Source of the DNA: Candidatus Sumerlaeota bacterium
GTDB taxonomy: Bacteria; Sumerlaeota; Sumerlaeia; JAFGJS01
Direction of reading: 5' to 3'
Length of the DNA stretch: 64,000 nucleotides
Assembly: GCA_016928995.1 (NCBI GenBank)
Contig: JAFGJS010000037.1
Coordinates: forward strand, 5,895 to 69,894
A model generated the notes under the pieces. That model worked only from the letters and a program-made list of their open reading frames with translations, was not told the DNA's origin and did not search any database. Positions 1 to 64,000 of the stretch are shown piece after piece. Positions within the stretch are counted from its first letter, which is position 1, and the number at the start of each line of letters is the position of its first letter. Both the position numbers and the translations under genes were made by a program.

Positions 1-1785
1 CATGCAATCATCGCCAGCGACGACAACCTTTTTTACAACATCATCGTGCAGAACGAGAAATTGGAGATCATCTACAAGTTTGGCGAGCAAGAACTGCAGG
101 AGATGAAGAAGACCGCAGGCGAAGAATACCTGCTGAAAACTCAACGCTTTAATACATATAAAAACTGTCTTTTCCTGCGAGGCTTCGAAGGCGTTTCAGG
201 CGGCTACATCGAGGACGGCAACGGCAATAAGCTGGGCCGTACGAGAATTTACTACACCACGCCGCCGAGCGAGGAATCGATCGAACTGCTCACGGAAAAA
301 TTCCGTTGGATCAGTTTGGGGATCGTGACGGGAATCGGATTGATTTATTTCTATCTGGTTTGGTTTCTCTTTCTGCCCGTGAAGCGCGTCGCCTCGCGCG
401 TCGACGAAGTGCAGCAGCGCAATCCGCGCATCCTGCCCCGGCCCAAGTCGCTGCTGGAACGGCAATACAACACGCTCGCGCGCGATTCGCTGATGACGGC
501 GATCAGCACTAGCCATGCGCAGTTGCTGTCGCAGAGTCGTCTGCCGGATCTGCAGGAGATGTTCAGTCAAATCGACCGGCTTATCATGCGCCATCTGCTG
601 TTGGAATCCATCGCTTTTTTCTCGGTGGAGCTCTCCGCCAGGAAAGCGCCGGTCAACTTCCAGCAAGTCACTCCGCCGGAAAGCGAACTCGACTTTATTG
701 TGCAGTATAAAATCGACCGCAAGCGTCGCGAGCAGATCGTGGAGGAATGCCTGAAGAGCGCGTCGTCCGGCGACAACAAATCCTTCCGCGCCTTTTTCGT
801 TCCCGGACGCTCCAACATTATCGCCGGATTGATCCGCATGCATCGCGGCCAGCGTTATTTCGAACTGGCGTTGTGCTGTTTGCCCCGGCGCATCAGCGGC
901 GAAATGCGGAACTGGCTGCTCGAATCGCTGGCGCAGATCTGCCAGAACATTCATGGCGGCTTGCGTGTGCTGGAGGCGCAGAAGAATTTAATCTTTACGG
1001 AAAAACGTCAGGCCAACATCAACCTTTCCCGGCAACTGGGGCATGACCTGACCAACGTGATCGCCACCAGCAAACTGGACCTGACCACGACGCGCATGTT
1101 TCTCAAGACTCCGGAAATGCAGAGCCTGGAATCGCCGCGCTTTATGATGTTCAAAAAGTCGATCGAGCATTTGGAAAACAACACGCGGTTTTTGCAGGAA
1201 ATCGTCAATATTTACCGCGCCTTCTCTTACATCAAGCATCCGCGCTATGAAGAGGTGCAGCTGAATGAACTGCTGGAGAACATCTGCCAGATTTTCCGGC
1301 TGTCCACCTCGCAGCGCTTCACCATCAACACCCGCTTCGATTCCGGCATGCCGCGCTGCAACCTGGAGGTGCGGCTGATCAAACTGGCGGTTTTCAACAT
1401 CCTGAACAATGCCGTGGAGGCGCTGAAACGAAAGGAGGATCAACAGTCCGAGGAGGCGATCACCGTGGAGACGCGGCATAAAACCGAAACCAAGGAAGCG
1501 GCCGTGCTGATCAGCGACACCGGTCCCGGCATTCGAGACGCCGCGGGAAACTTGTTGCAACCGGACGATTTGGAAAATATATTTGAACTAGGCGTTACAA
1601 CCAAAGCGGAAGATACGCCGGGCGAAGGTCTCGGATTGAATTGGGTGAAGACCATCGTAATGGATTTTCACAAGGGTTCCATCCAGGCTCATAATCTGGA
1701 CCGCGGCGGCGCGATGCTGCAAATCACGCTTTCCACGCAGCTGCCCGCGGGAGACTATCCCCAGCGCGAAGCCGCGACGAAATGA
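1..1785 (+). CDS. Sensor histidine kinase, probably 5'-partial. The track ORF is 46..1785, but the same frame is open back to base 1.
   Basis: The C-terminal HATPase_c motifs are visible (NILNNAVEA, DTGPGI, GEGLGL). A single TM helix follows a short N-terminal segment. Frame 1 has no stop from position 1. A receiver-domain gene follows 18 bp downstream. Confidence 0.8.
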   Translation, partial: HAIIASDDNLFYNIIVQNEKLEIIYKFGEQELQEMKKTAGEEYLLKTQRFNTYKNCLFLRGFEGVSGGYIEDGNGNKLGRTRIYYTTPPSEESIELLTEKFRWISLGIVTGIGLIYFYLVWFLFLPVKRVASRVDEVQQRNPRILPRPKSLLERQYNTLARDSLMTAISTSHAQLLSQSRLPDLQEMFSQIDRLIMRHLLLESIAFFSVELSARKAPVNFQQVTPPESELDFIVQYKIDRKRREQIVEECLKSASSGDNKSFRAFFVPGRSNIIAGLIRMHRGQRYFELALCCLPRRISGEMRNWLLESLAQICQNIHGGLRVLEAQKNLIFTEKRQANINLSRQLGHDLTNVIATSKLDLTTTRMFLKTPEMQSLESPRFMMFKKSIEHLENNTRFLQEIVNIYRAFSYIKHPRYEEVQLNELLENICQIFRLSTSQRFTINTRFDSGMPRCNLEVRLIKLAVFNILNNAVEALKRKEDQQSEEAITVETRHKTETKEAAVLISDTGPGIRDAAGNLLQPDDLENIFELGVTTKAEDTPGEGLGLNWVKTIVMDFHKGSIQAHNLDRGGAMLQITLSTQLPAGDYPQREAATK

Positions 1786-1803
1786 CAACCGGAGCGCAAT
1801 TCC

Positions 1804-3093
1804 ATGTCCAACAACGACATTCCCGTGCTCATCGTGGATGACAATCAAAGCTACCGTGAAGCCTTCACGCGCAACCTGGCGATGATGGAATTCGACGTCA
1901 AGGAGGCCGATAACAGCGAGGAGGCGCTGCGTATTCTGGATGACCAGGGTCCGATGGTCGTGGTCACCGACCTGCAGATGCGCACGGAGACCGAAGGGCT
2001 GGATTTGATCAAGACCGCGCGCGATCGTTTCCCGCTGCTGCCGATGATCATGATTTCCGCCGTCGGCACGTTCGAGGAAGGCGCGCTCGCTCAGAAGCTC
2101 GGCGCGGATCACGTGATCCACAAGAGCACCATCGAAGACGAGATCGAAACGCTTTATGAGCGCATCAAGCAATCATACCAGGCTTTTGTGAAAAACGACC
2201 GTCTGCTGGCGCGAATTAATGAACTGCGCGGCAAGGAGGCGCTGACTCCGGAGGACGACGCGGAGCTGGTGGAGATCATGCTGCGCCCGGATATCGACTC
2301 GCTGGTCAAAGGCGAGGCTTACGATCTGCGCACGTCGCAGCAAAGCACGCAACTGCTTTCCAGCACCGAGAAAGACGTGCGGCAGGCGATGGGGGAGGGG
2401 GAGAGCGTCGTCACTTCGCTGGCTGAAATCGACAAGTTGTTGCTGGAGGAACTTCCGCATTACGAAAGTTTGGAGCAGGAATCGAAAAATCAGATTCAAT
2501 CGGCGGAGTTTCTCTACCAGCAGCAAGTGCGCGGCAAGGGGGCCTATGACTTCAGCCGCAGCATCGGCTTTTCCTTCTGCTTCGCCGTGGAGAACGAGGT
2601 GAAATCGACGCTGAAGCGGAAAATCCACCGTTTCCTGAGCCATGACGACACGTATCAGCTGATCGAAAAACTGCTCGACGACAAGCGCAAGAACCTGGAC
2701 ATCTTTTTCCATCAGTACCTGCTGCAAACGGCGCTGAACAACAATGAGATGGAAATCACCACGGAGAACGTGAAGCAGACCTTGCAGCGGATCCTGCAGC
2801 ACCAGGTGCGCTACAAACCCGACGGCCTGAAGGCCGTGGGCATCATGCTGATCTGCTTCGGGCAGGAATATAACCTGCGCGTGATGCGCGGCGCGGTCAA
2901 GGTGGAGAATCCGCTCGGAATGAAATTCGCCGACGGCAGCGACAGCACCGTGGAGGCGCTCGCCGAGAAGCTCATTGCGCTGCAGCACTTCCGCAATCCG
3001 TACATCCACCCGGAAATCTCCGACATGCAGAACATCTCCAAAGTGCGCGATTGCGCCTTCGACTGCCTGAAGGTGATTAAAGACATCATCTGA
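1804..3093 (+). CDS. Response regulator: N-terminal receiver (REC) domain plus an unrecognised C-terminal domain of about 300 aa.
   Basis: The N-terminus (VLIVDDNQSYRE...VVVTDLQM...MISA) is typical of a CheY-like receiver. It lies immediately downstream of the histidine kinase. Confidence 0.75.
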   Translation: MSNNDIPVLIVDDNQSYREAFTRNLAMMEFDVKEADNSEEALRILDDQGPMVVVTDLQMRTETEGLDLIKTARDRFPLLPMIMISAVGTFEEGALAQKLGADHVIHKSTIEDEIETLYERIKQSYQAFVKNDRLLARINELRGKEALTPEDDAELVEIMLRPDIDSLVKGEAYDLRTSQQSTQLLSSTEKDVRQAMGEGESVVTSLAEIDKLLLEELPHYESLEQESKNQIQSAEFLYQQQVRGKGAYDFSRSIGFSFCFAVENEVKSTLKRKIHRFLSHDDTYQLIEKLLDDKRKNLDIFFHQYLLQTALNNNEMEITTENVKQTLQRILQHQVRYKPDGLKAVGIMLICFGQEYNLRVMRGAVKVENPLGMKFADGSDSTVEALAEKLIALQHFRNPYIHPEISDMQNISKVRDCAFDCLKVIKDII

Positions 3094-3183
3094 TCCCGCA
3101 ATCATGGAGCGATGAGAATGAAGAAAGAATCGCTATCATCAAATATCATGGCCGAATCCAAATAAAAACGGTGGCAACACGAC

Positions 3184-3702
3184 ATGAAGCAAATTGTCAA
3201 AACAGAAGACATTGCACCGATGATCCACTGGATTCGTCAGGAGAAGGTCATGCTTGATCGTGATCTTGCTGACTTATATGGGGTTGAAACACGGACGTTA
3301 AAGCAGGCTGTTCGCCGTAATTTGGATCGGTTCCCCGAAGATTTCATGTTCAAACTCGAGGATTCCGAAGTTGAAGCTCTGGTGTCACAAAATGTGATAC
3401 CTTCCAAAGGCATCTTCGGCGGCGCCGTGCCGATGGCATTCACTGAACAGGGCGTTGCCATGCTTTCCAGCGTGCTACGCAGCAAGCGCGCCACGGAAGT
3501 CAACATTGCCATCATGCGAACATTCGTTCAACTCCGGCGCCTGATGGACAGCAATCGGGAATTGGCGAAAAAAATCAATCAATTAGAGAAAAAATACGAT
3601 GAACAATTTTCGTTAGTCTTCCAGGCGATCAAACAACTTTTAGCCGAAGACGAAGCGCGAAAACAGAAACCAAAGCGACGAATCGGTTTCAACCAGGAAT
3701 GA
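3184..3702 (+). CDS. ORF6N / KilA-N-like DNA-binding domain protein; probably phage-derived and horizontally acquired.
   Basis: It contains the ORF6N-family signature (MLDRDLADLYGVETRTLKQAVRRNLDRFPEDFMFKL). It is visibly AT-richer than its neighbours. Confidence 0.7.
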   Translation: MKQIVKTEDIAPMIHWIRQEKVMLDRDLADLYGVETRTLKQAVRRNLDRFPEDFMFKLEDSEVEALVSQNVIPSKGIFGGAVPMAFTEQGVAMLSSVLRSKRATEVNIAIMRTFVQLRRLMDSNRELAKKINQLEKKYDEQFSLVFQAIKQLLAEDEARKQKPKRRIGFNQE

Positions 3703-3824
3703 TCCACACGACCATACGATAGTGTCTTGGATAATAGGACGAATTCGAACAAGAAAACCACCGTCGTTAAACCGCAGAATTTCAAACATTAGAAGTACGA
3801 AGAGCTGAAGGAAAGACTGAATTG

Positions 3825-4124
3825 TCAATCGGTTGATTGGGCGTCGCCGGTCTTGGCGTCTTCTTCGCGCAAGGCGGCTTGGAGCTGGGCGCGGAGTTGC
3901 TCTTTGAATTCCGGCGAGAGGCGCTGTTCTGAGGGGGGATCGAACGATTGGACCGCCTCCATGTAACGCGCCACGAGCATTGCGAGCTGATTCGTCTGGT
4001 TCTCGTATCGCCGGCATAGCAAGCATTGGCGCGAGTGAAACCACAATGCGATGCGCTGGAACAGCGACAGTTTACGATCTAAAGCCTGCGAAACGAGTTC
4101 CGCGGCCTGTTTGCAATTCATCAT
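3825..4124 (-). CDS. Zinc-type (ZAS, RsrA/ChrR-like) anti-sigma factor.
   Basis: It is 99 aa and carries an HxxxCxxC motif (FHSRQCLLC) plus an N-terminal Cys. Its start overlaps the stop of the upstream ECF sigma gene by 4 nt. Confidence 0.7.
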   Translation of the reverse strand: MMNCKQAAELVSQALDRKLSLFQRIALWFHSRQCLLCRRYENQTNQLAMLVARYMEAVQSFDPPSEQRLSPEFKEQLRAQLQAALREEDAKTGDAQSTD

Positions 4125-4723
4125 TGCCCTTCGTCCCCTTCATGACCAAACCAGTTCTGCTCCAGGCACCCCCGCAGGCGCGCGCGGGACCGGTGCAGCA
4201 TCACCCATAAATTGGTAGGAGTCACATCCAGAACCTTACAAATCTCTTCTGTTTTCATGCCGTCGATCATTCGCAGGCTGAAGGCCTGGCTCAGGCGCTC
4301 CGGCAGCTTGCCAAGGCAGCGGTCCAGCTGCTCCCAGAACTGCTTGCGCTCCATCAGCTCCGCTGGATTCGCGTTCCACTCCGCTGGGGCGAATTCGTCT
4401 TTCCAGTGGCCCCTCTGGTCGAAGAGGAAATCCACATCCTGCTCATCGCTTTCAAACTCGCTGGCCGGACGTTCGCGTTGTGCTTTGCGGATGTAATCCA
4501 CGATTTTATGCTTCATGATGCCCGTGAGCCAGGTGCGCTCGGTGGATTTGCCGGAGAAATTGTCGCGGGCGCGGATGGCCGCGAGCAGCGTCTCCTGCAC
4601 GATGTCCTGCGCCGTTTCCTCGTTGCGCAGGCGCGACATCGCAAAGCGGAAAAGATAATCGCCGTGCTGATCGATCCAGGTTTCCGGATCGGATATATTT
4701 GATTTTGTTGTTGGCCCCGTCAT
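4121..4723 (-). CDS. ECF-type RNA polymerase sigma-70 family sigma factor.
   Basis: Region 2 and region 4 sigma-70 motifs are present (DIVQETLLAAI, TWLTGI, KVLDVTPTNLWVMLHRSRARL). It is translationally coupled to the anti-sigma gene. Confidence 0.85.
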   Translation of the reverse strand: MTGPTTKSNISDPETWIDQHGDYLFRFAMSRLRNEETAQDIVQETLLAAIRARDNFSGKSTERTWLTGIMKHKIVDYIRKAQRERPASEFESDEQDVDFLFDQRGHWKDEFAPAEWNANPAELMERKQFWEQLDRCLGKLPERLSQAFSLRMIDGMKTEEICKVLDVTPTNLWVMLHRSRARLRGCLEQNWFGHEGDEGQ

Positions 4724-4873
4724 TGCTTAATACCGCCTATATTCAATGGCGCCGTGTGTTGTGCATATGCAAGGGTGTGTTTTTCTTTCACTCCGCCCTT
4801 ATCTCGCATAATCTCTAAAATTAAATAAACGTTTTATGGCAACGCGCTTTGGGCTGCAAGCAAAATCGGCACA

Positions 4874-6304
4874 TCAAAACGCGCCGTGGCCGAAAAGCAC
4901 GGCTGGAACCGTGCGCAGAATGATCATGATGTCCAGCAGGATCGAATGGTTTTTGATGTAATAAAGGTCGTATTCCATATTGAGTTCGAGCGGCAGGTTC
5001 TTGCGGCCGATGATTTGCCAGAGACCTGTCACTCCGGGCTTTACGCTGAGCCGGTAGCGCTGCCATTGGTCGTATTTTTCCACGATAAACGGCATCTCCG
5101 GCCGCGGCCCTACGAGGCTCATTTCTCCGCGCACCACGTTCCAGAGCTGCGGGAATTCATCCAGGCTGTATTTGCGCAGGAAGCGGCCGATTTTCGTGAT
5201 GCGCGCATCCTCGGGATTCGTCGGCGCCTCTTCATATTGCGGCGCATGCAGGTGCATCGTGCGGAATTTGTACATCGTGAAGCGCCGGCCGCGATGCCCC
5301 ACGCGTTCCTGTTTGAAGATCGCCGGGCCTTTTGAAGTCCATTTGATCAGCAGCGCCACGGGGATCATCCAGAGCAGCGAGGCCAGCAGCAGCGGAATGG
5401 AAATCGCCAGGTCCATTGCGCGTTTGATGAACGCCTGGGAGCCGGGCATGCCGCCGGCCGGGAGGCTGTGCACGGGCACCTCGGCCATCACATCGAGCCG
5501 CGATTGGTTCGTGATCACTTCGAACGCGTGGCTGACCACGTAAAAATGCACCTGTTGCTGATCGCATTCCACGATCAGATTCAGCATCCGGGATTGCGGC
5601 ATGCTGGGGATGGCGATGAACACGACTTCGATGCCATGCGCCTCCACCAACCGGCGCAGTTCCTGGGTCGCTCCAAGCACAGGCACGTCGTTGATGCGCT
5701 CGGTTTGCAGGCCGGGATCGTCATCGACGAAGCCAATGATCCGGTAGCCGACTTCGGAATGCTGGCGGATGCGGTTCAGCACATCGCGTCCGGTCTGGCC
5801 CGCGCCCACGACAAGCGTTTTGAGCATTCCCTCGCCGTGTTGAAACGCCACGGCCTTGCGCCAGCGCAGGATAGAGCGCGAGGAATAGAGGTAGATGAAA
5901 TTCATCACGGCGTAGATCAGCACGATCGAGCGCCCCAGGTCGTATTCCTTGAGCAGGAAAGCCAGCGCGAAGGTGCAGACCGCCACGTTGAACGAGGCTT
6001 TGAAGACGCGAGTCAACTCGTTCAGGCCCGAGAGCCGCTCCCGGTGCGCGTAATGGCCGTAATAGGCGTAAATCGCCAGCCAGCAGATGAGCAGAACCGG
6101 CATGGAGCGGATATAACTGGCGAGAAGATTAATGTGCTGCGTGATGATCGGCAACGAGCCGTCATCCGGCGCGGGATTGAGCAGATAACGGATCCACCAT
6201 GACAGCATCCACAGCGCGGTGAGGGAAACCGCGTCGAGGATCACGAGAACCAGAGTCAGCCTGGGGCTGCGAAAAAAAGATTTCATGGCGCTGTCAGCCG
6301 TCAT
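4874..6304 (-). CDS. Undecaprenyl-phosphate sugar phosphotransferase (WbaP / exopolysaccharide polyprenyl glycosylphosphotransferase family).
   Basis: It has N-terminal TM helices and a central NAD-binding-like segment. The C-terminal bacterial sugar transferase motif is present (DEFPQLWNVVRGEMSLVGPRPE). Confidence 0.85.
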   Translation of the reverse strand: MTADSAMKSFFRSPRLTLVLVILDAVSLTALWMLSWWIRYLLNPAPDDGSLPIITQHINLLASYIRSMPVLLICWLAIYAYYGHYAHRERLSGLNELTRVFKASFNVAVCTFALAFLLKEYDLGRSIVLIYAVMNFIYLYSSRSILRWRKAVAFQHGEGMLKTLVVGAGQTGRDVLNRIRQHSEVGYRIIGFVDDDPGLQTERINDVPVLGATQELRRLVEAHGIEVVFIAIPSMPQSRMLNLIVECDQQQVHFYVVSHAFEVITNQSRLDVMAEVPVHSLPAGGMPGSQAFIKRAMDLAISIPLLLASLLWMIPVALLIKWTSKGPAIFKQERVGHRGRRFTMYKFRTMHLHAPQYEEAPTNPEDARITKIGRFLRKYSLDEFPQLWNVVRGEMSLVGPRPEMPFIVEKYDQWQRYRLSVKPGVTGLWQIIGRKNLPLELNMEYDLYYIKNHSILLDIMIILRTVPAVLFGHGAF

Positions 6305-6426
6305 TCAACACATGCATTGGGATAGTCGCTTATGTCCAACGAATCTAATGGGGTGGATTCAGACGGTCAAACCAAAACATTGCGTGCGCTCCGAATTGCG
6401 CGGCGCGGGAGCATGTCCGGTTTTTT

Positions 6427-6753
6427 TTATCCGAACGGATTTTCCGAGTGGCTGCCGCCCAGGCTGTTGCGCAATCCGCGAACGCCGCGCCGCATCTCGT
6501 AGCGCAGGTTGTGCAGCGAGCGCACCATCGACATCTTCCAGCATGGTTCGAATTGCGGACAGTGAAAGCATTTCTCCCGGTCTTCATGTTCGGACGTGCC
6601 GAAGTCGTCGAACCAGCCGAAACTGATGCCGAAGCACTCCGGCATCTCCTGATCCGCTCGCGCTTGCTTTTCCATGTGCATCCCCCTTCCGCTTTGAATT
6701 GCACTGGCGTCATTGGAAGGCGCCATCATAACGAAAGAGTCCGGCGCCGTCAA
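6427..6753 (-). CDS. Small Cys-rich hypothetical protein (CFHCPQFEPC); the likely true start is the internal MHMEKQ at about 6681.
   Basis: The ORF has genome-like GC content. Four Cys are spaced as in a zinc ribbon. It sits directly downstream of fusA, where tuf would normally be. Confidence 0.3.
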   Translation of the reverse strand: MTAPDSFVMMAPSNDASAIQSGRGMHMEKQARADQEMPECFGISFGWFDDFGTSEHEDREKCFHCPQFEPCWKMSMVRSLHNLRYEMRRGVRGLRNSLGGSHSENPFG

Positions 6754-6775
6754 CCGCAGCGCGGATCATGGCATG

Positions 6776-6825
6776 AAAAAACGGCGCGCGGATCGATGAT
6801 ACTCCGCGCGCCGTTCGCATTTTTA
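6776..6825 (-). terminator. Rho-independent terminator, probably bidirectional, downstream of fusA.
   Basis: A perfect 12-13 bp GC-rich inverted repeat (ACGGCGCGCGGA...TCCGCGCGCCGT) is flanked by an A-run on one side and a T-run on the other. Confidence 0.6.
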
Positions 6826-6838
6826 TATCACGCTGTTG

Positions 6839-8938
<2,100 letters not shown>

Positions 8939-8949
8939 TGAATTGTCTC

Positions 8950-9045
8950 TCCAAATTTATAATGATTCTTTATCTTAATTCTAATCTTAATCGTAATCCC
9001 GAAAAGCGTCTAAGGGTCTGGGGGCTAGGGTCTGGGGTTTAGTGA
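8950..9045. repeat. Two short tandem repeats in the fusA leader: a CTTAATTCTAATCTTAATCGTAATCC block and two copies of TAGGGTCTGGGG.
   Basis: Seen directly. The first block is the reverse complement of the GATTAGGATTAGGATTAAG motif at 27985. Confidence 0.45.
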
Positions 9046-9136
9046 TAGATCAGCTGGCGTCGTGATTTCAAAATGATCATTGAATGCAAAGTCAGAAATC
9101 CGGCCCAATGGCCGGTTGTTGTTGCGTCAGACAATA

Positions 9137-9175
9137 ACAAGGCGCGCCATGTTTTGGCGCGCCTTGTTGATATAT
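9137..9175 (-). terminator. Hairpin terminator or attenuator between rpsG and fusA.
   Basis: A perfect 11-bp inverted repeat (CAAGGCGCGCC atgtttt GGCGCGCCTTG) lies about 30 nt downstream of the rpsG stop. The tail is only moderately T-rich. Confidence 0.4.
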
Positions 9176-9205
9176 TTACGGCGGCGTTCCGTTTTCTCTC
9201 GCGGC

Positions 9206-9703
<498 letters not shown>

Positions 9704-9741
9704 TTATACTCGTTTGTATGTTCAATCAAAAATAAACGCTG

Positions 9742-10113
<372 letters not shown>

Positions 10114-10249
10114 TCAGTCCACCTAAATCGCTTAAAATCAGCCGGTAGTTGTTGATTTTCCGGCGCAAATAGAAGGGCGATGCTAAGTCCGGCCCCGGAG
10201 CCTGTCAAGCCCTAAATACAGAAAAGATGAGGCTGGCTGGGAGCTTTCT

Positions 10250-10278
10250 CAAGCTTATTAAATGTCAATTAATGTCAA
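10250..10278 (-). promoter_or_regulatory. Candidate sigma-70 promoter for rpsL-rpsG.
   Basis: On the minus strand two adjacent TTGACA hexamers (10263-10268 and 10273-10278) are followed about 15-16 nt later by TAATAA. Confidence 0.3.
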
Positions 10279-10360
10279 TCGATATCGAAATCGGGATCGC
10301 AATCGAAATCGATCCTAAATATCACGGCTGCATTTCGATCCCGATCCCGATTTCGATAGG
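10278..10360. repeat. Imperfect inverted repeat built from ATCGAAATCGGGATCG units, about 26 bp per arm.
   Basis: ATCGAAATCGGGATCGCAATCGAAATCGAT is followed by ATTTCGATCCCGATCCCGATTTCGAT, about 95 nt upstream of the prs start. Confidence 0.5.
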
Positions 10361-10454
10361 GATGGGCCGAGACTTTGGAAAACTCCTGTTTAATTTCTCC
10401 TTCGGCATAATCGGCGGTTGACAAATCCCGGCGCGAGGGGAATGTTAGAACACC

Positions 10455-11489
10455 GTGAGCCTGTGTGATGCGCGAGGCATCCCGGACTTGTTTCGTTTCA
10501 ACCATCCGCTTTCGGGGAGGCGGCCTAACGTGATTGGAGATCGAAAGCTTGTGCTGCTGAGCGGGCGCGCCAGCGCTTCGCTCAGTCAGGAAATCGCGGA
10601 GTACCTCAGCACGCCCCTCGGCGCCGTGCACACCAGCCAGTTCAGCGACGGCGAGATTTTCATCAAAATCGAAGAGAACGTGCGCGGGGCGGACGTCTAT
10701 ATCATTCAATCCACGCATCACCCCAGCAGCGATCATATTATTGAACTTTGCCTGATGATCGACGCCTGCCGGCGGGCCTCGGCCGAACGGATCAACGCGG
10801 TGATCCCTTATTTTGGATACGCCCGGCAGGACCGGAAGACTCAGGGGCGCGTGCCGCTGTCGGCCAAGGTGATCGCCAATATGATCTCCGGCGCCGGGGC
10901 GGACCGGGTCATCACCTGCGATTTGCACACCGGCCAAATCCAGGGCTTTTTCGACATCCCGGTCGATCATCTGTACGCCGGCAAGAGCATCTGCAATTTC
11001 GTCAAGGAGTTCTATCCGCTGGAGAACGCCGTCGTGGTCTCGCCGGACGTGGGCAACGTCAAACGCTCCCGTTCGTATGCCATGCGGCTCAATCTGCCTC
11101 TGGCGATCATCGACAAACGCCGACAGCGCGCCAATCAGTCCGAAGTGATGCACGTCGTTGGCGACGTGGCGGGCAAGACCTGCTACATTTTCGATGATAT
11201 GATCGACACGGGCGGCACGATCTGCAACGCGGTCTATGCGTTGGTGGAGAAAGGCGCGAAGGACATTTACGTGGGTTGTACCCACGCGGTTTTTTCCGGT
11301 TCGGCGCGCGAAAATCTGGGCAAGGCGCCGGTCAAGATGGTTTTTTGCTCGAATACCATCCCGCAGCAGCCATGCAATAAACTCAAGAATTTACAGGTCA
11401 TCAGCGTGGCGCCGTTGCTGGGCGAAACCCTGCGCCGCGTGCATCTCAATCAATCCGTCAGCGAGCTGTTCGGCGGTATGGAACTATAA
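10455..11489 (+). CDS. prs: Ribose-phosphate pyrophosphokinase (PRPP synthetase); the true start is probably the GTG near 10531.
   Basis: LLSGRASASLSQEIAEYL is followed by the PRPP-binding loop and the DLHTGQIQGFFDIPVDHLYA motif. Confidence 0.9.
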   Translation: MSLCDARGIPDLFRFNHPLSGRRPNVIGDRKLVLLSGRASASLSQEIAEYLSTPLGAVHTSQFSDGEIFIKIEENVRGADVYIIQSTHHPSSDHIIELCLMIDACRRASAERINAVIPYFGYARQDRKTQGRVPLSAKVIANMISGAGADRVITCDLHTGQIQGFFDIPVDHLYAGKSICNFVKEFYPLENAVVVSPDVGNVKRSRSYAMRLNLPLAIIDKRRQRANQSEVMHVVGDVAGKTCYIFDDMIDTGGTICNAVYALVEKGAKDIYVGCTHAVFSGSARENLGKAPVKMVFCSNTIPQQPCNKLKNLQVISVAPLLGETLRRVHLNQSVSELFGGMEL

Positions 11490-11599
11490 GCAAATTTATC
11501 GTGGCCTTTTGATTGACACCGGCAGCGTAACGAGCGAAAAATTCCGATCCTCGAATCCAATTTTGGTATGAACGGTCGCAGATAATCGGTCGTGCCATT

Positions 11600-12541
11600 A
11601 TGCTCATGAACTTCCTGCTTCTATTCACGGGATTCGTCCTGCTCTATTTTGGAGCCGAAGGACTCGTTCGCGGCAGTTCATCGCTCGCCTCCCGGCTTGG
11701 CATGAGCGCTCTTGTCATTGGACTCACGATCGTTGCGTATGGAACCAGTATGCCTGAGATGGTTGTCAGCGTGAAAACCTCTCTCAACGGCCAAGGCAGC
11801 ATCGCCATTGGCAATGTCGTCGGCTCCAACATCTTCAACATCGCTGTGATTCTCGGTATCACAGCCCTGATCCATCCTCTTAAAGTCAAACTCCAAATCA
11901 TCAAATACGACACCCCGATTATGATCGGGACTACAATCATCTTCCTTTTTTTCTTCGCCGACTCCTTCATTTCGCGGCTCGAGGGCGCGATATTCTTCAC
12001 TGGAATTGTTATCTATACAGCAGTCAACCTGATTATGGCAAAAAAAGATCCGTCACAAATCGGCGAGACCGACACTGGCAATGCTAAACTGAACTCGCTT
12101 GCCGCAGAAATCTCTTTTATTGCTGGCGGAATGCTGCTTCTTGTCCTTGGATCCAAATGGCTTGTCGATGGCGCCATCGGCGTCGCTCAACACTTTGGAA
12201 TCAGCGAAGCCATCATCGGCCTCACCATTATCGCCGCAGGCACCAGCCTCCCCGAACTCGCCACTTCCGTCATCGCCGCAATACGCAAAGAGCCCGACAT
12301 CGCCATCGCTAACATCATTGGCTCCAATATTTTCAACATTCTCAGTATCGTCGGAACTTCCGCACTTATCTCGCCAATCGATGGAACCGGCATTAGCGTC
12401 ATCGACTCTCTGGTTATGCTAGCGGTTTCACTCATGCTCCTCCCGCTCCTACGCTCTGGATACAACCTTGGCCGCATCGAAGGATTCTGCTTGCTTGCAG
12501 GATATATTGCCTATCTGGCTTATCTCATCCTTTATATTTGA
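11600..12541 (+). CDS. Ca2+/Na+ (CaCA family, YrbG-like) antiporter.
   Basis: Two internal alpha-repeats (GTSMPEM / GTSLPEL) sit in a roughly 10-TM protein. Confidence 0.85.
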   Translation: MLMNFLLLFTGFVLLYFGAEGLVRGSSSLASRLGMSALVIGLTIVAYGTSMPEMVVSVKTSLNGQGSIAIGNVVGSNIFNIAVILGITALIHPLKVKLQIIKYDTPIMIGTTIIFLFFFADSFISRLEGAIFFTGIVIYTAVNLIMAKKDPSQIGETDTGNAKLNSLAAEISFIAGGMLLLVLGSKWLVDGAIGVAQHFGISEAIIGLTIIAAGTSLPELATSVIAAIRKEPDIAIANIIGSNIFNILSIVGTSALISPIDGTGISVIDSLVMLAVSLMLLPLLRSGYNLGRIEGFCLLAGYIAYLAYLILYI

Positions 12542-12753
12542 TTTTCACCACACCCGGATTTTGGATCATAACGACACGGATTGATGCGGCAACGGGTAAT
12601 CGTGGCACACATCACGAATCTTCTTGCTTCATTCAATCTAAAAACAGACATCAATTCATCTGAATTCAAGTAATTCTGTGAAAAACAATTTCTTGCAGAA
12701 TTGGTCCGTAATTTGCATGTTTTTTGTCCGACAGATTGGCTGGAGGAATTCAA

Positions 12754-13623
12754 ATGATTACAACTGGCAATTACATAAAAACGACGTTGCTGATGGTGGG
12801 CTTGATGGCGCTGTTTGGCCTGTTCGGCTATTTGCTGGGCGGACAGAGCGGGCTGATCGTCGCGCTGATCTTCGCGACCGTGACGAATTTTTTCAGCTAT
12901 TGGTTCTCGGATTCCATCTTGCTGAAGATGTATCGCGCGCAGCCGGTGAACGAGCGGCAGGAACCGCGATTGCATGCCATCGTCCGGCGGCTATGCGGCA
13001 ACGCCGGTCTGCCCATGCCGAAGCTTTACATCTTGCCGGAGGAGGCGCCGAACGCCTTCGCCACGGGGCGCAATCCACGGCACTCGGCCGTGGCCGTGAC
13101 GCAGGGACTGTTGCGGATGATGAACGACCGCGAAATTGAGGGCGTGGTGGCGCATGAGTTGGCGCACATCAAGAATCGCGATATCCTGATCGGCACGATC
13201 GCCGCCACCTTTGCCGGAGCGATCATGATGCTGGCGAATATCGCGCAGTGGTCGATGTTCTTCGGCGGTTTTGGCGGAGACCGGCGCGACAACAATCCGC
13301 TGGCGCTGATTGGTTTGATCCTTTCGATCATCCTGATGCCATTTGCCGCAATACTGGTGCAGGCGGCGATCTCGCGCAGCCGCGAGTATGGCGCGGACGC
13401 CACGGGCGCGCGTTTCGCCGGAAGTCCGGATGGATTGGCCAGCGCCCTGCGGAAACTCGGCGCGTATTCCGGCCGCATCCCGTTGGAGGCCAACGCGGCC
13501 ACGGCGCACATGTTCATCGTCAAGCCGCTTTCCCGTCGCCACGCGCGCCAGGCCATGCTGAGCATGAGCACCCATCCGCCGCTTGAAGATCGCATCCGCC
13601 GTTTGCGCGAGATGCGTTTCTAA
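12754..13623 (+). CDS. htpX: Zinc metalloprotease HtpX (M48 family).
   Basis: HELAHIKNRD zinc-binding motif, N-terminal TM helices and a C-terminal PPLEDRIRRL. Confidence 0.85.
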   Translation: MITTGNYIKTTLLMVGLMALFGLFGYLLGGQSGLIVALIFATVTNFFSYWFSDSILLKMYRAQPVNERQEPRLHAIVRRLCGNAGLPMPKLYILPEEAPNAFATGRNPRHSAVAVTQGLLRMMNDREIEGVVAHELAHIKNRDILIGTIAATFAGAIMMLANIAQWSMFFGGFGGDRRDNNPLALIGLILSIILMPFAAILVQAAISRSREYGADATGARFAGSPDGLASALRKLGAYSGRIPLEANAATAHMFIVKPLSRRHARQAMLSMSTHPPLEDRIRRLREMRF

Positions 13624-13643
13624 TCAAATAAGCTGACGAGGCC

Positions 13644-14648
13644 ATGGCCACAAACGAGCAACGGCGGGATTGGATCCGGATTTCCCTCTGCGACGGAGTG
13701 CGTCCGGAAACCTGGCTGTATGCGCTGGAAACCGCCAAGGCCGCGGATGTGGATCCGCACGAATTCCTGACGTTGAGCCATTTGCAACGCGAACGGACCT
13801 TCCACACGCCCGAGGGCTTGGAGCGTGCGCTGCAGCAGCATCCCGGCGACACCAAACGCATCGATCAGCTGCTCGATGCGCTCGACCGGCATGATATATG
13901 GATGATTCCGGCGTGGGATGAGCATTACCCGGACGTTGTGCGGCAGTGCATGGGCGCGCAGGCGCCGCCGGTGCTTTACTGCTGGGGCGACCGGCGTATT
14001 CTGTCGCGCGCCGCGCTGGCGATGGTCGGCGCAAGCGAGGCTTCCGCCTCCGGCCTTACGGCCGCGCAGGCCTATGCCGAGGCGGTTGCGGCGCGGAAGA
14101 TCGCCGTGGTCAGCGGACTGGCGCGCGGCATTGACACCGCCTCGCATCAAGGCGCCCTGGCGGCGGACGAAGGCGCCACGATCGCCGTGTTGCCGCATGG
14201 CATCCTGCGGCTGGCCTGGCCGGATGAACTGGCGGGCGATGCGGATCCGAGCCGTGTGCTGGCGGTCTCCTCCTGGCCGCCGGACCATGGATGGGAAAGC
14301 CGCTACGCCGTTGAGCGGAACAAGCTGATCGTGGCGCTCAGCGACGGCGTATTCGCCGTGGAAACCGGATTGACCGGCGGAACGACGTATTCCGTCCGCG
14401 AGGCCAGGCGCACGCACAAACCGCTGATGACCTTGGAATACGCTAAGGGTGAAACGCCGCCGTCCGCCGTTGGCAATCACAGCCTGCGCGCCTTGGGCGC
14501 GCGAATGCTGCCAGTGATACAGCATGCTGCGGAGGCGCCGCTGCAAGGCCTGCTGGAAGACGTGGACCGGCAATATAAATGCCGCAAATCCGGCGTGCCA
14601 TGGGGCGACAGCGGCAGAGCAGATGACGCTCAAGGCGAACTTTTCTGA
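13644..14648 (+). CDS. dprA: DNA processing protein DprA (Smf).
   Basis: Rossmann-like DprA core (AMVGASEASASGLTAAQAYAEAVAARKIAVVSGLARGIDTASHQGAL ... TIAVLPHGI). Confidence 0.8.
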   Translation: MATNEQRRDWIRISLCDGVRPETWLYALETAKAADVDPHEFLTLSHLQRERTFHTPEGLERALQQHPGDTKRIDQLLDALDRHDIWMIPAWDEHYPDVVRQCMGAQAPPVLYCWGDRRILSRAALAMVGASEASASGLTAAQAYAEAVAARKIAVVSGLARGIDTASHQGALAADEGATIAVLPHGILRLAWPDELAGDADPSRVLAVSSWPPDHGWESRYAVERNKLIVALSDGVFAVETGLTGGTTYSVREARRTHKPLMTLEYAKGETPPSAVGNHSLRALGARMLPVIQHAAEAPLQGLLEDVDRQYKCRKSGVPWGDSGRADDAQGELF

Positions 14649-14850
14649 TCCTCTCACGCATGATAAACGCCGGAATCTGTCCTCGAAGGCCGTAAATTTA
14701 CCCTCAAAACGCAAAAAGCGCCGATTTTTGCGAATTTATACTTGAAGATTGGAAAATTCTCGCGTTTATTTCGCGGACTCGTTATGTGGCGATTCCCGCG
14801 AGTGTTTATTTTGATTAAACTACGAGTCTGCTTTTCGAGGTTAATGCTAA

Positions 14851-16992
14851 ATGCTCTCCTTAATGCGAAATCCCAAGTTTGTCCGGCGCGTCATGATCTG
14901 GGTTTTGTTGCTGGTGATTCCATCCTTCGTCGCTTTTTACGGCATCAGTTCATTGGCCGGTGGACCAGGCGGCGGCGTCGCTCCGTACATCGCCAAGGTC
15001 AAACTCAACCGCGGCGATCTTTTCTCCGAGGAAATTCCATTGCGTAATTATGAGATTGCGCGCGGCGAGGTTGAGAATTGGCTTGGAAATTCCCTGGGTT
15101 CAAGGCGGATGAGCGAGAGCGAACTGAAAAAATACGCGCGCTATATCGGTCCGCAAACCCATGCGCGTCAGGCGATCAATGACTTTTACGTGCGTAAGCA
15201 ATATGCAGAGCAAGGCATCACCGGCACGGTAGAGCAGCTTCGCGTCTACAATCAGGAGATGTTCAACGCCATTCAACAACAGCAGCGCGACATGTATGAA
15301 CGCCAGCAGGCGATGATTGCAATGGGACAACCGATACCGCAAAACCAATTGTTGCGCTCGCCGGAATTCACGAAGGATGATTTTCGCAACGTCATATCCC
15401 GGCAATATCAACGGCAAGGCGGATGGCGGGGATATGAATACGACATGATTTACAACGTGCTGCCGCGCAAACTTTATGATCAGCTGGCCGAAAGCAATGT
15501 GCGGGCGTCGCGGACGGATTTCTGGCGGCAATACGTCAAGAGCACGCAAGGACTCAAATTGGAATATGTGAATTTTATTGGCGACGACTTCGCCGATCAG
15601 GTCCAGGTTACCACGGATTCGCTCAAGCAATATTATGAAGAGCACCAGGAAGACTATCGCGTCGGCGAGCAAGCGCGCTATGAATACGTCTGCGTGACGC
15701 AGGACGCTCTGAAAAGCAGCATCGAAATTTCGGATGACGAAATTCAGAAAGTCTATGACCAGGGCAAGCAGCCTGGAGGGAAATATTGGCAAAACGGCGA
15801 GGTGTCCGCCAGCCACATCATGCTGACATTGCCCGAGGATGATACGGATACGGCCTCCATGGAGCAGGTGAAGGCGAGGATCGATGAGATTTACGAGAAA
15901 GTGACCTCCAGCACGTTCGCTCAACTGGCCAATGAATATAGCGAAGATCCGATGAACAGTCTCGATGAAAAGAAGATGGACGGCGTCATCTTCCGTCCGA
16001 TTTCCGCCAAGAGCCAGCCTTTCGGCGATGCGTTCAACAAGGCTGCGATGGCGCTGAAAACCGGCGAATGGTCCAAGCCGGTCCAATCGAAAAAAGGATG
16101 GCACATCATTCTGTCGCGGAGAACAACTCCGGATGGCCCCAAACCGCTGGATAACGGCATGAGGGAAGACATCCGCTTCACGCTGAAAGAGGAGCGCGTC
16201 GGAACCATATTCAAAGATAAACAGTATGAGCTGGCGCATAATTGGGATTTGGTCAGCAACCTGGAGGCCTTGGCCAAGGAGATGAATCTGAAGGTGATCA
16301 CGACGGATTGGGGCATGCTCGCGCCGCGCCATCTTTCTGATGCGGCAGAGCCGATGGACTTCAATCCGATGACTTCGATTAATCTCACGAATGAGCACCG
16401 CAAAGAACTGGCCGAGCTCAACGCCGGCGTCACGACAAGCAAACCGCTGATCGGCGATAAGTTCGCTGCGATCGTGCGCTTGAAAGAGTTGCGCGAGCCC
16501 TTCATTCCGCCCTTTGCTGACATCCAGGAAGATGTCGAGCAGGAATACCGGACTCAGCTCGCGGCCGAACTTGCCAGCAAGGCTGCGGAGGAGTTTTTAG
16601 CCGCGGTGACGCAAGACTCCGACCAGTTCAGCAGCAAGGCGGCGGAAATGGAATATGAGGTCGAGCAAATCACCGATGAACTGCCGCGCGATGAACTCGC
16701 CTCCGCGATCTACGGCATTGAGGGATTCGCCGATGACTCTTATGACGCGACGACCGGCACGGTCGGCCTGAATCCGATTACGCGAATGGACGATCCCGCC
16801 GGCGCTTGCGTGTGGCGAGTCAGCGGCGTCGGCTCTGTGGATCGGGATCTGTTCGAGAACCAGTTTTCATTAATGGCGCTGAATTACGCGTTCAACCTTT
16901 CGCCTGTTTTGAACCGCGAGCATCTTGCGGACGAGCGCGCGAAAATGAAGATCGAACTCAACGAGGAATACCTGGGGCTGCGGGAAGAGTAA
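14851..16992 (+). CDS. Periplasmic chaperone or peptidyl-prolyl isomerase of the PpiD/SurA class (PpiC-type parvulin domain).
   Basis: N-terminal signal-anchor TM, a long helical region, and a central parvulin domain (SHIMLTLPE...GWHIILSRR). Confidence 0.75.
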   Translation: MLSLMRNPKFVRRVMIWVLLLVIPSFVAFYGISSLAGGPGGGVAPYIAKVKLNRGDLFSEEIPLRNYEIARGEVENWLGNSLGSRRMSESELKKYARYIGPQTHARQAINDFYVRKQYAEQGITGTVEQLRVYNQEMFNAIQQQQRDMYERQQAMIAMGQPIPQNQLLRSPEFTKDDFRNVISRQYQRQGGWRGYEYDMIYNVLPRKLYDQLAESNVRASRTDFWRQYVKSTQGLKLEYVNFIGDDFADQVQVTTDSLKQYYEEHQEDYRVGEQARYEYVCVTQDALKSSIEISDDEIQKVYDQGKQPGGKYWQNGEVSASHIMLTLPEDDTDTASMEQVKARIDEIYEKVTSSTFAQLANEYSEDPMNSLDEKKMDGVIFRPISAKSQPFGDAFNKAAMALKTGEWSKPVQSKKGWHIILSRRTTPDGPKPLDNGMREDIRFTLKEERVGTIFKDKQYELAHNWDLVSNLEALAKEMNLKVITTDWGMLAPRHLSDAAEPMDFNPMTSINLTNEHRKELAELNAGVTTSKPLIGDKFAAIVRLKELREPFIPPFADIQEDVEQEYRTQLAAELASKAAEEFLAAVTQDSDQFSSKAAEMEYEVEQITDELPRDELASAIYGIEGFADDSYDATTGTVGLNPITRMDDPAGACVWRVSGVGSVDRDLFENQFSLMALNYAFNLSPVLNREHLADERAKMKIELNEEYLGLREE

Positions 16993-17035
16993 ACCGGCTG
17001 CAAGACCGGTTTCATCGAAATAATTCCATATTCAT

Positions 17036-17075
17036 CCGCGCCGGACAAACGCTCCGGCGCGGATTTTGTTTTGCG
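17036..17075 (+). terminator. Rho-independent terminator after the PpiD-like gene.
   Basis: 10-bp stem CCGCGCCGGA/TCCGGCGCGG with loop CAAACGC, followed by ATTTTGTTTTG. Confidence 0.65.
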
Positions 17076-17084
17076 GCGTTTGGG

Positions 17085-18242
17085 TTAAATGCTTGCGCAC
17101 GCGCCGCGAACGGCGGCGTCGGCGGCGATGATGTCCTGCAGCGTGGGATTGGCGATGGGCTGGTGGGCGTCCATGGCGCGTTCGATGCCGGCGGCGATGT
17201 CGAGGAAGCCGATTTTCCCCTCCAGGAATTTCTGCACGGCGATTTCTCCGGCGGCGTTGAGCACGGCCGGGAGCGTGCCGCCTGTGCGCACGGCGCGATA
17301 GGCCAGCGCCAGGCAGCGGAAGGTTTCCGTGTCCGGCGCGGCGAATTCCAGCTGGGAGAGCTGCGTCCAATCCAGACTGGGCACATGCGTCGCGCAGCGT
17401 TCAGGCCAGGTGAGGCAGTACTGGATTGGCAGCCGCATGTCCGCCGGGCCGATTTGCGCCAGGATCGAGCCGTCGATGAATTCGACCATCGAGTGGCACA
17501 GGCTCTGCGGATGCACCAGCACGTCGATGCGGTCCGGATCGATGCCATAAAGATGATGCGCTTCGATCACCTCAAGCCCCTTGTTCAACAGCGTGGCGGA
17601 GTCGATGGTGACTTTCGGCCCCATGTCCCAGGTCGGATGCTTCAGCGCTTGTTCGACGCTGACCTCGGCCAGCTGCTCGCGGGTCCAGCCGCGAAACGGT
17701 CCGCCGGACGCCGTGAGGATCAAGCGTTTCACGCGATCCGGTTTTGCGTCGCCGAGACATTGGAACAGGGCGTTGTGTTCGCTGTCGACGGGCAGGATCG
17801 GCACGCCGCGCGTCCGGGCGGCGGGCATCACGATTTCGCCCGCGGCCACGAGCACTTCCTTGTTGGCCAGCGCGATGGTCATGCCGCGCTCAATGGCCGC
17901 CAGGGTCGGCTCGACGCCCGCGAATCCGACGGTGGCCACGACAACAAGGTCGGCGTCGATGCGTTCGATCAAGCGCGTGAGGGCGCCTGCGCCGAACTCC
18001 GGCTCCGCGCCCAGCGCGCGGAATTTAGCGGCGTAGGCCTCTTCATGCGAAGCATCGGATAGCGCCACGGCCTTGGGGCGATGCTGCGCGCATTGCCGGA
18101 GCAGCGCCTCGGCGTTGCCGCAGGCCGCCAGGGCGGCGGTTTCGAAGCGTTCGGGCATCTGCGCGATCACGTCGAGCGTTTGCACGCCGATCGAACCGGT
18201 GGAACCAAGCACGGCGATGCGTTTTCGGGCCGCGGGAGTCAC
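17085..18242 (-). CDS. dxr: 1-deoxy-D-xylulose 5-phosphate reductoisomerase.
   Basis: IAVLGSTGSIGVQTLDV...LANKE...DSEHNALFQCL motifs. Confidence 0.95.
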   Translation of the reverse strand: MTPAARKRIAVLGSTGSIGVQTLDVIAQMPERFETAALAACGNAEALLRQCAQHRPKAVALSDASHEEAYAAKFRALGAEPEFGAGALTRLIERIDADLVVVATVGFAGVEPTLAAIERGMTIALANKEVLVAAGEIVMPAARTRGVPILPVDSEHNALFQCLGDAKPDRVKRLILTASGGPFRGWTREQLAEVSVEQALKHPTWDMGPKVTIDSATLLNKGLEVIEAHHLYGIDPDRIDVLVHPQSLCHSMVEFIDGSILAQIGPADMRLPIQYCLTWPERCATHVPSLDWTQLSQLEFAAPDTETFRCLALAYRAVRTGGTLPAVLNAAGEIAVQKFLEGKIGFLDIAAGIERAMDAHQPIANPTLQDIIAADAAVRGACASI

Positions 18243-19066
18243 CAGACCAGGTCCTTCCAGGTGAGGATCAGGTAAATGAAGAGAATCGGAGCGCAGACCA
18301 GCAGGCTATCAATGACGTCGAGCATGCCGCCCATGCCGGGAATGATGATCCCGCTGTCCTTGATTCCGGCGTCGCGTTTGAGCGCGGATTCCACCAGGTC
18401 GCCGGCTTGGCCCACGACGCTGAACAGCAGTCCGAGCAGCAACGCGTGCGACAGGGGAAAGACGACGTTCATGCCGGGTGCGAACAATGAAAGCAGCGCC
18501 GCCGCGAGCAACGAGAGCGACACGCCGCCCAGCGCGCCTTCAATGGTCTTGCCCGGGCTGAGCCGTGGCGAGAGCTTATGCTTGCCGCAAATGCGGCCGA
18601 TGGCGTAGGCGCCGGTGTCGGAGGACCAGCTGACGATCAGCATGAACACCACGCTGCGCAGTGCGATTTCAGCTTGCGCCAGAATTACGAGCACGAAGGC
18701 CATGGGCAGGCTGACATAGACATAACCGAAGACGGCCGCGCCGATTTCAGCCGTGAAGTTCTCGTGTCCCGCGCGGTTCATTTGCAGCAAGGCCGTCAGG
18801 ATCACGGCGATGGAGAGCAGCACGGGGAAGAGCTCGAAGAGATTCTCGCCGGCCACAAGCAACACGGCCATGCTGAAGATCAGCCCGAAGACCCGCGGCG
18901 GATGCAGCCCGCGTGAACGGCACATGGTGAAGTATTCCCAGGAGCCGGTGAGCGTGGCGAAGACGATGAAGACGGGAAAAAGGACGCGTCCGAATTCGGG
19001 AATCAGCATTCCGAGGATGAACAGCGCGAAAAATACAGCGGTGGTGAGCAGTCTGAGCGCCAGCAT
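18239..19066 (-). CDS. cdsA: Phosphatidate cytidylyltransferase.
   Basis: Polytopic protein carrying the CTP-transferase signature (SDTGAYAIGRxxGKHKL...PGKTIEG). Confidence 0.9.
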   Translation of the reverse strand: MLALRLLTTAVFFALFILGMLIPEFGRVLFPVFIVFATLTGSWEYFTMCRSRGLHPPRVFGLIFSMAVLLVAGENLFELFPVLLSIAVILTALLQMNRAGHENFTAEIGAAVFGYVYVSLPMAFVLVILAQAEIALRSVVFMLIVSWSSDTGAYAIGRICGKHKLSPRLSPGKTIEGALGGVSLSLLAAALLSLFAPGMNVVFPLSHALLLGLLFSVVGQAGDLVESALKRDAGIKDSGIIIPGMGGMLDVIDSLLVCAPILFIYLILTWKDLVW

Positions 19067-19072
19067 TCGCGG

Positions 19073-19852
19073 TTACACGCCCCCAAATCTACGATCGCGC
19101 CGCTGGTAGTCAAGCAGCGCGGCCAGCAGGTGGATTTTGCGGAATTCGGGCCAGAGCACCGGCGTGATGTGGAATTCGCTGTAAGCCGACTGCCAGATCA
19201 TGAAGTTGCTCACGCGAAATTCGTCGCTGGTGCGGATGATCAGGTCCGGATCGCCCAGTTCGGGCCGGTACATGTTGCGGCTCAGGGTGTCTTCGTCGAT
19301 TTCGTCCGGCTTGAGCGCGCCCACGGCGATCTCGCGGGCGATTTTGCGCACGGCCTCGACGATCTCATAGCGGCCGCCGTAGCTTAGCGCAAGGTTGAGG
19401 ATCATGCCCGTATTGCCCGCCGTGGCCTGCATGGTGTGCGCCAGGGCCTTCTGGCAGCCGGCTGGCAGATCCTGAATGGCGCCGCAGGCCGTCAGCCGCA
19501 CGTTGTTGCTGTTGAGTTCGTCGACCTCATTATACAGGAAGCGCTCCAGCAACGCCATCAACGCGTCGATCTCGCGCTGCGGCCGGCTCCAGTTTTCCTT
19601 GGAGAAGGCGTAGAGCGAAAGCGCCTGCAAGCCGAGCTCGCCGCAGGCGCGAGTGATTTCGCGCACGGAGTCGATGCCCGCTTCGTGGCCGCGGATGCGC
19701 TCCATGAAGCCCTGACGGCGCGCCCAGCGTCCATTGCCGTCCATGATGATGCCGACGTGCCGGGGCATGCGCGACGGATCCAACTGGGCCTCAATTTCCT
19801 CGGCCGACATGCCATTCCATGCCGGCGTCGATGTGGCGGGTTTAATGCTCAT
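19073..19852 (-). CDS. uppS: Undecaprenyl diphosphate synthase (isoprenyl transferase).
   Basis: HVGIIMDGNGRWARRQG and RGHEAG motifs. Confidence 0.9.
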   Translation of the reverse strand: MSIKPATSTPAWNGMSAEEIEAQLDPSRMPRHVGIIMDGNGRWARRQGFMERIRGHEAGIDSVREITRACGELGLQALSLYAFSKENWSRPQREIDALMALLERFLYNEVDELNSNNVRLTACGAIQDLPAGCQKALAHTMQATAGNTGMILNLALSYGGRYEIVEAVRKIAREIAVGALKPDEIDEDTLSRNMYRPELGDPDLIIRTSDEFRVSNFMIWQSAYSEFHITPVLWPEFRKIHLLAALLDYQRRDRRFGGV

Positions 19853-19893
19853 TGCGATACCTAAATTGTCCCAACTTCCAGCAATCGTTTTCT

Positions 19894-19977
19894 ATCGTCC
19901 TCGTTCTCGTTCTCGTTCTCGAAAAACAGGATGGTATGAGTAAATAATTCGAGAACGAGAACGAGGACGAGAACGAC
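19894..19977. repeat. Inverted repeat of the hexamer array (CGTTCT)n with about 27-bp arms, in the frr-uppS intergenic region.
   Basis: TCGTCCTCGTTCTCGTTCTCGTTCTCG is followed by a 32-nt spacer and then CGAGAACGAGAACGAGGACGAGAACGA. The same motif occurs in-frame at about 33124-33160. Confidence 0.6.
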
Positions 19978-20011
19978 TTCGAACGGCGGACTAAGGTCCG
20001 CCCCGGCGTAA

Positions 20012-20569
20012 TCAGACCTTCAGCAGCTCCGCTTCCTTGTCGGCTAGTTTCGCGTCCACTTTCTTGATGTGGTTGTCGGTCATTTCCTGGATCTTATCCA
20101 GGGCCACGGACATTTCGTCGTCCGAAATGTTTTTGTCTTTGTTCAGTTTCTTGACGTGGTCATTGGAATGCCGCCGCACGTTGCGCACGGCCACGCGCTG
20201 CTCTTCGGCCATGTGGTGCGCCTGTTTCACGAGTTCCTTGCGGGTTTCCTCGGTGAGCGGCGGGATGTTCAGCCGGATGACCTTGCCGTCATTGTTCGGC
20301 GTCAAGCCGATGTTCGCCGCCAGGATCGCGCGTTCGATGGCGCCCAGCACGTTTTTGTCCCACGGCTGAACGAGGATCGTATGGGCGTCCGGCGTGGTGA
20401 TGGTGGCGATGGCTTTGACCGGCTGCTCCGTTCCGTACGCCTCCACATGCACGGTGTCGAGCACGGTGGTCGTGGCGCGGCCCGTGCGCAGACTGTTGAA
20501 GTCGCGGTCGAGCGTGGTCATTGCGCCGTCCATTTTCTCTTTGGTTTCCTTGTACAGTGCTTCCAGCAT
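20012..20569 (-). CDS. frr: Ribosome recycling factor. The track ORF extends to 20605, but the start is probably the internal Met (MLEAL).
   Basis: Full-length RRF collinearity. Confidence 0.9.
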   Translation of the reverse strand: MLEALYKETKEKMDGAMTTLDRDFNSLRTGRATTTVLDTVHVEAYGTEQPVKAIATITTPDAHTILVQPWDKNVLGAIERAILAANIGLTPNNDGKVIRLNIPPLTEETRKELVKQAHHMAEEQRVAVRNVRRHSNDHVKKLNKDKNISDDEMSVALDKIQEMTDNHIKKVDAKLADKEAELLKV

Positions 20570-20573
20570 GGTT

Positions 20574-21305
20574 TTATCCTCCGACGTAGGTGCCGATCGC
20601 TTCACCGGCGATAGCGCGTTCGATGCCGCCGGCTTGCGTCAGGTTGAAGACAATTATGGGGATTTTGTTGCTTTGGCACAACTCAAAAGCGGTCATGTCC
20701 ATCACGCCAAGGCGTTTATTCAGACATTGGGCGTAGCTGAGCCGCTCGAAGCGTTTGGCCTTGGGATTCTTGCTCGGATCTTCGGAATAGACGCCGTCCA
20801 CGTTGGTGGCCTTGAGCAGCAGGTCCGCGCCGATTTCCGCGGCGCGCAGGGCGGCGGCGGTATCCGTGGTGAAGTGCGGATTGCCCGTGCCGCCGGCGAA
20901 AATCAACGTGGCGCCTTGAGCGAAGAGTTCCTCAGCGCGCCGTACAGAGAAACGGTCCATGATCTTGGGCATTTCGATGGCGCTGAGCGCTTCGGCCTTG
21001 AGTCCGGCGTGGCGCAGGAAATCGCGAAAGGCGAGGGCGTTCATCGCGGTGGCCAGCATGCCGATATCGTCGCCGGTGGTTCGGGCGATGGGAGCGAGCT
21101 CATTGCGCGCGCCGCGAAAGAAATTGCCGCCGCCGATGACAATGCCGAGCTGCGCGTCGAGCGCGGCGGCGCGGGCGATCTCCTTGGCCACGCGTCGCAG
21201 CACCGCGCCGTCCAGCCCTGAAGCGCGACGCCCGCCAAACACCTCGCCGCTGAGTTTTAAAACGATGCGGCGGTAAGCAGGTTGTTTGGCGGGCTGATTG
21301 GTCAT
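20574..21305 (-). CDS. pyrH: Uridylate (UMP) kinase.
   Basis: YRRIVLKLSGE ... amino-acid-kinase fold motifs. Confidence 0.95.
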   Translation of the reverse strand: MTNQPAKQPAYRRIVLKLSGEVFGGRRASGLDGAVLRRVAKEIARAAALDAQLGIVIGGGNFFRGARNELAPIARTTGDDIGMLATAMNALAFRDFLRHAGLKAEALSAIEMPKIMDRFSVRRAEELFAQGATLIFAGGTGNPHFTTDTAAALRAAEIGADLLLKATNVDGVYSEDPSKNPKAKRFERLSYAQCLNKRLGVMDMTAFELCQSNKIPIIVFNLTQAGGIERAIAGEAIGTYVGG

Positions 21306-21405
21306 CCGTTAGACTCGCTTCCTATCAGGCGGGCCTAAGCCCGCAATGTTGTTTGAGATCCGGATGATCGCGGCGAGCTGCGGCTCGCTTCACGAGTTTG
21401 GCGGT

Positions 21406-21999
21406 TTATTCGCCCACGCTCCAACGCGCGAAGCGTTTGATCGTGATGTTCTCGCCGAATTTGGCCACGCATTCCGTGACCAGCTGCTGGATCGTTTTGT
21501 CCGGATCTTTGACGAATGCTTGTTCCAGCAGACAGACTTCTTGATAGAATTTTTTAACGCGCCCCTCAATGATTTTTTCAACGATTTTTTCCGGCTTGCC
21601 TTCGCTGAGCGCCTGAGTGCGGAAGATTTCCTTTTCGCTTACCAATTTGGCGGGGTCCACGTCTTCGCTGCTGACGTACTGCGGGGCGGCGGCGGCGATG
21701 TGCATCGCCACGTCGTGGCAGAGCTGTTTGAAATCTTCATGCTTGGCCACGAAGTCGCTCTCGCTGGAAATCTGCACCATCACGCCGATCTTGCCTGGAG
21801 GGTGGATGTAGGCGTGGATCAGGCCCTCGTCGGACGAACGGGACGATTTTTTATCCGCGATCTGCTGGCCGCGTTCGCGCAGCCATTTGATCGACGCTTC
21901 CATGTCGCCGTTGGCTTGTTCCAGGGCTTTTTTGCAATCGCCGATGCCCGCGCCGGTCTTGGCGCGCAGCTCCTTCACTTGTTCGATGCCAATTGCCAT
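21406..21999 (-). CDS. tsf: Elongation factor Ts (short form, 197 aa).
   Basis: N-terminal UBA-like segment (VKELRAKTGAGIGDCKKALEQANGDMEASIKWLRE). Confidence 0.9.
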   Translation of the reverse strand: MAIGIEQVKELRAKTGAGIGDCKKALEQANGDMEASIKWLRERGQQIADKKSSRSSDEGLIHAYIHPPGKIGVMVQISSESDFVAKHEDFKQLCHDVAMHIAAAAPQYVSSEDVDPAKLVSEKEIFRTQALSEGKPEKIVEKIIEGRVKKFYQEVCLLEQAFVKDPDKTIQQLVTECVAKFGENITIKRFARWSVGE

Positions 22000-22184
22000 G
22001 ATTATTCTTCGCTCCTTGAGTATTTGAATCTCGATAGTTCGATTCGGATTGAATGAACGCTTCGCCCATCCGCGGGCTATACGTAACTTCGCGCCGCTGC
22101 CCGGAAGTCAGGCGCGGCGCGAAAAGCCGGGAATTGCTGACACCGGCGGACTCCCTCTGCTGAAAAGAACCGGCAAGAATGGAA

Positions 22185-23141
22185 TTATTCGCTCTCGCCC
22201 GCTTCGTCGTTCTGCTCCAGAGGCTCGGCCGCGGGGATTTCGCTGGCGGCGTCTTCCTCTTCCGGCATCGGCTTGGAGTATTGGTCGGGATTGTAATCCG
22301 CGTATTTCTCGTCGATTTCCGCGGCGGACAGCGCATGCGTCTCCGGCGTCGCGCTCATGGCGGCCGGAAGCGCGCCTTCCGCGCGTTGAGCCATGCCTTC
22401 AATCGTGGCGTCGGCGATCAGATGGGCGATCAGTTTGATCGCGCGGATCGCGTCGTCGTTGCCCGGAATAATCACGTCGATCGGATCGGGATCGCAGTTC
22501 GTGTCCACCACGGCCACGATCGGGATGCCCAGGCGTTTGCATTCGCGCACGGTGATCGCTTCTTTGTGCGGATCGATGATGAAGACCAGATCGGGCAGGC
22601 GCTCCATGTGCTTCACGCCGGCCAGGTATTTGTCCAGGTGGTTGCGCTCGCGCAGCAGCATCGCCTGTTCTTTTTTCTTGAACTGCTCGATTTCGCCGTC
22701 GGCGATCATTTTTTCCAGTACGATCAGCCGCTTGATGCTGTTGCGCACGGTCTGGAAGTTGGTCAGCATGCCGCCCAGCCAGCGATTGATCACGTAGTAC
22801 ATGTTGCAGCTGACCGCCGCTTCCTGGATCGATTCCTTGGCTTGCTTTTTCGTGCCCACAAAGAGGACGGTCTTGCCTTCCGCCGCGCAATCGCGCACAA
22901 AGGCGTAAGCCTCGCGGAGCATCTTCAGCGTTTTCTTCAGGTCGATGATGTAAATGCCGTTGCGCTCGGTGTAGATGTATTTCTTCATCTTGGGGTTCCA
23001 GCGGCGGCTTTGATGGCCGAAGTGGACGCCCGCTTCGAGCAATTGCTTCATGGACACGCCGCCTTGCGCGACTTCCGACTGGCGCGGGGCGGGTCTTCCG
23101 TGGGGAATTGGGTTGACTTCTGTTGCGATGTTTTCTGGCAT
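22185..23141 (-). CDS. rpsB: 30S ribosomal protein S2. The track start at 23141 is probably too far upstream; the canonical [16 protein letters not shown] begins near 23051-23057.
   Basis: [22 protein letters not shown] matches S2, followed by an acidic C-terminal tail. Confidence 0.9.
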
Positions 23142-23535
23142 TTTGGTTCATCCTCCGTCTCTTTCTTCGATCACCGGACCCTGTCGTGTTTTGACGGGGC
23201 ACCTCGGCGTCATCCAGAGACGTGTGTGATTATATTCAGTTTTTACATAAAAACCGGCCTAAAGCCGAAAAAAGGATGCATACCTAATCATGCGCTTCGG
23301 CGGCTTGCAAGCAAAAAAAGAGTGGAAAATGCATGTTTTGCGGATATTTCGACCGGGTTTGCAGGGGTGTTAATTTATACAACTGTTTGTTGACACAACT
23401 AACCTGATTGCCGCAAAATAAGTCTATTAAAAACATGGCGCCTCTTGTGCGATGGTTTGTGTTTTGCAGAAGTCTCCTCCGCAACGAGTCGTTGAAGGGT
23501 TTTACAATTATTATTTGATAAGGAACGATGCTGCA

Positions 23536-24291
23536 ATGCAAAGACTGAAACACGCAATTCTAGCGCTGGGAATCGCCATCTTGCCGCTCTCTGGAGCGCA
23601 ATCCGTTTATGCACAACTGCCATCTGGCGCGGATTTTGAATCTCCAGAGTATGCTCTGGGGGCTTTGAATCATGCGGATTGGACGTTGCATGGCGACGGC
23701 AGCGCCTTGGTTCAAAGCTCGGAGGTGTATGAAGGCAGCGCGGCGTTGGAACTCACCAGCGGCACCACGGTGAGTTACGATGTGGATTCCACCGAGGACG
23801 TGGTTTGGGTCAATGGCTGGCAGAAAGCCAGTTCCACTGGCGAATTGCCTGATCTGACTCAGTTCACCAGCGGCTCTGCGCTGATGGTTTTCCGCGATGA
23901 CGCGATCATGTGCCTGGATGGCGACGGCGCGGGCAGCGGCACGTGGACTTCGGTGATGAGCTCGCCGTCCAACGATTGGATTCAGGTTTCACTGCGGTTG
24001 GATTACACGGCTCTCACCTATGAATGCTATCTTAACGGGGCGTTGGTTGGCAGCGACCTCGGTTTTCTGTATAATTCGACGTCCATGTTGAACGGTTTCA
24101 CCGCGCATGCCGGAAACGCCAGTTCCTTTCTGGACGATATTGAATTCAGCACGGTCGTGGCCACGCTGACAAAATCCGACATCATCAATCATTTGATGGG
24201 CGTTGTGTTTTTATCCGGGGCGGAATACCGTTCCGCGGACATCAACCAAGACGACGCGCGCGACGTGGCGGATGTGCTGCTCGCGCCATAG
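23536..24291 (+). CDS. Secreted hypothetical protein, possibly a beta-sandwich or lectin-like fold, with a dockerin-like C-terminal segment.
   Basis: Signal peptide (MQRLKHAILALGIAILPLSGAQSVYA). The body is Ser/Thr/Gly-rich and the C-terminus reads ADINQDDARDVADVLL. The track ORF starts at 23452, but I placed the Met at 23536. Confidence 0.55.
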   Translation: MQRLKHAILALGIAILPLSGAQSVYAQLPSGADFESPEYALGALNHADWTLHGDGSALVQSSEVYEGSAALELTSGTTVSYDVDSTEDVVWVNGWQKASSTGELPDLTQFTSGSALMVFRDDAIMCLDGDGAGSGTWTSVMSSPSNDWIQVSLRLDYTALTYECYLNGALVGSDLGFLYNSTSMLNGFTAHAGNASSFLDDIEFSTVVATLTKSDIINHLMGVVFLSGAEYRSADINQDDARDVADVLLAP

Positions 24292-24530
24292 CGCCGCATA
24301 ACCAGCCATGATCGATATTTTAGAACACTCACTCCGGCGAGCAGCGACGCTCGCCGGGGTTTTGATTTGATCGCAGTTTGATCTCTGGTTTTCGCGGGCG
24401 CGAGATCTTTCCCTTGACGAAAAGCACCGAGTTGTTGGATCATGCTTGCTTGGACCTTGTAGACGCCTGAGTGCAGCGCAGTCAACAAGGTCCATCAACA
24501 GAATCCATATAGGACTTGGAGGACTTTCGC

Positions 24531-25157
24531 ATGGCACATCAACTCCCTGCTTTACCATACGCATATGACGCGCTGGAGCCGCATATCGACGCGCGCACCG
24601 TGGAAATCCATCACGATAAGCATCACAATGCTTACGTGACGAACTTGAATGCTGCGCTGGAAGGCCATCCTGAGTTGCAGGATAAACCCCTTACCGAACT
24701 GCTGTCGGATTTGTCAGCCGTGCCGGAGTCGATCCGCATGGCGGTGCGCAACAATGGCGGCGGCGTATGGAATCACAATCTGTATTGGCAATGCATGTCT
24801 GGCGACGGCGGCGGCGAGCCGACCGGCGAGCTGGCCGGGGCGATTAAGCGCGACCTGGGCGGTTTCGCGGCGTTCAAGGAGCAATTCACCAAGGCGGGGG
24901 CTACGCGCTTCGGCTCGGGCTGGGCCTGGCTGTGCGTCGGCGGCGCCGGTAAACTGTGCGTCTGCTCCACGCCGAACCAGGATATTCCGATCATGAAGGG
25001 CGTGGCGGATTGCCCCGGAACTCCGATCCTGACGATGGACGTCTGGGAGCACTCCTACTACCTCAAATATCAGAACCGCCGGCCGGATTACATCGCGGCG
25101 TTTTTCAATGTGATTAACTGGAGCCAGGTGGCGGATCATTACGCAGCTGCGAAGTAA
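24531..25157 (+). CDS. Fe/Mn superoxide dismutase.
   Basis: [28 protein letters not shown] ... GWAWL ... CSTPNQD ... DVWEHSYYL. Confidence 0.9.
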
Positions 25158-25298
25158 GCGCTGTTGATTTTCTGCTTTCATGCAACTCAAGCGGCCGGAT
25201 GGCGTCGAAAGAAAAGACGCCGCCGGTCGCTTTTCTTTTTGACCCTTCGGCCGGATGCGGCGTATGAGATGGTAATCCGGAAAGATCGGAGCTTCCCC

Positions 25299-25862
25299 AT
25301 GAATCATGAAGAGCATCACGGCAGTCCGGCCGATTCAGCCCGGCCGCAGTTAAGCGCGGAGGACGGAGAGCGTGTGCAACTGGGCATCCGTTGCGCGCAG
25401 CAGATCAAAACCTATGGCAACTGGCTGAATTGGCTCGCGGGATTGATTGTGCTGTATGTCTTGTTCCTCAAAACGGCAGGATTTTATTTCCCGGTGGGGC
25501 GCACATACATTCCCAATTACCTGCATCAAGTTTTGATGCAGAGCAATCCTGGCGTGAGCGATGACTCGCTGGCGTTGATCTTGATTCTGGGATTGGCGGC
25601 GGTTTTTTTCATGCTGGGCCAGCTCGCCGTGCGCACGCTGAAACTCGCCTGGCTTTGCCTTGCGCTGGGTTTTCTGATTTACGGCGCCGATCTTGCGGCG
25701 CTGTACTGGCTTCATTTCATGAAGAACAATCACTATTTAGATCTGGTGATCGGCATCGAAGCGGCGTTTCATTTGTTTGTGCTGGCGATGTTCGCGCTGG
25801 GAGTTATCGCGGGTTTGCGTTACAACGCCGTGGCGCGCAAAGAGATGTTTGCTCAGTATTGA
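25299..25862 (+). CDS. Hypothetical 4-TM membrane protein.
   Basis: Hydrophobic helices after a His-rich N-terminus. The start was chosen at MNHEEHH inside track ORF 25164..25862. Confidence 0.5.
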   Translation: MNHEEHHGSPADSARPQLSAEDGERVQLGIRCAQQIKTYGNWLNWLAGLIVLYVLFLKTAGFYFPVGRTYIPNYLHQVLMQSNPGVSDDSLALILILGLAAVFFMLGQLAVRTLKLAWLCLALGFLIYGADLAALYWLHFMKNNHYLDLVIGIEAAFHLFVLAMFALGVIAGLRYNAVARKEMFAQY

Positions 25863-25904
25863 ATTGGTTTTGGATTTCGAATATCACTGCTAGAATTTAA
25901 TCCT

Positions 25905-27056
25905 ATGCTGGAATCGCTAAAATTTTCCCGGCGGCAATTGGGCGAACTCGACTGGCTGATGCTGCTTTGCGTGCTGGGGCTGACGTGGATTGGCTTGTTC
26001 ACGATTGACGGTTCGCTGTTTCCGGTTGAGGCGGACCGGGCGGAGGCGGCCGGCGCGGAGATCCCGCTCGTGGCGTCGCTGGCGGCGAAGCAGTTCGTAT
26101 TTTGGATTCTCAGCCTGGGCGCGTTGATCGCCGCTGTTGTGATTGATTATCGCGTGCTGAAGAAAATCGCCTGGCTGCTGTACATCGTCGGCATCGCGGC
26201 GCTCGTTTTTCTGCTGATCCGGCAGGAGACGATCAAAGGCGCTTCATCGTGGTTTAAACTCGGGCCGCTGCGCTTGCAGCCGTCTGAGTTCGTAAAGATT
26301 TCGACGGTGGCCGCGCTGGCGCTGTGGCTGTCCAAGCGTCCGGGGGAGACCAAGGGCTGGGCGCAATTGATCGTTCCCATGTTGATCGCCGGCGTGCCAT
26401 TCGTCTTGATCTACGAGCAACCGGACATCGGCACGGCGGCGATATTCCTTCCCGTGACGTTTGCAATGGTCTGGGCCGCCGGTCTGCGCAAGCGCTATGT
26501 GCTGGCGGCTGCGGTGGCTTTCATGCTGGCCGCGATTGTGATCTATCCTCGCCTCAAGGAATACCAGAAGCAGCGCATCGAGGTGTTCCTGAATCCCGAG
26601 GCGGATCCGCAGCATGCGGGCTACAATATCATTCAGGCGCAGATCACGATTGGATCGGGGCAGCTCTTCGGCAAGGGCTGGCGCGAGGGGACGCAATCGC
26701 GCTGGGAGTATCTGCCGGAGAACCATACGGACTTTATTTTTTGCAGCCTCGTGGAGCAGTTCGGCTTTGTGGGCGCTGCGGTTGTCTTGGGATTGTACTT
26801 GGCGATCCTGCTGCGCGCATTGGCCATCGCGCAGACATCAGCGGAGTGGTTCGGCTCGTATCTGACGATCGGTTTGGTTGCGATCATCCTCACGCATATC
26901 CTGCTGAACGTGGGGATGGTGCTGCGTATTTTTCCCGTGACGGGGCTGCCGTTGCCATTCTTGAGCTACGGCGGTTCGTTTTTATTGGCGAATTATATCG
27001 TATTTGGCTTGATTCTGAATGTCGGCATCCGAAAAGAGTACTATGATTATACATAA
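25905..27056 (+). CDS. SEDS-family peptidoglycan glycosyltransferase (RodA/FtsW/SpoVE family).
   Basis: 10-TM protein with the conserved periplasmic loop (AGYNIIQAQITIGSGQLFGKG ... PENHTDFIF ... FGFVG). Confidence 0.85.
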   Translation: MLESLKFSRRQLGELDWLMLLCVLGLTWIGLFTIDGSLFPVEADRAEAAGAEIPLVASLAAKQFVFWILSLGALIAAVVIDYRVLKKIAWLLYIVGIAALVFLLIRQETIKGASSWFKLGPLRLQPSEFVKISTVAALALWLSKRPGETKGWAQLIVPMLIAGVPFVLIYEQPDIGTAAIFLPVTFAMVWAAGLRKRYVLAAAVAFMLAAIVIYPRLKEYQKQRIEVFLNPEADPQHAGYNIIQAQITIGSGQLFGKGWREGTQSRWEYLPENHTDFIFCSLVEQFGFVGAAVVLGLYLAILLRALAIAQTSAEWFGSYLTIGLVAIILTHILLNVGMVLRIFPVTGLPLPFLSYGGSFLLANYIVFGLILNVGIRKEYYDYT

Positions 27057-27238
27057 GTCGCATCAGCTGATGATGGATTCCGGGCGGATGCAATGATATG
27101 CTTTTTTTATGCTTGGTTCGTTTTAGTATTTTAGATCCATTCAGGATTGACTTTTGCTTGTCCGGATCACACAATGAATGATCTATCGCTTTAGGGATGA
27201 ATCGCACGACTTAATCAAATAAAGGAACGGAGAGTCAC

Positions 27239-27793
27239 ATGATGAACATCACTCGCAAACTCACCTGCGGCCTGCTTCTGATGATTTTTGCCGCCGTTTT
27301 CATGACGGCATGCAACGACAAAGGCCAAACCCAACGTCAGCAAAAAGAGCAGATCATCACGGAGATGGACGCCAAACTCGATGCCATTATCAAGTCTTAC
27401 AGTGCGATCGAGGCCGAACTGAGCGCTACGAATGCGCAGATCAACAGCCTGCAAAGCAAGGTCAACAACATGAAGGTCTTGATGACGGAGTATCAGGATC
27501 TGAAGCAGCAATTGACCGGCGAGACCGTGGATCTGGGCGCTGCGGCTCCGGCGGAAGCGGCTCCCAGCGCGCGCGGCTCCGTGCCGGTTAAAGCCGTGCT
27601 CGGGATTGTGCTCGCCATTTTCATCATTGTCGTGCTGCTGCTGTTCTACGTGCAGGCCAAGACGGAGCGGATGCGCGAGTGGGATGAGGAAGACGACGAC
27701 GACAGCGAAATTTACAATGCGGACGACGAAGAGGAGAAGACCGAGGAGAAGACGAAGGAATCGAAGCCGAAGGATGAAAAGAAGGACGAATAA
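27239..27793 (+). CDS. Hypothetical lipoprotein with a coiled-coil, a C-terminal TM helix and an acidic tail.
   Basis: Lipobox-like LLMIFAAVFMTAC, a heptad-like central region, hydrophobic VLGIVLAIFIIVVLLLF, then D/E/K-rich low complexity. Confidence 0.55.
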   Translation: MMNITRKLTCGLLLMIFAAVFMTACNDKGQTQRQQKEQIITEMDAKLDAIIKSYSAIEAELSATNAQINSLQSKVNNMKVLMTEYQDLKQQLTGETVDLGAAAPAEAAPSARGSVPVKAVLGIVLAIFIIVVLLLFYVQAKTERMREWDEEDDDDSEIYNADDEEEKTEEKTKESKPKDEKKDE

Positions 27794-27984
27794 CCGGCGC
27801 GTCTGTATCATTCTGGAATCAAAACCGCCGCTGGATCGTTGCGTTTCCAGCGGCGGTTTCAATGTTGGGATGGGATTGGGATCAATGCATCTCTTAAAAT
27901 TACATCCGCATCCTTTAAATGCGGCACAGCCGCCCTCGGCTGTGTTCTTTTTCCATTCGGACATAACTTAAGAGACGCGATAAG

Positions 27985-28010
27985 ATTAGGATTAGGATTA
28001 AGATTTATTG
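27985..28010. repeat. Heptamer microsatellite GATTAGG/GATTAAG x3-4 immediately upstream of the heptosyltransferase start codon.
   Basis: GATAAGATTAGGATTAGGATTAAGATT is seen directly. Its reverse-complement relative lies at 8955-8985. Confidence 0.5.
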
Positions 28011-28012
28011 AT

Positions 28013-29050
28013 ATGGGCTCCAGTATTTTCATTAAAAGCGTGAATTGGATCGGCGATGCGATCATGACGACGCCGGCGATCCGGCGGTTGCGGCGGGAGT
28101 ATCCGGCGGCGCGAATCGTCGTCGCCGCGCGGCCGTGGGTTGCGCCGGTGCTCGATGACAATCCGGACATCAATGAAGTCTGGATCGAGCAGCCGGAAAA
28201 TGGACGGGGCGCGCGCAAGACGCTGCTAAGCCGGCTGCGCGAAGAGCCGTTCGAACTGGGCATCGCCTTCCCGAATTCCTTCGGTTCGGCGTGGCTGCTC
28301 AAGCAGGGCGGCGTACGGCAGCGCATCGGCTATGCGCGCGACCTGCGCGCATGGCTGCTCACGGACGCGGTGAAATGCACAAAGGCGATCCGTCGCGTGC
28401 ACGAGGTGCATTATTATCGCAACCTGCTGCGCGTGCTGATGGAGATCGACGACGAGGGCGACAAACCTCAACTTGTGCTGCCCGTGAATCTTGATGCGGC
28501 GCGCAAGGTGGACCAGGCGTTGCGCGATGAGGGCATGGAAGGGGATGAGCCGCTGATCGGCGTGAATCCCGGCGCGTTTTTTGGTTCGGCGAAGCGCTGG
28601 CTGCCGGAGCGGTTCGCCGCAGCGGCGGATGCGCTGGCCGGAAGGCTGGACGGGCGGATCGTGATCACCGGCGCGCCGAACGAGCGGGAGACAGGCGAGG
28701 CGATCCGGGCGCTGTGCACAAGGCCAGCGATTAATTTAGCCGGGCGGTTGAACCTGAAAGGCGCCGTGGCGTTGATCGGACGCCTGCGCGTGATGTTGAC
28801 CAATGATTCGGGCGCGATGCACATCGGCGCGGCGCTAGGCGTGCCGATGGTCGCCATTTTCGGCTCCACGGATTGGCGCACGACGTATCCCTACAGCGAT
28901 GCGGCGCGGATTGTGCGCAGGGACACGCCCTGCGCGCCGTGCATGCTGCGCGAATGCCCCATCGACCATCGCTGCATGAAGGACGTATCCGTGGACGATG
29001 TGTTGACTGCGGCCGAGGAATTATTAGCAGCTGTTTCTATGGGGCGATGA
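28013..29050 (+). CDS. ADP-heptose:LPS heptosyltransferase (glycosyltransferase family 9, WaaF/WaaC-like).
   Basis: N-terminal KSVNWIGDAIMTTPAIRRL, a C-terminal nucleotide-sugar binding region and GSTDWRTTYP. Confidence 0.8.
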   Translation: MGSSIFIKSVNWIGDAIMTTPAIRRLRREYPAARIVVAARPWVAPVLDDNPDINEVWIEQPENGRGARKTLLSRLREEPFELGIAFPNSFGSAWLLKQGGVRQRIGYARDLRAWLLTDAVKCTKAIRRVHEVHYYRNLLRVLMEIDDEGDKPQLVLPVNLDAARKVDQALRDEGMEGDEPLIGVNPGAFFGSAKRWLPERFAAAADALAGRLDGRIVITGAPNERETGEAIRALCTRPAINLAGRLNLKGAVALIGRLRVMLTNDSGAMHIGAALGVPMVAIFGSTDWRTTYPYSDAARIVRRDTPCAPCMLRECPIDHRCMKDVSVDDVLTAAEELLAAVSMGR

Positions 29051-29510
29051 GGCTTTCCCCTTCCGATCTTTTCTCCACTAAATTCTCCGGCGTGTAGGGC
29101 TTGACTGTGAATTTCAATTTCGACAGGTCGATCTGGGCGCAGTCCAGGTTGATCGTCAGGTCCGTCCGCAGCGTCCTGCTGTTTTGCGAAATGCTGAAAC
29201 TGACTTTGGCATCCTCAATATGCGCAAAGCACACATTGACATCCAGGCGCGCCTCGTCTGTGAGAGTTTCGATCGCCTTGCCGATGGCCTTTACGGATCC
29301 ACAATATTGCTGAGTGGAGAATTCATTGACAAAGATCCCTTTCTTAAAGGCCGCTTCTTTGGAGTTCAGGAATTCAACCGTGGCCCTGATGCCTTCTTCT
29401 GTCGCACCCGGTCCGGGCGCGATGCTTGGCTCCATCGATCCGCTCGCCGGCCAGACATGTATCGTCCCGCATACGGCAAGCGCAGTAAACAATGCCAGGC
29501 TGCGTTTCAT
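29037..29510 (-). CDS. Secreted hypothetical protein (157 aa).
   Basis: Signal peptide MKRSLALFTALAVCGTIHVWPASG. It lies immediately downstream of htrA on the same strand. Confidence 0.5.
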   Translation of the reverse strand: MKRSLALFTALAVCGTIHVWPASGSMEPSIAPGPGATEEGIRATVEFLNSKEAAFKKGIFVNEFSTQQYCGSVKAIGKAIETLTDEARLDVNVCFAHIEDAKVSFSISQNSRTLRTDLTINLDCAQIDLSKLKFTVKPYTPENLVEKRSEGESLIAP

Positions 29511-29524
29511 GATTCATCCTCCGA

Positions 29525-30958
29525 TTATGGATTTTGCTGGAGTGTGATAATGATCCAGCCGTTGCTCGAACGAAGTTTAAGCAGCAAAGGCTTGCCTGCT
29601 TCCGCGGCGGCTACGGCTTGCTGAAAGTCATCCACGCTTTCAACCGGCTGGCGATTGACTTCCTGCAGCAGCATGTTCAGCCGCACGCCAGCGCGCCAGG
29701 CCGCGCCGTCCCGGTCGATTTCCACCACGCGCAAGCCGTTCATCCCGCCATAGCCGAGTTTGCTGGCGGCGCGGATGGTCAGCGGACGCGCCGTGATGCC
29801 GAAACCCAAATCCGCATCGTCCACCTCGCCGCTGTCGTAGATTTTAATTTCCGGCGGAAGCTCGCTGTCTTTTTTGCCATCGTCGGTTTTTTCCGGCCGC
29901 TGGCCCAGTTTGAATCTGGCGGTCGAGCGTTCGCCGTCGCGCCAGAACTCGAAGACCGTCTCCACGCCGGCGCCCGCCAGCGCGGCGGCTGAGCGGACTT
30001 CCTCCTTATCCGTCGCGGGTTGTCCGTTGAACTCGGTGATGATGTCGTAGGGCTGCAAATGCCCGTCGGCCGGAGAGCCGGGCGCGACGAAGTTGACGAT
30101 CACGCCCTGTTCCGTCTTGACTCCGAGCCAATCGGCGACGCCTTTGCGCAAGTCGCTGATGGAAATGCCCATGTAGCCGCGCATCACCTTGCCGCTTTCG
30201 CGCAGCTGCTCCGCGATGCGCATCGCGTCGTTGATCGGGATGGCGAAATTCAAACCCTGGCTGCCGCCGGACGAGCTGAGGATGAAAGTATTGACGCCGA
30301 TCGCCTCGCCGCGCGAGTTGATCAGCGGGCCGCCGCTGTTGCCCTGATTGATCGACGTGTCGGTCTGCAGGAACTTGCCGTATTCCGTCACCTGCATGCC
30401 CTTGCGGTTCACGGCGCTGATGATGCCCAGCGTCACGGTTTGATCCAAGCCCTGTGGGCTGCCGATGGCGATGGCGAAGTGGCCGGGCTTGACGGCGGAC
30501 GAATCGCCGATGGGCAGCACGGCGAAGGGAGTGCGCGATTCGATTTTCAGCACGGCGACCTCAGTGGCCGGATCGGAGCCGAGGAGTTCCGCTTCGTATT
30601 CCGCGCCGTTCTTGAAGACGATGTCGATTTCATCCATGCCCGCGATCACGTGGCTGTTGGTGACGATGACGCCGTTGGGATCGACCACGAAGCCGCTGCC
30701 GATGGCGGATTTCGGCTGATCGGAGCCGGGGCCGGGCATCGGCCGCAGCCGGCTGCGCTCGCTGTCGCCGCTCTTGCCGCGCGCCTTGATCTGCACCACA
30801 GCCGTTTGAGCCTGCTCCACGATCTGGGCGACTTCAGTCTCAAGTTGTTGCATCAGGCTGGCCGCGGCTGGCGCCTCCTGCGCTTCCATCTGTTGCGAAG
30901 GATAAGCGATGATGAGTGTGATGAAGATGGTGATGGCGAGGATTGACTTGTCAGCCAT
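29525..30958 (-). CDS. Periplasmic serine endoprotease, DegP/HtrA family (trypsin-like domain plus PDZ domains).
   Basis: Catalytic-triad context (TNSHV ... GNSGGPLINSRGEAIGVNT) followed by two PDZ-like regions. Confidence 0.9.
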   Translation of the reverse strand: MADKSILAITIFITLIIAYPSQQMEAQEAPAAASLMQQLETEVAQIVEQAQTAVVQIKARGKSGDSERSRLRPMPGPGSDQPKSAIGSGFVVDPNGVIVTNSHVIAGMDEIDIVFKNGAEYEAELLGSDPATEVAVLKIESRTPFAVLPIGDSSAVKPGHFAIAIGSPQGLDQTVTLGIISAVNRKGMQVTEYGKFLQTDTSINQGNSGGPLINSRGEAIGVNTFILSSSGGSQGLNFAIPINDAMRIAEQLRESGKVMRGYMGISISDLRKGVADWLGVKTEQGVIVNFVAPGSPADGHLQPYDIITEFNGQPATDKEEVRSAAALAGAGVETVFEFWRDGERSTARFKLGQRPEKTDDGKKDSELPPEIKIYDSGEVDDADLGFGITARPLTIRAASKLGYGGMNGLRVVEIDRDGAAWRAGVRLNMLLQEVNRQPVESVDDFQQAVAAAEAGKPLLLKLRSSNGWIIITLQQNP

Positions 30959-31314
30959 TGTGATTCTCCCGAACTCTGGCGAATTATTTCCGGTCTATAT
31001 GCGAATCTAAAGCATAGCGGAACAATGCAGAAAAAGGCAAGGGCAAGAACGCGTTATTCGGATCCGGTTAATGTTCAGACGCGATCCACGCAAGAATCTT
31101 ATGGATTATATACAATGTATGCGTTAGCGTGGTAATTAACGTTTTTTGCGTGGGGCTATGCAGGAAATGTGAACCTTGCCTCTCATCATTGCTTTATGCG
31201 CATCCATTGTCGAGATTAAGTCGTTATTTTTCAGATAAATAGGACAGGATTGAGTTCCACGGAGACGGCGCCGTTTTTGCATCGGTTTATGGCATCTCTA
31301 TCAAATGATGCGGA

Positions 31315-34300
31315 TTGGAGCGGATCATGGACGAGTCGATGGATGCCCGGAAGCTGGATGCGCTGTTGCGGCGGATCGATGGGCTGGATGACGAACTGCG
31401 GCGGATGAAATTTCGCCTGGAGCGTATTGAACAACAGCGGGAACCGGCGCCGCGCGAGGAGGACGGCGTTGTCGCGCCATCGAAGCCCGGAGAAGCAGCG
31501 GTAGACCTTGCCGTACAAAGTCCCGATGATTCTGATGAGAAATCCGGAACGCCAACCGCATCTCAGACTCCGCTGCCTCCGCCTTTGCCTGCCATATCGA
31601 TTCCCCTCGTATTGGATTCAAGCGAGCGGTCCATGACGTTGGAGGAGGTGTTGCTCGAGCGCCAAGCGAAACGCGGGCCGATCGAGGCGGGCGAACCGGA
31701 AGTCGCGCCGCTGACACCGGAGAGTCAAGCGAGCAAGCCAATGACAGAGTATGAGCCGGCGATTGGCCTGGAGCATCCGCTGCATCAGTTTAGCGTGAAA
31801 GAGAAGCCGTTTGGCTCGCGGTTTTATGAATGGTGCGTCAAGCAATGTCCGCCGCTCAAGCCCCTGCTCGACTGGTTCGTGCCGGCTGAAGGCGAGCATT
31901 TCAGCATCGATGAGATCCTGGTGCGTGTGTTCGCCGTGGTCGGCGTGATGGCGGCGGTGATCGCGGGCGGATACTTTTCCACGCTGGTGCACAACCGGAT
32001 TCCGCCGATCGGCAAGGTGGGCCTGATGTACGCGGCTGCGGCGGGCATGTTCGTCACGGGTTGGCGCATGAGCGAGCAATTGCGCAAGCTGGCGCGGCCG
32101 ATGATGGCGGGAGGCGTGGCGATCTTTTATTTCACCTCGTACGCCGCGCATTTCATCGAGGCGACCCACGCGTTCAATCTCCCCGTTTCGCTGACGCTGA
32201 TGACGGTCGCGTTGGTTGGGATGATCGCGCTGGCGGAGCGCTTGCGCAGCGAGATGCTCGCGATTTTCACCGTTTTTCTGGGTTACCTGACGGCGTACGT
32301 GAGCGGCTCGTCGGAGTATGCGCTGATCGCCAACGGTTCTATCGCCATCGCCGCGATGGTCTTCCTGATGCGCAACGGTTGGGCGCGGCTGTCCGAGATT
32401 TCGGTGATCGGCACGTATGTCTTCCACCTGGTCTGGATGTTCTTCTGGGATCATCCACCAACTACGCCGCAGCAGGCGTTTTTGCTGAACATGGGCACGC
32501 TGCTGGGCTACTTTGTGGTTCACCTGTTCGGCGCGATGACAGCGGATGCGGCGCGCGGCGGGATCGAGCCGTGGAAGACCCGGCGTTTGCTCTACCTGGC
32601 GTGGAACGCGATGATCTTCTGGTCCGTGTCGCTGATCGTGTTCCAGGAGACGCGCATCTATCTTGACCATACGGAATGGCTGCATTTCGCGCTGGCGGCG
32701 GTGTTGTTGCTCAGCGCGGCATGGTACCGGCGGATCAGCGAAGATGCGTTTCAACTGCTGCTGGGGCTGAGCCTGACGCTGGCGACCATCGGCGTGATGA
32801 CGGCGTGCTCGGGGAACGTGCTGTACCTGGCGCTGATGGCGGAAGGCGCCGCGCTGCTCTTCGTGGGCAAGCGCGCGAAGTTGAGCCAGGGGCGCTACGG
32901 CGGCGTGATCGTGTTGCTGATCGCGGCGGGATCGTTGCTGGCGCATCAATTCACGCACGTGGAACACACGCAAAGAGTCTTCATCAATTGGCGCGATCCG
33001 CATTGTTGGGCGGCGCTGTTCGGCTGCGTCACGCTGGCCGGTTTGGGCGGATGGTATCAATGGCTGTATGGGCTCCGCAAAACGCATCAGCCGGAAGAAT
33101 CCATCGCACTGGACAGTGAGGATCAATCTTCCTCGTTCTCGTTCTCGTCCTCGTTCTCGAACCAAGAGCAACGTCCAGCGGTTGATGACGAAAGTTTGCC
33201 ATTCATTTCCACTTCCATGATTTCGCGCCTGCTGATCTATCTCTCCGTGCCCCTGTTCATGATTGTGTCGTTCATCTATGGAGAAGTTCACGTGATGACT
33301 TGGCTGCCGTTGATCGGACTGGCGTTTCTCCTCGCGGGAATCGCGCTGCGCCATCCGCCGTATCTGGTTTCCAGTTTGGGCGTGCTGGCGCTGCATGGAT
33401 TGGCCGGCTTGATTCTGATCAACGCCGATCCAGGCGAGCTGTTGATAAAAGAGCAAATCGCCGGGATCGCGCTGGTGTTGGCTTGCGGCGCGCTGTGCGA
33501 GTGGCGGCTGCGCGATGTGACGCGGCTCTACCTGCTGCGGCTGGTGGACCGGCTGGCGTATCTGCCGATGTTCTCCTTCGCCGCGTTGAGCTGCGCGTTG
33601 ATGCTGGAGCAGCTCGAGCCGCATTGGTGCGTGGGTTCGCTGGCGATCTTTCTGGCGGCGCTGCTGGGCGTTGGATGGGGCGCGCGATGCCGCTCGCTGA
33701 CGGATGCGGCTATCGTGCCGTTCGCGGTGTTGTCGTTGCGGATTATGTACGAGATCTATCACTTCAGGACAGGTTCGATGGCGCTGGTTGGTTTTCAGGT
33801 CAGCCACGGCGCGGCGCTACTGATGCTGTTCGCCGCGACGCACTTCACCGAGCAGCCGTTCGTGCGTGAGCGCCTGCGCGGCGCAATGATGGCCGCGCAA
33901 TGGATCGCCGCGCTGCTGGTCTGCGCGCCGGCGGCCGTCGGGATTGTTTATTTCACGGAGAGCTTTGCAGCGGTGCAAGGCGTGATTCTCGCCGCCGCGT
34001 GCGGAGCGGTTCTGGCTTTGTTCATGGGCTGGCGGAGGTCGATTCCGCTTTCTCTGGCGGGCTGGCTCTGGCTGGCCTATGGGCATGCGCTGTATCAACT
34101 CCGGCTGAGCAACGACGCCTTTGCGCCCGAACCGGGCCAGCCGATTGTCATCTGTCTGGCCGCGCTGTTAGCGATCACCATCGCTGTCGAGCGCACGTCC
34201 GGTATGGGGCTGGCGAAATGGATCGAGCAGGCGCCGGAAGCGGAGACGCCCCAACAAATTCAACGCTTCCTGAATTGGGCCTTGGGCGGAGCGATTGCGA

Positions 34301-34599
34301 TTGCGCTGCTGCACGGACTATACGCCCACCCAGCTCTGCATCCGGCGTTTGTCACGGTCAGCTGGACGCTCTCCGGACTGGCGCTTTGTCTGCTTGGGGC
34401 GTTATTGCGCGTGCGGCTATATCCGCGAGCCGGATTCGCCCTGCTGCTCTGCGCGATCTTCCGCGCTTTCATCGTAGACGTGACGCAGCTCGAGCAGACG
34501 CTCCATCGTATGATCGCCTTTCTCGTGCTCGGCGTGATTCTGATGGGCGTGAGTTACGGCTACATGAAACTCAAATCCCGCATCGACGCCTGGCGCTGA
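31315..34599 (+). CDS. Large polytopic membrane protein (1094 aa, DUF2339-like) with an N-terminal coiled-coil; the true start is possibly at 31327.
   Basis: More than 20 predicted TM helices. The N-terminal RRIDGLDDELRRMKFRLERIE is a heptad. An in-frame SSFSFSSSFS insert is encoded by the (CGTTCT)n array. Confidence 0.6.
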   Translation: MERIMDESMDARKLDALLRRIDGLDDELRRMKFRLERIEQQREPAPREEDGVVAPSKPGEAAVDLAVQSPDDSDEKSGTPTASQTPLPPPLPAISIPLVLDSSERSMTLEEVLLERQAKRGPIEAGEPEVAPLTPESQASKPMTEYEPAIGLEHPLHQFSVKEKPFGSRFYEWCVKQCPPLKPLLDWFVPAEGEHFSIDEILVRVFAVVGVMAAVIAGGYFSTLVHNRIPPIGKVGLMYAAAAGMFVTGWRMSEQLRKLARPMMAGGVAIFYFTSYAAHFIEATHAFNLPVSLTLMTVALVGMIALAERLRSEMLAIFTVFLGYLTAYVSGSSEYALIANGSIAIAAMVFLMRNGWARLSEISVIGTYVFHLVWMFFWDHPPTTPQQAFLLNMGTLLGYFVVHLFGAMTADAARGGIEPWKTRRLLYLAWNAMIFWSVSLIVFQETRIYLDHTEWLHFALAAVLLLSAAWYRRISEDAFQLLLGLSLTLATIGVMTACSGNVLYLALMAEGAALLFVGKRAKLSQGRYGGVIVLLIAAGSLLAHQFTHVEHTQRVFINWRDPHCWAALFGCVTLAGLGGWYQWLYGLRKTHQPEESIALDSEDQSSSFSFSSSFSNQEQRPAVDDESLPFISTSMISRLLIYLSVPLFMIVSFIYGEVHVMTWLPLIGLAFLLAGIALRHPPYLVSSLGVLALHGLAGLILINADPGELLIKEQIAGIALVLACGALCEWRLRDVTRLYLLRLVDRLAYLPMFSFAALSCALMLEQLEPHWCVGSLAIFLAALLGVGWGARCRSLTDAAIVPFAVLSLRIMYEIYHFRTGSMALVGFQVSHGAALLMLFAATHFTEQPFVRERLRGAMMAAQWIAALLVCAPAAVGIVYFTESFAAVQGVILAAACGAVLALFMGWRRSIPLSLAGWLWLAYGHALYQLRLSNDAFAPEPGQPIVICLAALLAITIAVERTSGMGLAKWIEQAPEAETPQQIQRFLNWALGGAIAIALLHGLYAHPALHPAFVTVSWTLSGLALCLLGALLRVRLYPRAGFALLLCAIFRAFIVDVTQLEQTLHRMIAFLVLGVILMGVSYGYMKLKSRIDAWR

Positions 34600-34689
34600 G
34601 CGGTGATCGAATGCCTTGACATGGATGGATCATTATGATTTGTTATGTGAAAAAAGGGGACTTCCGAGGCAATGCCAGCTTATACGTTA

Positions 34690-34750
34690 TTGATCGCGCA
34701 GAGACGCAGAGGATTACAATAACATCAAATCTCTGCGTCTCCGCGTGAAA
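34690..34750. promoter_or_regulatory. Long hairpin (about 12-bp perfect stem GAGACGCAGAG with a 19-nt AT-rich loop) at the left edge of the low-GC islet.
   Basis: GCGCAGAGACGCAGAGG attacaataacatcaaat CTCTGCGTCTCCGCG, with no T-run after it. Confidence 0.4.
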
Positions 34751-34837
34751 GAAATATTCTATCGGGAAAACGAGTGTGGAGGAACTGCGGAGTATTAAGC
34801 GTTTTTCAATAGTAATTTGAAAGGCAAAGGAAATGAC

Positions 34838-35611
34838 ATGAGAAAAAAAACGATTATACTTATCCTCATTCTGATGGGATCGTTATCCGCATACGCGGAA
34901 GACATGCAGAAGTATTTGAGAGATACACAGGTTTTGGCTCGGCAAGGGAAGCACCAGGAAGCTCTTGAACGGTATATCTGGTTTCATAACCATGCCCTTG
35001 AGCATGAACCGGCCGCCATGTATGGAGTGCGCCTGTCGTTTGCCCTGGAATACTGGAGGCAACTTGGCGAGGTCTATCCTCCTGCGTTAGCCGCGCTGAA
35101 GAAGACGAGAGACGACAAAACAGAGCTAATGGAAAAAGGGAAGGGCAATCGTGAGTTATTTCATGACGTCCTGGCCCTTAACCGAACGCTGAATAATAGC
35201 CGCAAGACAGTCGATCTGTTTCAAAAACTCGATCAGGAACAGGAAGAGTTGGCGAAGCAATGCTGGGATATCGCCGAAGAAACAGTAATTGATGCGAAAG
35301 AGTATGAACTTGCAGGAAAGTATATCGGAGATCCAATACGCGCATTTGACAAAGTAAAAGAGACATATGACGAAATGAAAGCGATGGATGATGAAGAAAG
35401 CATGGGGGTGGAATTTAAAACATTCTATCAGAATAGCTTTGTCGAGGACGCGTTGCGATTGATCAAAGTGTCGCTGGCGCTGGATAACGCAGAGGCCGCC
35501 AGAAAAGTACAAGCGAAGGCATTGGCCGTTCTTGACGACAAGCGCCTCCATGACTGCGTGCCTAAACAGACAAAGGAAGAGGCGCAGCAGAAGGATTCAT
35601 CGGACAAGTAA
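34838..35611 (+). CDS. Secreted alpha-helical hypothetical protein in a low-GC context.
   Basis: Signal peptide MRKKTIILILILMGSLSAYA. The body is K/E-rich and helical, and the GC content is visibly lower than the flanks. Confidence 0.55.
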   Translation: MRKKTIILILILMGSLSAYAEDMQKYLRDTQVLARQGKHQEALERYIWFHNHALEHEPAAMYGVRLSFALEYWRQLGEVYPPALAALKKTRDDKTELMEKGKGNRELFHDVLALNRTLNNSRKTVDLFQKLDQEQEELAKQCWDIAEETVIDAKEYELAGKYIGDPIRAFDKVKETYDEMKAMDDEESMGVEFKTFYQNSFVEDALRLIKVSLALDNAEAARKVQAKALAVLDDKRLHDCVPKQTKEEAQQKDSSDK

Positions 35612-35628
35612 AAAAATCAGAAAGGAAC

Positions 35629-36300
35629 ATGATGAAACCTGCAATCACATCGGAAGCCGTCGTTCAAACATTGGAGAAACTATACGCCGATGCAGCGACA
35701 AAGCATCATTTTCCTAGAACTAAGAAGGAAAATTCCCCCATCGACCATACGGATGAAAAAGCGTTCTACAAATCCATGAGCCACGCTTACATGGCGGTGA
35801 ACCGCGAATTCGGCAACCTGCTTTATGCTCTCGCTCGCGCGTCCAGGGCGACAACGGTTGTCGAGTTTGGTACATCATTCGGCATATCGACCATTTATCT
35901 GGCCGCCGCCGTTAAAGACAATGGCGGCGGGAAAGTGGTCAGCACCGAATTCATCCCGGAAAAGGCGGAACAGGCGAAGCGGAATCTCGCGGAGGCCGGA
36001 TTGGCGGAATTCGTGGAAATCCGCGTGGGTGATGCGCTGGAAACGCTGAAAAACAATCCCGTGCAAAGTATCGATTTTGTCATGCTCGACGGCGCCAAGA
36101 GCCTTTACTTTGATGTGTTCAAAATTCTTGAGCCTGCGATGAAATCGGGGGCCATCATCGCCAGCGATAACACCGACAGCCCGGACCTGCAAAACTTTCT
36201 GGATTATGTGCGCTTTCCTGAAAACGGCTACATCACTTCCCCCATTTCCACGCACGGAGGACCGGGAGGAAGAGGACATGAAATCACGGTTAAAATCTAG
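35629..36300 (+). CDS. Class I SAM-dependent O-methyltransferase (family 3, caffeoyl-CoA OMT-like).
   Basis: VVEFGTSFGISTIYLAAAV ... VSTEFIPEKAEQAKRNLAEAGL ... FVMLDGAKSLY matches the fold. The gene is low-GC. Confidence 0.8.
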   Translation: MMKPAITSEAVVQTLEKLYADAATKHHFPRTKKENSPIDHTDEKAFYKSMSHAYMAVNREFGNLLYALARASRATTVVEFGTSFGISTIYLAAAVKDNGGGKVVSTEFIPEKAEQAKRNLAEAGLAEFVEIRVGDALETLKNNPVQSIDFVMLDGAKSLYFDVFKILEPAMKSGAIIASDNTDSPDLQNFLDYVRFPENGYITSPISTHGGPGGRGHEITVKI

Positions 36301-36329
36301 TGTCATGTCACGCTTGAAAAGTCGTTATG

Positions 36330-36402
36330 TAGGGTGGGCCTTGGCCCACCATGTTGTTTGAATTGCCGCACATCTTGGTGGGCCAAGGCCCCCCCTACAT
36401 CT
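36330..36402. repeat. Nested palindrome: a 23-bp inverted repeat whose arms are themselves palindromes (GGTGGGCCTTGGCCCACC / GGTGGGCCAAGGCCCCCC); REP/BIME-like or a bidirectional terminator.
   Basis: TGTAGGGTGGGCCTTGGCCCACC, a 26-nt spacer, then GGTGGGCCAAGGCCCCCCCTACA. The first hairpin is followed by ATGTTGTTTG, so it is plausibly the terminator of the O-methyltransferase gene. Confidence 0.5.
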
Positions 36403-36511
36403 TTGTGCATCCCTTTTCATCTGCGAACTTCCGTCACCGGCTGTCATGATTTTTGCGGGGCAAAAATCCCGCCAGCCTTGGGTTGTTTTGTGCGTTCACC
36501 CAGGCCGGCGC

Positions 36512-36780
36512 TCACGGCCGCTTTGCGGCCTACGCTCTGGCCTGGGCTGTGATGCATAGCGCTTTCAGCGCTGATATGGAGCCATGATTAAAGAGATTTG
36601 AAATCGTGATTACATCCAGAGCGTAACGTTCGGTCGTTTTGTGGCGTTTTGCGTTCGTTGCAGTGAACCAAACCGACAACCGCGTTGCGAAACGCGCCGC
36701 TGGCGCCTTTCGCTGCTCTGGTCTGGGCTGAATTACGCAGCGCTTTCAGAGCTGATAAGAAGCCATGAGTAAAGAGATGA
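36512..36780 (+). repeat. Two copies of a roughly 65-nt direct repeat (about 80% identical) in a hairpin-rich non-coding stretch.
   Basis: Copy 1 (about 36531-36595): GCTCTGGCCTGGGCTGTGATGCATAGCGCTTTCAGCGCTGATATGGAGCCATGATTAAAGAGAT. Copy 2 (about 36715-36778): GCTCTGGTCTGGGCTGAATTACGCAGCGCTTTCAGAGCTGATAAGAAGCCATGAGTAAAGAGAT. Extra hairpins lie at 36448 (9-bp stem), 36515 and 36672 (GCGA tetraloop). Confidence 0.5.
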
Positions 36781-36838
36781 CCACCGTGGATGAAATGAAA
36801 TGCGCCCGTTTTTGTGCAAAATCTGAACGCTGGACTTG
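36764..36838 (+). CDS. Speculative 24-aa mini-ORF MSKEMTTVDEMKCARFCAKSERWT (CxxxC), starting inside repeat copy 2.
   Basis: It runs ATG to TGA in frame. The degenerate copy 1 starts the same way but stops after 5 codons. I saw no ribosome-binding site, so confidence is low. Confidence 0.15.
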
Positions 36839-36928
36839 ACCGCGCGGCGCTTCTTGATATATCCTTTTTCTTAGTCTGCAACCACATCGTGGTCTGCGGT
36901 TTTTCAACTTCAGGGCAGGGGTTCCTTT

Positions 36929-38182
36929 GTGCAGGTTGTTGAAGACACGCAAAGCCTGTGGCTGGGAGTGGCCACGCACCTGATGGTCTTTGAGCCGGGT
37001 CCGCGCGGCGAGGTGGCTTATCGTCTGGGCACGCGGCCGGTTGAGCGCGCGTGGCTCGGCGAGGAGTATCACGGGCGGCAGATCCCCGCAATTGTCCAGC
37101 CTTCCTACGCCGCTTTTTTCGATCCGAACGACGATCAGCTGATCGGGCTGTTTTTCGAGCGCGGCGTGGACGATATGTTTGTTTTTTGCGGCCGGCGCTG
37201 GGGCGACGTGGCCGTCGATACGGGCGAGGAGTTTGAGACGGATCGTGCAGCGGACCTGATCCACTCCATGAACACGTCCGTGCTGGTGCATGACGCGCCG
37301 CCGACGGTGAGTATGCGTTTTCTGATGAATATGCATAACATCCGGCACTTCGCGCCGGAGGTCATACGCGCCATTCGCCATTCGAGCCAGCTGAACTACC
37401 TGGAGTTTCGTTGCGAGGCGGCGACGGGGCTGTTCCAGCGTTGCCAGTTGGAGGTGCTGCATAAACACACGCAACATCTGCTCGACACGGCGGAGTTCGA
37501 CGTTTTCCCCGTCATCTGGCCGGTGCGACCGCAGACCGGCGAGGAAATCCGCCGCGCCGCAGCCGCTCGCCGCGCGCCCAAACCGCAGCCCGCCAAACCA
37601 GTCAAACCGCTGACGCCGACGTTGCATCTCGATCCGCTGGAGATGACGCGCGCGATTCACGATGAGCCGGAGCTCAGCCGGCGCTGGCAGATGATCGTGC
37701 AGAACCTGGAGCAGGCCGACGCCGGACGCACCTACCACTTGCTGTCGGATTTCACCCCGTTGATCGCCGGGCATATCAAGGCCTGGCCCGCGCGGCGGTT
37801 GATTAAAATCTTTGGCCAGCAGGCGGGTTTCACGCTAGTCGGCGTGTGTAAGGATCTGACGAATGAAAAAGTGCTGCAATTGGCTGATATCGTGGCGGGA
37901 CGCGAGAGCCTGATCGACTGGCTCGATGAACGCGAGACGGACCGCTTGATGCGGACTGATTTTGACGCGCTGCAACAGCTGACGCCGGATAGCGCGCGCG
38001 AATGGCTGAATGTCTCGCCGGGCTGTTCTTCCGAGTGGATTCGCAAAGTCTGGCGCCGGCTGCTGGCGTTCATCAACGCCGACTTCGGCCGCGGCGGCAG
38101 CGAAAAGGCGATCCATCAGAAGAAGGATAAAATTGCTAAGCGCCTGCTGGCCGCGCGCGACTGCCTGATCCAGGCCGATTGA
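36929..38182 (+). CDS. Hypothetical protein (417 aa) with a Pro/Ala/Lys-rich linker and a C-terminal degenerate J-domain-like segment lacking HPD.
   Basis: The C-terminus (LNVSPGCSSEWIRKVWRRLLAFINADFGRGGSEKAIHQKKDKIAKRLLAARDCL) has J-domain helix II/III spacing, but HPD is replaced by NAD. Confidence 0.5.
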   Translation: MQVVEDTQSLWLGVATHLMVFEPGPRGEVAYRLGTRPVERAWLGEEYHGRQIPAIVQPSYAAFFDPNDDQLIGLFFERGVDDMFVFCGRRWGDVAVDTGEEFETDRAADLIHSMNTSVLVHDAPPTVSMRFLMNMHNIRHFAPEVIRAIRHSSQLNYLEFRCEAATGLFQRCQLEVLHKHTQHLLDTAEFDVFPVIWPVRPQTGEEIRRAAAARRAPKPQPAKPVKPLTPTLHLDPLEMTRAIHDEPELSRRWQMIVQNLEQADAGRTYHLLSDFTPLIAGHIKAWPARRLIKIFGQQAGFTLVGVCKDLTNEKVLQLADIVAGRESLIDWLDERETDRLMRTDFDALQQLTPDSAREWLNVSPGCSSEWIRKVWRRLLAFINADFGRGGSEKAIHQKKDKIAKRLLAARDCLIQAD

Positions 38183-38194
38183 AAAAAGTAGATT

Positions 38195-39631
38195 TCAGTT
38201 TTCTTGTTCAATCACGCGCATACCGCGCCAGGGGCCGCGGATGAAGCGCAGGAAGAAGCAAAAACCGAGCGTCACGACGTTCAGCGCAAGAAACAGCCAC
38301 ACCATATAAAGCCCGCCAATTTCGAAGTGGATCACGCAGTACGTCGGCGTGACGAGCAACAACCAGCCGCAAACCAGCGACGTGTTCATCACAAAGCGCG
38401 TATCGCCCGCGCCCTTCAGCGCCGAAGAAAAAATGATATTCAGCGTGTCGAACAGCGAATAGACCGCCACGTAGCGCAGCAGGATGATCGCGAGCGGTTT
38501 GATTTGCTCGAAATGCAAGATCTCCTCCGGGTCCGCCGGACGGAAGGGAAGGATGAACAGCAGCGGAACCAAAACATACGCCACGGAGATCGCCGCCATG
38601 TATGAGAAAGTCATATGCAGCGCCGACCATGTGGCTTTGTCCGCCAGATCCGGCCGATTCGCGCCGAGTCCGCGTCCGACCAAGGTCGAGGTGGCGATGC
38701 CGAAGCCGACCATCGGCAAAAACGCCAGCATGTTGATTTGCATCGCCATGTTGGTCGAGGCCAGTTCCAGCCGTCCCAGCCTGCCGATCAGCGCGATGAA
38801 CAGCGCAAAGGAGGAGATATCGAGCGTGAATTGCACCCCGCTGGGCAAGCCGAAACGCAGCAGTCGAATCAACAAGGCTGTATCCAGTCGCCATGTGCGC
38901 AGCGTGCTGTACTTTTCGCGATAGTGCCGCGTCGCCGTCAGCGCGGCGTAAAGGCATGTCTGGAAAATGACAGAGGAGACCGTGGCCCAGGCGGCGCCCT
39001 TCAAGCCGAGTTCCGGCGCGCCGAATTTACCGAAAACAAAAATCCAGGTCAGCAGGACGTTCGCCGCGGTCGAGGCCACGTTGCAATATAGCGGGATCAT
39101 CGGCTTGTTCACGCCGGTGAAGAATCCCGAGAGCGCGCCGTTCGCCACGACGAAACCGCCGCCAAGCAGGGCGATGCGAAAATATTCCGTCTCCAGTTTC
39201 ACCAACTGCGCGTCATGTCCGATCCGTTCGAATAAAATGCCGGCGAAGGGGATGAACGCCAGCATGGCCAGGCCGGAGAAAATGGAAAAATATATCGATT
39301 GCCAAAGCGATACTCCGATCCGGTCGTAGCGCTTTGCGCCGAAATACTGCGAGACGAACGTGTTGACGTAGCCGCCCGTGCCAAGGAAGAAACTGATCAC
39401 GGAGAAGGAGAGAATGCCGGCTGGAAATGCGGCGGTGAATTCATCCGTGGAATGCCAGTTCAGGAACATGCGGTCGACGAAATGCTGCACGGAAATCGAG
39501 CCTGTGCTGATCACCAGCGGCCAGGCCAGCGTAAGCACTTCGCGATAGCCCGACGCCGCGTTCCAGCGTTCGCGCAGGGCTTGCCGCGCGCCAGAGGCTC
39601 CGCGACGTTTGATGTTGTCCGCCGGTTCCAT
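38195..39631 (-). CDS. MATE-family (MOP superfamily) transporter.
   Basis: 12 TM helices, the NorM-like N-terminus (LTLAWPLVISTGSISVQHFVDRMFL) and internal duplication. Confidence 0.85.
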   Translation of the reverse strand: MEPADNIKRRGASGARQALRERWNAASGYREVLTLAWPLVISTGSISVQHFVDRMFLNWHSTDEFTAAFPAGILSFSVISFFLGTGGYVNTFVSQYFGAKRYDRIGVSLWQSIYFSIFSGLAMLAFIPFAGILFERIGHDAQLVKLETEYFRIALLGGGFVVANGALSGFFTGVNKPMIPLYCNVASTAANVLLTWIFVFGKFGAPELGLKGAAWATVSSVIFQTCLYAALTATRHYREKYSTLRTWRLDTALLIRLLRFGLPSGVQFTLDISSFALFIALIGRLGRLELASTNMAMQINMLAFLPMVGFGIATSTLVGRGLGANRPDLADKATWSALHMTFSYMAAISVAYVLVPLLFILPFRPADPEEILHFEQIKPLAIILLRYVAVYSLFDTLNIIFSSALKGAGDTRFVMNTSLVCGWLLLVTPTYCVIHFEIGGLYMVWLFLALNVVTLGFCFFLRFIRGPWRGMRVIEQEN

Positions 39632-39823
39632 CGTTCGTCCTTCGAAAAAAGAAGCGCAACCTTAATCCCGCGATTGGCCATGCGCAATTGAAAGATGCGA
39701 TCGCGATTCATTTACTGGAATATGGAGTCAAAGCCGTCAGACAAGTCCGACCGGTCGGACCAGTCGGACCGATTGGATGGCACGCTTTGTGTGTTTTTAG
39801 TGTAATGCCGGGATTTACGAAAC

Positions 39824-41236
39824 TCATTCCGGTTTGCGGGCGACGACGATGACGCTGAGGCCGAAGGGCGGTCCGGTGATCGCATCCACCAGACGCGAAA
39901 TCGGCATGAGGATTTTTTGCATGCTGACATGGTGACCGGCGATTTCTCCAGCGCGGAAGAGCTTGCCGCTGACCCACCAGCCGATGGCGCCGACGGCGTT
40001 GAAATATTTCACACGCTCGATCTCGAAGCCGGCGGAGCGCAGTTTGCCGGTCAGGTCGGCCTTGCCATAGCGGCGGAAGTGCTCCAGGTTCTTGTCCAGA
40101 TCCGAATATAGCGCCATATGCGCCGGGACGAGGATCACGGCGCGTCCGCCGGGTTTGAGGATCTTGAAAAAGTTATGCAACGCCTGCTCGTCGTTTTCGA
40201 TATGCTCAAGCACGTTGGAGGTGACGATCGTGTCGATGCCCAGTTTTTCAAACTCCGGATCGTGGTTCATCAGGTCGTACTTTCGCACGTGGATGTTTGA
40301 GTCGCGCTTGTACGCGGCGCTGAGCACGTCGAGATAATAGTCGGAGACGTCGGTCAGCGTGATGCTTTTGAATTTGCGCATCAGCGGCGCGAGGCTGCCA
40401 ATGCCCGAGCCGGCCTCCATGATGTTCCGCCCCAGGTGCGGCTCGACGTGCTTGAAGATTTCGCGGTTGTAGTCGTCGAAGCCGATGAGTTTATGCAATG
40501 TCTGCGCGCCCACATCCTTATAGCGCCCCTGGCCGTATTTCCAGATCGCCCAAAGCGCGCGCAGGCCGTCGCGCCAGGTGGTCTTTTTGCCCTCTTCGTA
40601 GGAACGGCCGTAGTATTTGACGCCGACCTCGTAGAAGATCAGTTTCCTGGCGGCGAGCTTGCCCACGAGTTCCGCTTCCATGGCGAATCCGCACTCTTCG
40701 ATTTCGATGTTTTCCAGTGTGGAGCGGCGGATCATTTTATAGCCGGTCATCATGTCGGTCAGGTTCAGGTCCGTGCGCCAGTTGGACAGCGTAGTGAGCA
40801 GCCGGTTGCCCAGGCTGTGACGATAATAAAGGACGCGGTGGGGCTGTCCGCTCCAGAAGCGCGAGCCAAACACGACGTCGGCGCGGTTTTCAGCCAATGG
40901 CTCCAGCAGTTTATAATATTCCTGCGGCTCGTATTCCAAATCGGCGTCCTGGAAGATGACGAACTCGCCGGTGGCGTGGCGCAATCCTTCCTTCACGCAA
41001 ACGCCCTTCCCGCCGTTCGTTTCGCGCAGGACCAGCTGGTCGTAGAGCTCGGGATGATCTTGCAGCAGCTGGCGCGAACCATCCGTGGAGCAGTCGTCCA
41101 CGACGATGACTTGCTTGTCGATCTGGATGTCGCGAACTTTTTCCAGCAGCACCAGCACGGTGACCACTTCATTATACACCGGCACAATGACGGATAATTG
41201 AGGCTCGGAGGCCGGTTTCATCGTTTTTTTGGACAT
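39824..41236 (-). CDS. Bifunctional glycosyltransferase family 2 (DPM1-like) fused to a class I SAM-dependent methyltransferase.
   Basis: N-terminal SVIVPVYNE ... VVDDCSTDGS ... FQDADLEY (GT2 DxD region). C-terminal EAGSGIGSLAPL ... LKPGGRAVILVP (methyltransferase motifs I and post-I). Confidence 0.8.
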   Translation of the reverse strand: MSKKTMKPASEPQLSVIVPVYNEVVTVLVLLEKVRDIQIDKQVIVVDDCSTDGSRQLLQDHPELYDQLVLRETNGGKGVCVKEGLRHATGEFVIFQDADLEYEPQEYYKLLEPLAENRADVVFGSRFWSGQPHRVLYYRHSLGNRLLTTLSNWRTDLNLTDMMTGYKMIRRSTLENIEIEECGFAMEAELVGKLAARKLIFYEVGVKYYGRSYEEGKKTTWRDGLRALWAIWKYGQGRYKDVGAQTLHKLIGFDDYNREIFKHVEPHLGRNIMEAGSGIGSLAPLMRKFKSITLTDVSDYYLDVLSAAYKRDSNIHVRKYDLMNHDPEFEKLGIDTIVTSNVLEHIENDEQALHNFFKILKPGGRAVILVPAHMALYSDLDKNLEHFRRYGKADLTGKLRSAGFEIERVKYFNAVGAIGWWVSGKLFRAGEIAGHHVSMQKILMPISRLVDAITGPPFGLSVIVVARKPE

Positions 41237-41652
41237 CGGTCAAGTTTCCGCAAAGTTTCAGTTCGGGCATGATGCCTGTGGGCATTTGAGAAAATCAACC
41301 TTGAATTGCACAAAACTGGTTGACCGTTCAGGTGAATTCACTTTAAACTGCTGATTATAGCCGCCGTCGTTGACGGCGTCCGCGCCGCTTAGGACTCATC
41401 GGTCCGCTGATTCGGAACGGTGCGTTCGTGTTAAGGCGGAGTGAATTGGGGGTTGACAAATCAGGGCTTGAGCCGCAAATCTTCATAGACATGACATGGC
41501 GGCAGCCGCCCCTGATTTTACGTCCGCGCAAGACGAAAGATAAATTGACAAATTCTGCGCTCGCGTAAATCCGGAAGGTTGATGCCGCGATGCGCAATTG
41601 TATTCATCCGGGCAAGGACGCTCGAATAGCCGGTTTCAGGAGTCAATGAATC

Positions 41653-42585
41653 TTGGGCCATTTCACTGTATATTCCGTCGGAAAAACTGATGTAGGACAG
41701 CGCCGGTCCGGCAATGAAGATTCGATCTACACCAACCCGGAGCTGGGTCTTCATTTCGTAGCCGACGGCATGGGCGGGCACGCCGCGGGCGAGATCGCCA
41801 GCGGCACAGCCGTCGAAAAAATCGCCGAATTTGTCGAACTTTTCCGGGGCGACACCGACCTCACCTGGCCTTTCGGCTTCAACCCGAATTGGAGCCGCTG
41901 CGAGAACATGATCGTCTCCAGCGTGAAGATGGCCAATCAGGCGATTTGCGACATGGCGCGCGAGCATCCCGAGATGCGCGGCATGGGGACCACTGTGGCG
42001 TCGGTCTATGTGGACGGCGATCAACTGGTGATCGCGCACGTGGGCGATTCGCGCGTATACCGTTTTCGCGGCGACTCGCTGGTGCTGATGACCGAAGACC
42101 ACACCTGGGTCAACGAACAGCTGCAACGCGAGATCATCACCGAAGAAGAAGCGAAGAATCATCGCTGGAAAAATGTGATCACGCGCGCCTTGGGCAATCG
42201 TTCCGAAGTGGAGGTGGATGTCCAGTCGGCGGCGATTGAGAACGACGATTTATATCTGCTTTGCAGCGACGGTCTGACGACCATGCTGGATGATGAGGAT
42301 CTGCGCCAGATGATCATACATTCCAACTTCAAGTTGGAGGAGCTGGTGGATGATTTGATCCACGAAGCGAATTCGCGAGGCGGGTTCGACAATATCTCCG
42401 TCATCCTGTTGCATTGCTTGAAACCCGAAAACACTCCAACGCTTGTCGTCACCGATGAAGAGGATGAAGATGAACAGCAAGCGGAGCTTGTGGAAGAAGC
42501 GATTGAACCGACGCTGGTTGTGAAAGCCAATCCCGACGAACTTGAAGCAGTGGAATCCGCCGAGGAGCAGGGCGAGGAGCAGTAA
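41653..42585 (+). CDS. PP2C-family Ser/Thr protein phosphatase with an acidic C-terminal tail.
   Basis: GKTDVGQRRSGNEDS ... FVADGMGGHAAGEIAS ... DGDQLVIAHVGDSRVY ... LLCSDGL motifs. Confidence 0.85.
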   Translation: MGHFTVYSVGKTDVGQRRSGNEDSIYTNPELGLHFVADGMGGHAAGEIASGTAVEKIAEFVELFRGDTDLTWPFGFNPNWSRCENMIVSSVKMANQAICDMAREHPEMRGMGTTVASVYVDGDQLVIAHVGDSRVYRFRGDSLVLMTEDHTWVNEQLQREIITEEEAKNHRWKNVITRALGNRSEVEVDVQSAAIENDDLYLLCSDGLTTMLDDEDLRQMIIHSNFKLEELVDDLIHEANSRGGFDNISVILLHCLKPENTPTLVVTDEEDEDEQQAELVEEAIEPTLVVKANPDELEAVESAEEQGEEQ

Positions 42586-42655
42586 CACAAGATAAATCCG
42601 TCTTCGGCTTTCCGGCGCGGAGGGCTTTTTTTCCAGAACACAGCGAAAATCCATC

Positions 42656-42684
42656 TTGACATTCCCCTTGGCGGCTTTAAGAAT
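42656..42684 (+). promoter_or_regulatory. Candidate sigma-70 promoter for the rpmH-rnpA-yidD-yidC-jag cluster.
   Basis: TTGACA, a 17-nt spacer, then AAGAAT, about 110 nt upstream of rpmH. A GC-rich stretch plus T-run (about 42600-42635) just before it may terminate the PP2C transcript. Confidence 0.25.
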
Positions 42685-42791
42685 CGCCGTTCTTTCGTCT
42701 GTTCCGGCGGAAACAGTGAATGATTTTTACGCTTCTAAACGATTCGAAATCAACGATTGACAATAAAGTCAGAATGACAGGATGAGCTTTC

Positions 42792-42965
42792 ATGAAACGG
42801 ACATTCCAGCCAAGTTTGCGCAAACGCCGCAATACACATGGTTTTCGGGCGCGGATGAAGACGGCCGGCGGCCGCGATGTATTGGCTCGACGCCGCAGAA
42901 AAGGGCGCAAACGCCTGACGTGCTCGATCGTGGTGAATAAATGCAACCGGATTGCATCGCGCTAA
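42792..42965 (+). CDS. rpmH: 50S ribosomal protein L34 with a roughly 13-aa C-terminal extension (57 aa; not in the ORF track because it is under 60 aa).
   Basis: Hand translation gives [57 protein letters not shown]. The first 44 aa match L34 nearly residue for residue. Confidence 0.85.
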
Positions 42966-43060
42966 CTCTATTGATGACAAAGACAATCTCGCGCCAGTCA
43001 GCCTCAAATCGCCGGAGGCGCGCGCCTTGGGGCGTCCCGTGTGCGGCCATTTGAGGCTTC

Positions 43061-43519
43061 TTGGCGCGATCAGATGGCATCAGCGACGCCGGAGACCCAC
43101 CAGGCGGCATGGATCAGCGATTTCCGAAAGAGTGTCGAGTGCTGAAGCGCGGCGATTTCACGCGCGCGGTCCAGCAGGGGCGCCGTCGGCGCAACCCGCT
43201 TTTTTCCATTGCGGTGTATGATCGTCATGACGCCCTTCCGGCAAGGTTGGGGCTTTCGGCGCCGAAGAGACTGGGGAAGGCTGCGGTTCGCAATCGAGCC
43301 AAACGCCGGACGCGAGAGTTTTTCCGCAAAACGCGCGGGCGCATCCGCGCCGGCGTGGATATCGTGGCGCTGTTCCACCCTCCCTGCGCGGACGCCTCGT
43401 ATGCGGAACTGAGCGCGGCCTTCGAGGCCTTGCTGGAGCAAGCATGTGCGCTGAATCCGCCGAATCAAACGCCTTCCGTAAACCGCGATTTCCCGGGGCG
43501 CGGCCCTGGCGAGGATTAA
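43061..43519 (+). CDS. rnpA: Ribonuclease P protein component; the likely start is the internal MDQRFPKE near 43109.
   Basis: FPKECRVLKRGDFTRAVQQGRR ... LGLSAPKRLGKAAVRNRAKRRTRE, found downstream of rpmH. Confidence 0.85.
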   Translation: MARSDGISDAGDPPGGMDQRFPKECRVLKRGDFTRAVQQGRRRRNPLFSIAVYDRHDALPARLGLSAPKRLGKAAVRNRAKRRTREFFRKTRGRIRAGVDIVALFHPPCADASYAELSAAFEALLEQACALNPPNQTPSVNRDFPGRGPGED

Positions 43520-43779
43520 GCGCGGTCTGTTACGCCCTGGTGCGTCTGTATCAATGGACTTTGTCGCCGCTGCTGGGCGGACAGTGCCGTTTTATTCCGA
43601 CATGCTCCGAGTACGCCCTGCAAGTTTTGACGCGGAAGCCGATCTACACGGCTTTGCCGCTGATCGTATGGCGCGTCTTGCGCTGCAATCCCTTCTGCAA
43701 GGGGGGATACGATCCGCCGCCCGAAAGCGAAGTGGCGTTGCGCGAAGACGAAGCGGAATGCAGTGACGAGACGGAATGA
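43444..43779 (+). CDS. yidD: Membrane protein insertion efficiency factor YidD; it overlaps the rnpA 3' end.
   Basis: LVRLYQWTLSPLLGGQCRFIPTCSEYA core with conserved Cys, in the standard position between rnpA and yidC. Confidence 0.8.
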   Translation: MCAESAESNAFRKPRFPGARPWRGLSAVCYALVRLYQWTLSPLLGGQCRFIPTCSEYALQVLTRKPIYTALPLIVWRVLRCNPFCKGGYDPPPESEVALREDEAECSDETE

Positions 43780-45736
43780 GGAAGCATCCGAAGGAGCCGG
43801 TCAGGCCATGGATCAAATGAGCGAAAAGCAACGCTGGATTCTCTTCTTTGCCATCGCGATGGCGGTGATCTACTTTTATTCCGTCCAGACTCAGAAACGC
43901 CAACTCGCGCAGGAACAAGAGCGGCAAAAAGAAGCGTTGGCTCAGCAGCATGAGAATTGGGCGGCGCAGGGGGACGGGCTTTCCAGCGGCGTCCTGACGA
44001 TCAGCGACACCGGCACTACGGTTTCGGCGCCGCAACCGGCGCAACGGCCGGCGGCAAAATTTTCCGCGCAAACCTTTCGCAACTATCCCGGCGTTTCATC
44101 CGAGGAAACGATCCACGTTCACACGAAGCGGCTGGATGTGACCTTGACCAATCGCGGCGGTCGTCCGCTTTCCTGGCGTTTGCTGCTCAACGGCGATTCC
44201 AGCGTGGATTTGCATAATGTGGAGCTGATTCCGCAACGCACGGATCCGGATGTGATTGAGCGTCCGCTGGAAGTCATGTTTAAGAAGTTTGATGATAATT
44301 ATGGTCCGCTCAACCAGCTGCTGATGCTGAGTGAAACGACCGAGTCGGAAGACGGCGAGACGACCACGGTGCGCTTCCTTTCGGCGATTGTCGAAGGAGT
44401 GCAGCTCGAAAAGATATACCGTTTCCACCAGAACAGCTGGCTCACAGAGCTGGATTTGCGAATTACCAACCACAGTCCTTTGCGTTTGGCGATTGGATCG
44501 GACGGCGGCCGCGGAGTGGGCTTGAGCTGGGGGCCGGGGCTGATTGATTACACGGAAGAGATCACCTCCAGCGACAAGCGTTATTTCAACGTATTGTCGA
44601 TGACCGGGGACAAGCTGTATTACAAAACGCCCAAGCCGGAGAAGGATCCGCTGGAGATCAAACGTCCCGTGAGTTGGGGCGGATTGGAATCCCGGTTCTT
44701 CGGCGTATTCATCATCCCTCGGGAGAATCCGGCGGAGGGCGGATCGGTCGCGCTGGTGCGTTCGCGCAACATGCCGGACGAGGAGGATCGAAAGAACTTC
44801 ATCGGGCTGCCGGTGTCATACGAACTTTACAGCGGGGCGTTGGCGCTCCAACCGGCCCCGCATGAAGCGAGCGCGGCGACGCTGGCATACCAGCTGTTCA
44901 CTGGCCCCAAGGATCTGCATTCCCTGGGGGATGTCAATGAAACGCTGGATGATTTTGCCGGAAAGCCTGGCGTCATCGATCTGAAGCGTTCTCTCTTCGC
45001 CAGCAGCTGGAACTGGATGCGTTTCCTTTGCCTCACTCTTTACCGCGCGCTGAACAAGGTCAACGAATGGACCGGCAGTTGGGGCTTGGCGATCATCCTG
45101 CTGACGGTGCTCGTTCGTCTGATCACGCATCCGTTGTCGCACAAGGCCATGAAGGAACAGGCCAAGGCGATGGAGAGCATGAAACTGCTGAAGCCGCAGA
45201 TCGACGCAATCAACGAGAAATATAAAAACGATCCCGGCAAGAAGCAGACGGCGCTGATGGAGATGTATAAAAAGAACGGCGTGAATCCCTTCGCCCAGCT
45301 GAAGGGCTGCCTGCCGATGTTCATTCAGTTTCCGATTTTCATCGCGCTGTACTACATGTTGAATCAGTCGATCAAACTGCGCGGCGCGGAGTTCATGTTC
45401 ATCCGTGATCTCTCGCAGCCGGATCATTTAATCGCTTTCGCCACGATGACGGGCGGCGCGATCAAGAAATTGCCGTGGCTGGGGGAATACTTCAATATTC
45501 TGCCGATCCTCTGGGGCTTGACGCAGTTCAGCATCACCAAGTTCACCTCGCAATCGTCGCTGAACCAGGATCCGAATCAGAAAATCATGATGTATATGTT
45601 CCCGATTGTTTTTCCGGTCCTGTTATACACGATGCCTTCGGGGCTGATGTTATACTGGCTGGTGTCGAATATTTGGCAATTCGGCCATCAGATCTACGCC
45701 AAGCGCGCCATTCATCAGGACGCGGCGGAGGCGTGA
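43763..45736 (+). CDS. yidC: Membrane protein insertase YidC; the start is possibly at 43808.
   Basis: Large periplasmic domain, then the conserved C-terminal TM core (WGLAIILLTVLVRLITHPL ... NPFAQLKGCLPMFIQFPIFIALYYML). Confidence 0.9.
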   Translation: MTRRNEEASEGAGQAMDQMSEKQRWILFFAIAMAVIYFYSVQTQKRQLAQEQERQKEALAQQHENWAAQGDGLSSGVLTISDTGTTVSAPQPAQRPAAKFSAQTFRNYPGVSSEETIHVHTKRLDVTLTNRGGRPLSWRLLLNGDSSVDLHNVELIPQRTDPDVIERPLEVMFKKFDDNYGPLNQLLMLSETTESEDGETTTVRFLSAIVEGVQLEKIYRFHQNSWLTELDLRITNHSPLRLAIGSDGGRGVGLSWGPGLIDYTEEITSSDKRYFNVLSMTGDKLYYKTPKPEKDPLEIKRPVSWGGLESRFFGVFIIPRENPAEGGSVALVRSRNMPDEEDRKNFIGLPVSYELYSGALALQPAPHEASAATLAYQLFTGPKDLHSLGDVNETLDDFAGKPGVIDLKRSLFASSWNWMRFLCLTLYRALNKVNEWTGSWGLAIILLTVLVRLITHPLSHKAMKEQAKAMESMKLLKPQIDAINEKYKNDPGKKQTALMEMYKKNGVNPFAQLKGCLPMFIQFPIFIALYYMLNQSIKLRGAEFMFIRDLSQPDHLIAFATMTGGAIKKLPWLGEYFNILPILWGLTQFSITKFTSQSSLNQDPNQKIMMYMFPIVFPVLLYTMPSGLMLYWLVSNIWQFGHQIYAKRAIHQDAAEA

Positions 45737-45934
45737 GCCCCGGCGCTGTGCGACGGCAGCGCGATAGATTATTCGCTGTCGCGTTGCGCGATGACAGGAA
45801 CGCAGGCTAAATGCGCGGAGCTTCGGCTCCGCAGCGAAATTCACGGTTTTTTTTACACACCTGACGGCGCGCGATGGCGCCGGTTAATTCAGGGCGCATG
45901 ATTCCGCAAGCCGATAAGACTGGCTCAGCAGTTT

Positions 45935-47002
45935 GTGACGGCGCTTGCGGACGGGAGGCAAGAAACAATGATGAACCATGTGATGATTGAAGCGGCCAAT
46001 CTGGACGAGGCGTTGCGCGAGGCTTCGGAGCGCTTCGCCGTGCCGGTCGAGGCGTTGGAATATGAACGCTTGAATCTGCTGGATGAGGATGACTTGCTCA
46101 CGAGCAACATCTTCGAGGAAGACATCCAAAAAGACAGCGAATCGGTGAGCGTGCGCGTGTGGGTGAAGCACGACGCGCTGGCCGAGCGTGGGCGCGATGT
46201 TCTGCAGCGGCTGCTGGATAAAATGCAGGTCTCCGCTCAAGTGACGGTGGATGGCGTGGTCGGCATGCTGCAACTGGGCGTCAGCGCCAGCGCGGACAAC
46301 AATTTGCTGATCGGACGGCAGGGCGAAACGCTGGAGGCGCTGGAATATTTCGTCAATCGCGTCTTGAGCCGCGGCGGACTGGTGCCGCCGCCTGTGATCG
46401 TCGATATCGAGGAATACCGTCAGCGCCGCATCAAATACCTCGAAGACCTGGCGCGGAAAAAAGCGACGCGCGCCGTGAAAACGGGCAAGGAAATCAAACT
46501 GCTGCCGATGAAGCCGCATGAACGCAAGATCATGCACGCGATTCTGGCCGACTTCAAAGGAATCAAGACCTTCAGCATGGGGCTGGACGCTGAACGGCAT
46601 ATCGTCATCTCGCCGTCGGGCGAGTCCGCCGATCCTTCGCAATTCGTGGAAGAAGAGCGCGGCGGCCGGCGCACGGGCGGCCGTTCCGGTCAGGGCGGGC
46701 AGAATTGCGGAAGACAAAATCGTTCCTCTGGTATGCGCCGGGATCGCGACGGGGCTTCGAACGGCGGTCGCGGGAATGCAAATGGCGGACGTGGGAATAA
46801 TGCGAACGGCGGACGCGGGAATGCAAACGGCGGCGCGGGAAATGGCGCCAATCGCCGCAAACGTGGCGGCGTGCATCAAAATAATAGACGGACGCGGCGA
46901 ACGGACGACCGGTTTTTTGAATCCGGCCGCCCTGTGATCAATATGGAGAATATTCCCGATGACATTGGCAATCGCATCGATGATGAAGACCGCAACGTCT
47001 GA
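45935..47002 (+). CDS. Jag/KhpB-like RNA-binding protein (Jag_N, KH and R3H domains) with a Gly/Arg/Asn-rich repetitive C-terminal tail.
   Basis: R3H region (KLLPMKPHERKIMHAILADFKGIKTFSMGLDAERHIVISP); the tail is (GGRGNANG)n. Confidence 0.8.
   Translation: MTALADGRQETMMNHVMIEAANLDEALREASERFAVPVEALEYERLNLLDEDDLLTSNIFEEDIQKDSESVSVRVWVKHDALAERGRDVLQRLLDKMQVSAQVTVDGVVGMLQLGVSASADNNLLIGRQGETLEALEYFVNRVLSRGGLVPPPVIVDIEEYRQRRIKYLEDLARKKATRAVKTGKEIKLLPMKPHERKIMHAILADFKGIKTFSMGLDAERHIVISPSGESADPSQFVEEERGGRRTGGRSGQGGQNCGRQNRSSGMRRDRDGASNGGRGNANGGRGNNANGGRGNANGGAGNGANRRKRGGVHQNNRRTRRTDDRFFESGRPVINMENIPDDIGNRIDDEDRNV
46735..46860 (+). repeat. In-frame 24-nt tandem repeat (about 4-5 units) encoding the GGRGNANG repeats of the Jag tail.
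   Basis: GGCGGTCGCGGGAATGCAAAT GGCGGACGTGGGAATAATGCGAAC GGCGGACGCGGGAATGCAAAC GGCGGCGCGGGAAATGGCGCC. Confidence 0.5.
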
Positions 47003-47049
47003 TACGTTGCGCAAAGCGATGGTGAAATAAATCAGGGGCGCTCGCTAAC

Positions 47050-47090
47050 GAACGCCCCTGATTGTTTTATGGCGAAATTTCACGAAATGC
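47050..47090. terminator. Bidirectional Rho-independent terminator between convergent jag and trmB.
   Basis: 8-bp stem CAGGGGCG/CGCCCCTG with a 12-nt loop, followed by ATTGTTTTAT. It is also T-rich on the other strand. Confidence 0.6.
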
Positions 47091-47110
47091 GACATAGCGG
47101 TTGTTGAGAT

Positions 47111-47890
47111 TTACGCTTTCTTCAGCGCCTCCAGATAGAAAACCTTGGCGCCTTGGGCGCAGAGCTTGACCTCGAAGTTGGTGCGGAAGGCGGGTTCGAA
47201 ACGCACAGGATCGATCTCGCCGCTTTCGAGGATCTGCAGTGTTGTGTGTTCGTGCAGCAGGGCGTCGATCTCCCAGAAATACGATTCGTAATCCATCTTG
47301 ACGATCAGTTTGCATCCGGGCTTGAGTTTGCGTTCGAAAATCGGAACCGTATGCTCTTGAAACACGCGCCGCTTGCGATGGCGCTTTTTGGGCCATGGGT
47401 CCGAATAGAAAATATAGAGCGCGTCGAGCGAGGCGTCGGGGCAAAATTTTTCCAGGAACTCCACGCCGTCGTGCATGTATGTGCGCAGATTGGTCAGGTT
47501 GTCGCGGCAGGCGCGATAGAGGATCACGCGGCAGTATTTCAGCGCGCGTTCGATGGCGAAGTAATTCCGCTCAGGATCGCGCCGGGCGTGTTCGAGGATG
47601 AAACGCCCCTTGCCGGCGCCGAGCTCGAGCTCCACTGGATTGACATTGCCAAAGAGCTCGCTCCAGTTGATCGGCCCTTCCCAGCCTTCCGGCTCGACGT
47701 TGATCGTCTCAGGATCAAGCGCGAGTTTTTTCTCCAGCGATTTTGCGGTGATGCGTGTGGCCATGATTCGGTTCGTGACTTGGAATTTTAATGTCCGGGG
47801 CGCATTAAAACGCCTGATGTTCAAAATAACAGCCGCCATGTTTTGCGTTGCAAGGCGTGGCGCGATGCGATTAAGCTCATTTTTATTCAT
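47111..47890 (-). CDS. trmB: tRNA (guanine46-N7)-methyltransferase; the start is probably the internal Met near 47764.
   Basis: LELGAGKGRF (SAM motif I) ... FYSDPWPKKRHRKRR. Confidence 0.85.
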   Translation of the reverse strand: MNKNELNRIAPRLATQNMAAVILNIRRFNAPRTLKFQVTNRIMATRITAKSLEKKLALDPETINVEPEGWEGPINWSELFGNVNPVELELGAGKGRFILEHARRDPERNYFAIERALKYCRVILYRACRDNLTNLRTYMHDGVEFLEKFCPDASLDALYIFYSDPWPKKRHRKRRVFQEHTVPIFERKLKPGCKLIVKMDYESYFWEIDALLHEHTTLQILESGEIDPVRFEPAFRTNFEVKLCAQGAKVFYLEALKKA

Positions 47891-47898
47891 TTTACGCG

Positions 47899-49260
47899 TT
47901 GAATGAAAGCACTACCTTAATCATGACGACGGAAGCATCAACAGAAAATATCGGCGCGGCGCCGTTGGCGGAGGATGCGGAGCGGCCGGCGCTGCGTGTG
48001 CGCGGCTTGACCAAGCATCACAACATGGTCTTCCGTTCGGGGAGCCGCCTAGGGGCCTTCTTGTACGGCAACCTGCAGGATCGCCGCAACGTGCGGCGAT
48101 TTCTGGCGCTGGATGACGTGTCGTTCGATCTGCGACCGGGGCGGATGATGGTGCTCGTGGGGGACAACGGCGCGGGCAAAAGCACCCTGTTGCAGACCGT
48201 GGCGGGGATCACGAATCCCGACGCGGGCGCGGTGGAGGTCAACGGCCGCCTGAGCGCCTTGCTGGAGTTGGGATTCGGTTTTCATCCGGACCTGAACGGC
48301 TACGAGAATTGTTACCTGCAAGGTGCGATCCTGGGCATGCCGCGTTCGGAGATCGAACAGCGGCTGCCGGAGATCATGCGTTTCGCCGGCATCGGCGAGG
48401 CGATGGACCGCCCGGTGCGGCATTACTCCAACGGCATGTTCGCCCGGTTGGCCTTCAGCCTTTCCGCGCATGTCGATCCGGATCTGCTGCTGATTGACGA
48501 GATCCTGGCCGTCGGCGATCCGGGATTTCAGGAGCGATGCATTCAGCACATTCAGCGCATGCGCGAAAACGGCGTGGCCGTGCTGCTGGTGACGCACAGC
48601 CTGGCGATGGTCAGCATTATGGCCGACGACGCGCTGTGGCTGGAAAAAGGCCGCGTGGTGCGGCAAGGTCCGGCGCGCGAGGTGATCCGCGAATATAAGC
48701 GCACGGTCAACGAACGGCGCTTTGATCGCGGCGAGGAGCACGAGAGTGAATTCAATGCGACGCATCTGCATAGCAATCCACTCAAAACGCGCCGGCGCGA
48801 ATTGGTGAATCGCGTGCGGAGCTCCTTTGAGGGCGAGATCAAGGCCGTGCGGCTGCTGGACGGCGAGGGACGGCCTTACGATAAGCGCGCGCCGTTCGGC
48901 GATCTGACTGTCGAGGCGAATTACGATGTGCCGCAACCGGTGGAGGGGATGTTCCTCAAATGCCAGCTCATCAATCAGGACGGGTGGGTTGTGTCGCAGA
49001 GTTGCTCGCCGCCGGTCGAGGAGATTGATGGCTGGCCGCGCACGGGCCAGGTCCGGCTGCGCTTTGAGAAACTGGCCTTGTCGGACGGCCCGTATGCCAT
49101 TGTCGTGGGATTTTTCCATCCGGGCGATGAATCGAAGGACATTCGTCTGTGCGAAGCGCAGGCCGCATTGGAGATCGTGCCGGGTTACGTGCCCCAGGAT
49201 GGAATTTTTTGTTTCCTGCGCAGCAAAACCGCGCAGCGGAGCGTGATTGATGAAAAATGA
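47899..49260 (+). CDS. ABC transporter ATP-binding protein of the Wzt/TagH polysaccharide-export type with a C-terminal extra domain. No permease gene is adjacent.
   Basis: Walker A GDNGAGKST, signature and Walker B (LLLIDEILAVGD), H-loop (VTHSL), then a roughly 170-aa C-terminal beta-rich domain. Confidence 0.8.
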   Translation: MNESTTLIMTTEASTENIGAAPLAEDAERPALRVRGLTKHHNMVFRSGSRLGAFLYGNLQDRRNVRRFLALDDVSFDLRPGRMMVLVGDNGAGKSTLLQTVAGITNPDAGAVEVNGRLSALLELGFGFHPDLNGYENCYLQGAILGMPRSEIEQRLPEIMRFAGIGEAMDRPVRHYSNGMFARLAFSLSAHVDPDLLLIDEILAVGDPGFQERCIQHIQRMRENGVAVLLVTHSLAMVSIMADDALWLEKGRVVRQGPAREVIREYKRTVNERRFDRGEEHESEFNATHLHSNPLKTRRRELVNRVRSSFEGEIKAVRLLDGEGRPYDKRAPFGDLTVEANYDVPQPVEGMFLKCQLINQDGWVVSQSCSPPVEEIDGWPRTGQVRLRFEKLALSDGPYAIVVGFFHPGDESKDIRLCEAQAALEIVPGYVPQDGIFCFLRSKTAQRSVIDEK

Positions 49261-49325
49261 AACGTGTTTCCTTGAATGAATTGTGAGAGCGAAAGACTAC
49301 AATTAATATGTAAAGGCGTCGATCA

Positions 49326-49871
49326 TTGAATCCAAACGAGCACACACCGGAAGCCGATGCAGAGGAGATTCGCGGATTGCAACGGCTTTGCGAGGAGCGG
49401 ATCGCGGAGCGGCGTGAACTCGCGGCGAAGCAATTCCGCCGTGCGGAGGAGTTCCTTTGGTCGCTGCACACGCCGGAGCAGATCAACCGGCTGGTGGGCG
49501 ACATGCAGCGGCAGGGATACGCGGAGGGCGCGCGGCGTTCGTCCTGCGCCACGCGATGGCTGCCGCAACGGCTGTATTGCTGGCTGGCGCGCAAGGTCGC
49601 CGGGCCGTTCGCCGCGCCGTACGTGCAGGGGGCGCTGCTGAATTACAATTACGTATTGCGCGAAACAGCGCTGGATTTATACGCCGTGCTGGACCTGCGA
49701 TACGGACGGCCGGAAGAATTACTGAAGGCCGATGAGGGCAAGTCGCCCGCGAAGGATGATGAATTGCGCGCGCTCCGGCGCCTGCTCGATGCTTGCCAGG
49801 CGCGGCTCGATCAGCTTGATTCCAGCGGCAAGTTAAACAGCGACGACGGCGAGGGCGGCGTTCAATCATGA
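49326..49871 (+). CDS. Hypothetical soluble protein (181 aa).
   Basis: An ORF with a 4-nt stop/start overlap with the next gene. I recognise no motifs in it. Confidence 0.4.
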   Translation: MNPNEHTPEADAEEIRGLQRLCEERIAERRELAAKQFRRAEEFLWSLHTPEQINRLVGDMQRQGYAEGARRSSCATRWLPQRLYCWLARKVAGPFAAPYVQGALLNYNYVLRETALDLYAVLDLRYGRPEELLKADEGKSPAKDDELRALRRLLDACQARLDQLDSSGKLNSDDGEGGVQS

Positions 49872-51727
49872 TCGCTGGGGTGGATTTGCAATATTTGCTG
49901 GGACCGGGGCGCCGCGAGGAGTTCGGCCGGCGTCTGCTGAAGTTCTTCGCCCAATGGGCGCGCGATTTTCCCGACGACCCGTTGATCGGTTTCCATGTTA
50001 AGCCTATCGAGGATGGCGGCGCTTTACCGTTTCGGGAAATCCGGCGATGGCCGTTGCGGCGTCCGCTCAAGGCGTTGCTCGACGCCGGACCGATGACAGC
50101 GCAAGCCTGGGAGGATCAGGCGGGATGCGCGGAGCTGGACTGGCTGTTGATCCCTGGTCCGCTGGATGAATCCACGCTGTTGCCGGGCGGCGCTCCCTGC
50201 CGCATCGCCGCCATCGTGAGCGACGCGGACTTGCGCCGTTTCACGCGCACGCCGCGTCTGCCCGATGCGAGCATCGCCGGCCGCAACACGCTGAGCAACC
50301 GGCTGCAAGTTTTGCAGAATTACGAACGGGTCTTTTTTTTCACGGACATCGAAACGCCGCCTCAACGTCTGTCCGGTCTGGCCGACAAGATCGAGTTCAG
50401 CGAAAAAAGCGGCAATGAATATAATCATCGCGGCTATGATCCGGCTGTTTTTCGCGGCCAATTGCAGGAGCGCATCCAGAATTTTCCCGCGATTCAATCC
50501 GCGGCCCCGGCCGCCGGAAAAGCCAAACGCAAGCTGGCCGTGTTCACGCCGCTGCGGCCGGTGCGCTCGGGAATTTCCGACTACAGCGAGCATCTGCTTG
50601 CGCAGCTGGCCGATGATTTTGAGATCACTGTTTTTCTCGACGGCTATCACCCGGCACGGCAGGAGCTCTTTCCGCCGTTACGCTGGCATCACGCGGCGGA
50701 CTTCGAGCGCTGGCTGCGCGCCGGGAATGAGGACGCCGCTCTGGTGTATGTGATGGGCAACAACGAATGCCATCGCAACATTTATCACTGGTCGCGGCGC
50801 GCGCCGGGGATCATGGAATTCCATGACGACGTTCCTCTGGCGTATGGCATGCATGACCGCAACTTCTGGATGAACCGGCTCGATTGGCTGGAATTGGTTG
50901 AACAGGAGCACGGCCGCACATTGGAGGAACTGCACCGCAATCCGCCCGACGATGAGACGTTATGCGACCTGCTGCCCATGACGCGCGCCTTCGCCGACGG
51001 CCAGCGCGGCTGCATCGTGCACAACGAATGGCTTGGCGAGCAGGTGCGCGGCAACTGTCCGCAACTGCCGGTCTGCAACACCGGACTGGGTGTGGATTGG
51101 CCGGAACCGCCGCATGAAAACGGCGCGCGGCGCGCGGCCCTGCGAGCCAAATTCGGCGTGCGGGAGAGCCATGCGCTTTTCATCGTCATTGGCGAGATCA
51201 ATCCATTCAAGCGCTTTGAGCAGATTTTCCGCGGCTTCAGCATCGCGCGCATGGCCTGCCCGGATATCATTCTGATTGTGGCCGGCGGCGCGCAGGATGA
51301 AGCGCTTAACCGCTATATCGCGGACGGCATGGAGCGCTATGGTCTGGACGACGGCGCGGCGATACGATTGGGATATCTGGAGCGTGAGGATTTCCTCGGT
51401 TTGATCGATGCGGCGGACGCCGGCATCAACCTGCGCTGGCCCACGCTCGGCGAGACCAGCGCCACGCTGACTCAATTGATGGGCGCGGGCAAGCCCGTGC
51501 TTGTCACTAACCGCTGTCAATTCAAGGAATACCCGGACGAAGCCTGCTGGAAAATCGAGCCCGGCGAACGCGAGGCAGAGCGCATCGCGCAGGCCATCGT
51601 CGCCCTGGCGCGCCATCCGCGTCATCGCCGCGCCATCGGCGCCTTTGCGCAAGATTACATCGCGCGTTTTTCCTGGGACCAGGTCGCCGCGCGCTTTCGT
51701 GATTTCATCGAGCAGGTTTATGGCTGA
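49868..51727 (+). CDS. Glycosyltransferase family 4 (GT-B) C-terminal domain fused to a roughly 300-aa N-terminal domain of unknown function.
   Basis: C-terminal FIVIGEINPFKRFEQI ... ADAGINLRWPTLGETSATLTQLMGAGKPVL (GT4 EX7E-like region). Confidence 0.7.
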   Translation: MIAGVDLQYLLGPGRREEFGRRLLKFFAQWARDFPDDPLIGFHVKPIEDGGALPFREIRRWPLRRPLKALLDAGPMTAQAWEDQAGCAELDWLLIPGPLDESTLLPGGAPCRIAAIVSDADLRRFTRTPRLPDASIAGRNTLSNRLQVLQNYERVFFFTDIETPPQRLSGLADKIEFSEKSGNEYNHRGYDPAVFRGQLQERIQNFPAIQSAAPAAGKAKRKLAVFTPLRPVRSGISDYSEHLLAQLADDFEITVFLDGYHPARQELFPPLRWHHAADFERWLRAGNEDAALVYVMGNNECHRNIYHWSRRAPGIMEFHDDVPLAYGMHDRNFWMNRLDWLELVEQEHGRTLEELHRNPPDDETLCDLLPMTRAFADGQRGCIVHNEWLGEQVRGNCPQLPVCNTGLGVDWPEPPHENGARRAALRAKFGVRESHALFIVIGEINPFKRFEQIFRGFSIARMACPDIILIVAGGAQDEALNRYIADGMERYGLDDGAAIRLGYLEREDFLGLIDAADAGINLRWPTLGETSATLTQLMGAGKPVLVTNRCQFKEYPDEACWKIEPGEREAERIAQAIVALARHPRHRRAIGAFAQDYIARFSWDQVAARFRDFIEQVYG

Positions 51728-51827
51728 GCGCCGCGCGCGACATGTGATTTTTTTACTTTTTGACAATCCCGTCTTTTCCGGCTGAAATGCCGCCCAATTA
51801 CGCCGCGAACATTCGGAGATAAAAAAT

Positions 51828-52406
51828 ATGCCGCTTTACCTGGCCGTAGTGCATTATCCTTGCAGCAATAAACAGGGCGAGGTCGTCACGACTTCGATCA
51901 CCAATTTCGACATTCACGATATCGGGCGTTCCGGTCGCACCTACGAGTGCGAGGCGGTCTATCTGGTCAATCCCGTGCCGAGTCAGCTTTGGTTCGCCAA
52001 TCGCGTGCTGGAGCACTGGACCGAGGGCGCCGGGGCGGAGTACAACTGGACGCGCAAGGAGTCGATGAGCCGTGTGCAGACCATCGAGGATCTGGTGACA
52101 CTGACAGAACAACTGGAGGCGAAGCACGGCCGCCCGCCGGTGTATATCGCCACGTCAGCCCGCAAGACGCATGAGACCTGGGGCTATGTGGCCATGCGTG
52201 AAAAGATGGAGGCCGATCCCGACACGCCGTGGGTGCTGCTGTTCGGCACGGGCTGGGGGCTGCATAAGGACCTGATGGACGAAGTGGATTACATCCTCGA
52301 TCCGATCTACGGCGCCGGCGACTACAATCACCTCAGCGTGCGCGCCGCCGTGGCGATCATCCTCGACCGCCTGCGCGGCGAAAAGTGGCACGAAAGCAAG
52401 CTATAA
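51828..52406 (+). CDS. Putative SAM-dependent RNA methyltransferase of the SPOUT-like Methyltrn_RNA_4 type (tentative).
   Basis: About 190 aa with NFDIHDIGRSGRTYECEAVYLV ... LLFGTGWGL ... HLSVRAAVAIILDRL, which resembles a knotted methyltransferase core. Confidence 0.45.
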   Translation: MPLYLAVVHYPCSNKQGEVVTTSITNFDIHDIGRSGRTYECEAVYLVNPVPSQLWFANRVLEHWTEGAGAEYNWTRKESMSRVQTIEDLVTLTEQLEAKHGRPPVYIATSARKTHETWGYVAMREKMEADPDTPWVLLFGTGWGLHKDLMDEVDYILDPIYGAGDYNHLSVRAAVAIILDRLRGEKWHESKL

Positions 52407-53717
52407 TCATCTTTCATATTGCGAGTATATTTTTCGCGCTTCGTCGGCGATGATGCTGAGGCCGCGTTGGACGGTCGCTTCGTTTTGGGCGTAGCTGATG
52501 CGGAGGCATTCGTCGCGCTGTTTCCATTCGCCTTCGAGGCCAGGAAAGAAGTGGCGGCCGGGCACAACCAGCACGCCGCGGGCTTTGAGGCGTTCGTAAA
52601 ATTCCTGCGAGCTGATGGGCAGATCGCGAAACCATAGCCAAAGGAAGAACGCGCCTTCGGGTTTATGCACGCGGCAGTCGATGCCGCGCAGCTCGCGGCG
52701 CAATTGCTCGACGGCGCGGTCGGCGCGCGACTGGTAGTAGGGCCGGATCACGTCGCGGCCAAGGCTGAGCAGTTTGTCTTCGCGGATGAGTTCATTGGCC
52801 AAGGTTGCGCCGATGCGGTTCGGCGCGAGGCACATGATCGCGCTGGCGGCGGAGATGGCGGCGATGATTTCCTCGCTGGCCACGACGATGCCGGTGCGCA
52901 GGGCGGGCAGGCCGAATTTGCTCAGGCTCATGCAGAGTATCGTGCGCGGACTCCATTGCGGCGCGGCGTCGCTGAAGACGATGCCGGGAAACGGCAGTCC
53001 GTAAGCGCCGTCGATGATCAGCGGCACGTCGCGCTCCTCGGCGAGGCGCATCAGGCGCTGCGTCTCCTCGTCGCTCATCATGTTCCCCGTGGGATTCGTC
53101 GGGCGCGAAAAGCAGATCGCGCCGGCGTCGTCAACGGCCTCCAGGCGCTGGAAATCGACGTGGTACTTGAACAGCAGATCGTCGATGTATTCGATCTCCG
53201 GCTGGACGGCGCGGAAGATGCCAGGCTCCAACCCCACGTCGGAATAGCCGATGTATTCCGGCGCGAGCGGCAGCAGAATTTTTTTGAACGAGCCGTCGCC
53301 ATAGCGTCCGGCGAACATATTGAACAGGATGAAGAACGCTCCTTGGCTGCCCGTGGTCAGCGCGATGTTGCGCGGTCCGACGTCCCAGCCGCATTCCCGG
53401 TGCAGCAGCGCGGCGAGCGATTCGATGAAAGCCGGGTTGCCCTGCGGCGAATCGTAATCGCCGATGGCGCGCTCGAATGCGCCGTCGCGCTCCAGGATGC
53501 GCTGCATGGCGCCGCGGATGCATTGCTGCACCTCGGGGATATGGGCCGGATTGCCGCCGCCGAGCATCAGCATGCCCTTTTCGGAGAGCGCACGGCCCAA
53601 GTCGTCCATCAACAGATTGATGCCGGAGTTGCTCGTAATCTTTTGGCCGAATGTTGAAAGTTTCATTCTGTTTTTTTCAGGCTTTCTTGCGCCAGTTGTT
53701 CGGTCATTCTTCGTCAA
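52407..53717 (-). CDS. PLP-dependent class I aminotransferase (valine-pyruvate / AvtA-like).
   Basis: Fold-type I motifs; SLSKFGLPALRTGIVVA contains the PLP-binding Lys context. Confidence 0.8.
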   Translation of the reverse strand: MTKNDRTTGARKPEKNRMKLSTFGQKITSNSGINLLMDDLGRALSEKGMLMLGGGNPAHIPEVQQCIRGAMQRILERDGAFERAIGDYDSPQGNPAFIESLAALLHRECGWDVGPRNIALTTGSQGAFFILFNMFAGRYGDGSFKKILLPLAPEYIGYSDVGLEPGIFRAVQPEIEYIDDLLFKYHVDFQRLEAVDDAGAICFSRPTNPTGNMMSDEETQRLMRLAEERDVPLIIDGAYGLPFPGIVFSDAAPQWSPRTILCMSLSKFGLPALRTGIVVASEEIIAAISAASAIMCLAPNRIGATLANELIREDKLLSLGRDVIRPYYQSRADRAVEQLRRELRGIDCRVHKPEGAFFLWLWFRDLPISSQEFYERLKARGVLVVPGRHFFPGLEGEWKQRDECLRISYAQNEATVQRGLSIIADEARKIYSQYER

Positions 53718-55104
53718 ACAATTCGTACTTCAGCATTTTATTATGCAGACTTTTGCGGCTGATACCGAGCAGGTCGGCGGCCTCTTGACGCCGGCCTTCC
53801 ACCTTGCGCAAGGCAGCGAGGATCATCTTGATCTCCAGTTTGGCGGTCTGCTCTTCGATCACGTCGCTCATGGATTGCGAGAAATCGAAGCCGCTCATCG
53901 ATAGATCGCCGGATTCATCCGTCTGCGGTTCAAGGCTGGCCGGCAGTGACGGGAGATGTTGCGGTTGCACCACGCCCTCACCGGTCAGCACCACGCCGCG
54001 TTGCACGGCGTTTTGCAGCTGGCGGATGTTCCCTGGCCAATTATACGAAACAAGGATGTCCATCGCTTCCGGATCGATGGAACGCACATCCTTGTTGAAG
54101 GCTTTTGAATAGTGGTCCAGGAAGTGATGCACCAGCAGCGGCAAGTCCTCCATGCGTTCGCGCAACGGCGGCGCCTCGATGGAGATCACATTGAGCCGGT
54201 AGAATAAATCCTCGCGAAACTTGCCCTGGTTCACTTCGGCTTGCAGGTTCCGGTTGGTCGCGGCGATCACGCGCAGGTCCACATGGATCGTCTGCACGCT
54301 GCCCACGCGCGAGATTTCCCGCTCCTGCAGCGTGCGGAGGAGCTTCGGCTGGAGGCTCAGCGGAATCTCGCCGATCTCATCAAGGAAAATCGAGCCGCCG
54401 CTCGCCGTTTCGAACAGCCCCTGCTTGCGCTGAAAGGCGCCGGTGAACGCGCCCTTTTCATGGCCGAAAAGCTCGCTTTCCAACAGCGTGTCCGGGATCG
54501 CCGCGCAGTTCACCTTGGTCAAATCCTGGTCGCGGCGCTGGCTGAGCGCATGGATCGCCTCGGCGATGAGCTCCTTGCCCGTGCCGCTCTCGCCGGTGAT
54601 CAGCACCGTCGCGTCGGAGTCGGCCACGCGCTGGATCATTTCGAACACGCGCTTCATCGCCGCGCTTTCGCCGATGATGTTCTGATACGCCGAGTGGCTG
54701 CGCAGCTGCGTTTGCAACTCCGCCACGCGGCGGGCCAGCGCGGCGCGCTCCACGGCCCGGCCGACGACCGTGCGCAGCTCCTGAATGTCGAAGGGCTTGT
54801 GAAACAGATCATACGCGCCGAGCTCATAAGCCTCGCGCGCGACCTTGGGCGAGCCGTAGGCCGTGACGATCAGGCAGACGGAAGACGGGCGCTTGTCGCG
54901 GATTTGCTTCATCGCCTCGATGCCGCCGAGGCGCGGCATCTTGATGTCGAGGATGATCACGTCGAAAACGGATTCCTGCGCTTTATCCACGGCCTGCTGT
55001 CCGTCCACGGCCTCGTCGATCTCATATCCCTCGCGGCGCAGCATTTCGCGCAGTGTCAAACGCACATTCAATTCATCATCGGCAATGAGGATTTTCGGCG
55101 ACAA
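53704..55104 (-). CDS. Sigma-54-dependent transcriptional response regulator (NtrC family: REC, AAA+ and Fis-type HTH).
   Basis: [15 protein letters not shown] Walker A, the GAFTGA sigma-54 contact motif and a C-terminal HTH ([16 protein letters not shown]). It overlaps the aminotransferase start by 14 nt. Confidence 0.9.
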
Positions 55105-55235
55105 TTTTCATCCTTTCGATGTCTGCTGTTCATTATCGCCGGTTTGCGCCCAGAGTCAACAGCGATCCCATGCATGCTTTTCACTTGACAAGACGCCCTG
55201 TGACGGCAAGATTGCCCCTCCATTCGCTGAGATTG

Positions 55236-55310
55236 GCGCGTGTAGCACAATGGCTAGTGCATCGGCCTTCCAAGCCGAGGATACGGGTTCGATTCCCGTC
55301 ACGCGCTCCA
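55236..55310 (+). tRNA. tRNA-Gly (anticodon UCC) with encoded CCA.
   Basis: Hand-folded cloverleaf: acceptor GCGCGTG/CACGCGC, D-arm GCAC-AATGGCT-AGTGC, anticodon stem TCGGC/GCCGA with loop CTTCCAA, and T-arm ACGGG-TTCGATT-CCCGT. Confidence 0.85.
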
Positions 55311-55497
55311 CCGAAATTGGGCGAATTACGAAGATTTACTTTTCTTCTTCCGCCGATTTTTCCGAGTGTTTTTCCAATAAAGTTTTGGTGTTGTCACAGG
55401 CGGCTTTCACCGAGGCATGATTGTTCATGCAACGGCGTCTATCGTCAGCGGTTGTCCGTTTCCACAGGTAGGATCGGGCTAAGCGTTTTCTTATCAG

Positions 55498-57039
55498 TTA
55501 TCGTTCGTATTGCAATTCGTCATTGGATTCTGTTTCGGCTGCGCCCGGTTTCCATGATGAGGCTGGACCTGAAGTTTGTTTTCCATAAGAAATGATAGCT
55601 TCGCTTAACTGGCTTCCCGTAACCGGAATGGGCGCTTTGATGAGTTCGGGAATATTATAGGCCCAGGCCAGCGAATCATAGTACGCCGGATTCTGCTGAG
55701 GCAGCAGAAACGGCTTGTGCGCCACGCCATTCGCATCGACATAACTGAAGAACGGCCGGGAAAAACGGCCATCAAGGCGTTTGCTGTTGAAAGCAATCCA
55801 GCGGCCATTGCTCGACCAGCTGTGCCAGGTGTCGGGCCGTTTGCTGCTGATGGATAGTTTGCGGTGTTCGCCGCTCTCCATATCCATCAGGTATAAGTCG
55901 CACTGGGCCTGGTGAATGGGAAAGTCGCTGTATGGCGAAACGTTGAACAAGAGGAACCGGTCATCGGGCGAGAATCGCGGCTGGTTGATGCTGCCGTCCA
56001 CTGCTTTCGCGGATAGAACCGTCTCCAGCTCGCCCCATTCGCCGCTTTCCGCATCATAGCGGATTCGCATTAAGTCGCAGCGCACTTCACGATAGCGTTC
56101 CTTCGGGAGCTGCGGCGCGCTGCAGAAATACAAGTATCGGCCGTCGCGGGACCATTCTGGAAATGTCTCCATGCGATCGATCTTGCTGATCTTGTTTTCT
56201 CGGATGACTTCTCGCGTATCCAGGCGGTACAGGTCCAAATCGCAGGCGAGGTCGAACACGTCGCGCACTTCCTGGACCTTCGTATGGATCAGCATCTGGA
56301 ATTTGTTGTCGGTGATGGCCAGAAGCTTGCCATTGGGATGCCAGGCGGAAAAACCGGTCTTCCCGGACGTCAGTTCGGTTTTCGTGCTGATGGGTTCGAC
56401 TTGATTATTTTCAACCAGCAACATGGGGGTGCCGTATGTTGAGGATCTTGCCTGAAGCGCCATATGATGGGGATCATTATTGAGATAAGAATGGCAGTGC
56501 ATGCACCCATAGCTGAACAACCGGTTATGCAATACGACGGATTCTTCGTAGTTTTCCAGATTCCTTTGATAGAAGCCCATGTCGTTCCAGATCACCGAAA
56601 TCATGATTTTCCGGTATGTTAAGAAAGGGTCGATGCCAGCGTCCGCAACGGTGTTTTCAATCGTCTCGAAGCGGCTCCAGTTGTTCTCGCTGTCTTTCAC
56701 GTATACATCAAAATAAAGTTTCCGCCCATGGTTGGCGTCCAGCAGTTTTTTCCAACGATCCACCGGGATTTCAATGTCTGGCTTTCGACTGTGAATTTCG
56801 ATGGGATCGCCGTCTTTGGAGTAAATTTTCACATAATGACCGGCGCCGTTTTCTTCGATCAGAAAATTCAGGGGAGCGATATTCGGAGGGATGACGACGC
56901 CGCAATAGTCCGGACGGATTTTAGCGGGACGGTCGATTGAGCGGGATGCATCGATGACCGCCGTCTTATCGCATTGGGTGAAAACCAACGCGCAAGCCAA
57001 CAATGCTAACGTCAATGTCGATGATGCCGTAGTTCTCAT
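55498..57039 (-). CDS. Secreted PD40/TolB-like beta-propeller protein with a conserved CxxCH motif (module copy A).
   Basis: Signal peptide ending in VFTQC. PD40-like repeats (WHPNGKLLA, WSRDGRYLYF, FSPDDRFLLF, WSSNGRWIAF). GCMHCH at about 56489-56506. Confidence 0.6.
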   Translation of the reverse strand: MRTTASSTLTLALLACALVFTQCDKTAVIDASRSIDRPAKIRPDYCGVVIPPNIAPLNFLIEENGAGHYVKIYSKDGDPIEIHSRKPDIEIPVDRWKKLLDANHGRKLYFDVYVKDSENNWSRFETIENTVADAGIDPFLTYRKIMISVIWNDMGFYQRNLENYEESVVLHNRLFSYGCMHCHSYLNNDPHHMALQARSSTYGTPMLLVENNQVEPISTKTELTSGKTGFSAWHPNGKLLAITDNKFQMLIHTKVQEVRDVFDLACDLDLYRLDTREVIRENKISKIDRMETFPEWSRDGRYLYFCSAPQLPKERYREVRCDLMRIRYDAESGEWGELETVLSAKAVDGSINQPRFSPDDRFLLFNVSPYSDFPIHQAQCDLYLMDMESGEHRKLSISSKRPDTWHSWSSNGRWIAFNSKRLDGRFSRPFFSYVDANGVAHKPFLLPQQNPAYYDSLAWAYNIPELIKAPIPVTGSQLSEAIISYGKQTSGPASSWKPGAAETESNDELQYER

Positions 57040-57164
57040 GCCCTTGCCCGTTATCGATCCCTTGATCTATTTTATCCAGCTGGATCGGCCGTGAAACGCT
57101 GCACCGGCCTCCTTGACCGATGACTCTTTTTAACGGATTAAAAGGTCCGTGATGCGCTTTCAAC

Positions 57165-59189
57165 TTACCGTATCAATTGACTCCCTGAAAATCCATAGAC
57201 GTTGTAGAAATAATAAGTGTCGCCGAATTTATCCGCCAATTCGGTCAAGGCCGCCTGTTTATCGTTATGCTTATTCAATATATTGATGAGCTCCTGAAGC
57301 CGTGTGATCGATTCCGGACTGATTTCATAGCCATATAAATCCGGTCTTTGACCCGTGGTCTGCATATAGATGACCAATGCTTCCTCAAACGCTCGCGGGA
57401 GCGTGGCATACTGAAAATCGCGCAGACGTTCGATATTATTAACAATCTCCAACACCTCTCTGCGCTGAAAATAACTGGCCATTAAGTATTCAAAGGCCAT
57501 TCGGTTATGCTTGTTTTGGGCGAGCAACTCGGTCAGCGAGCCTTCGTTGATACTGTCATCATCCGGTATCAGGGAACGAATCCGTTGGATTTCCTCGTCC
57601 GAGGAAAAATCAGGATCCTCTTCGAGCCGGTCCAACAGCTCCTGCGCCTGGTCCCTGTAGAGGAAATCCTCGCGCAGGATGCGCAACAACGCGCGGGCGG
57701 TCTCTGGTTGCCGCTTGACGATGTTGATCAGGGCCAGCCGCTTCAATGCCTGCGGATGGTATTTCAATCCCGCCAAAGCGTCCCAGGCGAAGTTCTCGGC
57801 TTCATTGACGCGGCCCAGCTCATAATAAGTCTCGCTGAGATCTAAAAATCGGGCCCTTCTTTCCATGGCGCTTAACGATCTTGATGCCGCTTCGACGTGA
57901 TAAAGACACCAGTCGATTGGCTGGGGATAGGCGAACATCTCATCAAGCAACCGGCCGCTATGGTAGAGCGCTCGATTGACATCATGGCAATAACAGACGT
58001 TGAAGTATTTCGTGCCAAGGTTGCGGGCTTCGTACAGAACTTCATTCCACATCCGCTGCTGGGAGTAAAAGCGGATGCGAAGATAATGTCTTTCTTGATG
58101 ATTCGTTGATAGCAGGACGACGCAGATTAGGATAATCAGCAGAATTATCGCGGATAACATACCATGCGATGGGTTTGCATTCTGGCTCGTATCGGCTTTG
58201 CTTTGCTGAATCTTATCGTCTTTGCTTTTCCGGCTTTTCTTTTTTCGGGCTTTGCCCTTATCGGCATCGACGCGCCTGAATCGGTTCTGGAGCTTGTCGC
58301 TGTTGTAGCGCCAATACACACTGGCCAATCCGGCGATCGGAAAAAAAACATAGAGAAAATAATAGAGCACGGGTCCATTAAAATAAACGGATAATGGGTC
58401 GTAGGGCAGGACTGCCGGATCATTGGGCAGGATGCAGAGATATACTTCGGCGGCGCTGATGTCGAACAGCAGCGCGCTGACTACGATGGGGATCAGCGCC
58501 GCTGAGATCAACGCCCCAAGATCCACAAGCCAAGCGCGTTTAACGAGCAATTCGTACAGCGCGCAGAGCATCACGAAAGGCAGATATGCGAAAACCGCCG
58601 CGTAGTAAATCACAGCGGAAAAAAACAAAAACAAGATGAAGCGAAGCGCGCCGCGCCGTATGCATGCGCGAGTATAAAGATAGAACAGCAGCAGACCAAG
58701 CGCGATGGATAAGTTCTCCATCATGAAGTGATAGTAGCGGCTGTATTGCAGCAGAACCACAATCGCCGGAATGAAGCGGAGCGCCCGCAGCCGTCCGTCG
58801 CTCATCACGTCCAGGCATTGGCCGGTTCCCCAGCTCAGCAACCAGGCGACAGCGGTGATGATCAGCGCTCCCGCCCATGAATAGTGGAAACAATAGAGCA
58901 GCACGCCCGCCGCGCACATCGCCGTCTTGCCGGGAAAACCTGGTATCTGCTCAAATCCCCCCGAACCCGGAACGTAAGGCGGCAGGCGCCAATAGCTCAT
59001 AATGCTGCAGTGAAGCAGCCTCGGATCGAGATAGAGGAAGATATAAAGAAAAAACAAGAGATAAAAAAACAGGTGAAAAAAAAACGTCGCGCGCCATCCG
59101 TCCCTCGCCGCATCTGTATTTGGCGCGTCAACCATCGTTTGCTGCTCCTGCAGAATTGAAGATTCAGTAGCATCAAGCCATGCCTGCAA
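57165..59189 (-). CDS. Polytopic membrane protein (about 10 TM) with a poly-basic loop and a C-terminal TPR-like helical domain (module copy A).
   Basis: The hydrophobic N-terminal half has an RKKKSRKSK loop. The C-terminal roughly 330 aa is helical-repeat-like. It is a paralogue of 61014..63065. Confidence 0.55.
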   Translation of the reverse strand: MQAWLDATESSILQEQQTMVDAPNTDAARDGWRATFFFHLFFYLLFFLYIFLYLDPRLLHCSIMSYWRLPPYVPGSGGFEQIPGFPGKTAMCAAGVLLYCFHYSWAGALIITAVAWLLSWGTGQCLDVMSDGRLRALRFIPAIVVLLQYSRYYHFMMENLSIALGLLLFYLYTRACIRRGALRFILFLFFSAVIYYAAVFAYLPFVMLCALYELLVKRAWLVDLGALISAALIPIVVSALLFDISAAEVYLCILPNDPAVLPYDPLSVYFNGPVLYYFLYVFFPIAGLASVYWRYNSDKLQNRFRRVDADKGKARKKKSRKSKDDKIQQSKADTSQNANPSHGMLSAIILLIILICVVLLSTNHQERHYLRIRFYSQQRMWNEVLYEARNLGTKYFNVCYCHDVNRALYHSGRLLDEMFAYPQPIDWCLYHVEAASRSLSAMERRARFLDLSETYYELGRVNEAENFAWDALAGLKYHPQALKRLALINIVKRQPETARALLRILREDFLYRDQAQELLDRLEEDPDFSSDEEIQRIRSLIPDDDSINEGSLTELLAQNKHNRMAFEYLMASYFQRREVLEIVNNIERLRDFQYATLPRAFEEALVIYMQTTGQRPDLYGYEISPESITRLQELINILNKHNDKQAALTELADKFGDTYYFYNVYGFSGSQLIR

Positions 59190-59395
59190 ACCATGCGAAA
59201 GTCAAGCGCAATGCCGGAGCGGTCAATTAAGGGGGTTCTTAAGGATTAAGTTTCGAGCTTAAGAAATGTAATCATTTGGATGCAAAGATATAAGGGAAAT
59301 CGCTATCAATTTAATTCCGGTGGACTGCCGGCGATGAGCACGGGCAGCCGTTGTTGTCGCTTCGAAAGGAAGGATCGGCTTGGTGTTTTCCAGAT

Positions 59396-60940
59396 TTATT
59401 GTTCGTATTGGGATCCGGCATTGGCATTTGTATTCGCCGTGCCCGGCTCCCATGAGGAAGCTTGACCTGGGATGAGTTTTTTATATGAAACGATGGCTTC
59501 GCTCAACTGACTTCCCTTCACCTGGATTGGCGACTTGATCAGTTCGGGAACCTGCAGCACCCAGACTAACTTGTCATAGTATGCCGGATCCTTTTGAGGC
59601 AGCACAAAGGGTTTGTGCGCCTCGCCGGTCTCGTCTACATAACTGATAAAGGGCCGGGAAAAACGGCCATCGATGCGACGGCTGCTGAACACGATCCAGC
59701 GGCTGTTGCTGCTCCAGCTGTGCCATGATTCGTTTTGTTCGCTGCTGATGGACAGCCTGCGATGCTCGCCGTTGGACAAATCCAGCATATGCAAATCGGA
59801 TTTGAGCTTATCCACGGGAAAATCGCTATGATCCGCAACGTTGAATAAAAGAAACCGGCCGTCGGGCGAGAAGCGCGGCTGGTTGATGCTGCCGTTCACT
59901 TCCTTTGCGGTCAGGACGGTCTCCAGTTCACCCCACTCTCCGCTTTCCATGTCGTAGCGGATTCGCATCAAATCGCATCGCACCTGGTGATAGAGTTCCT
60001 CAGGCAGTTGCGGCGCGCTGCAGAAATACAGGTATCGCCCATCGCGGGACCACTCTGGAAAAGTCTCCATGCGTTTCGGATTGCTGATCTTGCTATTGCT
60101 GATAACCTCTCCGGTTTCCACGCGATACAGATCCAGATCGCTGGCGTGGTCGAACACGTCGCGCACTTCCTCGGCGTTCGTATGGATCAGCATTTGGAAT
60201 TTATTGTCGCTGATGGCAAGCAGCTTGCCGCTGGGATGCCAAGCGACGAAGTTGACTTTGCCGGACGTCTGATCGGACTTCACACGTTTGGGCATGACTT
60301 CATCATTTTCGACCAGCAGCATCGGCGTGCCATATGCGCCGGATCTTGTCTGCAGCACCATATGATTCGGATCGTTGTTGAGGAAAGTATGACAATTCAC
60401 GCATCCGTAGCCGAACGACCGGTTGTGCAACACCACCGATTCATCGTAGTTTTCCAGATTCCGTTGATAAATGCCCAGATTTCTCCAGATGAGGCAAAGT
60501 TGGATTCGCCGGTACGCCAGGTAAGGATCAATCTCCTCCTGCGTGATGGAATTCTCGATCGGCTCGAACCGGCTCCAGTTGTTTTCGCGGTCTTTCACAG
60601 ATACTTCAAAATAAAGTTTCCGCCCGCGGTTGGAGTCCAGCAGTTTTTTCCAACGATCCACCGGGATTTCAATATCTGGCTTTCGACTGTGAATCTCGAT
60701 AGGATCGCCGTCTTTGGAGTAAATTTTCACATAATGACCGGCGCCGTTCTCTTCGATGAGAAAATTCAAGGGGGCGATATTCGGAGGGATGACGACGCCG
60801 CAATAGTCCGGACGGATTTTCGCGGGACGGTCGACAGAGCGGGATGCACCGACGGCGGCCTGCTTGCCGCACTGGACAAAAACCAACGCGCAAACTGACA
60901 ATGCCGCAAACGTCAATGTCAATGATATCCTCGTTTTCAT
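59396..60940 (-). CDS. Secreted PD40/TolB-like beta-propeller protein with a CxxCH motif (module copy B).
   Basis: Paralogue of 55498..57039. GCVNCH at about 60385-60405. The N-terminal roughly 110 aa is nearly identical to copy A. Confidence 0.6.
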   Translation of the reverse strand: MKTRISLTLTFAALSVCALVFVQCGKQAAVGASRSVDRPAKIRPDYCGVVIPPNIAPLNFLIEENGAGHYVKIYSKDGDPIEIHSRKPDIEIPVDRWKKLLDSNRGRKLYFEVSVKDRENNWSRFEPIENSITQEEIDPYLAYRRIQLCLIWRNLGIYQRNLENYDESVVLHNRSFGYGCVNCHTFLNNDPNHMVLQTRSGAYGTPMLLVENDEVMPKRVKSDQTSGKVNFVAWHPSGKLLAISDNKFQMLIHTNAEEVRDVFDHASDLDLYRVETGEVISNSKISNPKRMETFPEWSRDGRYLYFCSAPQLPEELYHQVRCDLMRIRYDMESGEWGELETVLTAKEVNGSINQPRFSPDGRFLLFNVADHSDFPVDKLKSDLHMLDLSNGEHRRLSISSEQNESWHSWSSNSRWIVFSSRRIDGRFSRPFISYVDETGEAHKPFVLPQKDPAYYDKLVWVLQVPELIKSPIQVKGSQLSEAIVSYKKLIPGQASSWEPGTANTNANAGSQYEQ

Positions 60941-61013
60941 GGCCTTTCCCGTTGTAAATCCCTTGAGAAATTTCTAACCAGCCTGATCGGCGGCCCCGCG
61001 CCGTATTTTCAAA

Positions 61014-63065
61014 TCACCGTATCAACTGACATCCTGCAAAGCCATAGATGTTATAGAAATAATATGTGCCGCCGAATTGATCCGCCAATTCGTTCAAAGC
61101 CGCCTGTTGATCGCCATACTTACTCGATGCGCTGAGGAAAGTTTGGAATCGCTTGAGCGATTCCGGGCTGATTTCATAACCATGTAAATCCGGTTTTTCA
61201 CCCGTGGTCTGAGTATAGATGAGCAATGCTTCCTCAAGCGCTCGCGGGATTGCGGAATAATGAAATTCACTCAGACGTTCGATGTTTTGAACGATCTCCG
61301 GAACCTTTCCGCGCTGAAGATAATCGACCATTAAGTATTCAAACGCCATCCGGTTATGCTTGTTTTTGGCGAGCAACTCTTCGAGAGAACACCCATAGAT
61401 GCTGTCGTTGTCCGGCGTCAGGGAACGGACTTGTTGAATTTCCTCGTCCGCAGAAAAATCAGGATCTGCCTCGAGCCGGTCCAACAGTTTCTGCGCCTGG
61501 TCCCTGTAAAAAAAATCCTCACGCAAGGTGAGCAGGAACGTGCGCGCGGTATCCGGCCGGCGCTTGACGATATTGATCAAGGCCAGCCGCTTCAAGCCCA
61601 TTGGATGGTATTGCAGCCCCGTCAAGGCGTCCAAGGCGTAGTGTTCGGCGCCATTGACGCGCCCCAGTTCATAAAAAGTCTCGCTGAGATCCAAAAATCG
61701 AGCCCTTTTTTCCATCGCAGATAATGATCTTGATGCAGCTTCCACATTATAAAGGCACCAGCCGGTTGGTTGGGGATAGGCGAACATGTCATCAAGCAGC
61801 CGGCCGCTATGATAGAGCGCTCGATTGACATCATGGCAATAGCAGACGTTGAAGCGTTCCGCCTCGAGTTTGCGGCCTTCGCGCAGAACATCGTCCCACA
61901 TCCGCTGCTGAGAATAATAGCGAATGCGAAGATAGTGTCGTTCTTGATGATTCGTTGAAAACAGGACGGCGCTGAAAATGACAATCAGCAGGATCGCCGC
62001 AGATAACATGCCCTGCGATTGGCTTGCAATCTGGCTTGTATCGGCTTTGCTTTGCTCAATCTTGCCTTTTTTGTTTTTCCGCTCTTTCTTTTTTTGGGCT
62101 TTGCCCTTATTGGCCTTGAAACGTCTGAATCGATCCTGGAGCTTGTCGCCGTTATAGCGCCAATACACGCAAGCCAATCCAGCGATCGGAAAAAAAACAT
62201 AGAGAAAATAATAGAGCACGGGTCCATGAAAATAAACGGTTAATGGATCGTACGGCACGATTGCCGGATCATTGGGCAGGATGCAAAGATATGCTTCGGC
62301 GGCATTGATGTCGAACAGCAGCGCGCTAATCGCGAGGGGGATCAGCGCCGCTGAGGCCAGCGTCCCAAGACCAACAAGCCAAGCTCGTTTGATCAGCGAT
62401 TCATACAGCGCGCAAAGCATCACGAACGGCAGATATGCGAATACCGCCGCGTAGTAGATCGCGACGGAAAAAATTAAAAACAGAACGAAGCGAAGCGTGC
62501 CACGCCGCATGCATGCGCGAGTATAAAGGTAAAACAGCAGCAGACCAAGCGCGAGCGATATATTCTCCATCAGGTAGTGATGGTAGCGGCTGTATTGCAG
62601 CAGGACCACAATCGCCGGAATGAAGCGAAACGCCCGCAGCCGACCGCCGCTTATCGCATCCAGGCATTGGCCGGTTCCCCAACTCAGCAGTCCGGCGGCG
62701 GCGGTGATGATCAGCGCTCCCGCCCATGAATAGTGGAAACAATAGAGCAGCACACCCGCTGCACACACTGCGGTTTTGCCGGGAAAATCCGGCATTTCCA
62801 CAAATCCTCCCGAGCCCGGAACGTAAGGCGGCAGACGCCAAAAGCTAGGAAGACTGAAGTGAATCAGCCTTGGATCGAGATAGAGGAAGATATAAAGAAA
62901 AAACAGGAGATAAAAAAACAGGCTAAAAAAAAACGCCTCGCGCCTCCCGCCGTTCGCTGCATCTGAATGCGGCGCGTCAACCATCGTCCGCTGCTCCCGC
63001 GGTGTTTTTGCAGAATTGAAAATCCAATAGCAACAAGCCATGCCTGCAATCCGCGCGAAAGTCAA
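61014..63065 (-). CDS. Polytopic membrane protein with a C-terminal TPR-like domain (module copy B).
   Basis: Paralogue of 57165..59189, with the same architecture and a similar poly-basic loop (QKKKERKNKKGK). Confidence 0.55.
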   Translation of the reverse strand: MTFARIAGMACCYWIFNSAKTPREQRTMVDAPHSDAANGGRREAFFFSLFFYLLFFLYIFLYLDPRLIHFSLPSFWRLPPYVPGSGGFVEMPDFPGKTAVCAAGVLLYCFHYSWAGALIITAAAGLLSWGTGQCLDAISGGRLRAFRFIPAIVVLLQYSRYHHYLMENISLALGLLLFYLYTRACMRRGTLRFVLFLIFSVAIYYAAVFAYLPFVMLCALYESLIKRAWLVGLGTLASAALIPLAISALLFDINAAEAYLCILPNDPAIVPYDPLTVYFHGPVLYYFLYVFFPIAGLACVYWRYNGDKLQDRFRRFKANKGKAQKKKERKNKKGKIEQSKADTSQIASQSQGMLSAAILLIVIFSAVLFSTNHQERHYLRIRYYSQQRMWDDVLREGRKLEAERFNVCYCHDVNRALYHSGRLLDDMFAYPQPTGWCLYNVEAASRSLSAMEKRARFLDLSETFYELGRVNGAEHYALDALTGLQYHPMGLKRLALINIVKRRPDTARTFLLTLREDFFYRDQAQKLLDRLEADPDFSADEEIQQVRSLTPDNDSIYGCSLEELLAKNKHNRMAFEYLMVDYLQRGKVPEIVQNIERLSEFHYSAIPRALEEALLIYTQTTGEKPDLHGYEISPESLKRFQTFLSASSKYGDQQAALNELADQFGGTYYFYNIYGFAGCQLIR

Positions 63066-63209
63066 GCGCTATGCCGGGAACGGCCGGTTAACCGTTACAT
63101 TGTATACAGGATCGCGCTTGATCTGCAATCAGTTGACGACGCGGCATCAGATCCAGATCTGCCTTGTGGCGAATCCGAGTTGCGTTTTGCGCGGCGACTT
63201 TCTTCACGC

Positions 63210-64000
63210 TCATTCAAGCCGTTTCCGGTAATACTCCTGAACGATAAAGAAGGCCTGCTTGCGTTCGCCGCGCTCGGAGACGAGGCCCTTGCGATTCCAG
63301 CCGTCCTGGATGCCGGGCAACATGCGCAGCGGCGTGCGGAAGTCGACCAGAACCCAGGGCGCACAGCCGCGGAAATTGGCGATCCGCTCCAGCATGGGAA
63401 ACGACTCACGATAGACCCACGCCTGGAACTCCTCCGTCCAACGCGTCTCTTTGTCCCCGTGAAAACCAAACAGCGCGCCGGCGCCAAACTCGCTGATGAT
63501 CAGCGGCTTGTCGAAGCGCACTTCGTAATCGCTGGTCTTGCATGCATCGGGCAGGCCGTCGTACCAGCCGATATATTGATTGAGCGCAATCACATCCAGC
63601 TGCTCTCCGAGAGCGTCGCTGATGACCTTCTTGCCTGTGCCTTCGATCTTGTCCGGTTGCAGCGCCGCGCTGACCAGCCGCGTGTCATCGAGGCTCCGCA
63701 CATGATCGGCCATCGCCTTCAGGAATTTATTGCGCGGCTCCGTCCTTCCCGTTTCGTTGCAGATCGACCAGATGATCACGGCGGCGCGGTTGCGGTCGCG
63801 GTTGATCATCTCGCCCATCTGGCGTTTGGCGTTTTCCAGGACTTGGTCGTCGCCCCAATGGATGCCCCAGTAAAGCGGCAATTCCCCCCACAACAGGATT
63901 CCCCACTCATCGGCGAGCCGGATGATGTTTTCATTATGCGGATAGTGCGCCAGCCGGACGAAGTTGCAATTCAATTCCTTGGCGTAACCCAGAAATCGCT
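63210..64000 (-). CDS. Glycoside hydrolase family 2 (beta-galactosidase/beta-glucuronidase-like) TIM-barrel domain; 5'-partial, the N-terminus lies beyond the window end.
   Basis: NFVRLAHYP ... IIWSICNE (catalytic acid context) ... ISEFG (nucleophile context). Confidence 0.8.
   Translation of the reverse strand, partial: RFLGYAKELNCNFVRLAHYPHNENIIRLADEWGILLWGELPLYWGIHWGDDQVLENAKRQMGEMINRDRNRAAVIIWSICNETGRTEPRNKFLKAMADHVRSLDDTRLVSAALQPDKIEGTGKKVISDALGEQLDVIALNQYIGWYDGLPDACKTSDYEVRFDKPLIISEFGAGALFGFHGDKETRWTEEFQAWVYRESFPMLERIANFRGCAPWVLVDFRTPLRMLPGIQDGWNRKGLVSERGERKQAFFIVQEYYRKRLE

Follow-up and report, generated by a model that had tools for sequence, protein, structure and literature searches.

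Two genes for TolB-like PD40 proteins lie close together on one strand of a contig from a Candidatus Sumerlaeota metagenome-assembled genome (MAG), and their nucleotide identity changes abruptly partway along the coding sequence. The question raised by this locus is whether the two genes are simple duplicates under uneven selection or whether one of them was assembled from two paralogous lineages. We examined a 64,000-nucleotide stretch of contig JAFGJS010000037.1, hereafter the window. At 55.4 to 63.2 kb on its minus strand, a cassette consisting of a DUF6057 gene and a TolB-like PD40 gene (with a CxxCH motif) is duplicated head-to-tail. The PD40 gene of the second unit, P2, is very probably a recombinant (mosaic) gene: about 2.6 kb (M2 and the 5' part of P2) has unit-1 ancestry, and the propeller-coding part another.

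Cassette organization and distribution

The cassette features, all on the minus strand of the window, are as follows.

55443..59290, minus strand: cassette unit 1, with 5' flank, M1, spacer, P1, and ∼55 nt of 3' flank (from ORFs, Pfam, flank homology, and whole-unit alignment)
57165-59189, minus strand: M1, DUF6057 gene of unit 1 (ORF; probable ATG at 59135)
55498-57039, minus strand: P1, PD40/TolB-like gene of unit 1
59341..63190, minus strand: cassette unit 2, with 5' flank, M2, spacer, P2, and ∼55 nt of 3' flank
61014-63065, minus strand: M2, DUF6057 gene of unit 2 (ORF; probable ATG at 62984)
59396-60940, minus strand: P2, PD40/TolB-like gene of unit 2

The two units abut: the 3' flank of unit 2 is followed immediately by that of unit 1 on the 5' side. 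Homology between them continues outside the genes, for ∼55 nt 3' of both PD40 stop codons and for ∼95 to 155 nt 5' of the M1 and M2 starts. M1 and M2 scored 260.9 and 261.8 bits, respectively, against the Pfam DUF6057 model (PF19529; gathering cutoff, 29.8), and the Pfam E values were 4e-77 for DUF6057 and 7e-13 for PD40. The PD40 protein is predicted to begin with a signal or anchor helix, followed by an N-terminal domain and then the PD40 beta-propeller. Neighboring genes in the window include a GH2-like gene (immediately upstream of M2), a tRNA-Gly gene, and a sigma-54-type response regulator gene.

Cassettes pairing DUF6057 with a TolB-like CxxCH propeller are widespread in Planctomycetota, Verrucomicrobiota, Sumerlaeota, Bacteroidota, and other phyla, frequently in tandem arrays of two to four. 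At least 75 of 93 PD40 copies in other genomes have a DUF6057 gene directly upstream, and the MAG under study contains at least six cassettes of this family. No paper mentioning DUF6057 was found in the literature searched.

A sharp identity step between P1 and P2

Identity between P1 and P2 is concentrated in a core at coding nucleotides ∼85 to 380 (∼56660-56955 in P1 and ∼60558-60853 in P2), which is 93% identical (243/261 across nt 85 to 345) and carries 18 to 20 differences. The preceding signal-peptide codons (first 84 nt) are 76% identical with one 3-nt indel, and the remainder of the gene is 75% identical (900/1,194). Within the core, 66 consecutive residues are identical (DRPAKIRPDY...WKKLLD, P1 aa 36 to 101; pN = 0). 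The corresponding features are as follows.

56662..56958, minus strand: high-identity tract in P1 (codons 28 to 126, N-terminal beta-domain; ∼93% identical to the P2 tract)
56737-56934, minus strand: 66-aa identical run in P1
60560..60856, minus strand: high-identity tract in P2 (codons 29 to 127; unit-1, or A, lineage)
60635-60832, minus strand: 66-aa identical run in P2

The step exceeds chance. In a synonymous-difference scan, pS between P1 and P2 was 0.18 in aa 28 to 117 versus 0.52 outside, and 0 of 200 permutations were as extreme. Among codons for identical residues, silent differences occurred in 9/80 within the tract versus 89/232 elsewhere (P = 1.8e-6, Fisher's test). A GENECONV-style global permutation, the kind of test that an earlier note on this DNA had suggested, was also significant (P = 0.014). 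That note had named uniform divergence along the gene as the pattern opposing its reading, and the pattern observed was instead a sharp step, present at silent sites as well.

The note had described the 5' parts of the genes (56650-57039 and 60560-60940) as nearly identical; the step holds, but the degree was overstated, since these parts are 88% identical (344/390), and the peptide quoted as identical reads SRSI in P1 and SRSV in P2. Its extent of ∼330 nt was imprecise as well and falls short of the shared recent ancestry, which spans ∼2.6 kb and includes the DUF6057 gene. Likewise, the other two-thirds of the genes are indeed more diverged (75% identity), but the P2 portion belongs to another paralogue lineage rather than being a diverged copy of P1.

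Selective constraint does not account for the step

Under a reading without recombination, a simple duplication would have been followed by stronger purifying selection on the N-domain, acting on the protein, codon usage, or mRNA structure. The 66 codons without an amino acid change, the 18 to 20 nucleotide differences that the tract retains, and a somewhat lower silent divergence in the tract between P1 and Po (0.20 versus 0.27 in the rest) all accord with such selection, although the last reduction is not significant (P = 0.11). (Po is a single-copy gene, an "orthologue" only in the sense of nearest relative, as its flanking genes are unlike those in the window.) Across 1,431 homologue pairs from other organisms, however, tract-minus-rest conservation was -5.4 ± 7.0 points with a maximum of +18.9, compared with +20 for P1-P2, and family-wide silent divergence in the tract was equal to or above that in the rest. 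Because the tract is conserved less than the rest across the family, constraint does not account for the step. Nor can constraint place P2 with the paralogues P0005, P0015, and P0027 in one part of the gene (100% bootstrap) and with P1 in the other. We rejected constraint as the sole explanation on these protein and silent-site controls and the topology switch, and we regard it as very improbable.

Selection has nonetheless shaped how the step looks. Over the shared block, the PD40 part appears sharper only because purifying selection is stronger there (pN, 0.04 versus 0.13), and strong purifying selection on the N-domain gives the step its particular sharpness.

Segmental phylogenies place the two parts of P2 in different lineages

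Trees were built by neighbor joining with 500 bootstraps for each segment. Nucleotide-level comparison covered P1, P2, and Po; the other paralogues of the same MAG were compared as proteins. Searches with the exact protein sequences of P1, P0004, and P0005 gave no matches. For aa 28 to 117, the tree grouped {P1,P2,Po} at 96% and {P1,P2} at 78%. For aa 118 to 513, it grouped {P2,P0005,P0015,P0027} at 100%, {P1,Po} at 95%, and {P1,Po,P0004} at 96%. The P2 propeller also shares the derived motifs VDKxKSDLHMLD and SSRRIDGRF with P0005, P0015, and P0027. Silent-site distances changed rank in the same way: inside the tract, dS increased from P1-P2 (0.20) through P1-Po (0.36) to P2-Po (0.44), and outside it from P1-Po (0.66) through P1-P2 (0.93) to P2-Po (1.34).

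A 3SEQ-style walk found P2 to be P1-like at 39/41 informative sites up to aa 125 and then P0005-like to aa 474 (P < 5e-5). Diagnostic residues of the A and B lineages in P2 numbered 21 A and 2 B in aa 1 to 120 and 8 A and 36 B in aa 121 to 470, and a site-pattern switch was located at ∼56727/60625 (120-nt resolution). By the predicted domain limits, the junction falls where the N-domain ends, immediately ahead of the first propeller strand. Unit 2 can be divided accordingly.

60941..63190, minus strand: M2, M-P spacer, and 5' flank (A lineage; ancestry shared with unit 1)
60547..60563, minus strand: recombination junction in P2 (P1 numbering aa 125 to 131; P1 equivalent, 56649-56665; 3SEQ-style breakpoint)
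59516..60546, minus strand: B-lineage block of P2 (aa ∼132 to 475, CxxCH region and beta-propeller; closest paralogue, P0005)
59396..59515, minus strand: P2 C-terminal tail (aa ∼476 to 514; P1-like again at the protein level)

The part of P2 from aa ∼132 to 475 belongs to an older paralogue lineage, B, represented elsewhere in the MAG by P0005, P0015, and P0027. Its identity to P0005 reaches 95% in aa 161 to 200, and its affinity is mixed at aa 231 to 340. In the tail, informative sites were P1-like in 12 cases and P0005-like in 4, with GSQLSEAI and ASSWxPG shared with P1; this likeness did not reach significance when silent sites were compared (P = 0.56) or when the GENECONV-style test was applied (P ∼ 1). 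A second candidate conversion tract at P1 codons 237 to 328, where pS dips to 0.22 at aa 241 to 270, was discarded (GENECONV-style P = 0.19).

Upstream of P2, the DUF6057 tree placed {M1,M2} (99%) inside {M1,M2,Mo} (100%), with dS of 0.42 for M1-M2 and 0.77 for M1-Mo. The U1=U2 site pattern predominates throughout M2, the spacer, and the 5' flank (P = 4e-7 in the test of the M1/M2 relationship). This region and unit 1 share an ancestry that postdates their separation from the single-copy orthologue. The block shared by the two units comprises ∼100 to 150 nt of 5' flank, M2, the spacer, and the P2 signal peptide and N-domain up to codon ∼125 to 131. The identity step marks where this block ends on its 3' side.

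The silent-site ratios P1-P2/P1-Po in the tract (0.65) and M1-M2/M1-Mo (0.59) are such that one event suffices for both the tract and the M1/M2 relationship. We considered the tract as a separate event later than the M1/M2 divergence and set this aside; the difference was marginal (0.13 versus 0.22, P = 0.03), and the scaled ratios fit one event. The earlier note's proposal of gene conversion or partial reduplication is thus borne out by silent-site homogenization, the family-wide constraint control, and the tree switch at codon ∼125 to 131. Its description of the event as recent needs tempering: the event is not very recent (dS in the tract, ∼0.2) and possibly has the same date as the M1/M2 divergence. 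The role in antigenic or specificity diversification that the note proposed is speculative.

Mechanism and order of events

We infer that paralogous cassettes exchanged sequence by gene conversion or homologous recombination, with the junction falling where the N-domain meets the propeller. In the order that we prefer, an entire A-type unit would first have been duplicated in tandem, and ectopic conversion from a B-type paralogue would next have replaced the propeller-coding sequence in the upstream copy, leaving P2 with an A-type 5' part, tail, and 3' flank. Between aa 118 and 470, P2 has 79% identity to P0005, a greater divergence than that of P1 from Po, and no sampled B paralogue is near enough to have served as donor; therefore, this order needs an unsampled or lost donor.

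The reverse order is a possibility that we hold to be nearly as likely. Here two anciently diverged units, B-type upstream and A-type downstream, would have come first, and a long conversion or gap repair, with unit 1 as the template, would have overwritten the 5' flank, the M gene, and the first ∼125 codons of the B-type unit. The donor would be adjacent, with no unsampled source required, and a single event would cover the M1/M2 relationship and the tract (ratios of 0.59 and 0.65). The P2 propeller also diverged from P0005 before P1 and Po split, as this order would have it. A B-then-A arrangement occurs on contig 40426 of the same MAG (P0127 and P0015 [B], a RidA-like gene, and then P0124 and P0004 [A]), but such a match has a 1-in-2 chance of being coincidental. 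This order also demands that the tract extended for at least 2.6 kb through an M gene then only ∼50% identical in protein, with a homologous anchor upstream of it, and that further events produced the P1-like tail of P2 and the homologous 3' flank.

Unequal crossing-over between a B-type PD40 gene and P1 in a B-A array was rejected. It predicts an array of three units headed by an intact B unit, but what lies directly upstream of M2 is the GH2-like gene.

An assembly artifact as an unlikely alternative

The sequence is a MAG contig, and a mosaic could in principle be an assembly chimera formed across a repeat common to several cassette copies or strains and not be chromosomal. The MAG carries the family in multiple copies, sample SRR13394437 also contains a related population (Po), and independent k = 31 Logan contigs from that sample all end 150 to 180 nt into the PD40 genes, in the conserved stretch coding for VIPPNIAPLNF. 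We nevertheless consider a chimera highly unlikely. MAG contigs of this kind are typically assembled with k = 87 to 141, and the longest exact matches are 47 nt (P1/P2), 30 nt (P1/Po), and 26 nt (P2/Po). Because these matches fall far below such k values, the sequences examined here are unlikely to have been joined by a graph cross-over. The tract moreover differs between the copies, and the same pattern recurs where organisms that are unrelated were assembled independently (L080), as well as between a further two contigs of the MAG. Such repeats fragment short-k assemblies exactly at the N-domain segment, which is relevant to MAG quality.

Recurrence in other cassettes and comparison with known systems

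Two other PD40 genes of the MAG, P0005 and P0027, share 88% identity within the tract and 69% outside it, with a breakpoint at aa 135 to 141 (P < 5e-5); their M partners are only 51% identical. In L080, a Bacteroidota MAG, tandem copies share 86 to 98% identity across a 5' stretch of the PD40 gene of ∼430 nt, compared with a background of ∼50% (pS, 0.19 versus 0.83). With P2, these make three independent cases in which the junctions cluster at the module boundary, aa 125 to 144. N-domain homogenization as a general tendency was unsupported in a comparison of 34 within-genome with 4,152 between-genome pairs (Mann-Whitney P = 0.19); individual cases alone stood out, with 2 of the 34 above the between-genome 99th percentile.

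A junction at a predicted domain boundary and its N-domain-limited recurrence point to modular evolution in a large, uncharacterized, multicopy two-gene family. A broader version, which we offer as speculation and think rather unlikely, is that the N-domain is repeatedly exchanged or homogenized among coresident copies while the propellers diversify in ligand specificity. The N-domain would be exchanged perhaps because it docks onto a shared partner or the DUF6057 partner. If this were true, recombination where the two domains meet would maintain a constant-module/variable-module architecture.

Interlocus (ectopic) gene conversion and concerted evolution, as in tufA/tufB and multicopy surface-protein families, likewise yield a sharp-edged homogenized segment, with silent sites homogenized too and topologies incongruent across the breakpoint. 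Here, in contrast, the block is old (dS of about 0.2 to 0.4) instead of nearly identical and includes a whole neighboring gene, and the far side of the junction derives from a distinct paralogue lineage, giving a chimera and not simple concerted evolution. Polymorphic toxins (Rhs, CdiA-CT) and pilin/opa cassettes similarly combine a conserved N-terminal module with divergent C-terminal modules in tandem arrays, with junctions at the module boundary (here aa 125 to 144). The resemblance is one of analogy only: this locus lacks silent or truncated cassettes as well as toxin or immunity genes, it shows no sign of programmed or high-frequency switching, and each copy is full length with its own DUF6057 partner. 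Formation of a chimeric paralogue by intragenomic recombination is well supported; the mechanism is ordinary and known, and the example is new. Treating both PD40 genes as simple duplicates in annotation or evolutionary analysis would be wrong.

The PD40 protein resembles TolB in fold only

The predicted fold of the PD40 protein, an N-terminal alpha/beta domain followed by a PD40 beta-propeller, is that of TolB, and TolB chains were its top Foldseek matches (E ∼ 1e-14; TM, 0.44 to 0.55). Sequence identity to TolB is nevertheless ∼13%, the score against the TolB equivalog profile TIGR02800 was 36.9 bits (far under the cutoff of 343), and tolQ, tolR, tolA, and pal are absent from the PD40 gene context. 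The protein further differs from TolB in being multicopy, in having an invariant CxxCH, and in its partner, which is the DUF6057 membrane protein and not tolQRA-pal. The PD40 protein is no TolB orthologue, and the likeness is in fold only. The motif residues C179, C182, and H183 are invariant across 60 homologues; with a conserved CxxCH in a predicted exported protein, the PD40 protein has the sequence hallmarks of a c-type cytochrome and is a putative heme-binding protein.

Organization of the duplicated cassette

A two-gene unit is present twice, head-to-tail, on the minus strand between 55.4 and 63.2 kb of the window. Each unit pairs a DUF6057 membrane protein gene (M1 or M2; Pfam E ~1e-77 for both) with a gene for an exported PD40-repeat protein (P1 or P2). 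The cassette genes, in transcription order, and their downstream neighbors are as follows.

61014-63065, minus strand: M2, DUF6057 membrane protein (first)
59396-60940, minus strand: P2, exported PD40-repeat protein (second)
57165-59189, minus strand: M1, DUF6057 membrane protein (third)
55498-57039, minus strand: P1, exported PD40-repeat protein (fourth)
55236-55310, plus strand: tRNA-Gly(TCC), directly downstream of P1; separates the cassette array from the response-regulator gene
53704-55104, minus strand: sigma-54-type (NtrC-like) response-regulator gene, on the other side of the tRNA from the array

On its upstream side, M2 is flanked by a GH2-like gene. Homology between the units extends ∼55 nt 3' of the P1 and P2 stop codons and ∼95 to 155 nt 5' of the M1 and M2 start codons, and the two units adjoin, with unit 2's 3' flank running into unit 1's 5' flank. 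The unit proteins match NCBI records of a Candidatus Sumerlaeota MAG.

The AlphaFold model of P1 (pLDDT 89.7) comprises an N-terminal helix (aa 5-29), a small β-rich N-domain (aa ∼33-131), and a β-propeller (aa ∼139-470). TolB chains were the top Foldseek matches (E ~1e-14, ∼13% identity). Because P1 failed the TolB equivalog model (36.9 bits versus 343) and lacks a tol-pal context, we rejected its assignment as TolB; the likeness is one of fold only. A CxxCH motif (C179, C182, and H183 of P1; GCMHCH in P1, GCVNCH in P2) is invariant across the 60 homologues compared, which span several phyla. CxxCH is a heme c attachment motif, and these proteins would be exported β-propellers with covalently bound heme. 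Some database entries name them "cytochrome C biosynthesis protein." A literature search found no paper mentioning DUF6057.

The identity step holds at silent sites

The sharp identity step reported between P1 and P2 exists, although its earlier description was generous. The stretch called nearly identical (56650-57039) is only 88% identical overall, with a 93% core (P1 CDS nt ∼85-380; 18 to 20 differences); identity falls to 76% across the signal-peptide codons (nt 1-84), which also contain a 3-nt indel. As claimed, the remainder of the gene is more diverged (75% identity over the other 1.2 kb). An identical protein stretch spans 66 residues (P1 aa 36-101), but the peptide originally quoted starts with a mismatch (SRSI versus SRSV). 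Exact nucleotide matches reach at most 47 nt.

The step persists at synonymous sites, with a P1-P2 pS of 0.18 in aa 28-117 (the tract) versus 0.52 outside; none of 200 codon permutations reached the observed statistic. Codons for identical residues differed in 9/80 cases in the tract versus 89/232 in the rest (p = 1.8e-6). A GENECONV-style global permutation gave p = 0.014 for codons 2-126. Constraint on the N-domain as the cause of the step was ruled out by two controls. Across 1,431 homologue pairs from other organisms, conservation of the tract minus that of the rest was -5.4 ± 7.0 points (maximum, +18.9) versus +20 for P1-P2, and at silent sites the tract of other pairs is normally at least as diverged as the rest.

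P2 is a chimera of two lineages

The closest relatives fall into two kinds. The first is Mo-Po (P0123 and P0002), a single-copy cassette on locus L001 that belongs to a different bin of this sample and that we took as unit 1's nearest orthologue. The second comprises four further cassettes (P0124-P0004, P0127-P0015, P0125-P0005, and P0126-P0027), which share the JXA32_ locus-tag prefix and are thus paralogues within the window's MAG. Neighbor-joining trees (500 bootstraps) were built separately for PD40 segments and DUF6057. For PD40 aa 118-513, P2 grouped with P0005, P0015, and P0027 (100%), P1 with Po (95%), and these two with P0004 (96%). For aa 28-117, P1, P2, and Po grouped together (96%), with P1 and P2 paired within (78%). 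In the DUF6057 tree, M1 and M2 paired (99%) inside a group with Mo (100%). The order of dS values agrees with these groupings: outside the tract, P1-Po (0.66) < P1-P2 (0.93) < P2-Po (1.34); inside it, P1-P2 (0.20) < P1-Po (0.36) < P2-Po (0.44); and for the M genes, M1-M2 (0.42) < M1-Mo (0.77; silent-codon p = 4e-7).

Site patterns locate the junction. From upstream of M to ∼56727/60625, sites at which the two units agree and Mo-Po differs dominate; beyond, sites at which unit 1 agrees with Mo-Po and unit 2 differs prevail. In a 3SEQ-style walk with P2 as child of P1-like and P0005-like parents, 39 P1-like versus 2 P0005-like sites preceded aa 125, after which the walk descended until aa 474 (p < 5e-5); the tail beyond is again P1-like (12 versus 4 sites). 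In P2, diagnostic residues favor the unit 1 lineage (A) over the P0005/P0015/P0027 lineage (B) by 21 to 2 across aa 1-120, and B over A by 36 to 8 across aa 121-470. P2 also carries derived motifs of the B clade (VDKxKSDLHMLD, SSRRIDGRF, and VLQVPELI) that are missing in outgroups, which argues against convergence.

P2 is therefore a chimera of A and B ancestry. In unit 2, some 2.6 kb running from the 5' flank through M2, the spacer, and the signal peptide to the N-domain is of A ancestry and younger than the split from Po, and the propeller part descends from lineage B. The junction falls at codons 125-131, where the predicted N-domain ends, and the step first noticed is the 3' edge of this block. 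The earlier observation was thus partly confirmed (a real step, overstated in extent and identity), and its reading was partly supported, in that the silent-site step (p = 1.8e-6) and tree incongruence favor gene conversion or recombination over uniform divergence. The proposal that such exchange serves antigenic or specificity diversification is speculative. Interlocus gene conversion or recombination creating mosaic paralogues is well known, and the window probably presents the same process; P1/P2 is a new, well-documented example in an uncharacterized, widespread two-gene family.

An assembly chimera is unlikely to explain the mosaic. Independent Logan (k = 31) contigs of the sample all stop 150 to 180 nt into PD40 genes, so the assembly graph contains this segment as a repeat. 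Even so, exact matches among P1, P2, and Po (≤47 nt) are too short for crossovers at the larger k typical of MAG contigs, and the pattern recurs in independent assemblies. The Logan contig ends (SRR13394437; L081 9427-9579, L082 4910-5080, and L083 2200-2379) fall in the stretch coding VIPPNIAPLNF, a multicopy conserved segment that breaks short-k assemblies.

We note that P1-Po divergence is itself mosaic (pS 0.14 to 0.30 in aa 331-465 versus 0.5 to 0.7 elsewhere; GENECONV-style p < 0.0002 for P1 codons 328-469 against Po at L001 8180-9736), which points to additional exchange, either between populations or with paralogues. L001 (JAFGFZ010000405.1) is binned as "Pirellulales bacterium," yet it includes the closest relatives of the Sumerlaeota cassette (67 to 79% identity) and derives from the same sample; the bin assignment of this contig may be wrong.

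Order of events

Within the block, the PD40 part is more similar than the M part (93% versus ∼83%) owing to stronger purifying selection (pN 0.04 versus 0.13). Its silent divergence is only marginally below that of M1-M2 (0.13 versus 0.22; p = 0.03), and because scaling each to its Po or Mo comparison gives similar ratios (0.65 and 0.59), one event suffices for the tract and the M genes. In the order that we prefer, a whole A unit would have been duplicated in tandem and the propeller part of P2 then overwritten by a B-type paralogue. In its favor, the flanks abut head-to-tail, the 3' flanks of the two units are homologous, and the tail of P2 is P1-like. Its cost is a donor outside the sampled set, as P0005 is just 79% identical over the propeller block. 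Alternatively, in an old B-A array, unit 1 would have overwritten the B unit over 2.6 kb at its 5' end. No missing donor is then required, and the B-then-A order is seen again on a 40-kb contig, but the tract would have to extend far through a highly divergent M gene, and the P1-like tail calls for extra events. Both orders fit, and the second is almost as probable as the first.

Recurrence in other loci

Cassettes of the DUF6057-PD40 type occur widely (Planctomycetota, Verrucomicrobiota, Bacteroidota, KSB1, Latescibacterota, and others) and frequently form tandem arrays. DUF6057 lies directly upstream in at least 75 of 93 PD40 copies from 78 loci of other genomes. Nine of these loci hold tandem cassettes: four each in L009 and L012, three in L057 and L080, and two in L007, L019, L023, L035, and L046. 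Copies 1 and 2 of L080 (a Bacteroidota MAG) are 86 to 98% identical over ∼430 nt at the PD40 5' end (2330-2770 versus 6510-6940) against a background of ∼50% that includes the DUF6057 genes (pS 0.19 versus 0.83; tract end ∼aa 144). It is a textbook example of a short conversion tract, spanning the start and the N-domain of two PD40 genes in tandem. Within the window's MAG, identity between P0005 and P0027 drops from 88% in the tract to 69% outside it (breakpoint aa 135-141), and their M partners share just 51%. Many between-genome pairs show the opposite discordance (similar propeller, divergent N-domain), and within-genome pairs as a class show no significant shift (p = 0.19). With the L080 and P0005/P0027 cases, the lack of a class-wide shift indicates that N-domain exchange is recurrent but episodic. 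A constant N-module joined to a variable propeller, kept up by recombination at the domain boundary, is an improbable arrangement for the family.

L021 (an uncultured Pirellulales MAG) and L037 (a Candidatus Aegiribacteria MAG) belong to bins placed in different phyla. Identity between their PD40 genes is 91% for the N-domain tract and 75% for the remainder, and the silent-codon differences are 0.09 and 0.45, respectively (p = 6e-10); this reflects either recombination after horizontal transfer or misbinning.
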